From a virus (Duplodnaviria > Caudoviricetes): a stretch of DNA of 64,000 bases. The translations under genes were made by a program, and so were the position numbers. Positions 1-64,000 of this stretch are shown piece after piece. The number at the start of each line of letters is the position of its first letter. Position 1 is the first letter of the stretch. The notes below the pieces were generated by a model. That model was not told where the DNA came from. It worked only from the letters and a program-made list of their open reading frames with translations, and did not search any database. Location of the stretch: IMG/VR virus record IMGVR_UViG_3300036762_000188. One strand, written 5' to 3'.

Positions 1-87
1 CCGAGTATCTTACTCTGAAGGAAGAGATCGTCGGCCTGACTGATGCACAGAAAGTTTTACATTGTATAGATTATCTACGGAGTTAAT

Positions 88-336
88 ATGGAATTTAATT
101 TAGAATATATCGAGTCGCTTGTAGAATCCGTTGAATACGTTAACATCCCAGGGGCTATGAACACTACCTGCTGCCTTACTGTTAAGGGTGGTGCTGAAGT
201 AGTAGGGGTGTCATACTGCTTCGATCCTGCTAAGTTCTCCACGGAGGCCGGTAGAAAGGCAGCCTATAAGGACGCCATAGATGAGCTTTTTAAAGCAGAG
301 GCTTATCATCTTAAACGGCTGTCTAGCGAAAGTTAA
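88..336 (+). CDS. N4 gp49/Sf6 gp66-family small protein (possible Acb4-like nucleotide-signal sponge)
   Basis: TTCCLTVKGG..VVGVSYCFDPAKFSTEAGRKAAY..AI..LF..EAYHL matches the gp49/66 family pattern (T.C.L.L.NGF.V.G.SAC..P.NFD.E.G.K.A); GGAG RBS. Confidence 0.7.
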   Translation: MEFNLEYIESLVESVEYVNIPGAMNTTCCLTVKGGAEVVGVSYCFDPAKFSTEAGRKAAYKDAIDELFKAEAYHLKRLSSES

Positions 337-352
337 TTTTCGCAGTGTACCG

Positions 353-363
353 TGTTATAAGTA
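353..363 (+). promoter_or_regulatory. Recurrent phage promoter-like motif TGTTATAAGTA
   Basis: Intergenic and upstream of a gene; the same motif recurs at 3124, 4458, 11982, 19541, 32639, 43246, 46465 and 53698, with variants at 16725, 22323, 25606 and 47008. Confidence 0.7.
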
Positions 364-393
364 ATAGGTATACACTTAAACTCGGATGATATT

Positions 394-726
394 ATGTATA
401 ATTGGATCAAAGAAAACCCATTAGCAGCCGCTGGTATTGCCATCGGCGGTTTAATAGTACTCGGCCTGTCGGCTGGAGCCGCTGTATCTTATAACTCAGA
501 CGCGCGTGTAATGCTGCGTGCTTCTGAGAAAAAACGTAAGGAGGAGACGAATAGTATCCGTCGAGAGAAATCTCTTGAAGAGCGTAAGGCCCTGGCTAAG
601 CTCGACCGCTCTACTAATGAAGCAGAGCTGGCCTTCTACCGTCGATTGGAGGAGGCTACCAACGAGTACGAGGATGAGATAGACGAAATCCGCATAGAGC
701 TAGAACGCTCTACGCGGGAAATTTAA
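394..726 (+). CDS. Membrane-anchored coiled-coil hypothetical protein
   Basis: N-terminal hydrophobic helix, then a charged helical region; follows a promoter motif. Confidence 0.6.
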   Translation: MYNWIKENPLAAAGIAIGGLIVLGLSAGAAVSYNSDARVMLRASEKKRKEETNSIRREKSLEERKALAKLDRSTNEAELAFYRRLEEATNEYEDEIDEIRIELERSTREI

Positions 727-770
727 AGGGCTGAAGGGAGGGAGGGGATTTATACCCCCTCTTTTACGTT

Positions 771-1043
771 ATGCAAGATATAATCGAAGAATTAGCAGTA
801 CTTTGGATAATGCAGCTACGATGTCTATTAGATTCTACTGAGGTTTACAAAGAGCCTTTGCTAGAGGTAATAGACATCATAGAAGCGGGGATGCATAATG
901 ATATTTTTATCGACGATCACCAGGTGGATCTAGTATCCCTACTGGCGAAGTATGTCGTACCCTTCTACAGGGAGATTTCAGTAGATGTGGAGATTGAAAT
1001 TCTTAGTAATACTCTGGGCGGTGAACGTACAGGCTCATCCTGA
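771..1043 (+). CDS. Hypothetical protein
   Basis: ORF in a co-directional gene block. Confidence 0.5.
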   Translation: MQDIIEELAVLWIMQLRCLLDSTEVYKEPLLEVIDIIEAGMHNDIFIDDHQVDLVSLLAKYVVPFYREISVDVEIEILSNTLGGERTGSS

Positions 1044-1434
1044 ACTCCACCGAATGGCTGAAGCCATTTACTACGAGGCTGACGGGGAGAGTCTTCCCTG
1101 TAAGATTTTAGTGGCGCAGACTATACTTAATAGAGTAGATGACCCGCGATTCCCCTCTAGTGTAGAGGGGGTAGTGACGCAGCGTAAGTTCCGTAAAGGT
1201 CGTTGGGTGTGTCAATTCTCTTACCTATGCGACGGTTTTCCTGAGGATATGTCTCGCTGGAATTCCGCTTACAATAGCTATAAAGTGGCGCAGATGGTAT
1301 TAGATGGTGAAGTACCGCGGCTGACTAACGCCGATCATTATTATAACCCTAAGAAGGTTACGCCCTCGTGGTCTTCTGAGATGGAGGATGTAGTATCATG
1401 CGATGGACACGTATTCGGCCGTGTGCCGTGGTAA
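985..1434 (+). CDS. Cell wall hydrolase, SleB/CwlJ (Hydrolase_2) family
   Basis: AEAIYYEADGE..VAQTILNRV.DPRFP..V..VV..CQFS..ADHYY..P.W..GHVF; signal-like N-terminus. Confidence 0.9.
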   Translation: MWRLKFLVILWAVNVQAHPELHRMAEAIYYEADGESLPCKILVAQTILNRVDDPRFPSSVEGVVTQRKFRKGRWVCQFSYLCDGFPEDMSRWNSAYNSYKVAQMVLDGEVPRLTNADHYYNPKKVTPSWSSEMEDVVSCDGHVFGRVPW

Positions 1435-1715
1435 AAGATAATGACGAGGTAGAAATATGGGGCCTGACCGAAGAGGATAATCTTAATTATCTAGGAGGTA
1501 TTGCCACTGTATTAGATGCACGTGCCGGTGTTAGAGTTGTAGATGGAGAGACGGTACGTGTGTCTAGGATTTTACACAGTGGTACTACTCTTATATGCAC
1601 CGCTAATTGTTTATATAAGTTCGACCAGGACTGTGTCCCTGCATGGTTGCCTCCTTTTACTAACGATGATAATATGGATTTCCAATCTGAAGATCCTATA
1701 TGGCTAAACAGGTGA
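1398..1715 (+). CDS. Hypothetical protein
   Basis: ORF between annotated genes; start uncertain. Confidence 0.45.
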   Translation: MRWTRIRPCAVVKDNDEVEIWGLTEEDNLNYLGGIATVLDARAGVRVVDGETVRVSRILHSGTTLICTANCLYKFDQDCVPAWLPPFTNDDNMDFQSEDPIWLNR

Positions 1716-1718
1716 TTT

Positions 1719-2312
1719 ATGAAAGTTATAATCATGGACGTAGATCAAGTATTACTAGATTGTATATCTAGGCTACGAGACTACATGCTAGAGCACGAAG
1801 GTAAGAAGGTAAGCTCTATGCCTACTGCATGGGACTTATCTAAGTGGATGGATTGCGATTCCGAAGGTGCCATGGATACCGTCAGATCATTCCATTCCAA
1901 TTGGATGTTCGGCACCCTAGATGCCATGCCCGGAGCCTCTAACGCACTTAACCGATTGGTGCGTAAGGGGTACGGATTAATATTCGTAACGGCATGTGGT
2001 GATAGCCCTATCACTACCGCCCTTCGTAAGGTGAATCTATACTCAGAGTTCGGGGATATATTCTTAGAAGAGCATTTTGTACCGGTTAACGGATCTAAGT
2101 TAGCAGTACTGCAAGACCTGGCCGCTCGTTACGATGTAAGAATGTTCGTAGACGATCGTCCTAAGAACCTAGAGGCAGGTATTGAGGCCGGCGTGCCGGT
2201 TGTACTCATGAAAGCCCCTCACAACCGCGATCAGCGGGATAAATATACCTGCGCTTACAGCTGGTATGAACTTTTAGACATTGTAGAAGGATTAGAGAAT
2301 GTTACTAACTAG
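1719..2312 (+). CDS. HAD-family 5'(3')-deoxyribonucleotidase-like phosphatase
   Basis: DVDQVLLD motif I, VTA motif II, K, FVDDRPKN motif IV, PHNR. Confidence 0.8.
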   Translation: MKVIIMDVDQVLLDCISRLRDYMLEHEGKKVSSMPTAWDLSKWMDCDSEGAMDTVRSFHSNWMFGTLDAMPGASNALNRLVRKGYGLIFVTACGDSPITTALRKVNLYSEFGDIFLEEHFVPVNGSKLAVLQDLAARYDVRMFVDDRPKNLEAGIEAGVPVVLMKAPHNRDQRDKYTCAYSWYELLDIVEGLENVTN

Positions 2313-2467
2313 TAAAGGCAAGACCGTAATCTATCAATCTAAATCGATGGTTACACCACCGTTCGTAGAAGAAGGTACGCCTGATTCCTACCTATGTGTG
2401 GTAGTTAATGAAGACGGTACTCGGTCTCAGCAGTATCTGCATAAACGCAATATAGTCGAGGTAAAGG

Positions 2468-3106
2468 ATGCGTAAACTCCCCGATATAACCGGTCGTACC
2501 TTTACGGTCGGAGACATCCACGGTGAGTATGATAAACTTATGGAGGCTCTTGCCTCCGTAGGTTTTGATTTTAGCACCGACAGGTTAATAGCCGTAGGAG
2601 ACCTGATAGATAGAGGCCCTGATAGTTGGAAGTGTATTAACTTAATATACGAGCCTTGGTTCCATTCAGTATTAGGTAATCACGAGGATTTAATGGTAGG
2701 AGCCGTGACCCGCGGTAGCGAAGAGCACTATCGCTGCTGGATGCAGAATGGTGGGCTCTGGGCTTTAGATCATCTCGATGAGGACGCATTTAATAATATA
2801 GTCTGGGATGTGCCGGATCGTATGCCGATAGCTATAGAGGCTAATGGCTGCGGGTTTATACATGCATGCCCTCCCGCTATATGGAGTCGTTTAGAATCCG
2901 TAACTCCTATGGAGCGTAATTACTATCTATGGAACCGTGGGCTAGTCGGAGAGTATCTGCAGGTAAAGGGTGTGGACTTCGTATACGTAGGGCATACTCC
3001 AGTACCTGAAGTATCCTGCTACGGTAACGTAGTATACATAGATACCGGGGCTGTATTTAACGATACACCCTTAGTGGTACTGGAGGTCTTAAAGGTTGAG
3101 ACTTAA
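2468..3106 (+). CDS. Ser/Thr protein phosphatase (lambda NinI/PphA-like metallophosphoesterase)
   Basis: GDIHG, GDLIDRG, GNHE, WMQNGG.W, GHTP and IDTGA motifs. Confidence 0.9.
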   Translation: MRKLPDITGRTFTVGDIHGEYDKLMEALASVGFDFSTDRLIAVGDLIDRGPDSWKCINLIYEPWFHSVLGNHEDLMVGAVTRGSEEHYRCWMQNGGLWALDHLDEDAFNNIVWDVPDRMPIAIEANGCGFIHACPPAIWSRLESVTPMERNYYLWNRGLVGEYLQVKGVDFVYVGHTPVPEVSCYGNVVYIDTGAVFNDTPLVVLEVLKVET

Positions 3107-3140
3107 ACTTACCATCACCCAGCTGTTATAAGTATAATGT

Positions 3141-3212
3141 AATGCAATAGCTCAATGGTTAGAGCATAAGACGGTAGTCTTAGTGTTGTTGGTTCGAGTC
3201 CAACTTGCAGGG
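3141..3212 (+). ncRNA. Atypical tRNA-like element (pseudo-tRNA)
   Basis: Canonical D arm (TAGCTCAATGGTTAGAGC) and T arm (GTTGG-TTCGAGT-CCAAC), but a 6-nt anticodon loop, only a 5-bp acceptor stem and no CCA. Confidence 0.55.
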
Positions 3213-3438
3213 GCCGCAAGGCCCACTACTTTTAGGTGAGCAGACTTAAATGACAGGGTTGGCATCCCGAGTCGCCCGGTAGCTTAGACCCTCGCGTTTT
3301 ACAGGACTAAAGATCCTTAAGGCCAGGTAGCGTTCCGGTGGAAATATTGCCAGGAAGACTACTCAATTTTAGAGATGAGATTAATAGAGGAATATGAGAC
3401 ACCTAGGTTGACCTAGGTGTCTCTTTAAGAGGAATAGC

Positions 3439-4455
3439 ATGATAACCACTAAGTTTACTGACGTTGGCAGTGAAATACGTCTACTGACGTATGAAGAGGA
3501 TAGACTGACTGATACCTTGCCTATGGGCATTTATTCTGTTAAGTACCTCGAGATGACGGGAGAGTACTATCTGTCAAAGACTACTATGGCAGCGCATTCT
3601 ACTAAGATATACGGTGACGTAGATGAAATGGTAGATACTATCTGTAGTAGATACTCTACAGGTGACTCCTCATGGGGTGTGCTACTGTCCGGAGCTAAAG
3701 GCTCAGGCAAGACTGCTATGGCTTCTAAAATATGCCTTAAAGCAGGCGTACCTGTAGTACTAGTTGAAGATGAGTTTGACTCATATGGATTGACCACTTT
3801 CATCTCTAAATTAGGACCGTGTGTGCTAGTTATAGATGAGATGGAGAAGAAATTCACCAATGATCAGGATGGGCTTCTAAGCCTTTTAGACGGGATGAAC
3901 TCATCTAAAAGGTTAGTAATATTCACTGTTAATAATATACACCTAGTCAGTGAAAACATAGTTGGACGCCCTGGCCGGATGCACTATCTCCGCGAGTTCG
4001 GTAAGGTAGACATCAGTATTATCCACGAGTATTGCACGACTAATGATGTACCAGGATCCTTGGTAGATGACATAATTCTGTGTCAGCAGAATAGCCTCGA
4101 GTTCAGTTTCGACTCTATGCGAGCTATAGTGCTGGAATATAAATTGACAGGTTCTACTGACTTTGATAAAATAACTAAATACTTGAATATCGAGAAGATA
4201 AAGCCCAAGGTATTCTACGACGTCCTTAACGTCACTCTATCATCTGGTGAGGTAGAGGTAGAGACCTCTAGATTGCGCCTTTATGGTAGCGGGAACTTCG
4301 ATGATCTAATACTCAAATCAGGAGCCGACCGTATATACCTGGGAGACCTCTCTCTTCAGAACATAGTCAGTGCCGCTGATGGTGTATACACGCTAGTCAC
4401 TCAGAGAAGAGAGGGTCTTATAACTATTAACTTGAAATTAAATTCTATGAAGTAA
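3439..4455 (+). CDS. AAA+ ATPase
   Basis: Walker A GAKGSGKT, Walker B LVIDEMEK, LLSLLDG, TVN, RPGR. Confidence 0.85.
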   Translation: MITTKFTDVGSEIRLLTYEEDRLTDTLPMGIYSVKYLEMTGEYYLSKTTMAAHSTKIYGDVDEMVDTICSRYSTGDSSWGVLLSGAKGSGKTAMASKICLKAGVPVVLVEDEFDSYGLTTFISKLGPCVLVIDEMEKKFTNDQDGLLSLLDGMNSSKRLVIFTVNNIHLVSENIVGRPGRMHYLREFGKVDISIIHEYCTTNDVPGSLVDDIILCQQNSLEFSFDSMRAIVLEYKLTGSTDFDKITKYLNIEKIKPKVFYDVLNVTLSSGEVEVETSRLRLYGSGNFDDLILKSGADRIYLGDLSLQNIVSAADGVYTLVTQRREGLITINLKLNSMK

Positions 4456-4475
4456 TCTGTTATAAGTAAATTAAG

Positions 4476-4552
4476 GCGCCCGTAGCTCAATAGGATAGAG
4501 CATCGGCCTTCTAAGCCGAGGGTTACAGGTTCGAACCCTGTCGGGCGCGCCA
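4476..4552 (+). tRNA. tRNA-Arg(TCT)
   Basis: Cloverleaf GCGCCCG/CGGGCGC; anticodon arm TCGGC-CTTCTAA-GCCGA; encoded CCA. Confidence 0.95.
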
Positions 4553-4578
4553 TCATAATATGAAACTGGGGATACAAT

Positions 4579-5106
4579 ATGGAACGTGTAAATACTGATT
4601 ACTCGAACTTAACCTTGGAAGAAGGTAAGGCTCTGTGGTTAGAGAAGAAAGGTATAGTCCACACTTTAGTGGCTTACCACCCCGTGGCGCGAGGCCATAT
4701 CATTGAAGGCCCTTACTGGGGCGCTAAATGGGTGGCGACCAACGGTGTTGGTAACCAGGGTAAACTCATTATCACGCCTCGATGTAAAGAGGCACGAGAC
4801 TTCGTCCGTGGTGAGGTAGTTAAGGGGCTACAGGAGAAGTATAGTATTGACGAGGCGCTGGCTCTTAGAGTATATCGCGCGCCTATAGAGTTTCGATATG
4901 AAATTCTAGACACCGTCATGATTATGCTGGAGGATAAAGCGGCCGTAGAGGCTGCAGGGCACTTCCCGGGAATAGGCCCTAGAAGCCATATACCCTGGCT
5001 TGAACGCTGGGGTAATGTAGTCGAAGACTACTTAGTGTACTCCTGGCCGCGTAACCAGGCCGTGCTTGACGCAGTTAAGCATATAGGTTGTGACAGCCTC
5101 GGTTAA
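4579..5106 (+). CDS. Hypothetical protein
   Basis: 175-aa ORF with GGGG RBS between tRNAs. Confidence 0.6.
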   Translation: MERVNTDYSNLTLEEGKALWLEKKGIVHTLVAYHPVARGHIIEGPYWGAKWVATNGVGNQGKLIITPRCKEARDFVRGEVVKGLQEKYSIDEALALRVYRAPIEFRYEILDTVMIMLEDKAAVEAAGHFPGIGPRSHIPWLERWGNVVEDYLVYSWPRNQAVLDAVKHIGCDSLG

Positions 5107-5117
5107 ACGAGGTTTAA

Positions 5118-5193
5118 GGGCCTTTAGCTCAGTGGTTAGAGCATGCGACTCATAATCGCCAGGTCCCCGGTTCAAGTCCGGGAAGGCCCACCA
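5118..5193 (+). tRNA. tRNA-CAT, probably Ile2 (lysidine type)
   Basis: Cloverleaf; GCGA-CTCATAA-TCGC anticodon arm resembles enterobacterial tRNA-Ile2; CCA. Confidence 0.85.
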
Positions 5194-5279
5194 TTTTCAG
5201 AGATTATCTCTTGAAAGACAATATATGAGTTTTAAGTAAAGGCTTATACATTGTGTAAGATATAGGGTGCCTGTTTGTA

Positions 5280-5356
5280 GGGCCTTTAGCTCAGTTGGTT
5301 AGAGCATCCGGCTCATAACCGGATGGTCCCCGGTTCAAGTCCGGGAAGGCCCACCA
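5280..5356 (+). tRNA. tRNA-CAT (elongator Met or Ile2)
   Basis: Cloverleaf; TCCGG-CTCATAA-CCGGA; CCA; body nearly identical to 5118-5193. Confidence 0.9.
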
Positions 5357-5371
5357 TTTTCAGAGGTATGT

Positions 5372-5623
5372 ATGAATGATGATGTATGTAATACTCGTAT
5401 ATTTGAAGAAGGTATTGTCGTAGGCATCTTTGATATCCCTAAGGAATTAGCCAATACCCTATGCCGTGAGTTAACTAGCAGCGGCTACGCAGAGGTAGAC
5501 TGGCACTACGTAGGCGGTAGAGTAGTCATGAAAGCTCTGATCAGCGATGCCGATAGATTCGCGTATACTCTTAGATCCCTACACGATACGCATAACCAGG
5601 TAGTTATTTGGGAGGCTGTATGA
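5372..5623 (+). CDS. Hypothetical protein
   Basis: GAGG RBS; VDWHYVGGRVVMK is a common phage small-protein motif. Confidence 0.6.
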   Translation: MNDDVCNTRIFEEGIVVGIFDIPKELANTLCRELTSSGYAEVDWHYVGGRVVMKALISDADRFAYTLRSLHDTHNQVVIWEAV

Positions 5624-5862
5624 AGTGTTATTACTGCTCAAAGGAATTCCCTCTGGAGGAAGTTCGTCCGTACGGTCTGGGTGGCTCCTATATATGCTAT
5701 CCATGTATGGTATCAGACACTCTCAGAGAGAAACTGGCTATTGAAGAGGTTACTAAACTCTTAAGTAAAATTAAGATTCCTGTAGTAACTAGCACGGGTA
5801 TAAAAGACCTTAGTGAGCTTGAAGATCAGGATGTATTACCGATCCTCTTTACTAAGGTTTAA
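5620..5862 (+). CDS. Small Zn-ribbon protein
   Basis: CYYC...RPYG..G..ICYPC; GGAGG RBS before the ATG at 5620. Confidence 0.6.
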   Translation: MKCYYCSKEFPLEEVRPYGLGGSYICYPCMVSDTLREKLAIEEVTKLLSKIKIPVVTSTGIKDLSELEDQDVLPILFTKV

Positions 5863-5865
5863 AGA

Positions 5866-6180
5866 ATTGCTGTAATCCCTTGAAGGATTAACTATGGCGG
5901 ACGCGGGTTCGAATCCCGCCAGCTCCACCAAATACGTCTTAGTGGTTTACCCCCAATGGCTGCTAGGGCGTATTTGATGGGGCTGTAATGGTTTCGACGT
6001 TGTAGTGAGGCTAGAGAGGCAGCACGAGAGGTGACCTAGCGTATATAGGCACAAACTATCTAAATGCAGATGCATATGAGATGAAAGCAGCAGCTTAAAC
6101 TGCGCTTTCCCAGGACGGCGGTCGCCTACGGGCCCTGGTCATCAAAGACCGCCCTCGAATTCGAATAGTGTTGCGACTAT
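5866..6180 (+). ncRNA. ssrA: Circularly permuted (two-piece) tmRNA, tag ADAYEMKAAA
   Basis: 3' acceptor piece GGACGCGGGTTCGAATCCCGCCAGCTCCACCA ends at 5930; intervening hairpin; 5' piece GGGGCTGTAATGGTTTCGAC starts at 5979; G3.U70 Ala identity pair; tag ORF 6066-6098 ends in AAA-stop. Outer ends are approximate. Confidence 0.9.
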
Positions 6181-6184
6181 AGGC

Positions 6185-6200
6185 AGGGGCTACGGCCCCT
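6185..6200 (+). terminator. Hairpin after tmRNA
   Basis: AGGGGC-TACG-GCCCCT. Confidence 0.5.
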
Positions 6201-6218
6201 TAAGTCCTTGGAGTTATT

Positions 6219-6458
6219 ATGGTAACCTTTATTTATTACAGCCCGTTAGAGTTCTCTGAATTATTCATCACTCCGTGTATGGCAGATGATAAGGGTGGTG
6301 TAGTCAAGTCCTGGGGTGAGTTCAATCTAATCACTGCTTACGGTATGCGCGATGGGATAGAGGTGGCGGTAGTAGACTTTTCCCCGGAGTCCTCTAAAGA
6401 GTATATCCAGAGCGTCCTCTCTGTACCCTTGAAGTTTATGGGTGGGGTATGCAGGTAG
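6219..6458 (+). CDS. Hypothetical protein
   Basis: GGAG RBS. Confidence 0.55.
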   Translation: MVTFIYYSPLEFSELFITPCMADDKGGVVKSWGEFNLITAYGMRDGIEVAVVDFSPESSKEYIQSVLSVPLKFMGGVCR

Positions 6459-6614
6459 TATATATCTTCGGACTTCTCTTTGTGTCCCTTTCCCTGATGC
6501 GTTCGTCCTATCTGCTATACACATAATGTCTGGGCGCGCGCCTATACGTGTATGGGTGATGGCATTATCTTTAATATTCTCATCCCTATTATACATAGGA
6601 TCCTTGGAGGTTAT

Positions 6615-6791
6615 GTGATGTTTTTCTCTATAGTATTCTTCCTGTTTGTGTCATGCCCGTTAATGATATCTCCTAAGGCAGAACACTTGATATGCCGCGA
6701 GTATCGTATCGATCACTTCCTGATAGTCTTAGGTGCGGGGATGCTCTTAATATCACTACTAGTGACTCTAGCGGATACCCGATATGGTTAA
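6615..6791 (+). CDS. Small membrane protein
   Basis: Two hydrophobic helices; GGAGG RBS upstream; start approximate. Confidence 0.5.
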   Translation: MMFFSIVFFLFVSCPLMISPKAEHLICREYRIDHFLIVLGAGMLLISLLVTLADTRYG

Positions 6792-7005
6792 ATTCGTTCT
6801 GTACCTGATCGTACTATTACTAGTACTAATATCTCCTCTATGGGATGGTACTCCCCGATATTACATCGATGTAGCCAAGGTACTACTACTAATACTATGC
6901 TACCTATTCGCAACCATAGTCTGTACGATAAACTTAAGATTCCGTTATTTCCTAGTGCTCTATTCTATAGTGTTACTAGTGACTATATGTCTACCTCGTA
7001 TCTAA
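6784..7005 (+). CDS. Small membrane protein (3 TM)
   Basis: Highly hydrophobic, overlaps the previous stop codon. Confidence 0.55.
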   Translation: MVKFVLYLIVLLLVLISPLWDGTPRYYIDVAKVLLLILCYLFATIVCTINLRFRYFLVLYSIVLLVTICLPRI

Positions 7006-7224
7006 TTAAGTGGTAGGGCCGATGGCTCCTTTAATGAGTGGGTCCTGTGGGTTATATTAATGTACCCTATTACAGGAAGCAGACCGGACTGCGTCCCTTT
7101 GGCGAAAGCACACCACGTAATCCCGGCCAGGGTATGGCAGACGGGTAAGGTGATTGGCAGGTCACCTAATGCCCGTCGACTTTTTTTAGCTAAAATAGGT
7201 ATATGAAACCAGGGAGGACCTATT

Positions 7225-7500
7225 ATGCAGCTAGAAAACACACAGATAAAGTACGGCACCTTTAGCGGGCAGCTTGTACTACCTATATCACCCAATCTAT
7301 CTACTATATCAGTGGCTATCGACGGGGTCGACTTTGTTACTCTACAGACCATGCCTATAGGTATGGGCGTACCTAAGAATGTAGGAGATGGAGTAGTTAC
7401 TACTGACACTCCTGGGGTATTTAACATAGTGCCATCCTCTACTCTTATTATCATACCGTCTACTGAAGATGTGTACTCTTATACTGTAGGTCAGTACTAA
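7225..7500 (+). CDS. Probable virion or tail accessory protein
   Basis: GGAGG RBS; beta-rich; first gene of a tail-fibre-like module; TAAAATA upstream at 7191. Confidence 0.55.
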   Translation: MQLENTQIKYGTFSGQLVLPISPNLSTISVAIDGVDFVTLQTMPIGMGVPKNVGDGVVTTDTPGVFNIVPSSTLIIIPSTEDVYSYTVGQY

Positions 7501-8219
7501 TGAGATTACCTAGCAGAGAACCTATAACCCTACCTGCTAGGCTTGACGTTACTTACGGTAACCTAGTAGTTCGCAGGGCATTTCGTAAAAATGTAGGTGA
7601 TTCCTTAGTATCTATACCAGAGCTTAATCTAACAGACTTTAACATGACCTGGATAGGGTCTGATAGTTATCTAAGTGATACCCCTTTTTTAGGTACTGAT
7701 AGTGGTAGTTATTTCGCTCACAGGTCTAACGGCGATGTAGTAGTATACTCTAACGGTTACGTAGTCCTGGGTAACACCGCGGCTCTAGGTAAGAGAAGAT
7801 TCTACCGGTTGAGTAGGGTAGGAGGAGTGCTGAGCTGTCACATTGATGGCGTATTAGTAGGCTCCATATCCTTTGCAGATGTATGGACTTTAAAATACCT
7901 ACAGGGTGGTATGGCGGATACTATGAAGTATTCCACCGGTGTAATGGCTAATTTTAGAGTAACAAGTACTGTTCCGGTACGATACTACCCCTTAGATAAC
8001 GATTTAGTCATAGACTATATATCGGCGGAGCATGGTTCAATACTAGGCACTAGTAATTGGGATGAGACTGGTGTCGTAGTCGCAGGGGCCTATTGGCTAG
8101 GGGTTGAGTCTATAAGAGTAGAGCGATCTCTTTTAGAATGGCTTGACTATAATGGTGCAGTCTTTTATGATATAGACGAGCCTTTCAAATACGATGTAGA
8201 TAATTATTTCTACTGGTAA
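7500..8219 (+). CDS. LamG/concanavalin-like tail accessory protein
   Basis: RLSRVGGVLSCHIDGVLVGS, GVMANFRV and YYPLD are typical of LamG-like virion proteins. Confidence 0.55.
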   Translation: MRLPSREPITLPARLDVTYGNLVVRRAFRKNVGDSLVSIPELNLTDFNMTWIGSDSYLSDTPFLGTDSGSYFAHRSNGDVVVYSNGYVVLGNTAALGKRRFYRLSRVGGVLSCHIDGVLVGSISFADVWTLKYLQGGMADTMKYSTGVMANFRVTSTVPVRYYPLDNDLVIDYISAEHGSILGTSNWDETGVVVAGAYWLGVESIRVERSLLEWLDYNGAVFYDIDEPFKYDVDNYFYW

Positions 8220-8233
8220 TTACAGGATGTAAT

Positions 8234-10018
8234 ATGACCGAAACACTTAAAGTTTTAACTAAAGGCATGACCCCGTCTCAGATAGGTACTGCTATAAGCG
8301 CATCTGCTAATAGACAGGGCGTTATGTATACTGAGTTAGGCCTATCTCTTTTAGACCAGGGACGTTCTCCTTCTTATATATCTCAGGTTGACGCTGACAT
8401 GCAGACTCGCATGCGTAAGTTCGACCAGAAGGGTGTTTACGCGTGGCTTAAGCGTTGGACTAAGAACGGTTTTACCTACCTAGAGACGGCTGGTAAATCT
8501 GGAGACACTAACGAAGGATCACTGGCTCGTATACAACGCGATGTTCTGGAGCAGGATGTCCTACCGGATTATTGTAATATCTGGTTAGGAGGTAATGATA
8601 TTAACGCTCTGCAGAACTACCCTACTTCTGAGGCAGAAGTGGAAGCAATGAAGGCAGATCTAGAGGCTATCATACAGATACTACACGACAATAACATTAA
8701 GGTTATCCTGTCGATTCTACCTAATAACGGTCTGTGGATGACTCGCTATAACGCTATGTACGCCCAGAACCTATGGGAAGCATATTGTATAGAGCTAGGA
8801 CGTAAGGGTAAGGTAGCCGCTCTTATTAACTACGGGCCTCTTCTGGCAGATCCAGAAGCGGTAGTTCCACGCACTGGAGTGACCTTCAACCGCAACTCTA
8901 ACGTGGTAACTGTTAACTCTCCCGGGCACGGACTGATAACAGGCAATCGTATAGTGGTATCTGGAACTCCTAACCCATCATTCCAGAACAATAGTATGCC
9001 AGTGGGGTTCATTGTAACAGTAATTAACCCCAATACTTTTACTTATGATAATGTAGGCCCTAACGCTGTTACTATCGGCGATTTCGTTAAGGTAAACGTA
9101 CTTCAAGACAGTGTATCTGACGGTACTACTCACTTGACTACTGAAGGTGCGTGTAAAGCCGCTCATATGGCTCTACCTATATTCGAGAAGTTATTCCCTA
9201 TGCGTGACATCCTGTCAGCATCAGAGAATGATTTTATGAACCTAGTCGGAGTGACTAAGACTACCGCGGGTACACGCTGGAACCTTGGCATGATGTACGG
9301 TACAGGCGGTACTAAGAGTGGAAGCCCTCTGCCTACAGGGGTAGTAGCCCGTAGTTATGAGGTTAGGACTGTATCAGGTAACCCTACTAGCGTAACATGT
9401 TCTATAGAACAGGATGATTCTATAGCGTACAGCCAGTATCTATGGCAGCGCATTGACATTGTAGCTGGTGCTAGTGATTGTGAAGTATCATTCGAGATGG
9501 CGCATAGTAAGCCTACTAACTGGAGACTTAACTTCTCCGTTATCGCAGGCGGTTGGGTACGTCCCAACGTAGAGAACGGTTACTTCTATGTCAACGTAGG
9601 TAGTGCTACTGGTACTACTGGCACTGTAGAGCCTATATGGCCTACTAGGGTAGGGGAGAGAGTTACTGATGGTGATATAGTGTTCGAATGTCGTCTAGGT
9701 TTTATTGAGGGTGTTACTAAATGCTACGCAGCCGCAGCATATAAGATACCTGCATGTGATCCTCGAGCCATCCACGCTATAAGCTTCGGTATAATCGATA
9801 ACACTACAGGTGCTGACTCTATACTAGACTTTAACAATAACGTTGATCCTAACGGAGTAGCTCCTTATTATACAGCAGGGGAGGAAGGTCACTTCTGTAC
9901 ACCTGAGGCTGTATTAGGTGCTTCTGGTAGTTCGTTCACTATAGCCACTAAGATACGAGTGGCGGCTGGGAAATCGGCTTCTGTGATGATAGCCAGAAAC
10001 ACTTGGAGAGTAGTATAA
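8234..10018 (+). CDS. Tail spike/fibre protein with SGNH/GDSL esterase domain
   Basis: G-L-S-L block I, GKSGD, GGND block III, DGTTH block V; inserted beta module (VVTVNSPGHGLITGNRI); EPIWPT..G..VTDG repeat. Confidence 0.7.
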   Translation: MTETLKVLTKGMTPSQIGTAISASANRQGVMYTELGLSLLDQGRSPSYISQVDADMQTRMRKFDQKGVYAWLKRWTKNGFTYLETAGKSGDTNEGSLARIQRDVLEQDVLPDYCNIWLGGNDINALQNYPTSEAEVEAMKADLEAIIQILHDNNIKVILSILPNNGLWMTRYNAMYAQNLWEAYCIELGRKGKVAALINYGPLLADPEAVVPRTGVTFNRNSNVVTVNSPGHGLITGNRIVVSGTPNPSFQNNSMPVGFIVTVINPNTFTYDNVGPNAVTIGDFVKVNVLQDSVSDGTTHLTTEGACKAAHMALPIFEKLFPMRDILSASENDFMNLVGVTKTTAGTRWNLGMMYGTGGTKSGSPLPTGVVARSYEVRTVSGNPTSVTCSIEQDDSIAYSQYLWQRIDIVAGASDCEVSFEMAHSKPTNWRLNFSVIAGGWVRPNVENGYFYVNVGSATGTTGTVEPIWPTRVGERVTDGDIVFECRLGFIEGVTKCYAAAAYKIPACDPRAIHAISFGIIDNTTGADSILDFNNNVDPNGVAPYYTAGEEGHFCTPEAVLGASGSSFTIATKIRVAAGKSASVMIARNTWRVV

Positions 10019-10022
10019 TTAA

Positions 10023-10043
10023 AGGCCCTTCGGGGCCTTATTT
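10023..10043 (+). terminator. Rho-independent terminator-like hairpin
   Basis: AGGCCC-TTCG-GGGCCT followed by TATTT. Confidence 0.6.
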
Positions 10044-10053
10044 GTGAGGTAAT

Positions 10054-10221
10054 ATGAAGACATTTAAAGAAGTTACCGGTGGGTTGACTCCTGAAGAGAT
10101 AGGCACTAAGATAAAAGACGCAGTAGTCAGTGACGTTATAAGTAGTATCATACCTTTAACTCAAGCTGAATATGATGCATTAACCCCTGACCCTAACGTA
10201 TTATATATAATAACGGAGTAA
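10054..10221 (+). CDS. Short tail-fibre adaptor peptide (not in ORF track)
   Basis: GAGG RBS; MKTFKEVTGGLTPEEIGTKI...LTQAEYDALTPDPNVLYIITE; TQAEYDAL..D...LY is a tail-fibre motif. Confidence 0.7.
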   Translation: MKTFKEVTGGLTPEEIGTKIKDAVVSDVISSIIPLTQAEYDALTPDPNVLYIITE

Positions 10222-10223
10222 CT

Positions 10224-11627
10224 ATGGATTCCACAGCTGTAAAAGCATTTAGGGTTGGTGATAGTCCGGCCGTAGCTCAGTACCTAGGAGGAGTGCGCAC
10301 GGATTATAACCTACAGCGATATTTCCGCGATAATAATGGCGTGGGTGACTATTATCAGTTATTAGAACCTATAGTATTGTCTGGCGATTTTGAGTTTGAG
10401 TTAAGCGTATATATTGACGCAACAGGAACATTTCACCAACTGCTGTCAGGCATTGGGTTTACATTTAATGTCAAAGCGGATGACTCAATTATACTCTTTA
10501 AAAATGGATATATTAATAAGAGTTTCAACCAAAAAGTTATTAGAGGTAGTTTCAATACTATTATCATAAAACGGTTAGGTGGATTACTGATATGTGTTGT
10601 TAATGGTGTGTCAGAATCTTCAAATCAACCAGTGACTAATTTCAACATACAGGTAATTGCAGGTTGGTATGATTATGGAACACCATCGCCTTTGGAAGGT
10701 ATTGTTGCTGGTCTAAAAATCTGGCAAGGAGGCGACCGGAACAGTGATAATAGCGTACTAACAGACTGGTACAAATTCGATAACCCTAACTCTGCTTATC
10801 AGCGCAATTATGTAGTGGCGCAGGGTGAAAACCTATGCTTAGAGGAGCCAGTCTACCTTGGTATGGGGTGGACTCAAATAGTTGACGGTTTTACGGCTAA
10901 CACAGAAAACTACACAGGTGTTATGTGGAGCGGTGCTATTGAGGGCGAGACATACCTAATTTCTTGTTATCAATACGACATAGAAAATCCAGGCTTGTCT
11001 AGTAGCGGTAGCTTAGAGGGTGACGATTGGCGCTACAGCGAAATTGATGGCGTCAGATATTGGTTAGTTACAGCCTCTTCGTCCGGCAGATTGGGCTTTA
11101 AAGCTGACAATAATGGTATCTTTAAAATCAAAGACTGTTCTATACAAAAATGGTCAGGCGCAGAGATTATAGGAGGGATGCCAAAGGATTGGTTTAAGGT
11201 TGAAAGGCAGCCGCATTGGGATTATTGGTTAGGGCCTGAGCTATCTCCTAACTTAACGATGGACACTGATTTATACGGCTGGGCTGGATCCGGGGTTGAT
11301 GACGGTTACTGGTTTTGGGATAACGGTCGTGCCGCTTGCGCGGGTTTAAACTCCTACAATCATAATATTGCTAAATATGGAATTTTTGAACTTGGCAATA
11401 CTTACCGAATTTCTTACGACGGCTGGGTTGATAATGCGGGATTCGGGCATCAAGACGGTGGTAATCAGGTAATCCCAGAGTTAACAATTAATACATTGGT
11501 AAATCACGTTGAGCACGACTGGGTTGCTGATTCTTCAAACTTTAATATTAAGCGAACAATAGGGACTGTCAATAACGGCTGGTTGGATAACGTATCTATC
11601 CGCAGAAAACTGGAGATAGCCCAATGA
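10224..11627 (+). CDS. Tail fibre / receptor-binding protein (LamG plus carbohydrate-binding-like domains)
   Basis: N-terminal G.....YLG adaptor, LamG-like region, C-terminal NGWLDNVSIR CBM-like end. Confidence 0.65.
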   Translation: MDSTAVKAFRVGDSPAVAQYLGGVRTDYNLQRYFRDNNGVGDYYQLLEPIVLSGDFEFELSVYIDATGTFHQLLSGIGFTFNVKADDSIILFKNGYINKSFNQKVIRGSFNTIIIKRLGGLLICVVNGVSESSNQPVTNFNIQVIAGWYDYGTPSPLEGIVAGLKIWQGGDRNSDNSVLTDWYKFDNPNSAYQRNYVVAQGENLCLEEPVYLGMGWTQIVDGFTANTENYTGVMWSGAIEGETYLISCYQYDIENPGLSSSGSLEGDDWRYSEIDGVRYWLVTASSSGRLGFKADNNGIFKIKDCSIQKWSGAEIIGGMPKDWFKVERQPHWDYWLGPELSPNLTMDTDLYGWAGSGVDDGYWFWDNGRAACAGLNSYNHNIAKYGIFELGNTYRISYDGWVDNAGFGHQDGGNQVIPELTINTLVNHVEHDWVADSSNFNIKRTIGTVNNGWLDNVSIRRKLEIAQ

Positions 11628-11977
11628 TTTCCAGTCGCCTTCCGAATCACGCTGTATCAATAAATCTAGCGGGTACAGCAACGCACCGAGTGGAAACCAC
11701 GGGTGCGGTTACTGCGTTAACCGTTGCGCTGGCAATAACGATCACTAAAGCCGGTGTGCCGCTGGATTTAGAATTATTCCGCGGTTTTGATTTATTAAAC
11801 ATTGATCCAGAAACTGGCGAGCAAACAGAAATCACGCCTATCGGTTATTTATCTAACGAAGAATTCCGTGCGTTAAATCAAATGATCGAAGCTGAGACTC
11901 TACCGGCGAGCTGGGAGGAGATAGACGCTCTAGTCGAGGAGATGAGGTCTCTTAATGAGGAATCAATTACTGGGTAA
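11624..11977 (+). CDS. Hypothetical protein, possible fibre chaperone
   Basis: Coupled to the fibre gene by an ATGA overlap. Confidence 0.5.
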   Translation: MISSRLPNHAVSINLAGTATHRVETTGAVTALTVALAITITKAGVPLDLELFRGFDLLNIDPETGEQTEITPIGYLSNEEFRALNQMIEAETLPASWEEIDALVEEMRSLNEESITG

Positions 11978-11995
11978 ACCGTGTTATAAGTATAG

Positions 11996-12018
11996 AGGCA
12001 GCTTAGGCTGCCTTTTTT
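11996..12018 (+). terminator. Rho-independent terminator
   Basis: AGGCAGC-TTAG-GCTGCCT-TTTTT. Confidence 0.75.
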
Positions 12019-12033
12019 GTGTCCGGAGGTTTT

Positions 12034-12414
12034 ATGGAAACGTTAGACATACATAATGAACTACTCAGCCTACAATTAGATGCTATGACCAGTGATCGTG
12101 CTAACATACGATACTGTGAGCTACAGGAAGAGTTAGACAGGCGGCTAGGATTCTTTAAGATAGTAGACTATCCCGCCGGCTACCACTTGCTAGGAACCCA
12201 GGTATGCACAGGTCACGTACCCAATAGTATACAGCTTGACATAAGAGTACCGGTCAAGCCTGAGTACTACGTAGATGCCTGTATGCGGGTTCAGGGAGGT
12301 CCTGATGCGGGTCATATACGAGTGGGTAACTTCTTCGCCACTTACGCAGAGGCCCGCTCAGCCGCCGCTAAAATGAAAGAGTTACTTAAGGATTTGAAAT
12401 GTGTAAAACACTGA
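12034..12414 (+). CDS. Hypothetical protein
   Basis: GGAGG RBS before ATG 12034; GNFFATYAEA motif is common in phage proteins. Confidence 0.6.
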   Translation: METLDIHNELLSLQLDAMTSDRANIRYCELQEELDRRLGFFKIVDYPAGYHLLGTQVCTGHVPNSIQLDIRVPVKPEYYVDACMRVQGGPDAGHIRVGNFFATYAEARSAAAKMKELLKDLKCVKH

Positions 12415-12421
12415 GGTCTAT

Positions 12422-12637
12422 ATGTTAATGTCACGTAAGTCATATGAGGATACTATGCTAGACATAAACACCTTAAACCATAGGATTAAAGCTACTTTAA
12501 TCACGGATAGTTGGCCGGTGACACGTAGGTGCATGGGCCTGACTAACATTACAGTAGTAAGGGACTATTTATCATCTCTAGGCTGGAATGTACTCGTGGC
12601 CGGTAGGGATATTACTGTGGATAAGCCTTATGATTAG
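12422..12637 (+). CDS. Hypothetical protein (paralog of next gene)
   Basis: MS...Y..T...I......I......WP....L..LGW pattern shared with 12630-12827. Confidence 0.55.
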   Translation: MLMSRKSYEDTMLDINTLNHRIKATLITDSWPVTRRCMGLTNITVVRDYLSSLGWNVLVAGRDITVDKPYD

Positions 12638-12827
12638 TGCAGAAGACTATTTAAAGACCAGAAACGTTATAAGTAATATAGATTGTGAGATTCGTAAGAA
12701 TATCATCAATCCAGTATGGCCTATAGTAGCGCCCTATGTCCCGGATGTGTTTAACGTACTAACAGAGTTAGGTTGGTACATTGATCTTGACGGGGATTTT
12801 ATGAACATACACCCAAGGAAGCCATGA
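12630..12827 (+). CDS. Hypothetical protein
   Basis: Paralog of the preceding ORF; likely start at ATG 12630. Confidence 0.55.
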   Translation: MISAEDYLKTRNVISNIDCEIRKNIINPVWPIVAPYVPDVFNVLTELGWYIDLDGDFMNIHPRKP

Positions 12828-13150
12828 TGAAAAAAGTAATAGCAGTAGCGATTGTAGCAGTGATTTTAATCACTTTAGGAATGGTTAAAAATAACCGCGG
12901 CTTTACCGAGCGTCGCGCCTATGCTAACGCCGATGTATTTATCACTAGTAATAAGATAGATGTTAAGCGCGTCACCTGCGCTGGCGATAGCGATAATGAT
13001 GGCTACGGCAGCTGCACTGTGGTAGCTCAGGATGATAGTAAGATCCGCCTGGACTGCCCTACAGACTTCGTTAATGTTTACATATTCCAGGCGCGTAGCT
13101 GTAAGGAAGTATTCATTAACTTTGGTATCATGCCTAATAGCGCTGGGTGA
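12824..13150 (+). CDS. Membrane-anchored/exported protein with Cys-rich DSDNDGYGSC motif
   Basis: N-terminal TM; CAGDSDNDGYGSC...C...CK. Confidence 0.65.
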   Translation: MMKKVIAVAIVAVILITLGMVKNNRGFTERRAYANADVFITSNKIDVKRVTCAGDSDNDGYGSCTVVAQDDSKIRLDCPTDFVNVYIFQARSCKEVFINFGIMPNSAG

Positions 13151-13594
13151 ACCTGTTCTTCTTAGATATGGATCCCGTCCTAGCGGCACAATATCAGTGT
13201 GACCAGCACGTAGTTAAAAATGCCTACAGAGACAGCTCAGATGCTCTGTACGGCACACTACGTGCTAGACGGTAGTAACGTATGGAAACCTTCTTATATA
13301 AACCACCCGTGTAACGTGTGGATACGGGAGTCCATAGAGAATTATGAATGGGCAGCTCTTCACTACAGTGCTTTGTACGACGAGTTTCGTAGGCGCTATA
13401 AGCCTTACCACCGCTCGTTCTTTGAGCACCTTACTCACCCTCCTTTAAACATCCCCAACCGGGGTTTCACTCAACCTCCTCTATGCATGCCGGACGAGTA
13501 CGCTGGATACGACCTGGTAGAATCTTACCGGGCGTACTATCGTAGCAAGACGTTCGCACGCTGGAGATATACTGATAAGCCGGAGTGGCTATAG
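13147..13594 (+). pseudogene. Pyrimidine-dimer DNA glycosylase (DenV-like), frameshifted
   Basis: GTG 13147 gives MNLFFLDMDPVLAAQYQCDQHVVK, continuing in the +1 frame as MPTETAQML..NHPCNVW..CMPDEY..ESYRAYY; one extra A in the A5 run at 13216-13220. Confidence 0.75.
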
Positions 13595-13655
13595 ATGATA
13601 CAGAACGGTACCTCTCCTAGCTGTCGGTTAGAGAACATTCAAGTAGGTAAGCACA

Positions 13656-13934
13656 ATGATTAAACCGGGATTGATGGTTACATTCACTGTAGTAGACACG
13701 GGCGTGAAGGTTTACAGCTTCGGGCTATCAGAGGAGGATGTATCCTTGTACCGTAGGCTGAACGACATCAGCGACGCTGTTAGAAGTTTTCTGGATGTAA
13801 AGGGTAGTGACCTGTATGACTGTAGTGATATAGATCACTATATCAACCTAGTAGGTTCTGATGACGGATTCTTATACACCATGCGTGACTTCAAGGTATA
13901 CAATATAACATCAGTAGAGCTGACTGAATGCTAA
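13656..13934 (+). CDS. Hypothetical protein (paralog 1 of 3)
   Basis: IKPG..VTF..GL.E.D...YRRL..ISDA..ID.Y. Confidence 0.6.
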   Translation: MIKPGLMVTFTVVDTGVKVYSFGLSEEDVSLYRRLNDISDAVRSFLDVKGSDLYDCSDIDHYINLVGSDDGFLYTMRDFKVYNITSVELTEC

Positions 13935-14227
13935 AGATTAAGTCAGGCATAGCGGCTACTTTTACTACGAGTGAGGGGGATTACGACTACGTCAGAGATG
14001 AAGCTGTGTATGGACTTGATGAGTCTGACATCCCTAAGTACCGCCGTCTATGTGCGTTAAGCGACGCTATGGTGAACGGTAGTATGAAGGGGTTGACCGG
14101 ATTTACTCAGGAAGAGATCGATCTATATAAATCTGTAATAGGTTACGCAGAACACTCTGACTATAGAAATGTAGAGATGATGAGGTTTTATTTAGTAGAA
14201 TGCACTTTTAAACCATACGGGAAATAA
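13928..14227 (+). CDS. Hypothetical protein (paralog 2 of 3)
   Basis: IKSG...TF..GLDESD..YRRLCALSDA..IDLY. Confidence 0.6.
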   Translation: MLKIKSGIAATFTTSEGDYDYVRDEAVYGLDESDIPKYRRLCALSDAMVNGSMKGLTGFTQEEIDLYKSVIGYAEHSDYRNVEMMRFYLVECTFKPYGK

Positions 14228-14228
14228 T

Positions 14229-14534
14229 ATGATCAACGCGAAGCCAGGCCGGGCACTGGAAGTGGTAATTGAAGGGGCCACTCATACCTACTATGACTGC
14301 TCTCCAGAGTATCTAGCCAAATGGGATACCTTCCGTGAGTTAAGTGATCTCATCGAAAACTCACGTATAGCAGGGCACTTTAATGTACCTAAGGACAGAT
14401 GGGGTGATATGCATGATTACTGTGAAGTCGTAGGCTCTATGGTACCTGTAGACTCTATCACCACGTTCTTATTAGCATTAGAAGAGAAAGATGACACAAT
14501 TATCTTGACTCTGTCTGATATAACAGTAAAATAA
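14229..14534 (+). CDS. Hypothetical protein (more distant paralog 3)
   Basis: AKPG....V..FRELSDL..Y..VVGS. Confidence 0.55.
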   Translation: MINAKPGRALEVVIEGATHTYYDCSPEYLAKWDTFRELSDLIENSRIAGHFNVPKDRWGDMHDYCEVVGSMVPVDSITTFLLALEEKDDTIILTLSDITVK

Positions 14535-14538
14535 TAGT

Positions 14539-14618
14539 GGGGCTGTGGTGGAATTGGCAGACACGCTGGACTTAGAATCCAGTGCTTAGGCGTGAGGGTT
14601 CGACCCACGGCCCTACCA
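14539..14618 (+). tRNA. tRNA-Leu(TAG) with truncated T arm
   Basis: D loop GGAATTGGCAGACAC; anticodon arm CTGGA-CTTAGAA-TCCAG; variable arm; CCA; T arm about 3 nt short. Confidence 0.75.
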
Positions 14619-14627
14619 AGGATTATT

Positions 14628-14852
14628 ATGGAAATAGAGTATACTGCAGTACTAACCGGTAGATGCTTAGAGTTATCTGAGAGATATTTAAAATACCGCG
14701 ACGTGCCCATACCCTGCCGTAAGCGATATAAACAACATGCCGATAGGGTGTTAGAGCACTTATCTAATATGCTAAGGAGGAAGGGTATAGTTAACTTCCG
14801 TGTAACTACTAATCGGGACGTACATCGTGTTTTCTGGCCGTTAGCTCAGTAG
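14628..14852 (+). CDS. Hypothetical basic protein
   Basis: AGGA RBS before ATG 14628; 3' end overlaps tRNA-Lys. Confidence 0.45.
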   Translation: MEIEYTAVLTGRCLELSERYLKYRDVPIPCRKRYKQHADRVLEHLSNMLRRKGIVNFRVTTNRDVHRVFWPLAQ

Positions 14853-14910
14853 GTAGAGCACGGGGCTTTTAACCTCGTGGTCCTGGGTTCGAGTCCCAGA
14901 CGGTCAACCA
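14835..14910 (+). tRNA. tRNA-Lys(TTT)
   Basis: TGGCCGT/ACGGTCA acceptor; CGGGG-CTTTTAA-CCTCG; CCA. Confidence 0.93.
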
Positions 14911-14913
14911 TTC

Positions 14914-14940
14914 AAGGCAGCTTCGGCTGCCTTTTTCTTT
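14914..14940 (+). terminator. Rho-independent terminator
   Basis: AAGGCAGC-TTCG-GCTGCCTT-TTT. Confidence 0.8.
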
Positions 14941-14949
14941 GGGTGAAAT

Positions 14950-15168
14950 ATGAACATATTTAAGAGATTATACATAGCGCTGACATACGGGCCTGAGCTG
15001 GAGACCATGTTAGCTCAGATACGTAAAGAAGCCGAGGATAAAGAAGCCAAGCGCACCGAGGAGTTTGTATTCCTATGTGCCCGCCATCAACCTAAATATC
15101 CAGGGTATGAAAGTGGTATAACAGACTGTGCAGTGTGTAGGGACATATACCTTAGTGACGGGGTTTAG
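14950..15168 (+). CDS. Hypothetical protein, possible Zn-binding
   Basis: CARH...CAVC. Confidence 0.55.
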   Translation: MNIFKRLYIALTYGPELETMLAQIRKEAEDKEAKRTEEFVFLCARHQPKYPGYESGITDCAVCRDIYLSDGV

Positions 15169-15627
15169 ATGATACTACTAAAAGTAACGCTAGAGTGTAG
15201 TGATGGATTCGATGAACCTTATACGGAGGTACTCAATATGTTTACCGACGTAGACGTTAAGTGTATGTATCAACTATTCACCCTACCCCTAGATTTAGAA
15301 TACCTGATTAAGTACCGTGCATCCGTAAGCAGCGCTAAGGTCAGTATACACTTCTTCCCTCACAGCCCTTTCCTGGAAAAACATTTAGTTCAGACTGATC
15401 TAACCTCCTTAATTAACCTAGCCAGTATACCTATGAACTCGGAGTTGCTCAAAGAGTTTCAGGAGTATTATAAGGCTGGTATACTGGACGTGCCTACCGC
15501 TTTAATAACGTTCTTCAAGGAGAAGGGTATACCCTATCAGCCTATACCTGTAGAGACCTTCCGCTGTAACAAGGATTTAATCTGGTGTATTTTAGAGATT
15601 AACGCTAATAGGGACATAGTATGCTGA
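15169..15627 (+). CDS. Hypothetical protein
   Basis: Abuts neighbouring ORFs. Confidence 0.5.
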   Translation: MILLKVTLECSDGFDEPYTEVLNMFTDVDVKCMYQLFTLPLDLEYLIKYRASVSSAKVSIHFFPHSPFLEKHLVQTDLTSLINLASIPMNSELLKEFQEYYKAGILDVPTALITFFKEKGIPYQPIPVETFRCNKDLIWCILEINANRDIVC

Positions 15628-16610
15628 CTAGACAGGAGTTTAGAGAAGCGGTGCTCGCCAGGGACGGCGGCTGCGTGTTCTGCGATAAGCCTGCAGTGGA
15701 TGCACATCATATCCTAGAGCGCAGGCTATGGCCTGACGGCGGATATCACCTGGATAACGGAGTGGCAGTATGCTCCGACCATCACATGGAGTGCGAGAAG
15801 ACTTTAATATCTGTAGAAGACGTACGTTTAGCCTGCGGAGTCAAGACTGTAGTACCACCACATCTATATGCAGATCAGGCCTATGATAAGTGGGGTAACC
15901 CTATTCTAGAGAATGGTATGCGCCTACGCGGGGAACTATTCTTCGACGAGAGTGTACAGAAGGTCCTGTCCGAAGTACTGCATCTATTCGTTCATTGGGT
16001 TAAATACCCGCGTACTCATCACTTACCTTGGTCTGAAGGTATTAACAGTGACGACCGTATAATACCCTCGCTAGATGGTCTACAGGGCGATGTAGTGGTC
16101 ACTGAGAAGATGGACGGCGAGAATACTACTATGTATAGGGATTATATACACGCTCGTAGTGTAGATGGTAGGAGCCACCCTAGCCGCAGTTGGGTTAAGC
16201 AGTTCTGGAGTACCATATGCGCAGATATACCTGAAGGCTGGCGTATATGTGGGGAGAATATGTACGCGCAGCACTCTATAGCATACGATGCGCTTCCATC
16301 GTATTTCCTCGGATTCTCTATATGGAACGAGCATAATGTATGCCTGCCGTGGGATGAGACCCTGGAATGGTTCGAGCTACTAGGTATAACCCCTGTGCCT
16401 GTGATATACCGCGGTGTCTTCAGTGACAGTATACGAGATATCAAGAATGAGTGGGGTACTTGTGAAGGCTACGTGATAAGATCTACGGGCCCTATAGCAT
16501 ACGGTGAATTTAAACATAAGATAGCTAAGTTCGTAAGGGCCGGACATATCCAGACGATTAAACACTGGATGTATGGTCAACCTATTATACCTAACAAGCT
16601 GAGGTCGTGA
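15621..16610 (+). CDS. HNH endonuclease domain fused to an ATP-dependent RNA ligase domain
   Basis: RDGGCVFC..DAHHI..NGVAVCSDHH (HNH); KYPRTHHLPWS, TEKMDGEN (motif I), GENMYAQHS, EGYVIR, KFVR. Confidence 0.85.
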   Translation: MLTRQEFREAVLARDGGCVFCDKPAVDAHHILERRLWPDGGYHLDNGVAVCSDHHMECEKTLISVEDVRLACGVKTVVPPHLYADQAYDKWGNPILENGMRLRGELFFDESVQKVLSEVLHLFVHWVKYPRTHHLPWSEGINSDDRIIPSLDGLQGDVVVTEKMDGENTTMYRDYIHARSVDGRSHPSRSWVKQFWSTICADIPEGWRICGENMYAQHSIAYDALPSYFLGFSIWNEHNVCLPWDETLEWFELLGITPVPVIYRGVFSDSIRDIKNEWGTCEGYVIRSTGPIAYGEFKHKIAKFVRAGHIQTIKHWMYGQPIIPNKLRS

Positions 16611-16752
16611 TGTACTGTCTACCTTATACCGAGCGCTCTATACGGCTCGAGGAGTTAAGAGAATTATAATTTCATAATGAGGGGTTTTATGAAATTATAG
16701 TTACATAAAGCCCTCCATTATAGGTATAAGTACTATAGTCAAAGGAGGCAAT

Positions 16753-17022
16753 ATGAAAACTGTATATCAAGTAAACCCTGAAAAAATGAAAGAAGTATAT
16801 GCTGCACTGAATGATATGGCTGTAGTCCACGGTGATGTAGAGGTAGACTCTACTCTATGGTGCCGCCGAGCAGAGGCCGCATGCCAATTAGACATGAAGG
16901 CCTGCACGGTCACACTAGTAGGTTATGCCGAATCTGTACGTAAGTACTTCGGTAGTATGTTCGCGGATTACCCTGTAATATTCTCCATGCGTGACATGGA
17001 TATCAATCGCTTTGTAAAGTAA
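16753..17022 (+). CDS. Hypothetical protein
   Basis: AGGAGG RBS; TATAAGTA upstream; terminator downstream. Confidence 0.65.
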   Translation: MKTVYQVNPEKMKEVYAALNDMAVVHGDVEVDSTLWCRRAEAACQLDMKACTVTLVGYAESVRKYFGSMFADYPVIFSMRDMDINRFVK

Positions 17023-17042
17023 CTCCACCTTAGCCTAATGGC

Positions 17043-17103
17043 ACCCTTGTACTACAAGGGTTTTTTTTAGTATACGACCCCCTTGTACCACAGGGGAGTT
17101 TTT
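17043..17103 (+). terminator. Tandem near-duplicate terminator hairpins
   Basis: ACCCTTGT-ACT-ACAAGGGT-TTTTTTT, then CCCCTTGT-ACC-ACAGGGG-AGTTTTT. Confidence 0.6.
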
Positions 17104-17136
17104 CAGTTAGAATTACTATAGGGTTATGGAGTAGCT

Positions 17137-17343
17137 ATGGACACTAAAGAAATAATTGAGTTTATCGAAGATAATACGACAGGCGGTAATTACTTAGTAG
17201 TAATCAATTATTATGTTGAAGACTTATTAAGATACGCACCTGCCGAGTTACAAAATCGAGCACAACGCATACTTAGTAGTGCAGGTGTTCGTAGCGGGGC
17301 CGGACGGAGCATGGGTATACATATAAGGAGTAGACATGACTAA
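17137..17343 (+). CDS. Hypothetical protein
   Basis: GGAG RBS. Confidence 0.5.
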   Translation: MDTKEIIEFIEDNTTGGNYLVVINYYVEDLLRYAPAELQNRAQRILSSAGVRSGAGRSMGIHIRSRHD

Positions 17344-17848
17344 GATCGTAAATTTATACGGAGGACCAGGGTCCGGTAAAAGTACTACTGCAGCAGCTTT
17401 ATTCGCAGAGATGAAGAATCAAGGGATTAACTGTGAATTGGTCACAGAGTACGCTAAGGAGTTAGTATGGGAGCAGTCTAATTGCAAACTAGACGATCAG
17501 CTGTACATATTCGCTAAGCAATACCGTAGGATCAGTAGGCTCTTAGGCAGGGTAGACTACGTGGTGACAGACGCACCTATACTTAATTCATTGGTATACG
17601 GCGTGACCACTGATACATTCAAAGACTTAGTGCGTGAGACTTATGCTTCTATGGATAACATAGACGTATTCCTGCGTAGGGTTAAGGTTTACAACCCTGC
17701 CGGCCGTCAGCAGACGGAGGGTCAGGCACGTGATCTTGACCAGGATATCGAGTTGATATTAAATGATATAGCTGACTTACACTATGTTAATGGGGATAGG
17801 AGTGCTATACCGCCTTTAATGGAGTTAATAGGACATGTCACGGAGTAG
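17336..17848 (+). CDS. P-loop kinase/ATPase (NadR-kinase/AAA_28-like)
   Basis: VNLYGGPGSGKST, ELVTEYAKELVW, VVTDAP, GRQQTE. Confidence 0.75.
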   Translation: MTKIVNLYGGPGSGKSTTAAALFAEMKNQGINCELVTEYAKELVWEQSNCKLDDQLYIFAKQYRRISRLLGRVDYVVTDAPILNSLVYGVTTDTFKDLVRETYASMDNIDVFLRRVKVYNPAGRQQTEGQARDLDQDIELILNDIADLHYVNGDRSAIPPLMELIGHVTE

Positions 17849-18068
17849 ACGGAAGCTTCCGGGTTATGCAGATCGTAATCCCTATATGAAGAATTACGCT
17901 AACCGTCGTTTACGCGTACTAGAGCGTACGGATCCCTACCACGAATCTATGAATCACGGACGGTACCGTAGGCTCACTAGCCCGTGGAATATATGTGACT
18001 GGAGGGTTATATATACTAGGCAGGAGTGGTTAGCCACTAAACACCCTTACAAATGGATAAGAAAATGA
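17835..18068 (+). CDS. Small basic protein (MSRSRRK type)
   Basis: MSRSRRK..K..ANRRLR..YRR...W.I.D. Confidence 0.6.
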   Translation: MSRSRRKLPGYADRNPYMKNYANRRLRVLERTDPYHESMNHGRYRRLTSPWNICDWRVIYTRQEWLATKHPYKWIRK

Positions 18069-18355
18069 ATTACTTCGAACGCGTAGAGTCTTCTCTAAGA
18101 GGATGCTCTGAGAAACACCTAAGACTCTCTAGTCGCAGGGGTCTTGGATACTCACAAACAGGATGGGATAACGCTAAAGCCAAGGCGTGTGCCCGCCATA
18201 TGCCTCGGGGTAAGGCATATCGCGTAATGTCCAGTATCGATCGTACTAAGAGATACATGGATATTATTTCAGATACCTCTAAGATACTCAGAAGTGTGAG
18301 AGAAACTTATGCGGTAGATGATATCTTAGCAGAGTATCTTCCGTGGATAAGATAA
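18065..18355 (+). CDS. Hypothetical basic protein
   Basis: ORF coupled to neighbours; start uncertain. Confidence 0.45.
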   Translation: MNYFERVESSLRGCSEKHLRLSSRRGLGYSQTGWDNAKAKACARHMPRGKAYRVMSSIDRTKRYMDIISDTSKILRSVRETYAVDDILAEYLPWIR

Positions 18356-18525
18356 CAGTATGGAAGCGACTTGATCAGCATGGTAGATGGGAGCACAACC
18401 ATATTGAAAGCGGTTGGGTAGAAGGAACTCCGTTAGTTAAGTTCGAGTCTCAGGCTGGATGGGCTAACGGTAAATGGAAGCATGAACATAAGTACTTAAA
18501 GGATGGTGTAGTATGCAGTATGTAG
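18343..18525 (+). CDS. Hypothetical protein
   Basis: WEHNHIE.GW motif. Confidence 0.5.
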   Translation: MDKITVWKRLDQHGRWEHNHIESGWVEGTPLVKFESQAGWANGKWKHEHKYLKDGVVCSM

Positions 18526-18998
18526 ATATGGTACAATTATTAGCTAAGCCGGGACAGGATATTTTAGATGGCATGACTGCCGATAAGATGCATCTGCTGC
18601 ATATGGCCCTGGGTGTGGCTGGGGAGACCTTCGAGCTATTAAATAGCACTGACGCGGATAATTTTAAGGAAGAGGCCGGGGATCTGCTGTTCTATTTAGT
18701 AGGTCTCGGCGTGCCTACCGTAGAGGTGCCGTTTAGTAGTGATTTTGAATGGGGATTGACGTCTAGCGCGGAATCCGTAGTAGATCAGATTAAGAAGTAC
18801 TGTATCTACGGTAAGGACCTAGATACACAATCTCTAGAGACTGCAGTATCACAGGTTATGTGTTACTTGGAGTGCCTAGTCATTCAAGAAGGTTTGACTA
18901 TGGATGAGATCCGTACTAGTAACTATGATAAGCTTATGAATAAGCGCTACCCTAATGGTTATAGTGATGCTGCCGCTATAGCCCGGGCTGATAAATGA
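18513..18998 (+). CDS. MazG-like NTP pyrophosphohydrolase
   Basis: HMALGVAGETFE, KEEAGDLLFY, NYDKL..RYP.GYSD..A..RAD. Confidence 0.8.
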   Translation: MQYVDMVQLLAKPGQDILDGMTADKMHLLHMALGVAGETFELLNSTDADNFKEEAGDLLFYLVGLGVPTVEVPFSSDFEWGLTSSAESVVDQIKKYCIYGKDLDTQSLETAVSQVMCYLECLVIQEGLTMDEIRTSNYDKLMNKRYPNGYSDAAAIARADK

Positions 18999-19137
18999 GT
19001 GTAGACTTCCGGCTACTTCGAGGTGCTCACGGACTAGCAGGCGGGTATAATTGAGATGCCTTTAAGCACAAGATCCTAAGAAACGAGACCATACCGGTTA
19101 GTGTACTTAATTATTTACATAAAGATAAGGTGATGTT

Positions 19138-19332
19138 ATGGACGCATTTGGAAACCCCCTAGAGATAGGTGATGAAGTAGTATACGGGGCTATGTATTCT
19201 GGAGGCCTTCATATGGGTACTGTCTTACGGGTCACTCCTAAGGGTGCCACGATCCAAAGGTACCCACTTGAAAATCGGCAAGAGCTACCTTATGCCAGAC
19301 GGTCTAAGCATATATATAAGGTGCCTAAATGA
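19138..19332 (+). CDS. Small SH3/KOW-like protein
   Basis: DAFGNPLEIGDEV..G.V...TPK. Confidence 0.55.
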   Translation: MDAFGNPLEIGDEVVYGAMYSGGLHMGTVLRVTPKGATIQRYPLENRQELPYARRSKHIYKVPK

Positions 19333-19538
19333 GAGATTTTAGAGGCTGCGAAATGCAAGAAGGAGATTTAGTAGCATTCTCAGGATGTTCTGATAGTACT
19401 CTTAAGCTAGGCAGAATCATAGGTTTTACACCACGTATGGTATCTATAGAGTATACCGCAGAGGATCGCAGAGGTACGTCCCTTCGCACTACTAGGCGAA
19501 TACCAGACTATGTATGTAACTTAAATATTCAGGCGTAA
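19329..19538 (+). CDS. Small SH3/KOW-like protein (paralog)
   Basis: DFRG..MQEGDLVAF..LGRIIGFTPRMV. Confidence 0.55.
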   Translation: MRDFRGCEMQEGDLVAFSGCSDSTLKLGRIIGFTPRMVSIEYTAEDRRGTSLRTTRRIPDYVCNLNIQA

Positions 19539-19576
19539 CGTGTTATAAGTAAGGTAAGCAACTTTAGGAGTAACGT

Positions 19577-20122
19577 ATGCCTACTATAACTCGTGCATTA
19601 GCACAGATCCGGAAGCTAGACGCTGATATCTCAAATTTTAGATCTGATATATGTGGAGTGACCACTGCAGGTAAAACTGATGGCCAGGATACTGCCGCAA
19701 GAGAGGCTATATTCAAGGTTACCTTCCAGTCGATGGAAGATAAGGTGCGGGAGCGTAATCGCATCAAGATGGCTATCGTAAATTCTAATGCCACCAACAC
19801 CATTACAGTACCTCACTACGGTACTATAACGGTTGCTGCGGCGATAGAATTACGTGCTAGTAATGCCAACCGTAAGAGTTTACTAGATATGTACCAACGG
19901 TCGTACCAGAAGGCTTTACAGCAGATAGCTCAGGGTGTAGAATCTCTTCGTAAAGAAGATAAAAGCCCTGAACTAGTAACTTTAATGACCCCTACTCTAT
20001 GCGATCCAGTTAACATAGCAGGTAATTTAGATGCTATGCGGTCATCATGTATCGAATTCGACTCGGAAATCGACACACTTTTAAGTGAGCATAATGCCGT
20101 TACTACGGTAGAGTACTCCTAA
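19577..20122 (+). CDS. Alpha-helical coiled-coil protein (DIP1984/'septicolysin'-like)
   Basis: TITRALAQIRKLD..I, IKMAIVNSNA.NT, ITVAAAI, LCDP, EID..LSEHNAVT; own promoter motif at 19541 and AGGAG RBS. Confidence 0.65.
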   Translation: MPTITRALAQIRKLDADISNFRSDICGVTTAGKTDGQDTAAREAIFKVTFQSMEDKVRERNRIKMAIVNSNATNTITVPHYGTITVAAAIELRASNANRKSLLDMYQRSYQKALQQIAQGVESLRKEDKSPELVTLMTPTLCDPVNIAGNLDAMRSSCIEFDSEIDTLLSEHNAVTTVEYS

Positions 20123-20127
20123 CCCTT

Positions 20128-20357
20128 TTTGAACAGCCCGGCGAAACACAGAAGTGAATCCTATCTACAGGAGGTTACCTGCAGGAATTGACTATTAATT
20201 AATATACTAGATAAAAGTTCAGAGTTCAAAGCTCAAACTTCAGTATTCAATAGTTCAAATTTCAGCGTTCAACCTTCAAAGATTAAGGAAATCCTACATA
20301 CAAAGTTTAGTGGTTATTCACACCCTTGTGTAACAGTAGGCGGCCGGGATGTTCAAA
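20128..20357 (+). ncRNA. Putative structured ncRNA with a heptamer repeat array
   Basis: Terminal stem TTTGAACAGCCCGGC/GCCGGGATGTTCAAA; inner pairing ACACA..GTGAAT/ATTCAC..TGTGT; nine NNNNTCA units at 20215-20278. Confidence 0.65.
20215..20285 (+). repeat. Degenerate 7-nt tandem repeat, consensus RANTTCA
   Basis: AAGTTCA GAGTTCA AAGCTCA AACTTCA GTATTCA ATAGTTCA AATTTCA GCGTTCA ACCTTCA AAGATTA. Confidence 0.85.
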
Positions 20358-20379
20358 CCCTTATACTTATAGGATCATT

Positions 20380-21366
20380 ATGATAAATGTAGATGAAGAT
20401 TCTTTGGTTCACGATACACTGAATACGGTAGACAATTACTTCACAACAAGCTTCGTATTAACCTGGCTTGATAAGGCGGACCTAGACTTAAAATTACAAA
20501 AATTAGGTAGAGGACCCGTATATTTCAAAGATACAGGTTCTTTGAAATACAAATGTTACAGATGGGGAAATACACTGTTTGCCAGAGGTACCGCTGAAGG
20601 TATACGTTATTTAAGCGACCTGATTGGTAGCGTAGCTCAAGAGGCTCCTAAAGACCTCTCTGGTAGAGCCCATATAAAGCAGCAGCATTACCTAGAAGGG
20701 CGTATGCAGTCTAAGGACTCTTATATCCACGCTAAAGATCTAGAGGTTATGGACTTCCTGAACCCCGGATTAGACGTTAAAACTATGACTCGTCAGTACT
20801 TGACCTCACCTGAGAACCTACTGATATTCGTAGGCCCTCCTGGTACGGGTAAGACCAGTCTAATAAAAGCCATTATCAGTATAGGCGTAGAGATGGGCCT
20901 AGACAAAGTGATATACACCAAGGATACTAGCTTATTAGGGAGCCAGGCATTTTGGTCTCAGCAATTTAATGGCTGCGATCTAGTGATATTGGATGACGTA
21001 GACGGTTTACTCACTCCTCGTAATATGGAGGGCGAGAATACGTTCACAACCAATATACTGTCGGTGACTAACGGCGTGTTCCCTTCTAAGACTAAGTTTA
21101 TCATATCTACCAATCTGCACGACGGTAAAATAGATTCTGCATTAGCTCGTCCTGGACGTTGTTTCGATATTTTAAACCTGAAGACTCTTACAGAGGATCA
21201 GGCTATTGATATATGGACTACTAAGCTGGGATTAGAATTGAAAGACTACCAGTTCTCTGGTAATGTATCCCAGGCTGCTCTTATAAGCGAGGCTGAGAAG
21301 CTTCAAACTAAGGCCAGTATTTATCTTACCGATAAAAGTCTTTCCATACGTAATAATTACGTGTAA
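20380..21366 (+). CDS. AAA+ ATPase
   Basis: GPPGTGKTS, LVILDDVD, ISTN, IDSALARPGRCFD; AGGA RBS before ATG 20380. Confidence 0.85.
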   Translation: MINVDEDSLVHDTLNTVDNYFTTSFVLTWLDKADLDLKLQKLGRGPVYFKDTGSLKYKCYRWGNTLFARGTAEGIRYLSDLIGSVAQEAPKDLSGRAHIKQQHYLEGRMQSKDSYIHAKDLEVMDFLNPGLDVKTMTRQYLTSPENLLIFVGPPGTGKTSLIKAIISIGVEMGLDKVIYTKDTSLLGSQAFWSQQFNGCDLVILDDVDGLLTPRNMEGENTFTTNILSVTNGVFPSKTKFIISTNLHDGKIDSALARPGRCFDILNLKTLTEDQAIDIWTTKLGLELKDYQFSGNVSQAALISEAEKLQTKASIYLTDKSLSIRNNYV

Positions 21367-21379
21367 AATATAAGAATAT

Positions 21380-21455
21380 TCCTTAATAGCTCAATCGGTA
21401 GAGCGGGCGGCTGTTAACCGCCAGGTTGGAGGTTCAAGTCCTTCTTAAGGAGCCA
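21380..21455 (+). tRNA. tRNA-Asn(GTT)
   Basis: TCCTTAA/TTAAGGA; GGCGG-CTGTTAA-CCGCC; G73; CCA. Confidence 0.93.
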
Positions 21456-21642
21456 TTCCGGGGTTTAATAGACCCGGCGAGCCTACGGGCATCTATAGAA
21501 TATCACGGTAGAAGAAGTAGCATACGGACATAATGTAGTAACCTAAAGGTGAAAAAGGTCCCGAGGGCGAAAAGTAAACTTAGGGTATGATATAGTAGAG
21601 CTAAGGGAATATCATTATTGAAACCTTAACTCTTTAAAACAT

Positions 21643-21730
21643 GGAAGGGTGGCCGAGTGGTTTAAGGCTCTAGTCTTGAAAATTAGCGTCCCGAAAGGGG
21701 CCCTGGGTTCGAATCCCAGCCCTTCCGCCA
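21643..21730 (+). tRNA. tRNA-Ser(TGA)
   Basis: GGAAGGG/CCCTTCC; CTAGT-CTTGAAA-ATTAG; long variable arm; GCCA. Confidence 0.93.
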
Positions 21731-21822
21731 GAAGTGGTTATGGATGGACGGTATTGAGACCGTCTACTAATAACTTACTATCCCGACGGCTCACTTCTAA
21801 CGGTAACGTCGGGTAAATATTC
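21731..21822 (+). repeat. Post-CCA structured element, copy 1
   Basis: AAGT-[hairpin]-ACTATCCCGACG..TCTAACGGTAA-CGTCGGGTA; 40 nt identical to 22619-22658. Confidence 0.75.
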
Positions 21823-21860
21823 TAATGTATACACTTTCAGTGTCTATATTTAAGGAGACT

Positions 21861-22250
21861 ATGATGAACGAATATCTAATAGCTGTAATGACTGCAGTAG
21901 CATTGATAGTAGGACTATTATCCTATATATTATTAGCACGTAAACGCGTAGATAAACGTTCTGACGAAATCGAAGGGTATGTAAGAAGAAGTAGAGAGCT
22001 ACGTGCTAAAAAGCTTAAAAGTCTAGAGTCAGATGCTGCACAAGACTCGACGATGGATATAGAGGACTTATACCCTCAGGTATCTACGTCGGACTTATGC
22101 GATAGCTCTAAGCACACGTGTAGTCCTGACGAGAATTCAGTTCTTAGGAATACAGTTTATTCTGATAGCTCTAGCTCAGACAGTTTTAGTAGTTCTAGCT
22201 CATGCAGTTCTAGCTCGTCTAGCTCGTCTAGCTCATGCAGTTACGATTAA
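21861..22250 (+). CDS. Membrane-anchored protein with Ser-rich tail
   Basis: N-terminal TM; C-terminal poly-Ser encoded by TCTAGCTC(G/A) repeats; AGGAG RBS. Confidence 0.65.
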   Translation: MMNEYLIAVMTAVALIVGLLSYILLARKRVDKRSDEIEGYVRRSRELRAKKLKSLESDAAQDSTMDIEDLYPQVSTSDLCDSSKHTCSPDENSVLRNTVYSDSSSSDSFSSSSSCSSSSSSSSSSCSYD

Positions 22251-22334
22251 GATAGTTAACATTATAGCTGCAATAGCGGTGTATACTGTAGTGGCAGTTG
22301 TATTATGCTACGTGGTGTACACTATAAGTATTGA

Positions 22335-22409
22335 ATCCGTTTCGTCCAGCGGTTAGGACACTACCCTTTCAAGGTGGTAACACGAGTTCGAATCTCGTAG
22401 CGGATACCA
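22335..22409 (+). tRNA. tRNA-Glu(TTC)
   Basis: ATCCGTT/AGCGGAT; CTACC-CTTTCAA-GGTGG; CCA. Confidence 0.9.
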
Positions 22410-22413
22410 ATTA

Positions 22414-22501
22414 GGAAGGTTGGCTGAGAGGATTAAGGCACTCCCCTGCTAAGGGAACGTCCCGAAAGGGACCGATGGTTCGAATCCATCACCTTCCGCC
22501 A
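22414..22501 (+). tRNA. tRNA-Ser(GCT)
   Basis: GGAAGGT/ACCTTCC; TCCC-CTGCTAA-GGGA; long variable arm; GCCA. Confidence 0.93.
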
Positions 22502-22577
22502 GAAGTAACCCTCCCACTGGGTGGAGGGTAACTATCCCCGTGGTTAAACATCTAACGGTAACACGGGGTAAATATTC
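22502..22577 (+). repeat. Post-CCA structured element, copy 2
   Basis: AAGT-[hairpin]-ACTATCCCCGTG..TCTAACGGTAA-CACGGGGTAAATATTC; compensatory stem changes relative to copy 1. Confidence 0.7.
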
Positions 22578-22593
22578 GGCTACGGCCTTACCA

Positions 22594-22658
22594 AAGTAAT
22601 AGTCTAAATGTAGGCTGATACTATCCCGACGGCTCACTTCTAACGGTAACGTCGGGTA
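22594..22658 (+). repeat. Post-CCA structured element, copy 3
   Basis: CCA-AAGT-[TAGTCTA/TAGGCTG hairpin]-ACTATCCCGACG...CGTCGGGTA. Confidence 0.75.
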
Positions 22659-22661
22659 CAA

Positions 22662-22737
22662 TGCGGGGTAGTTCAGAGGTTAGAATGCAGGACTCATAAT
22701 CCTGATGTCGCCGGTTCGAATCCGGCCCCCGCAACCA
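22662..22737 (+). tRNA. tRNA-Met(CAT) with initiator-like acceptor stem
   Basis: TGCGGGG/CCCCGCA; CAGGA-CTCATAA-TCCTG; ACCA. Confidence 0.9.
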
Positions 22738-22758
22738 GTTTTGCCGTGATACTTACGG

Positions 22759-22830
22759 GATTAATGTGTTAAGTTTGGTGACATAGCCGCTACCAAGGTG
22801 GCTATTAACGGTTCGACTCCGGTATTATAC
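22759..22830 (+). pseudogene. Degenerate tRNA-like remnant
   Basis: TAGCCGC-TACCAAG-GTGGCTA hairpin followed by CGGTTCGACTCCG T loop; no convincing acceptor stem. Confidence 0.35.
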
Positions 22831-22856
22831 TACGCGTAAGGAGTACCATCGGCTCT

Positions 22857-22934
22857 CGGGGTTTAGCTCAGTTTGTGTAGAGCGCTCGGTTTGGGACCGA
22901 GAGGTCATAGGTTCGAATCCTATAACCCCGACCA
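22857..22934 (+). tRNA. tRNA-Pro(TGG)
   Basis: CGGGGTT/AACCCCG; CTCGG-TTTGGGA-CCGAG; ACCA. Confidence 0.93.
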
Positions 22935-22949
22935 ATTTTAAGGAGTGCT

Positions 22950-23168
22950 ATGAGAGCATATGGCATACCTAGGGTACTCGATACGGAGTACCCGGATGTA
23001 GCGGATATAAGGAAGTTTGGTTTTAACACCTCCACGGGTGGCAGGGATTACTTTAAGAATAAAGCATCTAAAGCCGCCTCTAGGCGTTACTATAAGAAAC
23101 GCCACCGCTTACAGATTAAAGCAGAGTTAAGGATAGGTACGCATGCTGGAAAATGCACCGCGCTGTAA
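22950..23168 (+). CDS. Small basic protein
   Basis: AGGAG RBS; 3' end runs into tRNA-Tyr. Confidence 0.55.
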   Translation: MRAYGIPRVLDTEYPDVADIRKFGFNTSTGGRDYFKNKASKAASRRYYKKRHRLQIKAELRIGTHAGKCTAL

Positions 23169-23214
23169 ACGCGCTGGGAAACCTTTGGGGGTTCGAGTCC
23201 CTCCCTATCCACCA
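23131..23214 (+). tRNA. tRNA-Tyr(GTA)
   Basis: GGATAGG/CCTATCC; CGCG-CTGTAAA-CGCG; variable arm; ACCA; atypical D arm. Confidence 0.85.
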
Positions 23215-23346
23215 GATATGATCGATAGGAAAGAGTATCCAGGACTGAATGATCTGAGATGCTCGTAGGTATCTAGATAGTGTTAGCAGAGAGGAGCAGC
23301 TTTTAGTGGATAGGTTATGTAAAACTTACGGTAAGGGGTTATTCCT

Positions 23347-23730
23347 GTGATAAAGATTATATTAGGTGATATATCTAATGATGGACATGAACAGAAATCT
23401 ATTTATCTCATGCAGATAAACTGCGAGATAGAGGAGATGCAGGCTGCCTATAAGAAATCATGTGAGGATACAGGTATACTATTCCACAATATAGTTTCTA
23501 TGTACGAAGACGCCCAAATACCACTGAATATAGTAGAGCGTTTTAAAGAGCTCGGCATGGATCTAGAGGGTATCGACACTGATCATCTGGATGAAGATAT
23601 GTACCTACATCTTCTAGAGCAGTTCATAGTATTAAGCCTACCTGGATTCAACATGAAAGAAGTAGAGGTGCCTATTTTTAATAGGATGGCAGCGGATATT
23701 TTCTTAGGCTACGGTCTATTCAGCATGTAA
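23347..23730 (+). CDS. Hypothetical phage protein
   Basis: LGD.S.DGH...AYKKSC...YED...GYGLF, a conserved phage-family pattern. Confidence 0.65.
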   Translation: MIKIILGDISNDGHEQKSIYLMQINCEIEEMQAAYKKSCEDTGILFHNIVSMYEDAQIPLNIVERFKELGMDLEGIDTDHLDEDMYLHLLEQFIVLSLPGFNMKEVEVPIFNRMAADIFLGYGLFSM

Positions 23731-23805
23731 GCGGGATTAACTCAGAGGTAGAGTCTCTGCCTTCCAAGCAGTAGGTCGGGGGTTCGATTCCCCCATCCCG
23801 CTCCA
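23731..23805 (+). tRNA. tRNA-Gly(TCC)
   Basis: GCGGGAT/ATCCCGC; CTGC-CTTCCAA-GCAG; TCCA (U73). Confidence 0.93.
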
Positions 23806-23811
23806 TATTAT

Positions 23812-23832
23812 AGCCGCACTGCGGCTTTTTTT
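23812..23832 (+). terminator. Rho-independent terminator
   Basis: AGCCGCA-C-TGCGGCT-TTTTTT. Confidence 0.6.
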
Positions 23833-23847
23833 ACGTCCGGAGGAAAG

Positions 23848-24525
23848 ATGAAAGGATGCAAGATTATAGATTCCCGTGTAGCTGAGGTAGGTAGTTTCGC
23901 TACTGAAGTATCCAATGATGACATACGTAACGAACCTATGTTCTTTAATTGTGACGTAGATTTTAGCTATAAGCACGGCGGTCCTATAACACGGTCGTTC
24001 CTGGATAATCTGCCAGCAGGATGGGACGGTGTGTTCGATAGTCGCGTGCATATGTTAATGAAAGGCTGGTACCCGGCTATACCAGGCTATCATCATGACG
24101 ACGTACCCCGCCCAGATATACCTGCAGGGCAACACTTCATTACAGCCGGTCAGCCGGACTACGATAATCCTACATATAAGTCTAATCATATCCTAGGCCT
24201 AGTGAACGCTGATGTAGCTCCTACTCACTTCGCCTTAGGTAGAGCTACCTTCTCAGAGATACCTGACGGCGAGCTGATATATCGTGCCTGGCACTTAGAG
24301 GTATTGGATAAGATTATGTCAGGTGAGTTGACTCCCTATAAGACTCCTGATAGAACCTTACTACAGTTTAACTGGCAGTCCTGGCATCAGGGTGTAGAGG
24401 CCGTAGGTCACGGCTGGCGCTGGTTCGGTAGAGTCAGTAAGGATACGGGCAGGCTTAGCAAGATAACTAATGAGATAAGGGTCAATTCCCAGGTGTATAT
24501 GAAATTCCCTATGGAAGGGTGGTAA
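23848..24525 (+). CDS. Putative 2OG-Fe(II) dioxygenase-fold protein
   Basis: IPGYHHD (HxD) ... WHQG (distal H) ... GWRWFGR (R); GGAGG RBS. Confidence 0.55.
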   Translation: MKGCKIIDSRVAEVGSFATEVSNDDIRNEPMFFNCDVDFSYKHGGPITRSFLDNLPAGWDGVFDSRVHMLMKGWYPAIPGYHHDDVPRPDIPAGQHFITAGQPDYDNPTYKSNHILGLVNADVAPTHFALGRATFSEIPDGELIYRAWHLEVLDKIMSGELTPYKTPDRTLLQFNWQSWHQGVEAVGHGWRWFGRVSKDTGRLSKITNEIRVNSQVYMKFPMEGW

Positions 24526-24937
24526 TGTTTATGAGAGATTATGAAGAGTTAATGAGACGCTCTAGTGAGGAGTTCAGGGCTAAGGTGGCGGCTGATGCAC
24601 CTAGAAGGGTATTGGAGAATGCTAAGAGGTTTACTAATGAGTGTTATCTCCTTCAAACGCACAATAATCGTATATACGGACCTTTAAAGGAGGTATCATG
24701 GTAAAATTCCTGAAGTGGTTAAAGCCCTATAGAATCTGGGCGTACACTGGACGTACGCGCCTGATATGTAGGATATACCTGAGCGTGCTGTATTGGACAG
24801 CACGCGGAGATATGAGTTTAACGCTAGACGTCTACCGTACGTGTAAGTGCTACGGCCTAACCTCCAGTGAGCTTACTAGGCTAATGCGTCGGTATAATAC
24901 CGAATTCTCCGTGACTCACACTAACGGTATGATAACG

Positions 24938-25579
24938 TTAACTTGGTGACAGTGCGTGGGCTGCTAGAGCGGCCCCCGCCAATCCCATACCTATACCGTT
25001 AGCTAATCTTCTCTTACCACCCTTAACACCTACATACTCCTTAAGATTCTTTAGGCGTGCATACTGACGTGCGCCGCGGTAATGCTTAGAGCCCTTTATC
25101 TTAGTAGCTGGTATGCTACGCTCCACTGTAAAGGCGTTCCTTTTAGATATAGCACCGCCAGATAGGGTCTGTACTAAAGGATCTTTTTTAGCGTTGGAAT
25201 ATTGCTTATGTGAGATTTTACCACTCACTATTTTTCTAGCGTCAGTGCCGCTAAATATATCTTTAGTATAAGTTAATGCATACGGCTTATTCTTAGTAAG
25301 GAAAACCTTACCCTGTGCGTGTATATGGTGTGAGGAACTACCACCCGCATTAAGCGCACTATCCGCCATAGATACTCCGGTACCACTGTAGTTCTTACGC
25401 AGGCCCTGCTTCTTGATGTTAGTCACCGCAGCAGCATTACTATTGCCGTGGTATACCCGGTGGTATCCCAGTACTTTAGGAGCTGCATGGTATGCTAAAG
25501 CACCTCCAGCTGCTATTTCCGCAGCACGACCCTTCTTACTGCGCTCAGCAAGTTTTTCTAAACATTTCTCATATAACAT
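24938..25579 (-). CDS. Basic protein with ADP-ribosyltransferase-like (Tpt1/KptA/PARP-type) domain
   Basis: VYHGNS....NIKKQGL, GKVFLT, IPATKI; lone minus-strand gene; Gly/Ala hydrophobic ends. Confidence 0.5.
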   Translation of the reverse strand: MLYEKCLEKLAERSKKGRAAEIAAGGALAYHAAPKVLGYHRVYHGNSNAAAVTNIKKQGLRKNYSGTGVSMADSALNAGGSSSHHIHAQGKVFLTKNKPYALTYTKDIFSGTDARKIVSGKISHKQYSNAKKDPLVQTLSGGAISKRNAFTVERSIPATKIKGSKHYRGARQYARLKNLKEYVGVKGGKRRLANGIGMGLAGAALAAHALSPS

Positions 25580-25640
25580 AGGGTGTTACCTAATAGTGTA
25601 ATTGGTGTTATAAGCACTTTAGGACCTAGAGGAGGACCTT

Positions 25641-26321
25641 ATGAAGTACTTAATTCTAATTCTTATTTTAGTTACTGGTTGTGATGGTATGACAGATCGC
25701 GAGCGTACGTGCCTAGAACTTACAGGAGACGTGGCCTGCGTTAAGACGTACACTAACTACTACGGTAGTCCCGAGCACGGTAGCTGGGTAAACGGGCAGT
25801 ATCAATTCCATAACCCTAACGGTCAGTACGCTAGTCAGACTAACTCATTCCTTTTAGGTGCGGGGCTGGGAGGCCTGGCTGCGTATGCACTTACTAGCTC
25901 TTCTAATAAGAGTGAGTGGGAGCGTACTAATCCTAAGGGGTGGTCGCCGGAGTATAGAGATAATAAGGGATCTATTAGCAAGGCAGAGATGGAGCGTCGT
26001 AAGATGCAGTCTGAGAGGGATAAGTTAAAAGCTAAGCTGGCTACACCTGCCACTCCTGCCAAACCCGCTACACCTGCCACTCCTGCCAAACCCGCTACAC
26101 CTGCCACACCTGCCACACCTGCCACACCTGCAAAACCCGCTACACCTGCAAAACCGGCTACACCTGCAAAACCCGCTACACCTGCCAAACCGGCTACACC
26201 GGCTAAGCCTAACTTCAGCAAGCCTGCCAAACCAGCCACACCGGCTAAGCCTAACTTCAGCAAGCCTGCTAAATCCTATAGCCAATCAAAACCTAATTTC
26301 AGCAAGCCAACTAAAAGGTAG
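25641..26321 (+). CDS. Lipoprotein with PAT/PAK low-complexity tail
   Basis: Lipobox LVTG-C; (PATPAK)n and KPNFSKP repeats; GAGGAGG RBS. Confidence 0.75.
   Translation: MKYLILILILVTGCDGMTDRERTCLELTGDVACVKTYTNYYGSPEHGSWVNGQYQFHNPNGQYASQTNSFLLGAGLGGLAAYALTSSSNKSEWERTNPKGWSPEYRDNKGSISKAEMERRKMQSERDKLKAKLATPATPAKPATPATPAKPATPATPATPATPAKPATPAKPATPAKPATPAKPATPAKPNFSKPAKPATPAKPNFSKPAKSYSQSKPNFSKPTKR
26040..26310 (+). repeat. Coding tandem repeat (9/18-bp units)
   Basis: CCTGCCACA / CCTGCAAAA / CCCGCTACA units encoding PAT/PAK. Confidence 0.85.
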
Positions 26322-26325
26322 TTAT

Positions 26326-27129
26326 ATGCTTACATTAAACGGCGTACCAGTAGAGTCCTTTAAATTCCCTGCAGGGGAGTCTATGCTAGCGGTTAAACCA
26401 TCGGTATCAATGGGCGACACCTCTATTGTAGAGTGGGACTACGAGAGTGACGAAGAGTTCTTTCAATTAAGTCTCTTGGTGGATATAATCCGTCGCAATG
26501 GTGGTACTGATATTGAGCTAGTAGTGCCTTATATGCCGCATGGTAGACAGGATCGGGTTATGAAACCAGGCGATCCTCTATCTATACGAGTAGCCTGCGA
26601 CTTGATCAATACTATGAATTTCAGTCGCGTAATAACTCTAGATGATCATAGTAGTGTTGTAAGTGCGCTGCTTAATAATCACTACCCGATAGACAGGCTG
26701 TATATACTAGCATCCTTCCCCTCTGTTATGGAGCTGTTAGAGGGCGGGGCGGTGATAATCAGTCCTGATGCAGGTGCTCAGAAGACTAATGACTCTATAG
26801 CTAAGGAGTTCTCTGTACCACATCTATGTGCCAGTAAGACACGGGATGTTACGACTGGTAATATCATAGGTGTAGTGGCACCTGAGGTGCAGGGTAAGGT
26901 ATGCCTTATAGTTGACGATATCTGTGATGGAGGACGTACCTTTATCGAGTTGAGTAAAGCCCTACGCGCTAATGGTGCTACAGAAGTATACCTATATGTC
27001 ACTCATGGCATATTCAGTAAGGGTGTAGATATATTCGACGGTTTAATCGACGGGGTGTTCGTGGCCAATATGATAAATCAAGTAGAGGGAGTAGAAGTAT
27101 GGAGCGACATGTCCTCTTCAGCTACGTAA
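26326..27129 (+). CDS. prs: Ribose-phosphate pyrophosphokinase-like enzyme (Adps of NARP1 by context)
   Basis: FPAGE, PYMPHGRQDR, SPDAGA, LIVDDICDGGRTF, VTHGIFS. Confidence 0.9.
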   Translation: MLTLNGVPVESFKFPAGESMLAVKPSVSMGDTSIVEWDYESDEEFFQLSLLVDIIRRNGGTDIELVVPYMPHGRQDRVMKPGDPLSIRVACDLINTMNFSRVITLDDHSSVVSALLNNHYPIDRLYILASFPSVMELLEGGAVIISPDAGAQKTNDSIAKEFSVPHLCASKTRDVTTGNIIGVVAPEVQGKVCLIVDDICDGGRTFIELSKALRANGATEVYLYVTHGIFSKGVDIFDGLIDGVFVANMINQVEGVEVWSDMSSSAT

Positions 27130-27503
27130 AATGTCCCGATGGGACTGAGTTAGTGTACAGAGGGAGTGAGGTGTGCCACTTTGATAATTCAGGAATACTT
27201 TATAGCCTGAAAGGATTAGTATGTACGCCCCCTCTTAAAGTGCACCGAATATACTTAGATTCCCCACACAGAGTATTACGGAAGTACTGTGTCTGGGGGA
27301 ATCGCGGTTTAGAAGGCAGGGATCCTCTGCAGTTCGTACCTGTAAGAGAGCTTGATACCGACCATATAGAAGCCATAATAAGGGGAGGTTATGGCGGCGG
27401 TTATATGCTAAATGTATTATCAACTGAATTAGAATACAGAAACGTTCCTAGTGAACGTATTGATGAACTTAAACGTACAAGATACTCGAGGTATAAATGT
27501 TAG
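27099..27503 (+). CDS. Hypothetical protein
   Basis: CPDGT.L, WG.RG..G..PL, LDTDHI.AI; conserved phage-protein pattern. Confidence 0.6.
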   Translation: MERHVLFSYVKCPDGTELVYRGSEVCHFDNSGILYSLKGLVCTPPLKVHRIYLDSPHRVLRKYCVWGNRGLEGRDPLQFVPVRELDTDHIEAIIRGGYGGGYMLNVLSTELEYRNVPSERIDELKRTRYSRYKC

Positions 27504-29017
27504 ATATACAAGCCACTTTATTCAAAGACGTGTACAAAGAAAGTCATGTAGCCCAGGTACAGCAGTACTTAGACCGTGCGTATACCACCTTTACCAACCG
27601 TAGCGGTAAGCACTCTACCTGTAACGTAGGTAAGGTCATGTCGTTCGGTATGCAGATGACCGTACTGGACTTCTTAATTGATGAGTTTGATAACTTCTTT
27701 GCCATGGATAAAGAGGAGGCGCTTAATACCCACTTCGAAGTAATCGAGAGTATGGTAGAAGGTGATCACTCAGCGTCTCGCAAGGCTCTAGGAGAGCTGC
27801 ACGATCTAGGGTATCTACCTATACGCATTAAGAGTATTAAAGAGGGTAAGATGGTTCCTTATGGAATGCCTACCTTCACGATCAAGACTACCCGCCAGGG
27901 TTTTGCATGGGTAGGACAGTCGCTAGAGACTGTAATATCTATGGAGATGTGGCCTCTTCAGACTAGTGCTACCACTGCACTTATCTACTACCGTAACTTC
28001 TATCGTGCCGCCGTGACTACCGGGTTAGATCCTGAGTACGCTAAGTTCCAGGCCCATGATTTCTCTATGCGTGGTCTATTCGGGCGTCACGCCTCTGTTA
28101 AATCTATAGCGCATTTAGCTGCCGGTAACTGCGGTACCGACGTAATACCGGCAGTAGTGGCTGCACGTGAGTTCTACGGAGCTAACCTGCAGACTGAAGT
28201 AGTAGGCAAGTCTATCAATGCTACAGAACACTTCGTGATGTGCATGGGTGCCGGTACTGATGATAGTATCGAATACTACCGTAAGCTCATCACTGAGGAC
28301 TACCCTAGCGGACCTATATCTATAGTATGTGACAGTAAGGACTTCTGGAAGGTAGTCACTGAGTATTTCTTAGAACTGCGCGACGTAGTACTATCCCGCG
28401 ACGGCGTAGTGGTTATACGTCCGGACTCTGGTAACCCTGTTCGTATCCTATGTGGCTATCGGGAAGATGAGATCATCCGCGGAGAGACAGTTACTACACT
28501 GGACGGCGAGCCTCTTATGGAATGTGAGGTTAAGGGGTTAGTGCGCTGCCTGGATGAGATCTACGGCCATGATACTACTGACACAGGTTTCAAGATGTTA
28601 TGCCATAAGGTAGGTACCATCTATGGCGACTCTATCTCTATCGAGGTTCAGGAAGATATTCTAGCCCGTCTTATAGCCATGGGTTACGCTACTACTACTG
28701 TACTCGGTATAGGCAGTTATACCTATCAGTACGTCACTCGTGATACACACGGATCTGCTATGAAAGGTACGGCTGTGCAGTACAAAGGCGATCTAGACTG
28801 GTCTGCTATCTTCAAGGCACCTAAGACGGATATGTCTAAAGCCTCTCAACGGGGACTTATTCGCATAGACCTAGTCGATGATGAATACGTCATGAGAGAG
28901 GGTGTGACTGAAGAAGAAGAGGAAGGTGGAGAGCTAGAGGTGGTGTTCGAGGATGGTATCGCATACAATCTTACTACACTAAATGAAATCAGAGCGAGAG
29001 CGTTTGAATATGTATAA
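27497..29017 (+). CDS. nadV: Nicotinamide phosphoribosyltransferase-like enzyme (Namat of NARP1 by context)
   Basis: DVYKESH, HDFSMRG, GTD, ATEH, IRPDSG, IYGDSI, LGIGSYTYQYVTRDT, K.PKTD..K.S..G. Confidence 0.9.
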   Translation: MLDIQATLFKDVYKESHVAQVQQYLDRAYTTFTNRSGKHSTCNVGKVMSFGMQMTVLDFLIDEFDNFFAMDKEEALNTHFEVIESMVEGDHSASRKALGELHDLGYLPIRIKSIKEGKMVPYGMPTFTIKTTRQGFAWVGQSLETVISMEMWPLQTSATTALIYYRNFYRAAVTTGLDPEYAKFQAHDFSMRGLFGRHASVKSIAHLAAGNCGTDVIPAVVAAREFYGANLQTEVVGKSINATEHFVMCMGAGTDDSIEYYRKLITEDYPSGPISIVCDSKDFWKVVTEYFLELRDVVLSRDGVVVIRPDSGNPVRILCGYREDEIIRGETVTTLDGEPLMECEVKGLVRCLDEIYGHDTTDTGFKMLCHKVGTIYGDSISIEVQEDILARLIAMGYATTTVLGIGSYTYQYVTRDTHGSAMKGTAVQYKGDLDWSAIFKAPKTDMSKASQRGLIRIDLVDDEYVMREGVTEEEEEGGELEVVFEDGIAYNLTTLNEIRARAFEYV

Positions 29018-29438
29018 GCGTGTTAAAGCAGATTTAATGGGAGCACGTCGCGCAAGCGACGTATTCTCTCGTAGTAATCTAACGGTACTTCTAGCCGAGT
29101 TCCAGAAGGAATCACTGGCGGAGCTAAAGGCAGATCGTAATTATGTGGTACCTGATGATAAGTGCCTGGCTGTACTTAAGAATCAGATTAAATCCCTGCG
29201 CAAAGGTTATGAAGATTCTGCCGCAGAAGAACTTCTTAAACAGGCAGAGTTCCTCGAGCAATATCTACCTCAACAGGTATCAGAGGAGGAGCTGCGTATG
29301 GTATTGAAGGGTTGTACCAGCCCTAAGGTAGGTATGCCTCTAGTAAATAAACTGGCTAAAGATACATGCAGGGACGTAGATCGCAGTTTGGCTAGCCGTA
29401 TAATCAAGGAGAATGCTGATGGAATTCAAAAAGTATAG
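29010..29438 (+). CDS. GatB/YqeY-domain protein
   Basis: VKADLMGAR..L..LLAE..DD....VLK..L..YLPQQVSEEEL. Confidence 0.75.
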   Translation: MYKRVKADLMGARRASDVFSRSNLTVLLAEFQKESLAELKADRNYVVPDDKCLAVLKNQIKSLRKGYEDSAAEELLKQAEFLEQYLPQQVSEEELRMVLKGCTSPKVGMPLVNKLAKDTCRDVDRSLASRIIKENADGIQKV

Positions 29439-30306
29439 CTCTATAAAGACTATTAAGGATATAGGTCGTGTGGATAGCATAGCTAAGGTCAACTCAGTAG
29501 CCACTGAGAAGGTCCATGGCATGAACGCGTCGCTGTACTATGATGGTACCGTACGCTACGCTATGCGTAATGAGTTTAATGACCATGCGTTCGAGACCGT
29601 ACGTGATTACACTGAAGAGTGTAGGCGCTTAGCAGAGTTTTACGAGTGCAAAGAGTTAATCGTGTACGGAGAGGTATTCGGCGGTAGTTACGCTGGAGAG
29701 ATTACGGACGGTGCTCGTAAGATCTTGAAGGGTAATGATTATATCCCTTTCAATGACTTCATAGTATTCGACGTCATGGCCGACGGCGAGATGCAGGTGT
29801 TCAGGCCTGATATATGGCGTGCAGTAGGCTTCAAGGTAGTGCCTGTAATAAAATACGGTCCATACCATGAGTTGATGAAACTAGACCCTTCAGGTAAAAC
29901 CTCTGTGTCTAGTATGTATGGTTTGGACGATATAGGGCGAAGAGAAGGTCTAGTAGTAAAGACTGTAGCCCCTATGTATCGTCCGGACGGCCTGCGTTAT
30001 ATCAACAAGCTTATATCTCCTGCGTTCAAGCCTCGTAAAGGGCCTACGGTACGCACGAAGCCTGTAGATATACCGGAGAGGTTGATGGAGACTTACCAAG
30101 CTATACGTAGTGAGATTAACGAGATACGCTTGGAGAATGCTCTTAGTAAGCTGCCAGGTGAACATGCTATACATAAAGTAGCCGGTATTATGATGCAGGA
30201 TATTTTAGAGGACTTTGATATCACTAAAAAAGACTGGAATTCCATCAAGAAAATGCCTATAGAAGAGGCTATCGAGTTAACTAGGGAGTATATGTTAAGT
30301 GAATAA
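29413..30306 (+). CDS. rnlB: RNA ligase 2 (T4 Rnl2 family)
   Basis: FKKYSSI, TEKVHGMN, YGEVFGG, FDV, EGLVVK, RLENALSK. Confidence 0.85.
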   Translation: MLMEFKKYSSIKTIKDIGRVDSIAKVNSVATEKVHGMNASLYYDGTVRYAMRNEFNDHAFETVRDYTEECRRLAEFYECKELIVYGEVFGGSYAGEITDGARKILKGNDYIPFNDFIVFDVMADGEMQVFRPDIWRAVGFKVVPVIKYGPYHELMKLDPSGKTSVSSMYGLDDIGRREGLVVKTVAPMYRPDGLRYINKLISPAFKPRKGPTVRTKPVDIPERLMETYQAIRSEINEIRLENALSKLPGEHAIHKVAGIMMQDILEDFDITKKDWNSIKKMPIEEAIELTREYMLSE

Positions 30307-30574
30307 ATTAATCATTACTGCTATGAACCCTACAGAGCGGGTATCCTCAGTCGAGTTAAATCTCGCCGGTGATAGTAAAGCTGTAGTAAAAAAGAGACTT
30401 TCGGTATTCCGAAAGGAGATAGTACATTATCTACTGACATCCTATCAATATAGCAGACCGGATGTCGCTATAGATAAGCTAGATTATCTACTAGAAAATC
30501 TGGATAATCTAGATAAGGATGAATGGGTATCAGCTGAGATAGGGAATTTATCTTTCGTATGGCAAACATGTTAA
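30299..30574 (+). CDS. Hypothetical protein
   Basis: Coupled ORF. Confidence 0.5.
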   Translation: MNKLIITAMNPTERVSSVELNLAGDSKAVVKKRLSVFRKEIVHYLLTSYQYSRPDVAIDKLDYLLENLDNLDKDEWVSAEIGNLSFVWQTC

Positions 30575-31281
30575 CTTTAGAACTGGCAGAGTTAACTCTG
30601 CACCGTAAAGGCTTAGTAGATGACGGATGGGTGGATGCCCTTGATCTATTCATAGCCTGTGGATATAAGACTAGTAATATTAGTCAAACCAATCAACGCA
30701 TGATTGAGGCTCACAAATTAGGGCCTCATGAATATCGAACTGTCACAACGCCTAGTGTAAGGGGTCGTCCTTCTATAGCGTATCAATTCACTATTAACTC
30801 TGCGCGGCATATTTTACTATCAGCGCTCACTAAGCCTGGTAAGATAGCTAGACAGGGCGCTATAGATTTCATGAGTAGTTCTCCTGCAGAGCTACTGCAG
30901 TACGTATCTACTTTAATAGAGGACATAGAGCTTAAGGATAAGATACTAGCAACCCGTGACGAGGTTATAAAGTCGCTAGACAGTCAGATTAAAGATATGA
31001 TGTCGTATCTTACGGATGATGTGACGGTACATGAGTTCTCTAGAACTCTACACGGTGTTAATAGTATGATGGTATCGCGATATCTATCCTGTAAAGGATG
31101 GCTCCGCGGCCACCCTCAGGCATGGAGGACTACTAGTTATGCGCGGGACAGGTACGTGAGGGAATTGCTGGTAGATACTCGCAACGGCCCTCGTGTGAAG
31201 ATTTTATTAACCAAAGCTGGATCTAAGATACTCATGGAAGAGTATCGTAAGGGTTTATTACCGATGAGAAAAGGGATGTAA
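30559..31281 (+). CDS. Antirepressor-like DNA-binding protein (KilAC/ANT C-terminal domain)
   Basis: RGRPS..Y; coiled coil; TVHEFSRTL.GVN....YL..KGWL..YARDRY..LTKAG. Confidence 0.65.
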   Translation: MANMLTLELAELTLHRKGLVDDGWVDALDLFIACGYKTSNISQTNQRMIEAHKLGPHEYRTVTTPSVRGRPSIAYQFTINSARHILLSALTKPGKIARQGAIDFMSSSPAELLQYVSTLIEDIELKDKILATRDEVIKSLDSQIKDMMSYLTDDVTVHEFSRTLHGVNSMMVSRYLSCKGWLRGHPQAWRTTSYARDRYVRELLVDTRNGPRVKILLTKAGSKILMEEYRKGLLPMRKGM

Positions 31282-31938
31282 ATGAAGAACTTAAGGGATA
31301 TATTTAGTCGATCAAGTTACACTAACTACAGTTACTTCATTAGAAACGTGGTTAGACCTGTGGTCGGTAGTAAGGGACTACATGTAATCCCCTCCTCTGG
31401 GAGGGGTACAGAATACGGAGTATCGCTTAGAAATCTCGTTAAGGTATGTAATAGATTAGGGCTACCTGTACCTTCTGAGGCAGATCCTATGCGCAAGGTG
31501 GCGTCTGACTTACTAAAGCGTACGTCTAAGTCCGCGTTATTAGATCTGGTCACAGAGGCTGTTAGGCATAATCTTAAAATTTATCCTTTAGATTTTAGGA
31601 TTAACATCCATCCATTCTCCATTAATAGTCAGTATGAGGCTTTCAATGGGTCGCTGGTGAGTACTAGTGATTATAGAGAATGGCGTGACCAGATGGTTGA
31701 ACTGCTAAAGCTAGTAGAGGCTCCGGAGGGTTTAGACCTAAAGGGTAAGATGGAGGTAGACCTAGTGTTCTGTCATAGACCGTCTTTTGATACTGATAAT
31801 TTCATTAAGTCGGCCATAGACGCCCTGGCGTCACACCTTAAATTCAACGATAAGTTAATAAGAGTATACACTGTTAAAGGTGTTGAAACTAACGACGATA
31901 GTGATTCTTACATTAGGTATAGACTTCGTAATTTATAG
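31282..31938 (+). CDS. rusA: RusA-like Holliday junction resolvase domain protein
   Basis: PFSIN, YREWR, FDTDNFIKSAIDAL, FNDKLI. Confidence 0.7.
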   Translation: MKNLRDIFSRSSYTNYSYFIRNVVRPVVGSKGLHVIPSSGRGTEYGVSLRNLVKVCNRLGLPVPSEADPMRKVASDLLKRTSKSALLDLVTEAVRHNLKIYPLDFRINIHPFSINSQYEAFNGSLVSTSDYREWRDQMVELLKLVEAPEGLDLKGKMEVDLVFCHRPSFDTDNFIKSAIDALASHLKFNDKLIRVYTVKGVETNDDSDSYIRYRLRNL

Positions 31939-31946
31939 GAGGAACC

Positions 31947-32636
31947 ATGTTCGAGGTAGGTGTATATCCAGGTATAAAACATCTAGATCTACTTACCACC
32001 TTAGTGGGTAGCCGCTTACGCGGCACTCACTTCGATGGAGAGAAGGATGTAGACGGTAAGGTTCTTCACAGCGATGTAGATACGCGTATAGTATATGCTG
32101 TACCTATAGAGGATCGCGTTAGATGCAGTAGTTTTACTAGTAGGTTTAAAGAGGATACTGTAGCCTTTTTCTTAGATGACTACGCGCATAATCTACACCG
32201 CGGTAGAAGCAATGAAATGACTATGCTGTTCAGTAATAAGGCAGTGGTGCATCCAGCTATGAAACCCTTAATGGACTTTAAGCATAGGTTTATAAATGAA
32301 GTATCAGCTCTAGCTCACTTAAACCGTATTAATTCGGCTATAAACAATGTAGGTAATCCTCATATGACAGATAAGCGTCTGGCAGATGAGTTATACACAT
32401 CCGAGTCTTTCATGCTAGGCATGCAATCTCAGTGTAGCGTACAGTATTTAAAAGATGTAATTCTGGGGGCGATACCTAGGGAAGATGCTGTAGAAGTGTT
32501 GCATGGGCGATACCAATCCTTATCAGATAGAATATCTTCCGGGTATTATAATGCGGCTCCTTCTAATGCAGAGGTTGCAGAGGTACTGTCAGAAGTACAC
32601 AGAGAGGTGTATAGGATCTTCGATAATGACCTCTAA
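31947..32636 (+). CDS. Predicted nucleotidyltransferase (pol-beta superfamily)
   Basis: VGSRLRGT...SDVDTR.VY. Confidence 0.65.
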   Translation: MFEVGVYPGIKHLDLLTTLVGSRLRGTHFDGEKDVDGKVLHSDVDTRIVYAVPIEDRVRCSSFTSRFKEDTVAFFLDDYAHNLHRGRSNEMTMLFSNKAVVHPAMKPLMDFKHRFINEVSALAHLNRINSAINNVGNPHMTDKRLADELYTSESFMLGMQSQCSVQYLKDVILGAIPREDAVEVLHGRYQSLSDRISSGYYNAAPSNAEVAEVLSEVHREVYRIFDNDL

Positions 32637-32669
32637 TATGTTATAAGTAATATAACTAAAGGAGGGCTT

Positions 32670-32912
32670 ATGCAAGAGTTAATTTTACTAAATGAACATG
32701 GTGAAGTTATATCGGAAGAAGATATAATCAAAGACAGGATTGTTAGTATGAGCGAGGCTATCCTAGCACGTTCTGACACCCTAATACGATTCTTTTCAAA
32801 ACGCTACGTAGAGGCGTGGGTGCACGGGAGCTCATTAATGATGTCTTACAAAGGGCGTGAATATGTAATGGTAGTAAGTGCAGACACTGCTAAGCCCTGG
32901 AGAATACCTTGA
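32670..32912 (+). CDS. Hypothetical protein
   Basis: AGGAGG RBS; promoter motif at 32639. Confidence 0.6.
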   Translation: MQELILLNEHGEVISEEDIIKDRIVSMSEAILARSDTLIRFFSKRYVEAWVHGSSLMMSYKGREYVMVVSADTAKPWRIP

Positions 32913-32946
32913 TGCATACGCCTAGACGGTCTATACCGTCTAGGCA
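32911..32946 (+). repeat. Duplicated 5' end of the RNA ligase 1 gene (left boundary of island)
   Basis: GATGCATAC...TAGACGGTCTATACCGTCT(A)GGCA matches 36108-36166 GATGCATAC...TAGACGGTCTATACCGTCT(G)GGCA. Confidence 0.75.
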
Positions 32947-32969
32947 CTAAAACTGGAGTACATACAGTA

Positions 32970-33557
32970 ATGGAAAAACCAATGACTAGACTGTTCGAAT
33001 GCTACGTTTATCGACCTATGCATATTGAGGCCGTTGAGATTATTGAGCGGTTAATTGCTAATGGTGCGAAGGTTTTTGACTCCATTTGTGGCATGGGGGT
33101 TGGTGGCAAAGAAGGCGTCTATGACAAGTACGATTGCTGGGGCTATCACTCAGGTTCCGGCACATACACATATGATGGGTATAGCCCCCTGGCCTCTAGC
33201 GCCAAACGGCTAACCATGCCAGAATTCCGCGCTGCTTTTCCTTGTGAGAAGTACGATGTACAAAATGACAAATGGTTGCCGGCTATAGGGGAGTGGTTTG
33301 AGGTATGGGTCGATACCGTCGGGTATTGGGCTAGAGCGCAGGCCAAGGCGCACATAGACGGTGGTGTACTGTGGCGTAACGGTTCGGACAGGTCTAGTTA
33401 CCAAGTGGCATTGCCTGATGAGGTACGTCCGCTTGAATCAGAGCGCGAGAAGTTTATTGAGGCTGCTATAGAGGCGGTTGGAGGTAGGCAGGCTGTTATA
33501 TCTGCGGATTCAGTATTCGGCAAACTCTACGACGCAGACTTTAAAGCACCGAAATGA
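32970..33557 (+). CDS. Hypothetical protein
   Basis: GGAG RBS; WLPAIGE..E and PLESEREKFIE..LYDA.F motifs seen in gammaproteobacterial phage proteins. Confidence 0.6.
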   Translation: MEKPMTRLFECYVYRPMHIEAVEIIERLIANGAKVFDSICGMGVGGKEGVYDKYDCWGYHSGSGTYTYDGYSPLASSAKRLTMPEFRAAFPCEKYDVQNDKWLPAIGEWFEVWVDTVGYWARAQAKAHIDGGVLWRNGSDRSSYQVALPDEVRPLESEREKFIEAAIEAVGGRQAVISADSVFGKLYDADFKAPK

Positions 33558-33591
33558 CTGATGAATTCGCGGGGCATTTTGGAGATAAGAA

Positions 33592-33792
33592 ATGAGGATT
33601 AGCAAAAAACAACTGGAACTCATCGTGCTACTAGAGCGCAGTGGAGGCATGTTCCGCAACGAACTGAATGAAGCGCAATACCCAAAGAGCCTTATAGATG
33701 CCATGATAGATAAGGGGTTGGTTGCTGAATTTAAAGGAAAACTCACAAGCTACACTGCCGACCACAAACTAAAGGCACGTAGCGTACAGTGA
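33592..33792 (+). CDS. Small winged-helix-like protein
   Basis: ISKKQLELI..L......LIDAMIDKGLV. Confidence 0.5.
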   Translation: MRISKKQLELIVLLERSGGMFRNELNEAQYPKSLIDAMIDKGLVAEFKGKLTSYTADHKLKARSVQ

Positions 33793-33992
33793 ATAGGGAT
33801 ACTGCAATGAATTTTGAGATAAAACTAAGTAGCGAAACCGGCGAAAAAGAGTTATATTTATTCGATGAATTCCAAGCCTCGTGGGACGCTAAAGTTAGTG
33901 ATATGAAAATTATTCAGTACGCCATCGGTCGAGCTGTAGAAATTGGTAAGGAAACCAAGGCTAAAGAGGTACGGGAAGCGCTCGGGCTATAG
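33789..33992 (+). CDS. Hypothetical protein
   Basis: G...KAKEVREALGL C-terminal motif. Confidence 0.55.
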   Translation: MNRDTAMNFEIKLSSETGEKELYLFDEFQASWDAKVSDMKIIQYAIGRAVEIGKETKAKEVREALGL

Positions 33993-34031
33993 TCCCAAGC
34001 TAGCTGGTATGTACCGAAGGTCTCATGTGTA

Positions 34032-34337
34032 CAACTAGATTTAGGTGTAAGTTCTGGGAGGTAGGCTTAGAAGCAGCCATCCTTTAAAGAGTAGGGTCTT
34101 TGCTCCTTGTGACAAAATAGCAACTCGAAGTACTTGAATTAGAGTTGTGAAAGTTGAACTAACCTCTATCCACTGATCACGGTAAGTTAGTTAAACGAGT
34201 TGCGTGGAGGTATAGTACCAAAGAGCTAGTAAGAACCTGTGAAATGACATAGGCATAGCGTGAGCGGTAGAAGTCATACCCGCCTAGCCGCCCTTTTGGT
34301 GTAACAACACACCAGAGCTTACACCTAAATCTAGTTG
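34032..34337 (+). ncRNA. ncRNA containing a split mimic of 23S rRNA H43-H44 (L11-binding GTPase-associated centre)
   Basis: 26-bp terminal stem; GGAGGTAGGCTTAGAAGCAGCCATCCTTTAAAGAGT at 34057-34092 and GGTGTAACAACACACCAG at 34298-34315. Confidence 0.8.
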
Positions 34338-34339
34338 GA

Positions 34340-34387
34340 AACCACGTATTAAAAGGCAGCGCTGTCCGCTTTGAATTATTTATTGTT
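34340..34387 (+). repeat. attC-like site A
   Basis: AAC..ATTAAAAGGCAG-CG-CTGTCCGCTTTGAAT..TTGTT, an imperfect palindrome with bulged bases. Confidence 0.55.
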
Positions 34388-34406
34388 GCTCTTGAGGGTA
34401 AGGATT

Positions 34407-34577
34407 ATGAAATATACAGAATGTAAACACGGGAACAAAGGCGCGAATTGCTTAGAGTGCATAACTGAATTTGAAATTGAACTTAAAAATGTATTTAAGA
34501 AAGGAGAACAGGTAAATAAAGTAAAAAGGCAGGCAGTAGTCGAATCACAGTACCGCGCAAATAAACGGCGCTGGTGA
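34407..34577 (+). CDS. Cassette ORF, small Cys/His protein
   Basis: AGGA RBS; CKHG....NCLEC. Confidence 0.5.
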   Translation: MKYTECKHGNKGANCLECITEFEIELKNVFKKGEQVNKVKRQAVVESQYRANKRRW

Positions 34578-34906
34578 GCAACCCAGAGTTAGTTTGCAGA
34601 ACGAAGCGGGGTGTAGAAATGTCAGAATTGAACGACTTGTTATCTGTGATTGAGCCACAACCCCGAGGCATTAAATATATGCTTGGTGGTGAATCATGGA
34701 TGGATGAAAAAGACCAAAGCCCGATCAGACTTAATTGTGAAGAATGGGGCAATCTAGGGCCGATGGAACTAAACCCAGAGATAGAGCCTAATAAGGCCGG
34801 ACTTCGGGTCAAGTGTACGGAAACTATAGCACCAGAAAATGCCAGAGGTTTTACGGTAGTTGATGGTATTTATTATTGGACTAGATCAAGCGTGTGGGAT
34901 AGATAA
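34574..34906 (+). CDS. Cassette ORF, hypothetical
   Basis: Ends in TAA-C at an attC-like left arm; N-terminus SELNDLL is encoded by the attC right arm. Confidence 0.5.
   Translation: MSNPELVCRTKRGVEMSELNDLLSVIEPQPRGIKYMLGGESWMDEKDQSPIRLNCEEWGNLGPMELNPEIEPNKAGLRVKCTETIAPENARGFTVVDGIYYWTRSSVWDR
34579..34643 (+). repeat. attC-like site B (read through by the next ORF)
   Basis: CAAC-CCAGAG...GTCAGAATTGAACGACTT-GTTAT. Confidence 0.6.
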
Positions 34907-34963
34907 CCCTTGCCATAAACGGCGGGTGAAGTCATAATGGGATTATACACCAAGGAAGGTAGC

Positions 34964-35179
34964 ATGAATACGATTGATTTTTGTTTTTGGTTGCAAGGAT
35001 ATTTTGAAATTAGTGGTGATACTGAAATCACGAAAGAGCAGGTACAGGTCATCAAAGATCATTTGAGTCTTGTTTTTAAGCATGAGATTGACCCGTTGCG
35101 AGAGAAGCAGACTACTACACCTGCCAGCGTTTTAAATGCCGCGCATTCGCCGGTCAATGATATGCAGATTCGGTGCTAG
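34964..35179 (+). CDS. Cassette ORF, conserved phage protein
   Basis: FCFWLQGYFEI...QVQVIKDHL.LVF motif; AGG RBS. Confidence 0.65.
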   Translation: MNTIDFCFWLQGYFEISGDTEITKEQVQVIKDHLSLVFKHEIDPLREKQTTTPASVLNAAHSPVNDMQIRC

Positions 35180-35184
35180 ACGTA

Positions 35185-35233
35185 TAACCCAGAGCTTCGC
35201 CGAAGTGAGGTCTGAAACAGTGAACTGTTAGTT
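35185..35233 (+). repeat. attC-like site D
   Basis: TAAC-CCAGAGCTTCGC..GTGAGGTCTG..CAGTGAACT-GTTAGTT. Confidence 0.65.
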
Positions 35234-35252
35234 CTTATCAAAAGGGTGATTT

Positions 35253-35447
35253 ATGAAGAAAGGTAAGGGTGGTCGTTGTAATTTAACAGCGTGCCAAACA
35301 CCGGAGGAGCCGGCTGAATGGTATAATCATGGCAGCCGCGCTTATTACTGTGAAGGTTGCGCAAAGATGCTGAATGAAGACCCGTTTAATAAGCGCGATG
35401 CCCAGGAAATGTTTGGGCATCCTCTTTGCACAATAGAAGAAACGTAA
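35253..35447 (+). CDS. Cassette ORF, Zn-finger protein
   Basis: KG..GG.CN.TACQ..A.WYNH....YYC..CA..LN; stop TAA overlaps the attC TAAC. Confidence 0.7.
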   Translation: MKKGKGGRCNLTACQTPEEPAEWYNHGSRAYYCEGCAKMLNEDPFNKRDAQEMFGHPLCTIEET

Positions 35448-35498
35448 CCCAGGTTTGCTGTGAGCCACGGCGATTATCTAACCAGTGAATTGTTAGTT
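35445..35498 (+). repeat. attC-like site E
   Basis: TAAC-CCAGG...CAGTGAATT-GTTAGTT. Confidence 0.65.
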
Positions 35499-35517
35499 CA
35501 CGAAATGAGGATTAGTT

Positions 35518-35721
35518 ATGAATAGAATAGTAATTGACGCGGATGTTGTATGGCCTATTTCAATCGGTATGGTTCTCATAGTGCTGATAATTAATGTGAC
35601 AAGTTGTTCTGAGAAATTTAATCAACTAAAGCACGATGAAACGGTACTATACCTTAATAAAGGGTGTGAGCGAACTATTGTTGCCGGTGGTCCAGGTACA
35701 CATTGGATCTGTACCAAGTGA
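35518..35721 (+). CDS. Cassette ORF, small membrane protein
   Basis: One TM helix; GAGG RBS. Confidence 0.6.
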   Translation: MNRIVIDADVVWPISIGMVLIVLIINVTSCSEKFNQLKHDETVLYLNKGCERTIVAGGPGTHWICTK

Positions 35722-35723
35722 AA

Positions 35724-35769
35724 TAACCCACAAACAGAGGCGAAGCCTGGCTTTATGCGCTTGTTAGTA
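35724..35769 (+). repeat. attC-like site F
   Basis: TAAC-CCAC..AGAGGC-GAA-GCCTGGCTTT..GCTT-GTTAGTA. Confidence 0.6.
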
Positions 35770-35788
35770 GCCTAACCGTAGAGATGAA

Positions 35789-36043
35789 ATGGAAAGAAAA
35801 GAATTCATTAAAAAGTATGGTGAGGTCGAGGTTACCTTCTCTCATTACTATAAATACACATTTACTTTTACTGGAGTCCTAGAAAATGGGAGTATTATAA
35901 GTGTGGATATTGGCGGTAACGCTGATGATATTTATCGCGAAGAGGTTAGTAATGATGAGAAACAAGTGATTTCACATTTAGAGCCGTATGCCGGGCGAGT
36001 TTATAATCAAGGCAAAGAAGTGCATAGTTTCTACGACTACTGA
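35789..36043 (+). CDS. Cassette ORF, conserved phage protein
   Basis: V.FSHYYKYTFTF.G...GG..DDIYR.EV. Confidence 0.65.
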   Translation: MERKEFIKKYGEVEVTFSHYYKYTFTFTGVLENGSIISVDIGGNADDIYREEVSNDEKQVISHLEPYAGRVYNQGKEVHSFYDY

Positions 36044-36088
36044 CAAAGAGCTTGCGTACCGCAGGTCACGCAGAATGAAGTGTTATTT
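36041..36088 (+). repeat. attC-like site G
   Basis: TGAC-AAAGAGCTTGCGT-ACC-GCA-GGTC-ACGCAG..GAAGT-GTTATTT. Confidence 0.55.
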
Positions 36089-36108
36089 CACGAACTGAGG
36101 ATATCTAG

Positions 36109-37137
36109 ATGCATACACTTAAACTTTTGAAGGAATCAGGCTTAGACGGTCTATACCGTCTGGGCATCAGGCCTGTTAAGAGAGACGGGCTTATACTCTT
36201 GAATTATAGTCAAGTGGAAAGTCCTAAGTTTCACCCCGTAGTAAATGAATGTCGTAGCCTACTCTTAACAGAGGACTTACAATTAGTAAGCCGCAGCTTC
36301 GACAGATTTTATAATCATAGTCAAGTAGACTCTTCAGAGGATATATCTGATTGTGATGTTTTTGAGAAGATGGATGGTTCTCTTCTGAATATGTACTACC
36401 ATAACGGATGGAAGTATAGATTAAGTGGATCCCTGGATCTTAACCATGGAGTATGGGATCCTACCGGTCTAGACAGTACTACATGGAAAGACTACGTCAA
36501 TAAATGTATGGCTGACGCGCCTCTGCATCTGGCTAATGATCGTGATTGCACTTATATATTTGAGATAGTCGGTAAGAGTAATAAGATAGTAGTGCAGTAC
36601 CCTGAAGCTGATTATAGGCTACTAGCTGTACGGCATAGAGACGGGCGTTATATGCCTATACCTGAGGGTTTTAAACGCCCGCGCAGTTATAAATTCAGTA
36701 CATTAACGGAATGTGTACAGGCTGCTAACTCATTACCTAACCTAGAAGAAGGCTTCGTTATATATAAAGACGGCCCGATTTTAAAGGTCAAAAGTGACGT
36801 CTATATAAAGAGTCATCATATGCGCTTCAATGATATAAGCGCTCGTAGGGTGATGGACATGGTTGTAGAAGGTGATTATGATGAGTACCTCTCGGTATTC
36901 GCAGAACATAAACCTATGTTCGAGCCTTTTATACAAGCTGTAGAGCGTATGAGGCTTGATATGATCAGGCTTAAAGCGGAGAGTGAAGGTTATACTACTC
37001 AGGAATTGAGTAGAATGTATTCTGGAGTAGAACTTTCCATGATATGGTGGGTTAGAAGTGATCGCTCTATATATGAGAATCTAAAAAGTTCAAAGCCTAA
37101 TGCGCGCATTCGTTTATTTAAACATTACATGGAGTAG
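36109..37137 (+). CDS. rnlA: RNA ligase 1 (T4 RnlA family)
   Basis: LNYSQ..ECRSL..SRSFDRFYN, FEKMDGS (motif I), TYIFE, NKIVV.Y, EEGFV, LKVKS. Confidence 0.88.
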   Translation: MHTLKLLKESGLDGLYRLGIRPVKRDGLILLNYSQVESPKFHPVVNECRSLLLTEDLQLVSRSFDRFYNHSQVDSSEDISDCDVFEKMDGSLLNMYYHNGWKYRLSGSLDLNHGVWDPTGLDSTTWKDYVNKCMADAPLHLANDRDCTYIFEIVGKSNKIVVQYPEADYRLLAVRHRDGRYMPIPEGFKRPRSYKFSTLTECVQAANSLPNLEEGFVIYKDGPILKVKSDVYIKSHHMRFNDISARRVMDMVVEGDYDEYLSVFAEHKPMFEPFIQAVERMRLDMIRLKAESEGYTTQELSRMYSGVELSMIWWVRSDRSIYENLKSSKPNARIRLFKHYME

Positions 37138-37139
37138 AT

Positions 37140-37973
37140 ATGATAACATTAACGGTAGGGATACCGGGTAGCGGTAAGAGCACTTGGGCTAAAAAACAAG
37201 ATGCAGTAGAAGTTAACAGGGATATGATACGTAAATCACTATTCTGTAATGGTGATACAGACGCCATGTTTGAGTATCGGTTCACTTCAGATAAAGAGGG
37301 TATAGTCACTGCCACCTCTGTAGCGGCAGTATCTAGTGCAGTATCTGTCGGTAGGGATGTGATAGTGTCGGATACTAATTTAGTAGCCTCGACTAGGGAT
37401 AGGTATAAACTGTTGGCTAAAAACCTGGGAGTAGATTATAAGGAAGTAGTCTTCCCTGACATCGATAAGGCGTTTAAACGTAACCTACAACGCTCTATCC
37501 CGGTACCTATGCAGGTGATGTTGAATATGTATAGGCTATTCCGCCAGTATGAAGGAAGGACACCTTATACACCTGGAGCAGATCCTTGTATCATCTGTGA
37601 TCTGGACGGTACTCTGTATGACATGAACGGTCGCAGTCCTTACGCTGACGATGTGTCAGGTGATTTAGTAAACGAGGTGATACTGAACTTACTTCGTAAG
37701 GTAGAATACCCTATCATCCTCATGTCTGGTCGTAAGGAATCGGCCCGGGCTAGCACCGAGGCTAAGCTGGCAGAGGATGGTGTAGAATATGAGCGACTCA
37801 TAATGCGTGCTACTAGTGATAATAGGCCTGATTATATAGTTAAGGAAGATCTTTTTGATACGCACCTGTCTGATAGGGATGTATGGTTTATCTTAGACGA
37901 CAGGGCTCAGGTAGTTAACATGTGGAGGGCTAAGGGGCTTACATGCTTTCAAGTCGCAGATGGATATTTCTGA
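37140..37973 (+). CDS. pseT: Polynucleotide 5'-kinase/3'-phosphatase
   Basis: GIPGSGKSTWA, NRD.IR, SDTNL; DLDGT, SGR, DNRPD..VK, LDDR.QVV.MWR..GL.CFQVA.G.F. Confidence 0.92.
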   Translation: MITLTVGIPGSGKSTWAKKQDAVEVNRDMIRKSLFCNGDTDAMFEYRFTSDKEGIVTATSVAAVSSAVSVGRDVIVSDTNLVASTRDRYKLLAKNLGVDYKEVVFPDIDKAFKRNLQRSIPVPMQVMLNMYRLFRQYEGRTPYTPGADPCIICDLDGTLYDMNGRSPYADDVSGDLVNEVILNLLRKVEYPIILMSGRKESARASTEAKLAEDGVEYERLIMRATSDNRPDYIVKEDLFDTHLSDRDVWFILDDRAQVVNMWRAKGLTCFQVADGYF

Positions 37974-38054
37974 ATGGGGTAGTGCCGGTATTAATGTTAC
38001 CGGCTACATATGTAGTAGAAGAGCTTTTTATATTTAATTTAATAGGAGTATTGT

Positions 38055-38360
38055 ATGGGATATCTATTTGCACTATCGATCGTGTGTATAGTAACTTCAC
38101 TGTTCACCGCTAAACTAGGCGTATTATACCTAGTGCTACTGGTGGCTAGTATTCTCGGCGGATTAGTGCTAGGTGGGTCTAAGCGGTTAGTAAAGGTTTT
38201 ACTGGTGGGGTTTATCATTATACCGGTAGTATACGCTGTTATGCCAGTTATAATGGCTATATACGGAGGCGTGGTATTAGGCTATACTATAGCACAGGCT
38301 TCTGATATCGGCAGGGTAGTAGGAGAGATTGTAGAAGGGATTGTAGACGCGATTGATTAA
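38055..38360 (+). CDS. Membrane protein (3 TM)
   Basis: Hydrophobic; AGGAG RBS. Confidence 0.65.
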   Translation: MGYLFALSIVCIVTSLFTAKLGVLYLVLLVASILGGLVLGGSKRLVKVLLVGFIIIPVVYAVMPVIMAIYGGVVLGYTIAQASDIGRVVGEIVEGIVDAID

Positions 38361-38368
38361 GGAGTTTC

Positions 38369-38884
38369 ATGAATTCATGGCTTACTAGTGACTTACACGC
38401 AGGGCATGCTGGTATCTCACGTTTCCGGAAGATACCCGATGGCCTTACGAATGAGGAATGGCTAGAGAGGGAATGGGGTAAACACATAGGCAAGCGGGAT
38501 ATCGTGAGATGCCTAGGCGACAATGTGTTTACCCCTGAGATGATAGAGTGGCTTAAAGGACTACCAGGGACCAAACATGGTATTGGAGGCAATCATGACG
38601 ATCTACCCGCACATCTATATCTGGAGTGTTTCGCCACTTACCGAGGGATGGATCGTTACAAAGGTGTGTGGCTCACACATTCTCCGATGCATCCCGCAGA
38701 GTTACGTGGAAGGTTTAATGTTCATGGGCATGTGCATTATCAGAGCATAGACGACTGGCGTTATATTAATGTGTGCTGCGACAATCTATGGGAGAATATA
38801 GGTAGGCCCTTTATAACCCTGGATGAGCTACGGGCTACTATGGAATTAAGGAAGATTTCAAGGAAGGTGGAATTTGCGTTATAA
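38369..38884 (+). CDS. Calcineurin-like phosphoesterase
   Basis: TSDLHAGH, LGD, GNHD, THSP.H, NVHGHVH, INVCCD. Confidence 0.88.
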   Translation: MNSWLTSDLHAGHAGISRFRKIPDGLTNEEWLEREWGKHIGKRDIVRCLGDNVFTPEMIEWLKGLPGTKHGIGGNHDDLPAHLYLECFATYRGMDRYKGVWLTHSPMHPAELRGRFNVHGHVHYQSIDDWRYINVCCDNLWENIGRPFITLDELRATMELRKISRKVEFAL

Positions 38885-39054
38885 GAAACATGTGACACGA
38901 GATACAATACGTACTGTCCTAGCCGGCAGTACTAACAAAGAGCGCCTATGCGCTCTTTTTGATTCCATTGGTCTGTCCGAAGGCTTCGTAGTGTTCGAGG
39001 AGTCTAATGGTACGGTACAGGCAGTAGATATAACCATAAACTACGAGGATTGAT

Positions 39055-39288
39055 ATGACAGTTTTATTTAAAGTGAACGGTGGGTCTATCTCTGAACGAC
39101 TAAAGGGTGAGACACGTAAGGAATTCCTAGAGAACGTGTATAAGACCATAGGTGACGACGAGGTGTACTTAGTTTTTAAACCGGTAGGCTTTAGATATAT
39201 GGCTACAGGTATACTCCCTATGCACCAAGCATGCCCATGGCCTGTAGTAAAGGATAGTACCCTGAACGATCTGTTACAAAAGCCTTAA
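39055..39288 (+). CDS. Hypothetical protein
   Basis: GAGG RBS. Confidence 0.5.
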   Translation: MTVLFKVNGGSISERLKGETRKEFLENVYKTIGDDEVYLVFKPVGFRYMATGILPMHQACPWPVVKDSTLNDLLQKP

Positions 39289-39582
39289 GAAATGTAACAC
39301 GTTTGTAACACCATAATTCCAGCAATGGCGTGGCTTTTTCTTGATTTGTTACAAAAAAACATTGTTACATAAAATAATACACATACTATGAGAGAGAGAG
39401 GAAGAGGGAGGAATGTATATATAAATACACTATATAAGAAAAGTGTGTTTTTATATATAGGCCTCTCCCTCTCTCATAGTATGTGTGTGTTCTGGTGTTT
39501 CTGTGTTTTCTGTAACGACTCCTCCCCAGCCCGCATAGAAGCTAGGATCCGGCGTTACACGGGTGTTACAGGAATTGTTACA
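39273..39582 (+). other. Non-coding region with TGTAAC/GTTACA iterons and an 18-bp inverted repeat; candidate replication origin or packaging site
   Basis: About 9 hexamer copies in both orientations; ACACATACTATGAGAGAG (39379-39396) and its inverse (39469-39486) flank an AT-rich core. Confidence 0.5.
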
Positions 39583-39610
39583 GTAAACTATTATAATCAA
39601 GGAGAAGATT

Positions 39611-40063
39611 ATGAAGACAGATTGTAAGCAGTTCCCTAAATCTATGCCTGTAATAGTTAATGATAAACCTAAGGGTGTCAACTTCAGGTTAACGGAGGTA
39701 TGTACAAACACCCTTATCTATAGGGGTAAACGCTTACCCAATAGAAGTGGAGGTCTTGTCGATATTAAGTGTAGTAGTGTTCATGGATATTCTAACCTAT
39801 ACACTTTAACTATCACAGCTAGGGCTGGGTATGAGTTCGACGGCGCTAGCATACCACGAGTTTCCTGGTCCATAGGACATCCTATGTCTCCTAAGTTCCA
39901 GCGTGCTGCGCTTATACACAATATCCTCTACGGGTTTCGTACGGATCGAGAGACCAACGATGAGCTATTCTACCAGTTATTACTAGAGGATGGCGTCAAT
40001 AAATTCAGAGCTAAACTGATGTGGACTGCGGTCCGCGTTGGTGGTGTATTTTACTATCTATAA
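39611..40063 (+). CDS. DUF1353-family protein
   Basis: GYEFDGASIPR..W..G.P....AALIH..LY..D.LF...L..DGV...A.LMW.AVRVGG. Confidence 0.75.
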   Translation: MKTDCKQFPKSMPVIVNDKPKGVNFRLTEVCTNTLIYRGKRLPNRSGGLVDIKCSSVHGYSNLYTLTITARAGYEFDGASIPRVSWSIGHPMSPKFQRAALIHNILYGFRTDRETNDELFYQLLLEDGVNKFRAKLMWTAVRVGGVFYYL

Positions 40064-40083
40064 GCGGCTTCGGCCGCTTTTTT
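40062..40083 (+). terminator. Rho-independent terminator
   Basis: AAGCGGC-TTCG-GCCGCTT-TTTT. Confidence 0.8.
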
Positions 40084-40095
40084 ATTGGGTGTAAT

Positions 40096-40335
40096 ATGGC
40101 AGAACATGAAGTGGCTATGGCCAGACTGCAGCGTAAGCTGGATAAGAAGGATAAGAGGATAGAGCGATTGGAGCAGCATATAGCTAGACTAGAGCATACT
40201 CTAGCTTGCAGGACGTTAGATCTTAAGTCTATAACACCTGATGTAACTAAGGCTGTGTCAGATGCGTTATGTAATGTACGGATGATACCTGTATTGGGCC
40301 CATCTAAAAGATTAGAAGTGAAGGTGGTAGAATGA
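40096..40335 (+). CDS. Hypothetical coiled-coil protein
   Basis: ATG 40096 after the terminator; AVSDALCNVRMIPV. Confidence 0.55.
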   Translation: MAEHEVAMARLQRKLDKKDKRIERLEQHIARLEHTLACRTLDLKSITPDVTKAVSDALCNVRMIPVLGPSKRLEVKVVE

Positions 40336-40910
40336 CTAGATTTAAATGTGAACAGCGATACATAGTCTTGAAGTGTAAAGACCTTGACTACCTTGATAAC
40401 GAATCTATAGTGCAGTTGAATAATATTCAAATAGCTATAGATGATGGTAGAGCGTCCGATGGTAAACCACCGTTGAATGCAGTGGTAGTAGAGGAGGACT
40501 GGCCTGAATACGAAATGGTATGGCGCTCAATAGAGGCTAGATCAGTCTTAGCAACACCTACTCTCGCGCGGTGTCACATTGAGGAGGTACTTATGGAGAT
40601 GTTAGCTAACTTCCATAAAGAGATCCCTTTAGACTCTGGTATAGAAGGTTTAACCCCTGAGGCAGTATATGCCATACTCCACAGTAAACTGGCGTGCGAA
40701 TATCATACGGTAAAGGGTAAGAGTGTACCGGCCCCAGTAAAGGTAATACCCAGCATTTACTACTATGTATCAGATACCGGTAATGTACTTAGATGTGTAG
40801 TACATAGCAGTCCAACCGATATTGATAACTTCCGCCTTAAGACTGGTAACGTGTATCGTAATGAAGACGATGCCTTTTTGAATTATAAAGCTTCCGTGGA
40901 GTTACTATGA
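40332..40910 (+). CDS. Hypothetical two-domain protein
   Basis: N-terminal RYIVLK.KD..GKPPL..VVVE.DWPEYE.VW phage motif; C-terminal part paralogous to the next two genes. Confidence 0.65.
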   Translation: MTRFKCEQRYIVLKCKDLDYLDNESIVQLNNIQIAIDDGRASDGKPPLNAVVVEEDWPEYEMVWRSIEARSVLATPTLARCHIEEVLMEMLANFHKEIPLDSGIEGLTPEAVYAILHSKLACEYHTVKGKSVPAPVKVIPSIYYYVSDTGNVLRCVVHSSPTDIDNFRLKTGNVYRNEDDAFLNYKASVELL

Positions 40911-41266
40911 GTGAACTTATAGACGTACTCGATAAGATGCGTGCTAACTTAGCAGATGGTATACCTTTTAACCGCGGTATAGCCGGGGCCGACTTGCTCT
41001 ACGAAGATTTATCTAAGTGCTATGTGGTAAGGACTCACGTGGTCAACGGAGAGACTGTACCTGCACCCCTATCGTATCTACCAGCCCCATCTTACTTCTT
41101 CATAAATTCATCAGGGGCAGTCACTAGAGATTCTAACATTCGGTCACACGACGTGACAGAGGCCTATCCTGAGCTTAATCATACAGACACCTATCGTATT
41201 CGTACAGGTAATGTATTCAAAAGTAAACATGATGCTATGGTAAACTTATTGGCTACGATGAAGTGA
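40907..41266 (+). CDS. Hypothetical protein (paralog)
   Basis: V.G..VPAP...YF.I..G.V..D.YR..TGNVF. Confidence 0.6.
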   Translation: MSELIDVLDKMRANLADGIPFNRGIAGADLLYEDLSKCYVVRTHVVNGETVPAPLSYLPAPSYFFINSSGAVTRDSNIRSHDVTEAYPELNHTDTYRIRTGNVFKSKHDAMVNLLATMK

Positions 41267-41269
41267 CGG

Positions 41270-41461
41270 GTGGTATGTTACATAGACCTAGGAGACACTT
41301 ACTTCTACATAAGTGACGTCGGTACTGTAAATAAAGAGACTTACGAGAGAACTGCTGCAGACTGTTACAGGCTTGCCACAGGTAATACTTACTGTAGCCG
41401 TGAAGAGGCGGAGTCTTATATGATAGATGACATACGTAAAAAATATGAGGGTATTGTATGA
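41270..41461 (+). CDS. Hypothetical protein (paralog)
   Basis: YFYISD.G.V..D.YRLATGN.Y. Confidence 0.55.
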   Translation: MVCYIDLGDTYFYISDVGTVNKETYERTAADCYRLATGNTYCSREEAESYMIDDIRKKYEGIV

Positions 41462-41501
41462 AGATAGAACTGAGAGCCCGTACTATAGTGAGAGGTGGTC
41501 T

Positions 41502-42398
41502 ATGAGATTAATAGGTATGACGCCTACCGGCGTTCCGCACTTAGGTCACTACGTAAGCATCCTGCGTAATCCACAGGACTCACTATGCTTAGTAGCAGAC
41601 TATCACGCTATGGTTAAAGGATCTACTGACCTACTAGGTAACAGTCGGGTGCTTCACGCAGCCTTCGAGGCGACAGGCGCTGATCCTACCAAAATCTACA
41701 CTCAGTCCAGTATACCAGAGGTCTTGGAGTTATATTGGATCCTCAACTGCATGACCCCTAAGGGTATGCTCAACCGCTCACATGCTTACGTCAGCGCCCT
41801 ACAGGGTGATCAGGGTCGTATACAGGCTGGTCTCTTCAATTATCCAGTGCTCATGGCTGCAGACATCCTGTTAGTCAATGCGGATACGGTAGTAATAGGG
41901 CGCGATCAGTTATCCCATATGGAGTTAGCAGCCTTCTTAGCTAACCGCTTCAACAAACGCTACGGCGAGGTGTTCCGCGTACCCGCGTATGAGGTAACTG
42001 ATATACTTCCCGGCAGGGATGGGTTGAAGATGGGTAAGAGCGCCGGTAATAGTATACCGCTGTTCTCTTCACCCGAGCAATTGCTTAAGGATATCAAAGG
42101 TATTAAGACGGATAGTAGACTCCCAGGGGAGCCTAAGGATCTTATACCTATCTTCGACTTGTGGAAGGCCTTCGCTACCGAGGAGCAGACGGAGGAGATG
42201 CGGGTAGCCTTCAGAGAGGGTATAGGCTGGGGTGACTTTAAGGTCAAGCTATTCAACCTTATTAACGATGAAATCAAGGACGCACGCGAGCGATACTATG
42301 AGCTAATGAATAAGCCATATCAGCCAGTAAACGACGTGTATTATACTGCACGCAGTACCTTAGATAAAGTCAAAGAGCTAGTATGGAGTAAGACATGA
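41502..42398 (+). CDS. trpS: Tryptophanyl-tRNA synthetase
   Basis: G.TPTG.PHLGHY (HIGH), ADYHA, YTQS.IPE, GLFNYPVLMAADIL, G.DQ..H.E, LPG.DG.KMGKS (KMSKS); GAGG RBS before ATG 41502. Confidence 0.93.
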   Translation: MRLIGMTPTGVPHLGHYVSILRNPQDSLCLVADYHAMVKGSTDLLGNSRVLHAAFEATGADPTKIYTQSSIPEVLELYWILNCMTPKGMLNRSHAYVSALQGDQGRIQAGLFNYPVLMAADILLVNADTVVIGRDQLSHMELAAFLANRFNKRYGEVFRVPAYEVTDILPGRDGLKMGKSAGNSIPLFSSPEQLLKDIKGIKTDSRLPGEPKDLIPIFDLWKAFATEEQTEEMRVAFREGIGWGDFKVKLFNLINDEIKDARERYYELMNKPYQPVNDVYYTARSTLDKVKELVWSKT

Positions 42399-43234
42399 AG
42401 AATTACTTAGACTTAATACACTACGTTAAAGATAACGGCCGTACCGCCCAGACCCGTAGCGGTGAGACCCTGCGCGTATTTGATTACAAGCTAGAATACG
42501 ACGTGCGCTATGGCTTCCCTGCAGTAACTACTAAACGACTACCGTTCAACCTTATATCCGGGGAGCTACTCTGGTTCCTTAACGGCTATACCACCCTGCG
42601 TAGCCTCAGAAGGCTCTCAGGGCTCGCAGAGGACGCGCGGACCATCTGGACTGATGATTACCTTAGATGGAGCGCTGGAAGCTCTGAGCGCCCTCTCAAC
42701 GACCCTCAGGACCTAGGTAAGCTGTATGGGTACCAGTGGCGTCGTGGGGTGGATCAGGTAGCCCGTCTGGTCGATACCATACAGAAGGATCCTACTAGCC
42801 GCTACCTACGTGTGGAAGCCTGGAATCCAGAGACGGTAGTTAACGGCGAGGCTGCCCTACCGCCCTGCCACACCGGCTTCACAGTATTCGTAGAGGATGG
42901 ATATCTAGATCTTAAATGGCGCCAGCGCTCTGTAGACGTGTTCCTCGGACTGCCCTTTAACATAGCCAGCTACGCGCTGCTACTACACATACTAGCCAGT
43001 ATCACTGGGCTAATCCCGCGCCGACTCATAGGCGATCTGGACGACGTGCATATTTACACGGCTCACATGAGCGCAGTGGATGAGCAGTTAGCCCGTACCC
43101 CTAAGGCTCTACCCACCCTGGTCATGCCGGAAATACCCTCCCTCCTCAGTGTAACTGATCTAACCTGCCATGACTTCAGATTAGACGGCTATGAACCACA
43201 TCCTACTATAAAAGCCCCTCTACTGGTAGGATAA
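42395..43234 (+). CDS. thyA: Thymidylate synthase
   Basis: FPAVTTK, GELLWFL, YGYQWR, LPPCH, QRSVD.FLGLPFNIASY, HIY. Confidence 0.95.
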   Translation: MKNYLDLIHYVKDNGRTAQTRSGETLRVFDYKLEYDVRYGFPAVTTKRLPFNLISGELLWFLNGYTTLRSLRRLSGLAEDARTIWTDDYLRWSAGSSERPLNDPQDLGKLYGYQWRRGVDQVARLVDTIQKDPTSRYLRVEAWNPETVVNGEAALPPCHTGFTVFVEDGYLDLKWRQRSVDVFLGLPFNIASYALLLHILASITGLIPRRLIGDLDDVHIYTAHMSAVDEQLARTPKALPTLVMPEIPSLLSVTDLTCHDFRLDGYEPHPTIKAPLLVG

Positions 43235-43276
43235 TACCCGTATAGTGTTATAAGTACATTATACTAAGGAGGTACT

Positions 43277-43624
43277 ATGTACTTATATCGTCTAGAATCA
43301 TTTGATAAGTTTATAGGCTACGTCAATAGTGGCCCCTGGCGCTGTGACAATGCCTTCGCAGCAGGTATAGTACCTCATGACATAGATGATCTCTCTCATC
43401 CACATCCCTATGATGATGGACTTACTATACACGAAAACGAGGTGTGTGGAGTAAGGTCTATGAGGGATATAGACCACTGGTTTCCTCGTAGGTTTAAGAC
43501 CCGCTCTAAGTTCAGGGTAGTCAAGTATTACGTACCTACGGAGCACTGTAAGATCGGCCGCCGTCAGGTAGTATTCCCTGCCGAGAAGGCTCGAGTAGTA
43601 CACACCCTATACATCAAGGATTAA
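43277..43624 (+). CDS. Hypothetical protein (possible degenerate ART-like fold)
   Basis: YLYR.E..GPW..HP.P.DDG..WF..QVVF; AGGAGG RBS; promoter motif at 43246. Confidence 0.6.
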   Translation: MYLYRLESFDKFIGYVNSGPWRCDNAFAAGIVPHDIDDLSHPHPYDDGLTIHENEVCGVRSMRDIDHWFPRRFKTRSKFRVVKYYVPTEHCKIGRRQVVFPAEKARVVHTLYIKD

Positions 43625-43626
43625 AT

Positions 43627-44832
43627 ATGAAGAAAGCTATTATAATAGGTGGAGGTACGTTCTCACACGTCACCAGCCACCTATCACTGGCGGCGCCGGC
43701 CTTCGGTACTACTGCTAGATATCTGCACAGCATATTCCCGTCCGGTATGGACTCGGAATTGGTGCTGACTAAGATGGCAGATCCTGCTAGCAGTATAGTC
43801 ACTAACCGGGATTTAGAGGATTACGTTGATACTCTGATATCCCTCAACACCACTAAGATAGTATTCTTTAACCCTGCCGTATGTGATTTTGAAGGGTCCG
43901 TAAGCGGACACCAGGGTAAGTACTCTACTAGATTGAAATCCTCTGCTCCTGCCATCATAGACTTAACTCCGGCTGATAAGATCGTAGGCAAGATCCGTAA
44001 GAAGCGTAAGGATATACTCGTAGTAGCCTTCAAGACTACCTGCGGGGAGACTCGCGCCGAGCAGTTCCGCCAGGGTCTGGATATGCTTAAGCGCAACTCT
44101 GTTAACCTAGTAGTGGTTAATGATGTTAAGACGCGGGAGAATATGATTGTAACTCCAGAGGAAGGGGTGTACTACGGTACTCGAGAGGAGGTACTTAATA
44201 TGGCTGTAGAAATGGCGTACCTACGCAGCCATCTTAGTTTTACCCGCTCTACCGTAATAGCAGGCGACACGATACCATGGGTAAGTGATTTAGTACCTGC
44301 CAATTTACGCACCGTAGTTGACTGGCTAGTATCGGAGTCTGCGTACCATGTGTTTAATGGTGCTACTACGGGGCATTTCGCGGCTAAGCTAGGGCACGGA
44401 CATTTCCTGACTTCTATCCGGAAGACTAATTTTAACGACATCTTCACTAACGGTATGGTGGAGGTGCGCACTTCAGGCCTTGACGAGGTGATAGCCATAG
44501 GAGCTAAGCCTTCCGTAGGCGGGCAGAGTCAGCGGGTTATATTCGACGCTACTGATCTAGACTGCATAGTGCACTTCCACTGTCCACTACTAGAGGGATC
44601 TAAGGTACCGGTAGTATCACAACGTGAGTACGAGTGCGGCAGCCTTCAGTGTGGTATAAACACCCGCGATGGGCTTAAGAAGTTCGAACACTGCCTAGCG
44701 GTCATGCTGGACATGCACGGGCCTAACATAGTGTTCAGTAAGGATACTGATCCAGCGGATATCATAGAGTTTATCCGACTTAACTTCGACCTATCTAAGC
44801 CTACTAACGGCTTTAGTGAGGTCTACCTATAG
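43627..44832 (+). CDS. CoaB/DFP-like amide ligase fused to a class II aldolase/adducin-like domain
   Basis: IIIGGGT...GTTA, PAVCDF, KIVGKIRK..VVAFK, VVVND; C-terminal GHFA, PSV, IVHFH, CGS, HG. Confidence 0.7.
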   Translation: MKKAIIIGGGTFSHVTSHLSLAAPAFGTTARYLHSIFPSGMDSELVLTKMADPASSIVTNRDLEDYVDTLISLNTTKIVFFNPAVCDFEGSVSGHQGKYSTRLKSSAPAIIDLTPADKIVGKIRKKRKDILVVAFKTTCGETRAEQFRQGLDMLKRNSVNLVVVNDVKTRENMIVTPEEGVYYGTREEVLNMAVEMAYLRSHLSFTRSTVIAGDTIPWVSDLVPANLRTVVDWLVSESAYHVFNGATTGHFAAKLGHGHFLTSIRKTNFNDIFTNGMVEVRTSGLDEVIAIGAKPSVGGQSQRVIFDATDLDCIVHFHCPLLEGSKVPVVSQREYECGSLQCGINTRDGLKKFEHCLAVMLDMHGPNIVFSKDTDPADIIEFIRLNFDLSKPTNGFSEVYL

Positions 44833-44833
44833 T

Positions 44834-45617
44834 GGATATTTTGCAGCACGCTTACAATATAGGTGCCACACACATGTCAGTCTATGATACTTATTATAAG
44901 GATATAACCGCAGGTAGTTACATGATCTCCTTCTGCAAAATCCCCCAGAAGGGGGAGGATCCTGAGGCAAACTGGCATTACCGTAACGGCATACCTCAGG
45001 GTTTTTTTAAAGGGGATGTGGTAAAGATAGATTATACGCCCTTAGGTCCTAACCCAGAGCGTAATACCCCGGAGATGAAGCGGTTGAGATACGCTTACGA
45101 TAGGAAGGCTACTCATAGATCCACGACCGTCAACCTCTATTACAGAAACATTCTTAAAGGCGCGTCTTATGAAACCTGTACTGATGCTTCTGACTGGATT
45201 CATCGCAAAGGTAGCCCTGACGGTGACATAGTAGAGATAGACTATAGCCCGTTGCTCCTAAGAATCGCACCGCGTGATATGCGGTGTTTCGATAAGGTAT
45301 ACAGTGTTATAGGAGAGGCTGCTAAGGAGGAATTGCAGAGAGTCATTGATAGCATGCATACTAAAGGCTACTGTATCGAGGATATGATTAACAAACCCTT
45401 AGTCGATGCCTTTAATTGGAAGATCTCTCCTCAGGGAGATACTTTCTGGCAGGATATTAACAAAGGGCATACCCCCAGGGGTTATGTACAGACTACGGGC
45501 AACCAGTTTTCACAAGGGATTACGTGTATTATATCTAATGGATGCGATGAGTTACAGGTAGCTATGGATATTCTAACTTTAGCACGGGCTGAAGTACACC
45601 GTCTTACCAAGGAGTAG
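44834..45617 (+). CDS. Hypothetical protein with internal repeat
   Basis: Two copies of AY...ATH...YY..I...W....G..GD.V.IDY.PL; AF.W..SPQG..FW motif; start approximate. Confidence 0.6.
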
Positions 45618-45620
45618 CTC

Positions 45621-46061
45621 TTGATAAAACTAAGTATCAGGCAATTGAAACGCGCCCTTGACGTATCTGCCACTCACGTAGATCCTATAAGTAAACCCTA
45701 CCGCTTTTGCAAAGGAGTTAACAGGGTAACAGGAGAGTACCTGTCTAGATCTCCTAAGGACTCTGACTGGGTGCATAATGGTCTACTTTACGGTAATGCT
45801 TTCCATCTATGTAAGATAGACTTTCAGCCGCTCTTACGGTCCGGTGAGTACCTAGTATTCCCTCTTCACTCCTCTTTGATCGGCAGGAAGGTTGTATTCA
45901 ACGGTTACGCCAAGCATGGGCTTAATAAGTACGAGAAGGGAGTAGCTTACACTATAGAGGAGCACTCCGGAGGCGGTATAGGTCCTTTAGATGAGGATGG
46001 GTCTATACCCACGCCTAACTGCTACAACAGCTATGTATTTACACTGGAGGGTGGATCATGA
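45621..46061 (+). CDS. Hypothetical protein (shares the ATH..W..IDF.PL repeat)
   Basis: AGGAG RBS; paralogous module. Confidence 0.55.
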   Translation: MIKLSIRQLKRALDVSATHVDPISKPYRFCKGVNRVTGEYLSRSPKDSDWVHNGLLYGNAFHLCKIDFQPLLRSGEYLVFPLHSSLIGRKVVFNGYAKHGLNKYEKGVAYTIEEHSGGGIGPLDEDGSIPTPNCYNSYVFTLEGGS

Positions 46062-46990
46062 AGTATAGGATGAGACCGTTAGTAGTAGACGCCGTTCAGT
46101 GGACTGGAGATAATCTGCTAGAGGTGACTAGACATCTGGGTAACAAGGTTAATGCCATGGATCGGCGATGGGAAGACTACGTAGATTTAGTGGCGCGTAG
46201 AGGCTTGGAGATACAGTCACTAAGAGGTAGGATACCTGTAAACATAGGTGACTACATAATTAATGACTCCTGGTATAGCGTAGTTGATCCTGCGACTTTC
46301 AAGAAGCTCTATGAGCTGGTAGAACCCTATACTTTTACTCTACGTAAGACCCAGGGTTATAGTGAGTTGGTCATGCGCCGGGCAGAGATCACTGAGACTT
46401 CACTGGCAGATGAGGATTCTAACTCATGCGCCTCCTGTGAGAATACAATAGAGCCGAGTGGACCTGTTATAAGTACTACGTATACACAGGAGAAACTTAT
46501 GAATTTAGATAACAAAGCAGTAAGAACAGGAGTATTGGTTAAGCAATATTTATTATTGCGTATCCTAGAGAACACCAGCACTACTGTGCTGCGCAAGGAT
46601 TTATCAGGCTGCCCAGACATACTAAACCGGCGCAATCTGGCTACGTTAATCGATCCACTGCTACGCCGTGGGTGGGCTACTAGCCAGGAGTCGCTGGTAG
46701 AGGGGGTATACTGGTATAACATAACTTCCCTAGGGTGTTTGATATTATCCGAGTACTTCGGTAAGTCAATATCCCGCGCTAACGCCATTAAGGCTTTAGA
46801 GTTCTCACATCACTTCTGTGATGTAACCACTCTACAGCTTAAGGCTATGATGGAGCTTCGGAGGGGCCGTGAGGTACGCCCTGGACATCCGGTAGTTATG
46901 CTGGAGAAGAAGGGTTTAGTGGAAGAGGGTCACCTCACCGCTAGCGGGGCGCATGCGCTAAGTGTAATGCGCAAGCTGTTCAAGAAGTAA
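46058..46990 (+). CDS. Apparent fusion of a phage PGDYG-like protein and a winged-helix protein
   Basis: VDAVQWTGDN..GDYII..F.KLYE; internal promoter motif at 46465 and AGGAG-ATG at 46498. Confidence 0.55.
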   Translation: MKYRMRPLVVDAVQWTGDNLLEVTRHLGNKVNAMDRRWEDYVDLVARRGLEIQSLRGRIPVNIGDYIINDSWYSVVDPATFKKLYELVEPYTFTLRKTQGYSELVMRRAEITETSLADEDSNSCASCENTIEPSGPVISTTYTQEKLMNLDNKAVRTGVLVKQYLLLRILENTSTTVLRKDLSGCPDILNRRNLATLIDPLLRRGWATSQESLVEGVYWYNITSLGCLILSEYFGKSISRANAIKALEFSHHFCDVTTLQLKAMMELRRGREVRPGHPVVMLEKKGLVEEGHLTASGAHALSVMRKLFKK

Positions 46991-46997
46991 ACATTAA

Positions 46998-47033
46998 GGT
47001 TGCAACGCGTTATAAGTATAATGTGTTGCAACC
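46998..47033 (+). promoter_or_regulatory. ter-operon promoter motif embedded in an inverted repeat with two GTTGCAAC palindromes
   Basis: GGTTGCAACGCGTTAT-AAGT-ATAATGTGTTGCAACC. Confidence 0.55.
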
Positions 47034-47075
47034 GCCTTCTTAGCGGAAGGCACCTTTTTAATTAGGAGAAATACC

Positions 47076-47675
47076 ATGGACTTTACCAAAATACCTGCAG
47101 GCGTACATACAGCTAAGCTGAACTTCAGCAAAGCCACTTTGGCTACTAGCGTAGAGCTATCGGCCAAAAATCTCCGCGTGGAGATGTTCTGGGAAAATGA
47201 AGGTGACGGCGAGTTAATCGCGGTCCTTACCGAAGCCGGTAAGATGATACCCGGTGCAGACGCCTCGGACAGCTACAAGCTGAACGGTGCTTTGTACTAC
47301 CACAATAAATCTCTGCCGGGCCTTAAGCACCTGGGTGACTGCCGTGAAGGCGGTGACGGCGATCCGTCTACCCCGGAAGAGACTATTAGCATTAACTTGT
47401 CTGAAGTAATGGTTAATGAGATCAGTCTTATCGTCGGTACTTCAAGCGAAAGCGAACCTCTGCCGTTAGGCAAACTGGGAGGCTGCCGCATGCTCCTAGT
47501 GGATGATGATACTAACGACGTGCTTCTGGGCACTGAAATCGTGGATGCTGATAACACATCTAACGAGATCTGTACGCTTAAGCGCGACAACGGTCGTTGG
47601 TTCTACGAGAAGACTGGTCGCTCAATCGGCAAGTCTGCCATGGCTATGGCGGACGTGTACGCTTCCTATCAGTAA
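47076..47675 (+). CDS. terD: TerD-family protein
   Basis: YYHN...GLKHLGD.REG.GD...ETISINL..W.Y. Confidence 0.75.
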   Translation: MDFTKIPAGVHTAKLNFSKATLATSVELSAKNLRVEMFWENEGDGELIAVLTEAGKMIPGADASDSYKLNGALYYHNKSLPGLKHLGDCREGGDGDPSTPEETISINLSEVMVNEISLIVGTSSESEPLPLGKLGGCRMLLVDDDTNDVLLGTEIVDADNTSNEICTLKRDNGRWFYEKTGRSIGKSAMAMADVYASYQ

Positions 47676-47713
47676 GTTTAAAGCCCTCCTACGGGAGGGC
47701 CTCTGGAGACAAT

Positions 47714-48325
47714 ATGAATTTCAACCTTGATTTTAGTAAAGCCCAGACTATATCTGCTGGCCAGACCATTCAGTTCGCTAAAGATAACCCTGGTCTGACC
47801 AAGGTACGCGCTGAGCTATACTGGCAGAGCGAGCATGACGCTGACGTCAGCGTATTAGTGCTTGAAAACGGTAAGATTCTACCTGGGTTAATGAACTCAG
47901 ATAGTAATTCTACCAAGGGCATGCTCTGGTATTTCAACCCTGTACTACCAGGGCTTAAGCATAGCGGAGACGTCCTGGAGTCTACCGGTACTGGACCGGA
48001 AGAGACTATTTACATCGACCTGTCTAAGACGGAAGGTGACGAGCTGCTGATAGTAGCTTCTACCGACTGCGGCGGGGTGGCCGGTCAATCACTACCAGGC
48101 GTACCATTCGGTAAGGTACGCAATTGTAAGATCCTGATCATCAACGATCTTACCAACGAGGTATTATACTCGTATGAATTGGACGAAGACTTTAGCACCT
48201 ACACCTCTGTAGAGATGGCTTCTTTCTACGTCCGTAATAATGAATGGCGCTTTAAATCCCGCGGTGTTGGTGTAGCCAACACTCCACATGGCCTAGAAGG
48301 CATCTACCTCAAGTATAAAGGTTAA
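47714..48325 (+). CDS. terD: TerD-family protein
   Basis: DADVS, HSGD...G.GPEETI.IDL, FGKVRN, YEL.EDFS..T.V....Y..NNEWRF; GGAG RBS before ATG 47714. Confidence 0.85.
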   Translation: MNFNLDFSKAQTISAGQTIQFAKDNPGLTKVRAELYWQSEHDADVSVLVLENGKILPGLMNSDSNSTKGMLWYFNPVLPGLKHSGDVLESTGTGPEETIYIDLSKTEGDELLIVASTDCGGVAGQSLPGVPFGKVRNCKILIINDLTNEVLYSYELDEDFSTYTSVEMASFYVRNNEWRFKSRGVGVANTPHGLEGIYLKYKG

Positions 48326-48327
48326 TT

Positions 48328-48957
48328 ATGTTAAACTTCGCTAAAGTACAACCTGGTTCTTCCCTGAATTTCGCCAAGGATACCGGTGTATTACACTTCG
48401 GTATGAACTGGTCTACTATGAAAAATGGAAGTTCCGTCGACTTGGACGCCGGTATTCTAATCGCTAAGAAGTCCTCAGTTAAGGGTTTCCTAGGCTTCGG
48501 TAGTAAGTCATCTGCGGAAGTCGTAGAGTTCTGTAACTTCGGATCTCCTCTAGTACCAGGTGATCCGCGTGGATCTAAGCGTCGTGCTACCGCTCGTATC
48601 ACCCATAGTGGTGACGATCGTGTCGGCGACACCAGTCTTGACTACTCAGACAATGAAGTAGTCTCATTCGACCCGGCTTCCCTGAAAGAAGACGAAGTAG
48701 CTTTGATCGGACTGTGGTCTTTCCAAGGGCATAACCTTAAGGATGTCCCTCGTGCAGGCGTGCGCGTATACAAAGGGGCGCCTAATGCGCCTACTGAAGC
48801 CCTGGCTGAAGTAGATCTTACTGATATGTCGGGACGCAGTCTTACACTGGGCTCTGTGACATTCGAGAACGGTGCAGCGGTATTCCGTAGCATCGGTAAA
48901 TGCGGTAATTCTACATACCCTAGTGACTGGTCTAAGGAGGCCTTAGCATATGTTTGA
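48328..48957 (+). CDS. terZ: TerD/TerZ-family protein
   Basis: FGMNW..VDLDA, ITHSGDDRVGD..DNEV, SFQG. Confidence 0.8.
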   Translation: MLNFAKVQPGSSLNFAKDTGVLHFGMNWSTMKNGSSVDLDAGILIAKKSSVKGFLGFGSKSSAEVVEFCNFGSPLVPGDPRGSKRRATARITHSGDDRVGDTSLDYSDNEVVSFDPASLKEDEVALIGLWSFQGHNLKDVPRAGVRVYKGAPNAPTEALAEVDLTDMSGRSLTLGSVTFENGAAVFRSIGKCGNSTYPSDWSKEALAYV

Positions 48958-49375
48958 TGCAGCGTCTATCTTGAATAAAGTGATGAATGCACTGCCTGCC
49001 GCTGTCAATGACGAGCGTCAGTACGTTAAGTCCCTATCTGCAGCACTGACTCTGTCAGTAGCAGCTGACGGTGTGTACGAAGCCGGTGAGTTTCAGCAGG
49101 CTTGCGATTATATCTCCAAGGATACTGTGGTAGTACGACACGATATGCAGGAGATCTCGTTAGACTACTTCCGCGGTTACGTTAAGTACATCGAAGAAGC
49201 TATGAAGGCTAATGATCATAACTTCGTGATGATGCGTCAGGAACTACTCAACGAGGTCAAGAAGACTCCGTCTGAGTATAACCGTACGCTGCGTAACGTA
49301 TTAACTGATCTCAAGCGATACGTTGAAGTGGCTGCTGAGCGTAAAATGATCGAGTCCATGGAGGCCGTTCTATAA
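48950..49375 (+). CDS. terB: TerB-like protein
   Basis: AALTLSVAADG.....E; helical; ter operon context. Confidence 0.6.
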   Translation: MFDAASILNKVMNALPAAVNDERQYVKSLSAALTLSVAADGVYEAGEFQQACDYISKDTVVVRHDMQEISLDYFRGYVKYIEEAMKANDHNFVMMRQELLNEVKKTPSEYNRTLRNVLTDLKRYVEVAAERKMIESMEAVL

Positions 49376-50475
49376 TGGAAACCCTTATGATGGCATGGCC
49401 GTTCCTGGCTATCTTAGCTGCAGGTTATATTCTAAAGTATAGCTGTGACAGCTTCGAAGGTTCTGCCGGCTATCTAGGGCGTAACATGGCACCCGGTATT
49501 AAGGGTGCCACTGTCAATGCCGTAGGTAGTAGTATGCCGGAGTTATTCTCCGTGGTAGCCTGTCTATTCTTCTTTAACGACCCGCAGATGTTTGCAGTAG
49601 GCTTAGGTATTACTGCTGGTTCTGCTATATTTAATGGTTGTATCATCCCAGCTCTAAGTATTCTATGGGCCCGAGATTCTAAAGGCAAACCTGTAGATAA
49701 AATAGTGCTGGATCGTAACTCCCTGCTACGTGATATCTTCTGGGTATTACTAGCCGAGATATCTCTAGTTATCCTGTTAGGGTTCAATGATCTTACCATC
49801 TGGGGTGCCGTAGCTCTTAACGCGATCTACGTAGGGTACGCCTTTCACTTATACTGGGATAGCCGTGGTACCCCGAGTGAATCTGACTACGAGGAGGAGC
49901 TTATGGATGATAAGGGTGTAGTAGGCAATTTACTGACCTTCAACCTTAACGGATTGATGTTCGGCAATAGTAGTTATACAGCTCGCTCAGCCCTATTCGT
50001 CCTGCTAGGTAGTGTAGTGGTAATCGCCGCGGCATCACATCTGCTAGTAGAAGGGATCGTCGGTATACCGGCAGTGGTAGAGGCTACTACAGGTTGGGTA
50101 CTACCTAACTTCTTCGTAGGCCTAGTACTAGGTGCTGCAGCGTCGTCTGTCCCAGATCTCATCCTGTCCGTCAAGGATGCTCGTAAGGGTAATGGAATGG
50201 ACGCCGTGTCTAATCCGCTAGCCTCTAATACTTTCGATACTACCATATCCATAGGCCTGCCTTTACTGGCATGGTTGCTGTGGACCGGTGCCAATGGTAT
50301 AGAGCTTACTCAAGGTGAAGGTCTTACTGAGCTACGTATGTCTATCATAGCGGTTACGATCGCAGTGGCAGCATCACTACTCTTTAAGTACAAGGCAGTT
50401 ACACGCGGTGTAGCATGGACCCTACTCAGCATCTATGCTGGCTGGGTAGCCTTCGCTGTAATGCTTATGAGTTGA
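49375..50475 (+). CDS. Na+/Ca2+ exchanger-family (YrbG-like) antiporter
   Basis: Alpha-1 GAT.NAVGSSMPE..GSAIFN; alpha-2 AAASSVPD..A.SN..SNTFD; about 10 TM helices. Confidence 0.88.
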   Translation: METLMMAWPFLAILAAGYILKYSCDSFEGSAGYLGRNMAPGIKGATVNAVGSSMPELFSVVACLFFFNDPQMFAVGLGITAGSAIFNGCIIPALSILWARDSKGKPVDKIVLDRNSLLRDIFWVLLAEISLVILLGFNDLTIWGAVALNAIYVGYAFHLYWDSRGTPSESDYEEELMDDKGVVGNLLTFNLNGLMFGNSSYTARSALFVLLGSVVVIAAASHLLVEGIVGIPAVVEATTGWVLPNFFVGLVLGAAASSVPDLILSVKDARKGNGMDAVSNPLASNTFDTTISIGLPLLAWLLWTGANGIELTQGEGLTELRMSIIAVTIAVAASLLFKYKAVTRGVAWTLLSIYAGWVAFAVMLMS

Positions 50476-50531
50476 CTATGTGAATTATTCCTGGTAGGGT
50501 ATACTCTACCAGGAATATCTCAGGAGAGATT

Positions 50532-50930
50532 ATGATAGTAGATAAAGGACATGTCTTACACCCTCTGAGGGAGATAACTCTAGATGAGATAGTGTACCCT
50601 ACCGCAGTACACGCTATATGCATAGCTAATCTATATCTAAATAAGGTTAATATCGAGTATCCCGAGGAGTTTCAAGCGGAAACACTTCTGGATATGTGTG
50701 ACTTCACTACAGAGGAATGGAATAGCAAAGCGTTCAATATAGTATCACGCGTGGTGCACGCTTTTTTTAATTGTTACGGCGATGAACTACAGCAGTACTC
50801 TGAGGAGATGCTAGAGGGCGTTATCACTCTGGACGTGGGGTCTAAGATAGGTATGATTGAAGAAGGTGAGAGTTTACGTGGGGCTAATTATTGGGGCAGG
50901 GTAATAAAAATATACTTGGAGAATATATGA
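50532..50930 (+). CDS. Divergent NADAR (YbiA)-like protein
   Basis: ITLD..VYPTAVHA, EEWN, GANYWGRVI resemble NADAR YPT.EH, W and G.N.LG..LM. Confidence 0.5.
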   Translation: MIVDKGHVLHPLREITLDEIVYPTAVHAICIANLYLNKVNIEYPEEFQAETLLDMCDFTTEEWNSKAFNIVSRVVHAFFNCYGDELQQYSEEMLEGVITLDVGSKIGMIEEGESLRGANYWGRVIKIYLENI

Positions 50931-51547
50931 GATATAATGAAGATGGCACTAAGATGTTACCGGCAGCCTTTATCATAGGCATACACGTGGTGCTACTACT
51001 GTCAGGTATGTTATTTGGCGGTCTTATTCTTAATTCCGTAGAGAACACGGCTGAAGGCTCTATGATTCACTCAGAGTTCGATGGGGTGTGGACGGTGTTT
51101 ATGACTATGACTACCATAGGCTTCGGCGACTTCTACCCGGTTACCGCGTTAGGAAGGCTAGTAGTTATGGTATCGTTCTTCTTCGGTGCCTATAATGTTG
51201 GCGTTATAATAAACACTATGGTATCTAGAATTGGTAATAAGGACTCGTCTAATGACTTCCTAATGAGGAGTATCGCAGAGCTGCTTCGTAAGATGGAGGC
51301 TATGGAGTCATGCATGGAGTACAGTAATAAGGAGCATCATCTAGATGCTATACTTCTAGAGTCCTCTTATAAATCTGATCAGGTGACAGGTAGGATAGCC
51401 CTGGGTCGCGATTCCTCAGGGCTGCACATAGTCAGTATATACGGTACTGCAGACTCAGGGGATTTCAACCGCTGGATACCGTGTACCGGATATCTTGATG
51501 CCTTACGTAGGTATCGCACTATTATTAAAGATCCGAACCTCGTTTAG
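50927..51547 (+). CDS. Two-TM potassium channel (KcsA-like)
   Basis: W..FMTMTTIGFGDFYPVT.LGR selectivity filter. Confidence 0.9.
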   Translation: MRYNEDGTKMLPAAFIIGIHVVLLLSGMLFGGLILNSVENTAEGSMIHSEFDGVWTVFMTMTTIGFGDFYPVTALGRLVVMVSFFFGAYNVGVIINTMVSRIGNKDSSNDFLMRSIAELLRKMEAMESCMEYSNKEHHLDAILLESSYKSDQVTGRIALGRDSSGLHIVSIYGTADSGDFNRWIPCTGYLDALRRYRTIIKDPNLV

Positions 51548-51956
51548 TACGCTCCTCTAGTTTACCGACTATAATAGCTAGACCATTATTAGTCTTGATA
51601 AGCTCAGAGGTGCTAGTAGACAGTAGATTAACTGCGTCAGCTAGGTTTTCAAGAGCCGTGATGGATCTGGCTGACGCTACTTCTAGTGCGTTTACCTTTA
51701 TCTCCATAGCTATCAATCTACTACTCTGCCTCTCTACCCTCTTATCCATCTCCTGCATATTAACTACTACAGTATTCGTGTTGTCTATAGCTTTTTTTAG
51801 CTCCTGCGCATTTGTCTCAAGTATAGCTAATCGATTACCCTGAACTGCTAGAGTCTTCTCTGTCACTATCCACGCACCGCCTAGGCTCATAACCAAGGTG
51901 ATCAGTGCTGTTACCAACGCGACTAGGAGGCTTTTATCCATCTGTATATCTGCCAT
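51525..51956 (-). CDS. Membrane-anchored coiled-coil protein (holin or lysis-associated candidate)
   Basis: One N-terminal TM and a long coiled coil; AGGAG RBS; TAAAATA upstream. Confidence 0.6.
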   Translation of the reverse strand: MADIQMDKSLLVALVTALITLVMSLGGAWIVTEKTLAVQGNRLAILETNAQELKKAIDNTNTVVVNMQEMDKRVERQSSRLIAMEIKVNALEVASARSITALENLADAVNLLSTSTSELIKTNNGLAIIVGKLEERTKRGSDL

Positions 51957-52012
51957 GCATTACTCCTTGTCTGTACTTTTATTTTACTAAAATAATGGTA
52001 AAGGAGATCTAT

Positions 52013-52339
52013 ATGCAACATCCGATTATATCAACAAATAGCCTGACTATAGATGGCTCTCTACTTACGCCAGCATACATGGCACCTTTTCGACCTAAAT
52101 ATGGGCACGAAATAACTTACGGAGAGGCATACTTATCCAACACACAGATCGATCATCTAAATAATCTAGCTAAGCGTTATGGATTTAGGGATGCAGCAGA
52201 GGTGGATGAGATCCGGTCACGTCAAGTACGAACAGGGCTAACACTTATAGAGAGGATACGGGGAGTACCTAGTAAAGTGGTTAGTGACTACAATAGACCT
52301 ATTAATATAGCGAGAGATTTATGGGCGCGGGAAATTTAA
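52013..52339 (+). CDS. Hypothetical protein
   Basis: AGGAG RBS before ATG 52013. Confidence 0.55.
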   Translation: MQHPIISTNSLTIDGSLLTPAYMAPFRPKYGHEITYGEAYLSNTQIDHLNNLAKRYGFRDAAEVDEIRSRQVRTGLTLIERIRGVPSKVVSDYNRPINIARDLWAREI

Positions 52340-53697
52340 AGGAACACCAGCAGAGAGTGGTGGATAACGAGAGTAAGGTTGTATACCACGGGCTAGGCTC
52401 GGGTAAGACCCTTATCGGTCTTACTGAACTGGCCCGGGCGGCTAAGAATGGCGGTAGAGGTATCTTCGTAGCACCTACGTCTCTCGTCAATAACGCCCGT
52501 AAGGAGATAGCCAAGCATAACATAGACATAGGCGACGGTGTCATAGTCAGTCCGACTAAGCTAATGCTTAACCCCGATGATTATAAGGATAACTATGACG
52601 TTATGGTCATAGACGAAGCGCACGCCATGCGTAATCCCGGTAAGAAGACTTCCGTACTAAAGAGTATACGTAACGATTCTGCACGTATCATCCCTATGAC
52701 AGCCTCTGCTATGTACAACGATGTATCTGATATAGCACCTCTAGTCAATCTAGTGGCCGGAGATAAGCTATTACCTGAGACCAGGGGTGAGTTTTATGGT
52801 AGATACGTTAAGACCGTAGATGATCCATTTACATTGGGTAATATTATAGGTAAAGCCCGCGGCGTACACTATGATATAGCTCGTAAGGGAGAATTGCGTA
52901 AGGTACTGAATTCTTTTGTAGATAGACATGATACTGATAAAGGTCCCGAGTTCCCTACTACTACGGAAGAGACTATAGCAGTGCCGATGTCAGAGCATCA
53001 GCAGAAAGTATACGATTATGCTATGAGTGCCATACCATCTGATATACGCGCTAAGGTTAACTCTGGAGTAGCACTAGATGCTAAGCAGGTAGCTAAGTTA
53101 CAGGTATTCATGACAGGCCCTCGCATGGCAGCACTATCCTCTGCATATATAGATAAGAGTAGAGATGATAGCGCTAAGATAGATGCTGCCGTAGGCAGAG
53201 TAGTCGCTAGATCAGAGGAGCCTAATTTTAAAGCCCTGGTGTATTCTAACTTCATCGAAGGTGGCTTAGAGCCATATGCACGTAGGCTTGAAGAGAATGG
53301 TCTAGGAGATAAGTATCAGATATTCAAAGGCGGATTATCCTCTAAAAAGCGTGATGAGATAATCTCTTCTTATAATAATGGGGATAAACCGATACTACTA
53401 GTGTCTTCTGCAGGTTCAGAGGGTCTAGATCTTAAGGGTACTCGAGTAACACAGGTTCTAGAACCTCACTTTAACGAAGAGAAGATCAAGCAGGTTATAG
53501 GACGTAGTGCACGATATATGTCTCATACACATCTGCCAGAAGATCAACGTAATGTCCACGTAGAGAAGTATATATCGGTTACTAGGCCGACTATGTGGAG
53601 CGCCAGTAAGCCCACCGTAGACGGTACTATATCTGCGTCTGCGGGTATTAAAAATGATTTAATAAATAAGGTAAAAGCCCTGATACGTAACCAATGA
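52321..53697 (+). CDS. SF2 helicase, SNF2-like
   Basis: HGLGSGKT, IDEAH, MTAS, AGSEGLDL, QVIGRSAR. Confidence 0.88.
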   Translation: MGAGNLKEHQQRVVDNESKVVYHGLGSGKTLIGLTELARAAKNGGRGIFVAPTSLVNNARKEIAKHNIDIGDGVIVSPTKLMLNPDDYKDNYDVMVIDEAHAMRNPGKKTSVLKSIRNDSARIIPMTASAMYNDVSDIAPLVNLVAGDKLLPETRGEFYGRYVKTVDDPFTLGNIIGKARGVHYDIARKGELRKVLNSFVDRHDTDKGPEFPTTTEETIAVPMSEHQQKVYDYAMSAIPSDIRAKVNSGVALDAKQVAKLQVFMTGPRMAALSSAYIDKSRDDSAKIDAAVGRVVARSEEPNFKALVYSNFIEGGLEPYARRLEENGLGDKYQIFKGGLSSKKRDEIISSYNNGDKPILLVSSAGSEGLDLKGTRVTQVLEPHFNEEKIKQVIGRSARYMSHTHLPEDQRNVHVEKYISVTRPTMWSASKPTVDGTISASAGIKNDLINKVKALIRNQ

Positions 53698-53724
53698 TGT
53701 TATAAGTATTAAAAGGGGATTATT

Positions 53725-54024
53725 ATGAAGAAATTAATTATAGCCGCACTACTGCTGTGCACTCAGGTGCACGCAGATGACTACGATAATTATGGATATT
53801 ATCCTGGATACTTGGTATGGGCTTATCAGAACTGTAAGACGAATATAACCAGGCCCGTTGTAGTACTTTATATGAAGGAGGCTACCCAAAGGTTCCCTAC
53901 TGATGAGGAGTTCTACAGACTAAAAGTATTCCAGATGGAATATTTAGACAGGATATCCAAAGAGATAGGCATGCGCACTGTATGCCTAGTCTTTGAGGAT
54001 AGTTATTTCGGAGGAGGCTTATAG
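53725..54024 (+). CDS. Exported hypothetical protein
   Basis: Signal peptide MKKLIIAALLLCTQVHA; promoter motif at 53698. Confidence 0.65.
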   Translation: MKKLIIAALLLCTQVHADDYDNYGYYPGYLVWAYQNCKTNITRPVVVLYMKEATQRFPTDEEFYRLKVFQMEYLDRISKEIGMRTVCLVFEDSYFGGGL

Positions 54025-54036
54025 CCTCCTTTTTTT
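54012..54036. terminator. Terminator between convergent transcription units
   Basis: AGGAGGCT-TAT-AGCCTCCT-TTTTT. Confidence 0.7.
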
Positions 54037-55639
54037 AGATAAAGAACTTCTCTGTAGTATAACTAGAATCGCCTAGAGCAATAAAACCTGCAGGCTTAGC
54101 GGCTACGAAAGACGCATCATCTGTGATGAGCTTAATACTAACTCCTGACGGCGCGTCATTCATAGTAGACAGCAATAGTACAGGTATAGTACCTAATGGA
54201 CTAGTTAAGACTACATCTAGAGCAGGGTCTACTGGGTATGCATCCTCGTGGAGTACATCACCGTATATAGTCAAGGTGCTAGTAGTAGGGTCGTACGCGT
54301 ATCCTAATCTCACATTAGAGTCTATTAACTCAGCAGACATCATATATGGGTTAGAAGGATCAGTAGCCAGCTGCGTTATACAATACTCTAGCGGCAATCC
54401 TACATTGATATAACTACCTGCTACGTCCGAGCTTAGTATCAGATCTGCCGCCGATACATTCAATCCTACTATCACAGATAGTATAACTGTTATATCTTCC
54501 TTAGCTATGTCTATCTCGAAATACACTGGCTCAGTTATATTCGTAAGATTAATACCTGCAGAGGCACCTGACATATCCACTGTAGCATCGAAGTATACTT
54601 CATTGTATCCAGCGGCAATAGTACCTATAGTCATACTCGCCTCTCCTAACAGGCTATCGACTGCAGGCACAGCTTCAAATAAAGCTAGCACCTCAAGAGG
54701 GTCGACTACAGGGTAATCATCAGGGTTTAAAGGATCGCTCCCTACAGCTATCTCACCTGTGTCACTATATCCATCTCCATCCGAATCTACCAGGGTATAC
54801 ACGACCTCTCTCATCAAGTACTTACCTGATAATCCATACTCCGTGCCATCTACTTCGTAGACTATAGAAGTTCCATTAGTAGCGAACATATTAGCCTTTG
54901 CCGCCGATATATGTATTAGACCACTTCTATCATAAGATAAGATCTTAGCGTCTTCTTTAAAAGATAACACCCAGTCGAAGCTGTCGGATACCTCTGCTCT
55001 ACCCGGTCCTTTAACGCTGTGTATAAGTTCTCCGTCACGATCATCGTAGTATAGGGTATTACTATCGTTACTACGATATACTACCTTATAATCATCGTCT
55101 CCTATAACTCGTACCTGAGCTAGCGATCCTGTTATAGTGCGCACCGGTAAATAACTAGTACCTATACGTCTGTATAGCTTGAGATCGGTCTCGTTGATCA
55201 AGGCCAATAAAGTGCCACCGTCTGATATTATCGCTCTCTGATAGTCATCAGTAGGTGTTACGAAAGTTCCAACTACACTGAAGTCACTATTATTGTACAT
55301 AGTATGAGTTCCAGCACCCATGACTATGGTATAATTAGCCGACATACTAGTAAATAATCCAGTACTACCTACCTGCACGCCATCTATGTATGCCACGCCA
55401 CCGCTATGATACAGTACGCTGTCACTACCTAGATACACCGCGTCATCTACTTCGATAGGATAGGTAGCTATCACATTAAAGTCTAAATCATATAAGTAGA
55501 GAGAAGTATCCCATGTCAGTATACGGTTTGAGTATACCTTTATACCACGGGTGTTGCGTGAGCCTATACTCACGCTTTTCTTAGTGTCCATCACCGTCAG
55601 CGCTTCCACTGCCGACACTCTGTTATAGCTATCCATCAT
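54035..55639 (-). CDS. Tail-associated protein (beta-propeller-like, with Ca-binding DSDGDG motif)
   Basis: DSDGDGYSD..E..VGSDPLNPDDYP; KPAGF C-terminal motif. Confidence 0.6.
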   Translation of the reverse strand: MMDSYNRVSAVEALTVMDTKKSVSIGSRNTRGIKVYSNRILTWDTSLYLYDLDFNVIATYPIEVDDAVYLGSDSVLYHSGGVAYIDGVQVGSTGLFTSMSANYTIVMGAGTHTMYNNSDFSVVGTFVTPTDDYQRAIISDGGTLLALINETDLKLYRRIGTSYLPVRTITGSLAQVRVIGDDDYKVVYRSNDSNTLYYDDRDGELIHSVKGPGRAEVSDSFDWVLSFKEDAKILSYDRSGLIHISAAKANMFATNGTSIVYEVDGTEYGLSGKYLMREVVYTLVDSDGDGYSDTGEIAVGSDPLNPDDYPVVDPLEVLALFEAVPAVDSLLGEASMTIGTIAAGYNEVYFDATVDMSGASAGINLTNITEPVYFEIDIAKEDITVILSVIVGLNVSAADLILSSDVAGSYINVGLPLEYCITQLATDPSNPYMMSAELIDSNVRLGYAYDPTTSTLTIYGDVLHEDAYPVDPALDVVLTSPLGTIPVLLLSTMNDAPSGVSIKLITDDASFVAAKPAGFIALGDSSYTTEKFFI

Positions 55640-56967
55640 TACTCCCAGTACAATAGTACATCGGTATCATATAAAAGTGGTTCAGTGTCGTAGAATACAG
55701 CCCCTTCCGTGTTAACAGTATTAGGTACTGATACACTATCTAAAGGATATACTACAGGTACATTTAACGCACTGCCGCCTATCGATTCTCTAAATTTCAC
55801 TAGAACAAACTCTCCTCCAGACAATCCTTCGATAGCCACCCTGGTGATATCGTAATCATCATTACGTGTAGCAGTGTATCCTGAAGAACTCTGCAATCTA
55901 CCATCTATGATCAATTCTATCTCACTGGCGGCTACCGGTAAGTCTATTACTAATCTACTAGCGATAGCGTATCCAGATATCTCATATAACTGACGTAAGT
56001 TACTGAGACGGTAGTATTCAGCCACAGAGTATATCTGCTCTGGAGTAAATATACGTGGGATGCTTATCTTATCTATAAGATCCTGCTCAGTAGCATCAGG
56101 TACACCTATAGTAGGTGCATCTAAACCGCCTACCTTGCGATACGCATTTATAACGCCGCGATCAGTGCTTATAGATAGTGTATTAGATACTACGGACCAT
56201 CCCGTGATAGCATAATTACCTGTCAGATTATCATCTAGTAGCCATATAGCACTCTCGTGTAGGATAGCTGGATACACACCGGAGGTATTAACCACCGGCA
56301 CTCCATTATTAACTACCCATTTCTGAATAGTCTCCCCTACATGCAACTCCTGTAGCTGCCTACTCTCGGTCTCTATGAAGTACTGGTATCCTTCTTTTAT
56401 CTTAGAGAATCTGCTACTCAGAGACTCTACCTTAGAGCCATCGTCTATAAGGTATGTATTAGGATCAGGCCACGCCGAGCGCTGACCTTGGTACACCTCT
56501 AAGGTAGTACCTGCAGGGTAACTTGTACTAAGGGTTATAGAGGATTCGCTGGTAGTGGTATAATCTCTAGGAGATGACAGCAGAGTGTTATCTGCGTTTA
56601 CGCCGCTAATGTAATACTCAGTACCCTCTGTAGTAACCTGCTGCAGATCTACTACTAACTGCCCGTCACTCAATTCTACTCTTTCAGTACGTGCCGCGGA
56701 GAAGGATATACCACCTGCAGAAGCCCTGCCTATAAGCAGTAGTTTAGCACCCTCGGCTAACGGAGTGCTTAGCGTAATACTACCATTAGAAGCTGTGTAA
56801 TCTTCAGACGCACCTGAGAAGAGGCGTATCCCATTTAGATATACCTCTTCATTATCCTGCGTGAAGGTTAGAGGGAACGTAATCTCCCCTCCTGAAGCGG
56901 TATACTGTAATCTGTCTACTATAGATCCACGATCCAAATAACTGGCTACTGTAGAACTTAAACGCAT
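55639..56967 (-). CDS. Tail fibre / baseplate-associated protein
   Basis: VYLNGIRL..DYT....ITL repeats; paralog of 56978-58054. Confidence 0.65.
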   Translation of the reverse strand: MRLSSTVASYLDRGSIVDRLQYTASGGEITFPLTFTQDNEEVYLNGIRLFSGASEDYTASNGSITLSTPLAEGAKLLLIGRASAGGISFSAARTERVELSDGQLVVDLQQVTTEGTEYYISGVNADNTLLSSPRDYTTTSESSITLSTSYPAGTTLEVYQGQRSAWPDPNTYLIDDGSKVESLSSRFSKIKEGYQYFIETESRQLQELHVGETIQKWVVNNGVPVVNTSGVYPAILHESAIWLLDDNLTGNYAITGWSVVSNTLSISTDRGVINAYRKVGGLDAPTIGVPDATEQDLIDKISIPRIFTPEQIYSVAEYYRLSNLRQLYEISGYAIASRLVIDLPVAASEIELIIDGRLQSSSGYTATRNDDYDITRVAIEGLSGGEFVLVKFRESIGGSALNVPVVYPLDSVSVPNTVNTEGAVFYDTEPLLYDTDVLLYWE

Positions 56968-56977
56968 TTGTAACTCC

Positions 56978-58054
56978 TTAGAAGGTACTACCTTCTACTA
57001 GCCAGTCACTACCGTAGCGTACACCGCGATATACTGACAGCGGACCTGGGGTGAATGTTATAGACCAAGATGCAGGTACATTTAAAGTACCGCCTTGATC
57101 ATCCACTATAAGAGTGAATGAATCCTTAGCCGACATAGTAATATTGACAGTGGTAGCTGCTGCTATCACTATCTCAGTTATACCATCGCGTATTTCACAG
57201 TCCGTAGTGTAAGAAGCTCTTACAGGAGCTACTCTTCTGTGAAACACGTAGGTGCGCAGTACGTTATCCGTACCTCTAATTCCTAGCTCCAGAGGTTCCC
57301 CGGGCGTTATAGTCTCTATGTCACCATATATACTATAATTGTCCTGAGGGTCATAGAACACACCGTCATACAATACGGTAGTGAACACGCCGTTATCGTC
57401 CGGTATCTTATCTGTGTAGCGCTGCAGATATGTCCCGATAGTAGCAGTGGAGTAATACCGATTCTGGGCCGTCTCATAATCAGAGTCTATCATAGTAGCT
57501 GCTAGGCGGTCTGATAGACGCATATTAGTCTTACCATCATAGACTATAAAGTCATTGGGGTTAGGCCACGCAGGACGTACGCCTTGATATACTTCCAGTA
57601 CCGTCCCCGCTGCGAAGCTAGACGCCAGTGTTATAGTAGTGGGGTCTGCTATTGTATAATCAGTACCGCTTATTAACTTGCGGCTATCATTGACGTTACT
57701 TACGTATAGCTCTATACCCTCTGTAGTCAGTGAGGCTAATGATACTGTTAGCTGGCCGTTACCTAACGTAATAGTCTCAGAGGCGGAGTTAAACCCTTTA
57801 AAGTCTTGTTGGTTAGAACGCCCTATTAGGTGCACATGCTCCCCTCCTACGAGAGGGGCTGCGAATATAACCGATTCACCATTATATACGTAGTCTAATG
57901 GACTAGACTTACGTAAACCATCTAGGTAAACTTCTTCTACTCCAGGTAGTGATTTAAGCTGGAACTCCGTAGCGCCTGCCAGAGCTGTTACTACTCTGGT
58001 GTCTGTTATAGAGGACCTATTTACATAGTCCCCTGTGTATGAACTTAATCTCAT
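56978..58054 (-). CDS. Tail fibre / baseplate-associated protein
   Basis: VYLDGLR..DY; GTDYT..ITL; MRLSS N-terminus shared with neighbour. Confidence 0.65.
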   Translation of the reverse strand: MRLSSYTGDYVNRSSITDTRVVTALAGATEFQLKSLPGVEEVYLDGLRKSSPLDYVYNGESVIFAAPLVGGEHVHLIGRSNQQDFKGFNSASETITLGNGQLTVSLASLTTEGIELYVSNVNDSRKLISGTDYTIADPTTITLASSFAAGTVLEVYQGVRPAWPNPNDFIVYDGKTNMRLSDRLAATMIDSDYETAQNRYYSTATIGTYLQRYTDKIPDDNGVFTTVLYDGVFYDPQDNYSIYGDIETITPGEPLELGIRGTDNVLRTYVFHRRVAPVRASYTTDCEIRDGITEIVIAAATTVNITMSAKDSFTLIVDDQGGTLNVPASWSITFTPGPLSVYRGVRYGSDWLVEGSTF

Positions 58055-58064
58055 GTCTCACCTG

Positions 58065-59297
58065 TTAATATTTGTAGAATAGCACTGCGCCTACAGGGGA
58101 ATTCATAGGGTACCATGTATTAGAAGACTTACCTACGCTGAAATTAGGTAATCCTACGATTAACCCATTATCGCTCCATGCTACAAAAGCATTTTCATTA
58201 GTCTGAGTTACTCCGAAGGACGCAACGTCATTAACATCTAGCGTACCTACACTTCTGTATCCAGGGTCCTGATGTAGGTATTTACGCATTACCAGTATAC
58301 CAGACGAAGTACCCATAGCCACCGCTATAAAATCATTGTGCTTACTTATCGATACCGGATACCCAGCTGGAGGGGCTGTAGGGGCCAACACCTCGGTTAT
58401 AGTGTTAGAGGTCTCATTATATATAAATATTTTAAGAGGAGCACTATTACCGTTAGCCCCTATAATCACCTCGTCGCCATCACCTCTACCTATACAACTA
58501 AGTATTAGACCTGAGGAGCTTACATCCAGTATAGTAGTGAAAGATGATGACCCTGGTACCAATTTTCTTAAGGTAGAACCATCTATATTGTATAAATTGA
58601 CAGATGTACACTCTCCTCCGTTAACCCTTATATTATTATTAGAGGAGTATGATGCCAATACAGGTGTAGATACGAAATTTCCTGTAATACTGTAGCTGTA
58701 AGTATAACCACGACCAACTGCATATAGATAATTACCATCTCCTGATAAGTATCCCTTACTCCCATGAGCATTTAGAGTAGCAGGTTGAGCAGTGGACACT
58801 ACTCCAGATATAGTGTTATCGCTAGCTATATCGTATATCGTATAACCAAGCCCGCTAGATTCAAAGATCTTTCCGGTAACTACCATTCTAGACCCGTCGC
58901 TATTCATATGTACGCGTAGAGGGATAGGATAGTTACTAGCCAATTGAATAGACTTAACGTTACTTACTGTGCCAGTTCCTAAATCGTCGGTAGGCAGATC
59001 CCCTACATACACCGTAGTAGTAGTAGCCCACGCTACCTTAGAGCCTCTGCAACATACATCGTAACCTTTGAAATAGTTATCTACATCTAAGGCGAAAGTT
59101 CCGGTAGAGGAGTGCTCATACACTCCAGTGAACCCCTGGTTAACAGGAGCATGCATTTTACCACGTAGATCCTGTAAACTAAAAGGGTTTGATAGTGCTT
59201 GCACTGCCGCATCTGTACTAGACACGGCTGATCCTACGGGATAATCCAGTTCGTACTGAATATTCTGAAAGCTTATACTCCCTGTTTTAGCGAACAT
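58065..59297 (-). CDS. Tail fibre tip / receptor-binding protein (beta-propeller-like)
   Basis: GSISF.NI..EL..SLQDLRGK adaptor that typically follows S74 fibres. Confidence 0.6.
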   Translation of the reverse strand: MFAKTGSISFQNIQYELDYPVGSAVSSTDAAVQALSNPFSLQDLRGKMHAPVNQGFTGVYEHSSTGTFALDVDNYFKGYDVCCRGSKVAWATTTTVYVGDLPTDDLGTGTVSNVKSIQLASNYPIPLRVHMNSDGSRMVVTGKIFESSGLGYTIYDIASDNTISGVVSTAQPATLNAHGSKGYLSGDGNYLYAVGRGYTYSYSITGNFVSTPVLASYSSNNNIRVNGGECTSVNLYNIDGSTLRKLVPGSSSFTTILDVSSSGLILSCIGRGDGDEVIIGANGNSAPLKIFIYNETSNTITEVLAPTAPPAGYPVSISKHNDFIAVAMGTSSGILVMRKYLHQDPGYRSVGTLDVNDVASFGVTQTNENAFVAWSDNGLIVGLPNFSVGKSSNTWYPMNSPVGAVLFYKY

Positions 59298-60967
59298 ACC
59301 TGCTCCTTTAGCTCCTTGATAGCCTCTATTAAGAGTCCTACTAAGTTACCGTAAGCTACAGAGTAGTACTCGTCCTCATGCACTGCTTCTGGTATAACCT
59401 TCAGCACTTCCTGTGCGATAACACCTATATTACGCTTACCGTCCTTATCGAAGTATACTCCTCGCATGGCAGAGACTTTAGCTAGAGCATTATCTACAGT
59501 CACTACGTTCTCTTTAAGACGTGCGTCTGACAGACCTGTTATGTTACCTGATGTAGACAGTACACCTGAAGTACTAACAGTCATCACGTTAGTACCGCCA
59601 CTGTTCTTCCACTCCTGGATAGTACCGGTCGTAGTACGCGTAGCTGATATAGCTACTCCAGAAGAGGATGGAGTTATAGAATCAGTGCTAGCCACTAAGC
59701 GTATGGTATACCACACTGAAGATGTCACTGATACTCGTATAACCATATTACCAGGAGCAGCCGATGATAACTTAGTTATACGCTGTACGCGGTATCCTGT
59801 ATTTGCTTCAACATAATTCTCTACTACTACCTGTCCACTTAGCGTACTGGCAGCAGATCCATTCTGAGCCGTGTAAGTAACGCCGTTAGTGCAGATAAAT
59901 ATACCATTGTAATCCTCGTTACCCCATATAGTATCTAAGTTGAAGTTACTAGTAGTAACGTTACTTCTACCTCTATATCTACTAATCATATCGTACACTG
60001 ACAGTACCGCGTCTGCCGATGCTATCTTACCAGTTACGTCCGTAGATATTATCTCAGCTAAATCTACAGGAGCGTTAGTAGTAGGGTTTATACCGTATAC
60101 TTCTACTGAAGTATTCACAGAGCCAGGCACAGTAGTATTGGCTGATAGGTCCCACCCAGTATATGTATTACTTAGCGAGCTACCTACAGCAGTCGCCCTT
60201 ACTATACTAGCCACACCCGGAGCATCTACGCTTATGTTAGCACATATCGCACTGCCTACTAATACTGCTTCACAGGTGATATTAAAATCACCGTTCTGTT
60301 CTATATAGAATACAGTGTCTACACCATTAGTACCGGCTGAAGCCTTAGTAATAAGTACAGAGGCCTCCCCTTTGGTAGTAGATAACTCTACACGTATGCG
60401 GTAGTTACTAACCGAATGTATTATAGGGGTAGTAAGTGCTATAGAGGAAGTGTACGCTACTGGATTTACCGGAGACGTCAGATCTAATAGAGAACTAGTG
60501 TTGCGTAATGCGTTACGTAAGTTATCCTTTAAGCTAGACATATCCACCCTACCGGTTAAAGCAGTAGGAACTTCATCAGGAGTGAGAACTTCGTCCAGAC
60601 CTGATATAGTGGTTACAGGTATATTACCCTCGTCTGTTATTACGCTAGTGGCGCCCATCACTGATAGGGTACCACCATTCAGGGTGGCAGTAGACACTCC
60701 GTTATACTGGTATAGATTACCTGCCTGGTCGAATATTATGACCCCACTAGATAAGTCCATACCGGCCATCAGTGGTATCACTCTACGGCCGAATATCAAG
60801 GAGTAATCCTCTGTATTAGGCTGGAACACGTTACCACTGGCCAGGATTAAACCCTGACCGGTGGATACTACCGTACCTCGCAGAGTAGGAGTCCCCGGGA
60901 CTTCTACTAGCATTCCATTAGTAAGATGCGCTTGACTCAATTGAGTAAGACTGTTAAAAACTCTCAT
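59273..60967 (-). CDS. Tail fibre with C-terminal intramolecular chaperone (peptidase S74)
   Basis: SDARLKENV..ALAKV..MRGV.F..IGVIAQEV..PEAV..SVAYGNLVGLLIEAIKEL. Confidence 0.88.
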   Translation of the reverse strand: MRVFNSLTQLSQAHLTNGMLVEVPGTPTLRGTVVSTGQGLILASGNVFQPNTEDYSLIFGRRVIPLMAGMDLSSGVIIFDQAGNLYQYNGVSTATLNGGTLSVMGATSVITDEGNIPVTTISGLDEVLTPDEVPTALTGRVDMSSLKDNLRNALRNTSSLLDLTSPVNPVAYTSSIALTTPIIHSVSNYRIRVELSTTKGEASVLITKASAGTNGVDTVFYIEQNGDFNITCEAVLVGSAICANISVDAPGVASIVRATAVGSSLSNTYTGWDLSANTTVPGSVNTSVEVYGINPTTNAPVDLAEIISTDVTGKIASADAVLSVYDMISRYRGRSNVTTSNFNLDTIWGNEDYNGIFICTNGVTYTAQNGSAASTLSGQVVVENYVEANTGYRVQRITKLSSAAPGNMVIRVSVTSSVWYTIRLVASTDSITPSSSGVAISATRTTTGTIQEWKNSGGTNVMTVSTSGVLSTSGNITGLSDARLKENVVTVDNALAKVSAMRGVYFDKDGKRNIGVIAQEVLKVIPEAVHEDEYYSVAYGNLVGLLIEAIKELKEQVCSLKQGV

Positions 60968-60968
60968 G

Positions 60969-62657
60969 TTATACCTCTATTAAAGCTCTAAGTTGTGCCA
61001 CTTCGTCTCGAAGAGCGCTTACCTCACTAGTAGTTAAAGAGCCTCCTTGATAACTGAAAGCTTTTATAGCCGCTACTACAGTGCTGTGATTAGGTAGATT
61101 ACGACTACCTGTGTTATCCGTTATAGTAAGCGGAGTTGTTACCGCCGGGTCCGTACCATCTAGAGATAAAACTGCTACACGGTAATCAGAGCCTACAGGA
61201 AGGCCGGCCTGCACCACATCTATACTATAAGTGTTAACGCCGTCGGTGAGCGTAGGGTGACCGTGGGCTTTTACCACTTCATCTCGATGCTCTCCAACAT
61301 ACTTAGTAGAAGTGACGCCTGAAAACACACAGGCGGATACTCTCCAGTAATAATCACTACCCGGGTAAGAGTTACCTCCGGTACCCTTAACTCTCCAGAA
61401 TTTATGGGGAGCCGCTTCCGTACTAGTTATTGAGAACCATATGTTATTTATGGCACTACCCCCAGTGGCGCTTATGGACGCAGCCGACCACACTATTCCA
61501 TTATCAGAATACTCCAGTCGTATAGAGGTTGGTATATAACTAGGTCCTTGATCCTCATCTGTGTGAATCTGTACCTGAGTGATACCTACCGGTGCGTCAA
61601 ACTGATACCCTATGTACTTATCACTAAACTTAACGTACGTAGAGGTAGCAGTATCATTATCCCATAGATTAACGGTACTAGCAGACTCAGTAGTGTCTAA
61701 CCAGCGGCCTAGCTTACCATCACTTAACACTGCAGGTAGTGGATTTGCACCGATAGTATCTGAGCTATCCCATATCTGTAAGAAATCACCACCGTAGTCC
61801 GGTAGGGACACCGTGTCAGCACCGCTACCCTTAGTAAGGTAATCTACTAGCTCAGGGTATACAGAGCGGGTGATAGTCTGCCCTCTACAGTATAACCATC
61901 CATCTGGTAATACGTTATGTGGGTATAATCCTATCATACCTACAGGAGCGTCTGCCACCTTAGTAGCACCAGCTACGCCTATGTGTCGTACTCGTATCTC
62001 TGAATTCTGCACAGACCCGAAGATAAGAGTATTAGCAGTAACTGAGTATTCTGAGGTCGGTACCACTAACCCATTACGTACTATAAGTAGCGACTCTCTA
62101 CTAGGAGGTACTCGTGATAGTAGGTAAGAGTTGTTACCTGCCGGGTAACTCTCTTCAGTTATCTCACTTATGTTGTACGGATGATTTACCTGAGTAATCT
62201 CCCATTTATTCTCAGCGAAAATCAACTGTACGAATGCATTCTTAAGGTCGATTATCAGGCTAGACTCATCTTCAATAGTATCTAGTCCAGAGGGTACTAC
62301 AGTAACAGGCTCTTCATTAAACACACCGAATCTATCGGCTATAGCTACTAGTGTGCCTATGGCAGGGTTATTTGGAAGGGTGATAGTGATACCACCTGAT
62401 GCAAGGTATCCTACTTTATCTAGAGCAGATACGTCCGTGGTAGCGGTAGTCCATTCTAGACCGAACGAAGGGAAGTCCTTCCATGTCAATGTAGTATCGC
62501 CGCCGACTATCTCACTGCCTAGATACTTACCGCTAGACCCTGCTAGGACTGGTACGTCACTTAGATCATCCCATCCTAGGTAATTCCTAAGCGCATCCTG
62601 TATGTATTCTAATAGTTCCGGGGATATGGTAGATATCCCTACTTTAGTTATGCTCAT
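60969..62657 (-). CDS. Tail fibre with tail-collar and discoidin-like domains
   Basis: PVGMI..PDGWLYC.GQ...R..YPEL..LPD..G.F (collar); LEYSDNG..W; GAGGAG RBS before ATG 62657. Confidence 0.8.
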   Translation of the reverse strand: MSITKVGISTISPELLEYIQDALRNYLGWDDLSDVPVLAGSSGKYLGSEIVGGDTTLTWKDFPSFGLEWTTATTDVSALDKVGYLASGGITITLPNNPAIGTLVAIADRFGVFNEEPVTVVPSGLDTIEDESSLIIDLKNAFVQLIFAENKWEITQVNHPYNISEITEESYPAGNNSYLLSRVPPSRESLLIVRNGLVVPTSEYSVTANTLIFGSVQNSEIRVRHIGVAGATKVADAPVGMIGLYPHNVLPDGWLYCRGQTITRSVYPELVDYLTKGSGADTVSLPDYGGDFLQIWDSSDTIGANPLPAVLSDGKLGRWLDTTESASTVNLWDNDTATSTYVKFSDKYIGYQFDAPVGITQVQIHTDEDQGPSYIPTSIRLEYSDNGIVWSAASISATGGSAINNIWFSITSTEAAPHKFWRVKGTGGNSYPGSDYYWRVSACVFSGVTSTKYVGEHRDEVVKAHGHPTLTDGVNTYSIDVVQAGLPVGSDYRVAVLSLDGTDPAVTTPLTITDNTGSRNLPNHSTVVAAIKAFSYQGGSLTTSEVSALRDEVAQLRALIEV

Positions 62658-62733
62658 CGAGTTCTCCTCATGCATGCTTCAATATACCTTTATTTTATGT
62701 TATAAAAGCTATGGGTAGCCAAGGAGTACCTTT

Positions 62734-63195
62734 ATGAATTTTTTAGGAATTGACCCTGCTATACGCACATGCGCAGTGTGTGTACGTACGGAAGGAGGTT
62801 ACTCTACTTCACTGTATGACCTGTCTAAAGTACCACTAGGTAGTATAGTGGGTATACTAGACGAGTTAGTAGGTGACACAGAGATCGAAGGCTTAACCAT
62901 GGAACGCTTCGTGGCGTTTAAAGGGATGCAGACCGGGCATTCTGAAGGGATACTCATGGTAATAGGGGCTATACTAGGATGGGCATACCAGAGAGGTATC
63001 CCTGTTACCTTGAGGAGGAGTATTGAGTGGAAGTCTAAGCTATCATTAGAGCTATTCAAACAGGGGTTCCGTAATAAGAATGAAGGGCTTAACAAGGGCT
63101 TCTCCCTAGACGCTGCAGAATTTATTACAGGGATTAGATTTAAAACGGATCACGAGGCAGATGCAGCATGTCTCGCTTATATGGCTGATGTATGA
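62734..63195 (+). CDS. ruvC: RuvC-like Holliday junction resolvase
   Basis: LGIDPA, MERF, VIGAI, EWK, DHEADAACLA. Confidence 0.75.
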   Translation: MNFLGIDPAIRTCAVCVRTEGGYSTSLYDLSKVPLGSIVGILDELVGDTEIEGLTMERFVAFKGMQTGHSEGILMVIGAILGWAYQRGIPVTLRRSIEWKSKLSLELFKQGFRNKNEGLNKGFSLDAAEFITGIRFKTDHEADAACLAYMADV

Positions 63196-63902
63196 GAAAA
63201 TATACTGAGTATCAAGGATGTATACTGGAGTCGGTAGATATTGATGGTAAACCTATGGCTAAGATGGATCTTATCCTAGAGAGCATAGTACCTAGTGGAT
63301 GGAGGGACTATGAGCAGATTCTTAACTCTGAAGTAGATCTTACGGAAGACTTACAGGTATGTAGGCTAGGCGTCGCAGATGGGAAACCTGGGTTGTATAT
63401 ACCCGTGTACAATATAAGTCGCTGGCTGTATACTATAAAACTCCGCGACGTTAATAGTAGGCTTAAGAACCTATTCAGGTTGTATAGAAGGGACTGTGAG
63501 AAGTCTTTTAGGTTAACCTGGGCTATGCCGGTAGGAGAGCTGCACTATCGCAGTATGAGCACTCCTTACGTAGAGCCTACCGGGGTCACTATAGCTGACC
63601 TAGCCAACTTCATGGAGAGCGAAGGTATCGAGTTGAATATGAGAGCTGATAGCGCTCTAGACGTTTTATATGAGCTGGCTGCTTCTAATAAGTCGGGCGT
63701 AGGAGGAGTTAAGCTTAAGGAGATGCTAGAGTATATAGAGGACCTTCCTTTTTCAGACCATATCATGGGATATATAGAGGAGAAGATTTCTATAGGATTA
63801 CCTGAGTCATACTCTGGGTTGTCTGAATACTTAACCCGTATTAATACTCTGATATCTTTCATAATCACACAGTTCTTCGGAGAGAGAAATGCCGTTAAAT
63901 AA
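63192..63902 (+). CDS. Hypothetical protein with possible P22-antirepressor-like N-terminal domain
   Basis: ADGK....IP....RWL.TI....V...L..YR.DC. Confidence 0.5.
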   Translation: MRKYTEYQGCILESVDIDGKPMAKMDLILESIVPSGWRDYEQILNSEVDLTEDLQVCRLGVADGKPGLYIPVYNISRWLYTIKLRDVNSRLKNLFRLYRRDCEKSFRLTWAMPVGELHYRSMSTPYVEPTGVTIADLANFMESEGIELNMRADSALDVLYELAASNKSGVGGVKLKEMLEYIEDLPFSDHIMGYIEEKISIGLPESYSGLSEYLTRINTLISFIITQFFGERNAVK

Positions 63903-64000
63903 AATCCACGATATCGTAGATGATGCAGAGGACCAGGTAGGAGTGGATGTAGAACATTCTACTCGTATAGGCCTGGCGCGTAACACAGTCGAGCAAGCCA
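63889..64000 (+). CDS. 5' part of a gene continuing beyond the window
   Basis: GGAG RBS; MPLNKIHDIVDDAEDQ... stays open to the window end. Confidence 0.5.
   Translation, partial: MPLNKIHDIVDDAEDQVGVDVEHSTRIGLARNTVEQA

Follow-up and report, generated by a model that had tools for sequence, protein, structure and literature searches.

A probable relic array of inverted attC-type sites between small accessory genes of a large lytic marine phage

Arrays of attC sites in lytic phages are already known, from a lytic Pseudoalteromonas phage, and those described here are inverted in orientation relative to bacterial cassettes. The closest system for comparison is PH101/H101, which like the present phage is a large lytic marine phage without an integrase (Qi et al., 2023, PMC9892861). 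In PH101 the attC sites are short, with ATAAC...TTGTTAT at their ends and a GAGCGTAGCGA-like sequence at the centre. They are found between small hypothetical genes, on the coding strand, and two of them, PH101_attC1 and attC2, recombine with attI1 via IntI1 at frequencies like those of attC_aadA7 (PMC9892861). The sites reported here are far more degenerate (7–21 bits with the covariance model R1 described below, against 37–42 bits for PH101), are placed directly on stop codons and bound one ORF per unit, whereas PH101 has longer spacers that probably contain additional ORFs on the reverse strand.

Sedentary chromosomal integrons of marine Gammaproteobacteria provide the second comparison, for which we used two arrays carried by phages, that of Vibrio anguillarum on Va_90-11-286_p16 and that of Shewanella on M16-3. 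Their attC sites share with the phage family the R-box cores ATAAC/GTTAT, the asymmetry of the unpaired spacer (bottom strand AAC-GC/CC ... TT-GTT) and one additional base in the 3' arm. Chromosomal sites, however, are 75–130 nt long and come 3' of their ORF; their coding strand carries the top strand, and intI, attI and a cassette promoter are next to them. The phage sites are 45–68 nt long and come 5' of their ORF; here it is the bottom strand that the coding strand carries, and there is no intI.

A third system, the PeSLs of T4-type phages, is likewise made of repeated modules between genes, placed on either side of small accessory ORFs where the genome of a large lytic phage is plastic, and is linked to the gain, loss and swapping of single genes. 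According to Arbiol et al. (2010, PMC2839356) and Comeau et al. (2014, PMC4122927), a PeSL consists of an early promoter and a terminator-like stem-loop, and recombination between PeSLs relies on homology. The elements described here differ in having attC cores and no promoter signal, and their family is detected by a model of real attC sites.

The array and its setting

The window, by which we mean the whole 64,000-nucleotide stretch of virus record IMGVR_UViG_3300036762_000188 that was analysed, belongs to a large lytic marine phage with a genome of 149 kb. Six small accessory ORFs, all on the same strand, are separated in it by attC-like spacers, and the RNA ligase gene follows at 36109 (Table 1). 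Family searches returned no family above threshold for the 56-aa, 67-aa and 84-aa ORFs. The 3.2-kb stretch upstream of the RNA ligase gene looks as a whole like an insertion, because a duplicated 5' end of that gene flanks it, and two cultured relatives, J2-1 and Paraglaciecola GD virus 1, carry no such sites within 7 kb of the RNA ligase gene. Beyond near-identical short contigs, the next-best RNA ligase homologues were at most 43% identical, with no moderately close phage, and synteny within the lineage was compared on those near-identical short contigs only.

The initial annotation had proposed an integron-like cassette array of six imperfect palindromes and a half-site with no integrase nearby. 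All seven elements were recovered at the junctions it named, and the missing integrase holds for the entire 149-kb genome, which gave zero matches to integron integrase (TIGR02249) and tyrosine recombinase (PF00589) models; a complete integron, with intI, attI and a cassette promoter beside the array, is thus not present. The ends were also largely as described, with a left (T)AAC at or beside the stop codon in five of six sites (site 6 reads TGAC) and a right-end GTTA(G/T) in five of six (site 1 reads TTGTTG). The core triplets AAC...GTT, invariant in all 30 family members, are kept in every window site except site 6, where the first is GAC. With regard to the 7-nt boxes (RYYYAAC/GTTRRRY), the window reads TATAAC/GTTAGTT and similar, with only 4–5 nt complementary; the real Vibrio and Shewanella sites that we examined also read ATAAC/GTTAT, off the strict 7-nt consensus.

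Table 1. Coordinates of the sites, genes and indel in the window, with two intact family members from other contigs (R1, covariance model of the phage family)
Feature	Position	Strand	Evidence or remark
Site 1, degenerate attC-type (AAC...TTGTTG)	34340..34388	+	R1 14.2 bits, third-best match in genome
Cassette ORF, 56 aa	34407..34577	+	ORF list and gene call in relative L053; Cys/His-rich N-terminus
Site 2, best preserved (CAACCC...CTTGTTAT)	34580..34645	+	R1 21.0 bits, E 0.014
Cassette ORF, 95 aa (110 aa if read from GTG 34574)	34619..34906	+	ORF list; 90%-identity protein cluster
Half-site, left arm only (GATAACCCTTGCCATAAACGGC), right arm lost	34902..34936	+	R1 7.1 bits, local scan
Cassette ORF, 80 aa	34937..35179	+	PHROG 28500 (unknown function), E 1e-11
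Site 3, type A attC-type (TATAACCCAGAGC...CTGTTAGTT)	35183..35233	+	R1 15.3 bits; belongs with downstream 64-aa ORF
265-bp segment missing in L053	35202..35466	+	BLAST and three-way alignment; 3-nt GCC microhomology at ends
Cassette ORF, 64 aa, Cys-rich, variable cassette	35253..35447	+	PHROG 13772
Site 4, degenerate (GTAACCCAGG...TTGTTAGTT)	35445..35498	+	R1 8.3 bits, local scan only
Cassette ORF, 67 aa, hydrophobic N-terminal segment	35518..35721	+	ORF list
Site 5, degenerate (AATAACCC...CTTGTTAGTA)	35722..35769	+	R1 8.2 bits, local scan only
Cassette ORF, 84 aa	35789..36043	+	ORF list
Site 6, left core mutated (TGAC), right end GTGTTATTT	36039..36088	+	R1 14.1 bits; upstream of RNA ligase gene
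RNA ligase 1 gene, anchor and no cassette	36109..37137	+	PF09511 recorded on homologues
Intact family member, example	L062:3321-3381		
Intact family member, example	L054:5921-5979		

Several sites share further sequence with one another or with their surroundings. Site 1 precedes the 56-aa ORF, directly adjoins the 3' end of a neighbouring non-coding RNA and resembles in architecture the type B elements of other phages, and the 3' arm of site 2 codes for the N-terminus of the 95-aa protein. Sites 3 and 4 have TAACCCAG and CAGTGAAYTGTTAGTT in common. Another 27 nt, comprising the right end of site 6 and the ribosome-binding site after it (family D1), are 89% identical to the stretch after site 4. 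The heptamer TAACCCA occurs 14 times in the 64-kb window, three of these on three consecutive stop codons within 540 bp.

GTGAAYTGTTAGTT is found exactly at two positions only, 35220 and 35485. We considered a genome-wide phage promoter motif and rejected it, neither GTGAAYTGTTAGTT nor TGTTAKTT being enriched in the window; in IMG/VR the 15-mer gave just 51 single matches, about the chance expectation. Likenesses to the T4 RegA operator (AAUUGUUA) and to a LexA-like palindrome (AACAGTnnACTGTT), which would explain just one or two sites, were dropped.

Descent from an attC-type family

Thirty related elements from other phages went into model R1, and no sequence of the window did. Run over the window and the whole 149-kb genome, it returned only four matches at E<=10, namely sites 1, 2, 3 and 6, all on the + strand. 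Each is weak alone (genome-wide E of 0.014 to 0.85), and by our own arithmetic, assuming uniform placement, the probability that three further matches fall within 1.75 kb of the first on the same strand is about 2e-6. A local scan placed its best matches at the remaining positions, namely sites 4 and 5 and the half-site. Intact members of the family score 26–52 bits with R1, well above the window copies.

Alignment of about 30 such intact elements, taken from PH101 and from contigs of metagenomic phages, shows AAC and TGTTAT to be invariant. RNAalifold gave no consensus structure on the MAFFT alignment, and the base pairs were therefore supplied by hand and then tested; covariation in the stem exceeded that of all 500 shuffles and of every slid control, the inner pairs being poorly aligned. 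Most intact members fold in the manner of attC: they have a CC/TT spacer, and their 3' arm contains additional bases.

The family and real integrons recognise each other. R1 found seven matches in the Vibrio anguillarum array (best 31.3 bits), 11 in the integron of Shewanella M16-3 and four in its CALIN, as well as two beside a truncated intI in an Oceanospirillaceae metagenome-assembled genome (MAG); all its matches in real integrons are on the strand antisense to the cassette ORFs. A 17-mer search with the type B element gave mostly random AT-rich matches and one true array, in an Oceanospirillaceae MAG. For the reciprocal test we used R2, a proxy attC model made only from attC sites of integrons with intI and distinct from IntegronFinder's own model; its alignment was fitted to the R1 structure and its members were picked as R1 matches, and read with this caveat it scored the PH101 sites at 37–41 bits (E about 1e-6) and the metagenomic phage arrays at 15–38 bits, always on the coding strand. 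Type A copies in contigs L054, L055 and L060 reach 47–52 bits with R1 and 20–26 bits with R2.

The window copies themselves are a different matter. With R2, site 2 is the top match (18.4 bits, E 0.1) and the only one of the six sites to reach the model, marginally; a 145-nt match ending at the right end of site 5 has 12.5 bits and E 2, and the other four sites were not found at E<=10. The DNA folds of the window sites have minimum free energies of −3 to −6.7 kcal/mol, no more stable than shuffled sequence (z of 0 to −1.6), and mostly the TAAC/GTTA cores alone can pair, leaving the interior unpaired, with no L box, unpaired spacer or extrahelical bases of an attC hairpin. The palindromes of the initial annotation thus stand as far as their end cores and are overstated beyond them. 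Its assignment to attC survives at the level of the family, which R2 recognises, and mostly not at that of the degenerate copies in the window.

Three window elements can be traced to intact sites elsewhere by flanking homology. Site 2 is homologous to L065:37-100 (R1 40.8 bits), site 3 goes back to type A sites of L054 and L060, and the left arm of the half-site nearly matches that of the intact L062:3722-3789. Judged by this homology and by the models, the window sites belong by descent to an attC-type family that includes the experimentally validated PH101 sites. What the window holds is probably a decayed relic array rather than an active system.

Orientation, mobile unit and exchange among phages

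In this family the coding strand carries the attC bottom strand (5'-ATAAC-CC ... TT-GTTAT-3'), opposite to bacterial cassettes. The cloned "forward" strand of the PH101 sites (PMC9892861) likewise maps to the PH101 coding strand, and we found no discussion of an inverted site format in that 2023 paper on attC sites in virulent phages. Because the coding strand is the bottom strand, the mobile unit comprises attC, a 5' UTR with ribosome-binding site, the ORF and TAA, and crossover is predicted at the left end, TAA^C, rather than at the right-end G^TT put forward initially; the integrase is predicted to cut on the stop codon of the preceding gene. Units contain a single ORF each, yet the canonical cassette format, a promoterless ORF followed by its attC, does not apply to them, the site moving together with the ORF that comes after it.

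Comparisons between phages follow the same boundaries. Homology blocks start at ATAAC and finish at TAAC in at least six pairwise comparisons. The 64/65-aa gene has the same upstream site in the window, in L054/L055 and in L060, whereas its downstream site differs between the window, L054/L055 (mutually homologous copies) and L060. Site 3 with the 64-aa ORF is 81–88% identical in DNA to L054/L055/L060 (83–90% in a separate comparison), and the protein recurs in other contigs at 61–97% identity, including a Mu-like phage (L060) and TARA contigs. The 95-aa protein falls in a 90%-identity cluster with a 101-aa protein from a different phage context (L065–L067), where DNA corresponding to 34621-34907 is 78% identical and the block finishes at GATAAC. 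A phage-side cassette pool, as first suggested in the initial annotation, is thus real, the 64-aa and 95-aa cassettes recurring in unrelated phage contexts.

Block ends on stop codons are also expected from any module made of a gene plus its upstream region.

Within the lineage, contig L053 (97–98% identical) lacks the 64-aa cassette. Both ends of this indel, the only polymorphism in the lineage, lie in the apical loops of sites 3 and 4, and its junction runs from hairpin apex to apex, at neither TAA^C nor G^TT. This one mid-site junction gives no support for gain or loss of genes exactly at G^TT.

On balance we regard it as probable that these spacers are decayed integron-type attC sites in inverted format, each bounding one accessory gene, and that a host integrase assembled them. 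An integron integrase of the host may have built the array by working in trans on the folded hairpin, in the way published for the PH101 sites and IntI1. Decay of the sites in the lytic lineage would have followed, and an integrase would now use them poorly or not at all. The 64-aa cassette would have been lost or gained recently without the need for an integrase: pairing or slippage between the arms of the two neighbouring hairpins would account for the apex-to-apex junction. At present the spacers probably serve mainly as 5' UTR and ribosome-binding site for each gene.

Competing readings and significance

An unlikely alternative holds that the spacers are PeSL-like regulatory intergenic modules, each combining a hairpin that terminates or stabilises with a promoter or a region for translation start, that genes are shuffled by ordinary homologous recombination between the repeated spacers and that the likeness to attC is convergent. 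PeSL-mediated shuffling, with circles, is documented in T4-type phages (PMC2839356, PMC4122927). A ribosome-binding-site stretch is conserved after the right end (the 27-nt D1 and, in several other phages, GTTATTGCTCGGGAGGGCAA), and the L053 junction lies inside an element, as homologous or illegitimate recombination would leave it; that junction, however, has a microhomology of just 3 nt, although longer identical runs were available. The scan for sigma-70 promoters and terminators was negative: sigma-70-like promoters are not enriched, with 8 found against 11.7 expected, and the spacers have no terminator on the coding strand, the single match, 36053-36072 on the minus strand, overlapping site 6. 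The motif, unlike that of a PeSL, does not recur elsewhere in the genome. Convergence also fits poorly with the strand-specific detection of the family, at E of about 1e-6, by a model from real attC only, and with the PH101 sites being IntI1 substrates (PMC9892861).

We consider it improbable that the array is a single illegitimate capture of a host chromosomal cassette block (CALIN), its ORFs being bacterial cassettes. The insertion-like stretch with its duplicated RNA ligase 5' end and the related cultured phages without such sites there would suit a capture, and integron fragments have been described in Vibrio phages (Qi et al., PMC9892861). By the IntegronFinder definition a CALIN has two or more attC sites that pass the model, spaced under 4 kb, and no integrase; the spacing and the missing integrase agree here, and with the proxy models only site 2 comes near threshold. 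However, all three real integrons that we examined have the reverse orientation, two of the ORFs have matches in phage-only PHROG families, and other phage contigs also carry the 64-aa and 95-aa cassettes. The right arm of type A has no exact match in 185,579 species genomes, as against four in IMG/VR.

In T7, hairpins between early genes act as RNase III/E processing sites or mRNA 3' stabilisers, and a comparable RNA-level role here, with no part in DNA recombination, has a slim chance of being correct. The elements are transcribed and intergenic, begin at stop codons and form imperfect hairpins with internal loops, yet in the window these hairpins do not exceed shuffles in stability. Conservation falls on the CC/TT spacer, which is unpaired, and on the attC-typical AAC/GTT cores rather than on a long processing stem, and the cross-detection with real attC sites would be left unexplained. 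Rfam 15 had no match for the window region or for two intact arrays, and we saw no attC family reported there. Chance AAC...GTTA matches in AT-balanced spacers, suggested by the weakness of each site alone, are effectively refuted because the four sole genome-wide R1 matches cluster on one strand, each at a gene junction, and three sites are homologous to intact elements elsewhere.

Returning to the reading of inverted, decayed attC sites, a wider scenario may be offered tentatively, as something possible rather than expected: marine phages, both lytic and temperate, might keep an inverted-format cassette pool that is exchanged via host integrases at TAA^C and includes methylases and even an integrase module, the window being a fossil array of that pool. 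The inverted format predicts that the coding strand is the recombinogenic one and that crossover falls on the stop codon. Should integron integrases really work on phage DNA, a single recombination machinery would serve both bacterial integrons and the plastic accessory regions of phages. Small genes, candidate anti-defence genes among them, would then have a direct way to pass between unrelated phages and perhaps on to hosts.

Array layout and surroundings

The virus record holding the window is a complete genome of 148,929 bp with direct terminal repeats, abundant tRNA genes and a permuted tmRNA, and neither an integron integrase gene (intI) nor a tyrosine recombinase of any kind was found in the whole of it. 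A structured non-coding RNA on one side and the RNA ligase 1/polynucleotide kinase genes on the other enclose six short same-strand ORFs of, in order, 56, 95, 80, 64, 67 and 84 aa. No Pfam family was found for the cassette proteins, and two of them match phage-only PHROG families, both of unknown function. The initial annotation had described attC-like repeats between these ORFs (attC being the integron recombination site), an observation that we confirmed. Every spacer has (T)AAC on or beside the stop codon and GTTA(G/T) 45–65 nt further on, the left half-site reported earlier is present at 34902, and a genome-wide scan with R1, a covariance model without window sequence, gave no matches at E ≤ 10 other than the four best sites. 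The words TAACCCAG and CAGTGAAYTGTTAGTT, common to the sites, are locally confined to the array and are not a genome-wide motif.

In the related cultured phages Pseudoalteromonas J2-1 and Paraglaciecola GD virus 1, no such sites occur within 7 kb of the RNA ligase gene. The array sits within a lineage-specific insertion, because the 3.2 kb in front of the RNA ligase gene are flanked by a duplicate of the ligase 5' end. This duplication covers the ribosome-binding site and the first ~60 nt of the gene, and a near-perfect palindrome (TAGACGGTCTATACCGTCTA) lies within the duplicated copy; given the duplicated start, the stretch 32949-36108, with its three ORFs, non-coding RNA and cassette array, appears to have entered the ligase gene at its start as a single insertion. 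The non-coding element had no match in an Rfam search, and we assume a resemblance to the L11-binding (GTPase-associated) region of 23S rRNA.

Coordinates of features in the window and in compared contigs
Feature	Position	Remarks
14 tRNA genes	3140-23805	one with an odd two-base anticodon call
Permuted (alpha-type) tmRNA gene	5807-6189	tag peptide ADAYEMKAAA
Ligase start, upstream copy	32896-32948	23-nt deletion
Ligase start, copy at gene	36092-36170	3.2 kb from upstream copy
Non-coding element	34027-34342	~316 nt, closed by a 31-nt inverted repeat
5' part of non-coding element	34046-34095	90-97% identity to unannotated DNA of Pseudomonas phage pf16 and Xanthomonas phage XacN1
Sites 1-6 (+)	34340-34388, 34580-34645, 35183-35233, 35445-35498, 35722-35769, 36039-36088	
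Half-site	34902-34936	
64-aa ORF	35253-35447	
DNA absent from L053	35202-35466	265 bp
RNA ligase 1 gene (+)	36109-37137	
Hairpin TTGCTCGGGAGGGCAA	L055:376-400; L060:5668-5690; L200 near 7570 and 7300 (minus strand)	after the site's right end, then start codon
Integrase-bearing unit, methylase gene	L200 (Oceanospirillaceae metagenome-assembled genome, contig C21:142.8-146.3 kb); L063:1652-3108	bracketed by intact attC-type sites
Long gaps beside PH101 attC sites	L069:3319-3600, 4747-5000	repeated ~90-nt block

Relation to integron attC sites

R1, built from 30 phage elements, was tested on three real integrons with an intI gene, namely the Vibrio anguillarum array on phage Va_90-11-286_p16, the Shewanella M16-3 integron with its CALIN (an attC cluster without integrase), and, from an Oceanospirillaceae metagenome-assembled genome (MAG), a small integron on the chromosome whose intI is truncated. 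Cassette-boundary attC were detected in 3/3 (best scores 31.3, 27.0 and 39.1 bits, respectively). A second model, R2, was made only from attC of those three integrons, its training sites being selected as R1 matches and aligned to the R1 structure, and gave 37–41 bits on PH101 sites, 15–38 bits on metagenomic phage arrays and 25 bits on sites of Tetrasphaera phage TJE1. As R1 and R2 find each other's sites reciprocally, the phage element family is of attC type, one caveat being the way in which R2's sites were selected and aligned.

Attachment sites of this kind are known from a study that applied IntegronFinder 2 and HattCI+Infernal to 10,705 phage genomes (Qi et al. 2023, PMC9892861), in which IntI1-mediated recombination of PH101_attC1 and attC2 with attI1 was about as good as that of attC_aadA7. 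We located both in the PH101 genome; they share the form of the metagenomic phage elements and are included in the family alignment of 30. The long gaps beside them seem to encode reverse-strand ORFs that are missing from the annotation; near 3513 and near 4930 the minus strand has a ribosome-binding site and an ATG. In contigs carrying the 64-aa gene, and in four further IMG/VR contigs retrieved by spacer motif, a well-formed 45–68-nt element follows nearly every small ORF, starting (A)ATAAC(C/G)C, with a hairpin in the middle, and ending TTGTTAT. AAC and TGTTAT are invariant across the 30 intact elements, and stem covariation exceeds all shuffled and slid controls.

R1 scores are 26–52 bits for intact members and 21.0, 15.3, 14.2, 14.1, 8.3, 8.2 and 7.1 bits for the window sites. 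R2 found only site 2 (18.4 bits, E 0.1), together with a weak 145-nt match (12.5 bits, E 2) ending at the right end of site 5. DNA hairpins of the window sites are no more stable than those of shuffled sequence, the AAC core is gone from site 6, and one site is reduced to its left arm. On these sequence features, the window's own sites are best read as relics. Even so, three are traceable via flanking homology to intact elements elsewhere. The integron interpretation proposed initially is partly supported; it holds for attC-type descent with no integrase, and has to be qualified for the window sites, which are degenerate.

Orientation, cassette unit and exchange

The strand matched by R1 is antisense to the cassette ORFs in real integrons and in TJE1, and is the coding strand in the window, in L054–L065, in PH101 and at a prophage end of the Oceanospirillaceae MAG; this prophage end lies beside a tRNA gene and encodes a DNA methylase and an integrase of lambda type. 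The source of strand asymmetry is the unpaired spacer (bottom strand AAC-(G/C)C ... TT-GTT), and the aadA7 bottom strand shows the same reading, as interpreted from a primer table (PMC9892861). Given this asymmetry and the coding-strand match, the attC bottom strand of these phage elements lies on the coding strand; the rule has exceptions, with reverse-strand ORFs in a few units of L055 and L065. An integrase would be predicted to cut AA|C on the preceding gene's stop codon, and the cassette unit would consist of an attC and the next ORF downstream.

Homology blocks match this inverted orientation. The upstream site of the 64/65-aa gene (type A, the kind of site 3) is constant among the window, L054/L055 and L060, and the downstream site differs between these three, those of L054 and L055 being homologous to one another. 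Shared blocks start at ATAAC and stop at TAAC in at least six pairwise comparisons, and one carries a 375-aa integrase gene. Such ends fit crossover at AA|C; however, any gene-plus-upstream-region module would also give block ends at stop codons. At the MAG prophage end, intact attC-type sites bracket the lambda-type integrase gene (375 aa) and an N6/N4 DNA methylase gene, and the integrase-bearing unit is 90% identical between two contigs, again from ATAAC to TAAC. In several phages, the right end of the site leads into a conserved short hairpin, TTGCTCGGGAGGGCAA, whose loop would expose the ribosome-binding site; cassettes may carry it as a common module for translation start.

L053, a 3.8-kb Logan contig with 97–98% identity to the window, lacks exactly the 64-aa gene. 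At its junction, the 5' arm of site 3 is fused to the 3' arm of site 4; the breakpoint falls in the apical loop of each hairpin, shows 3-nt microhomology, and is not at the integrase crossover point. Pairing or replication slippage between arms of similar neighbouring hairpins presumably made this difference; alternatively, a circular unit may have been inserted at a hairpin apex, and the one event fits both alike.

The 64-aa protein recurs at 61–97% identity in unrelated contexts, namely a Mu-like phage contig with GemA, Mor and Mu gp36 (L060) and TARA and other contigs (L054–L059). The gene with its upstream spacer (35180-35450) has 81–88% DNA identity to these contigs, or 83–90% under other blast settings. 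Because the type A arm has four exact matches in IMG/VR and none in 185,579 species genomes, a phage-side cassette pool, as the initial annotation suggested, is favoured over recent uptake from the chromosome of a host.

In sum, the array is a decayed example, in inverted format, of an already published phenomenon, CALINs in virulent phages; a host integrase may once have acted on this particular phage. New at the family level are the inverted format with its TAA|C junctions and the cassettes common to lytic, Mu-like and lambda-like phages.
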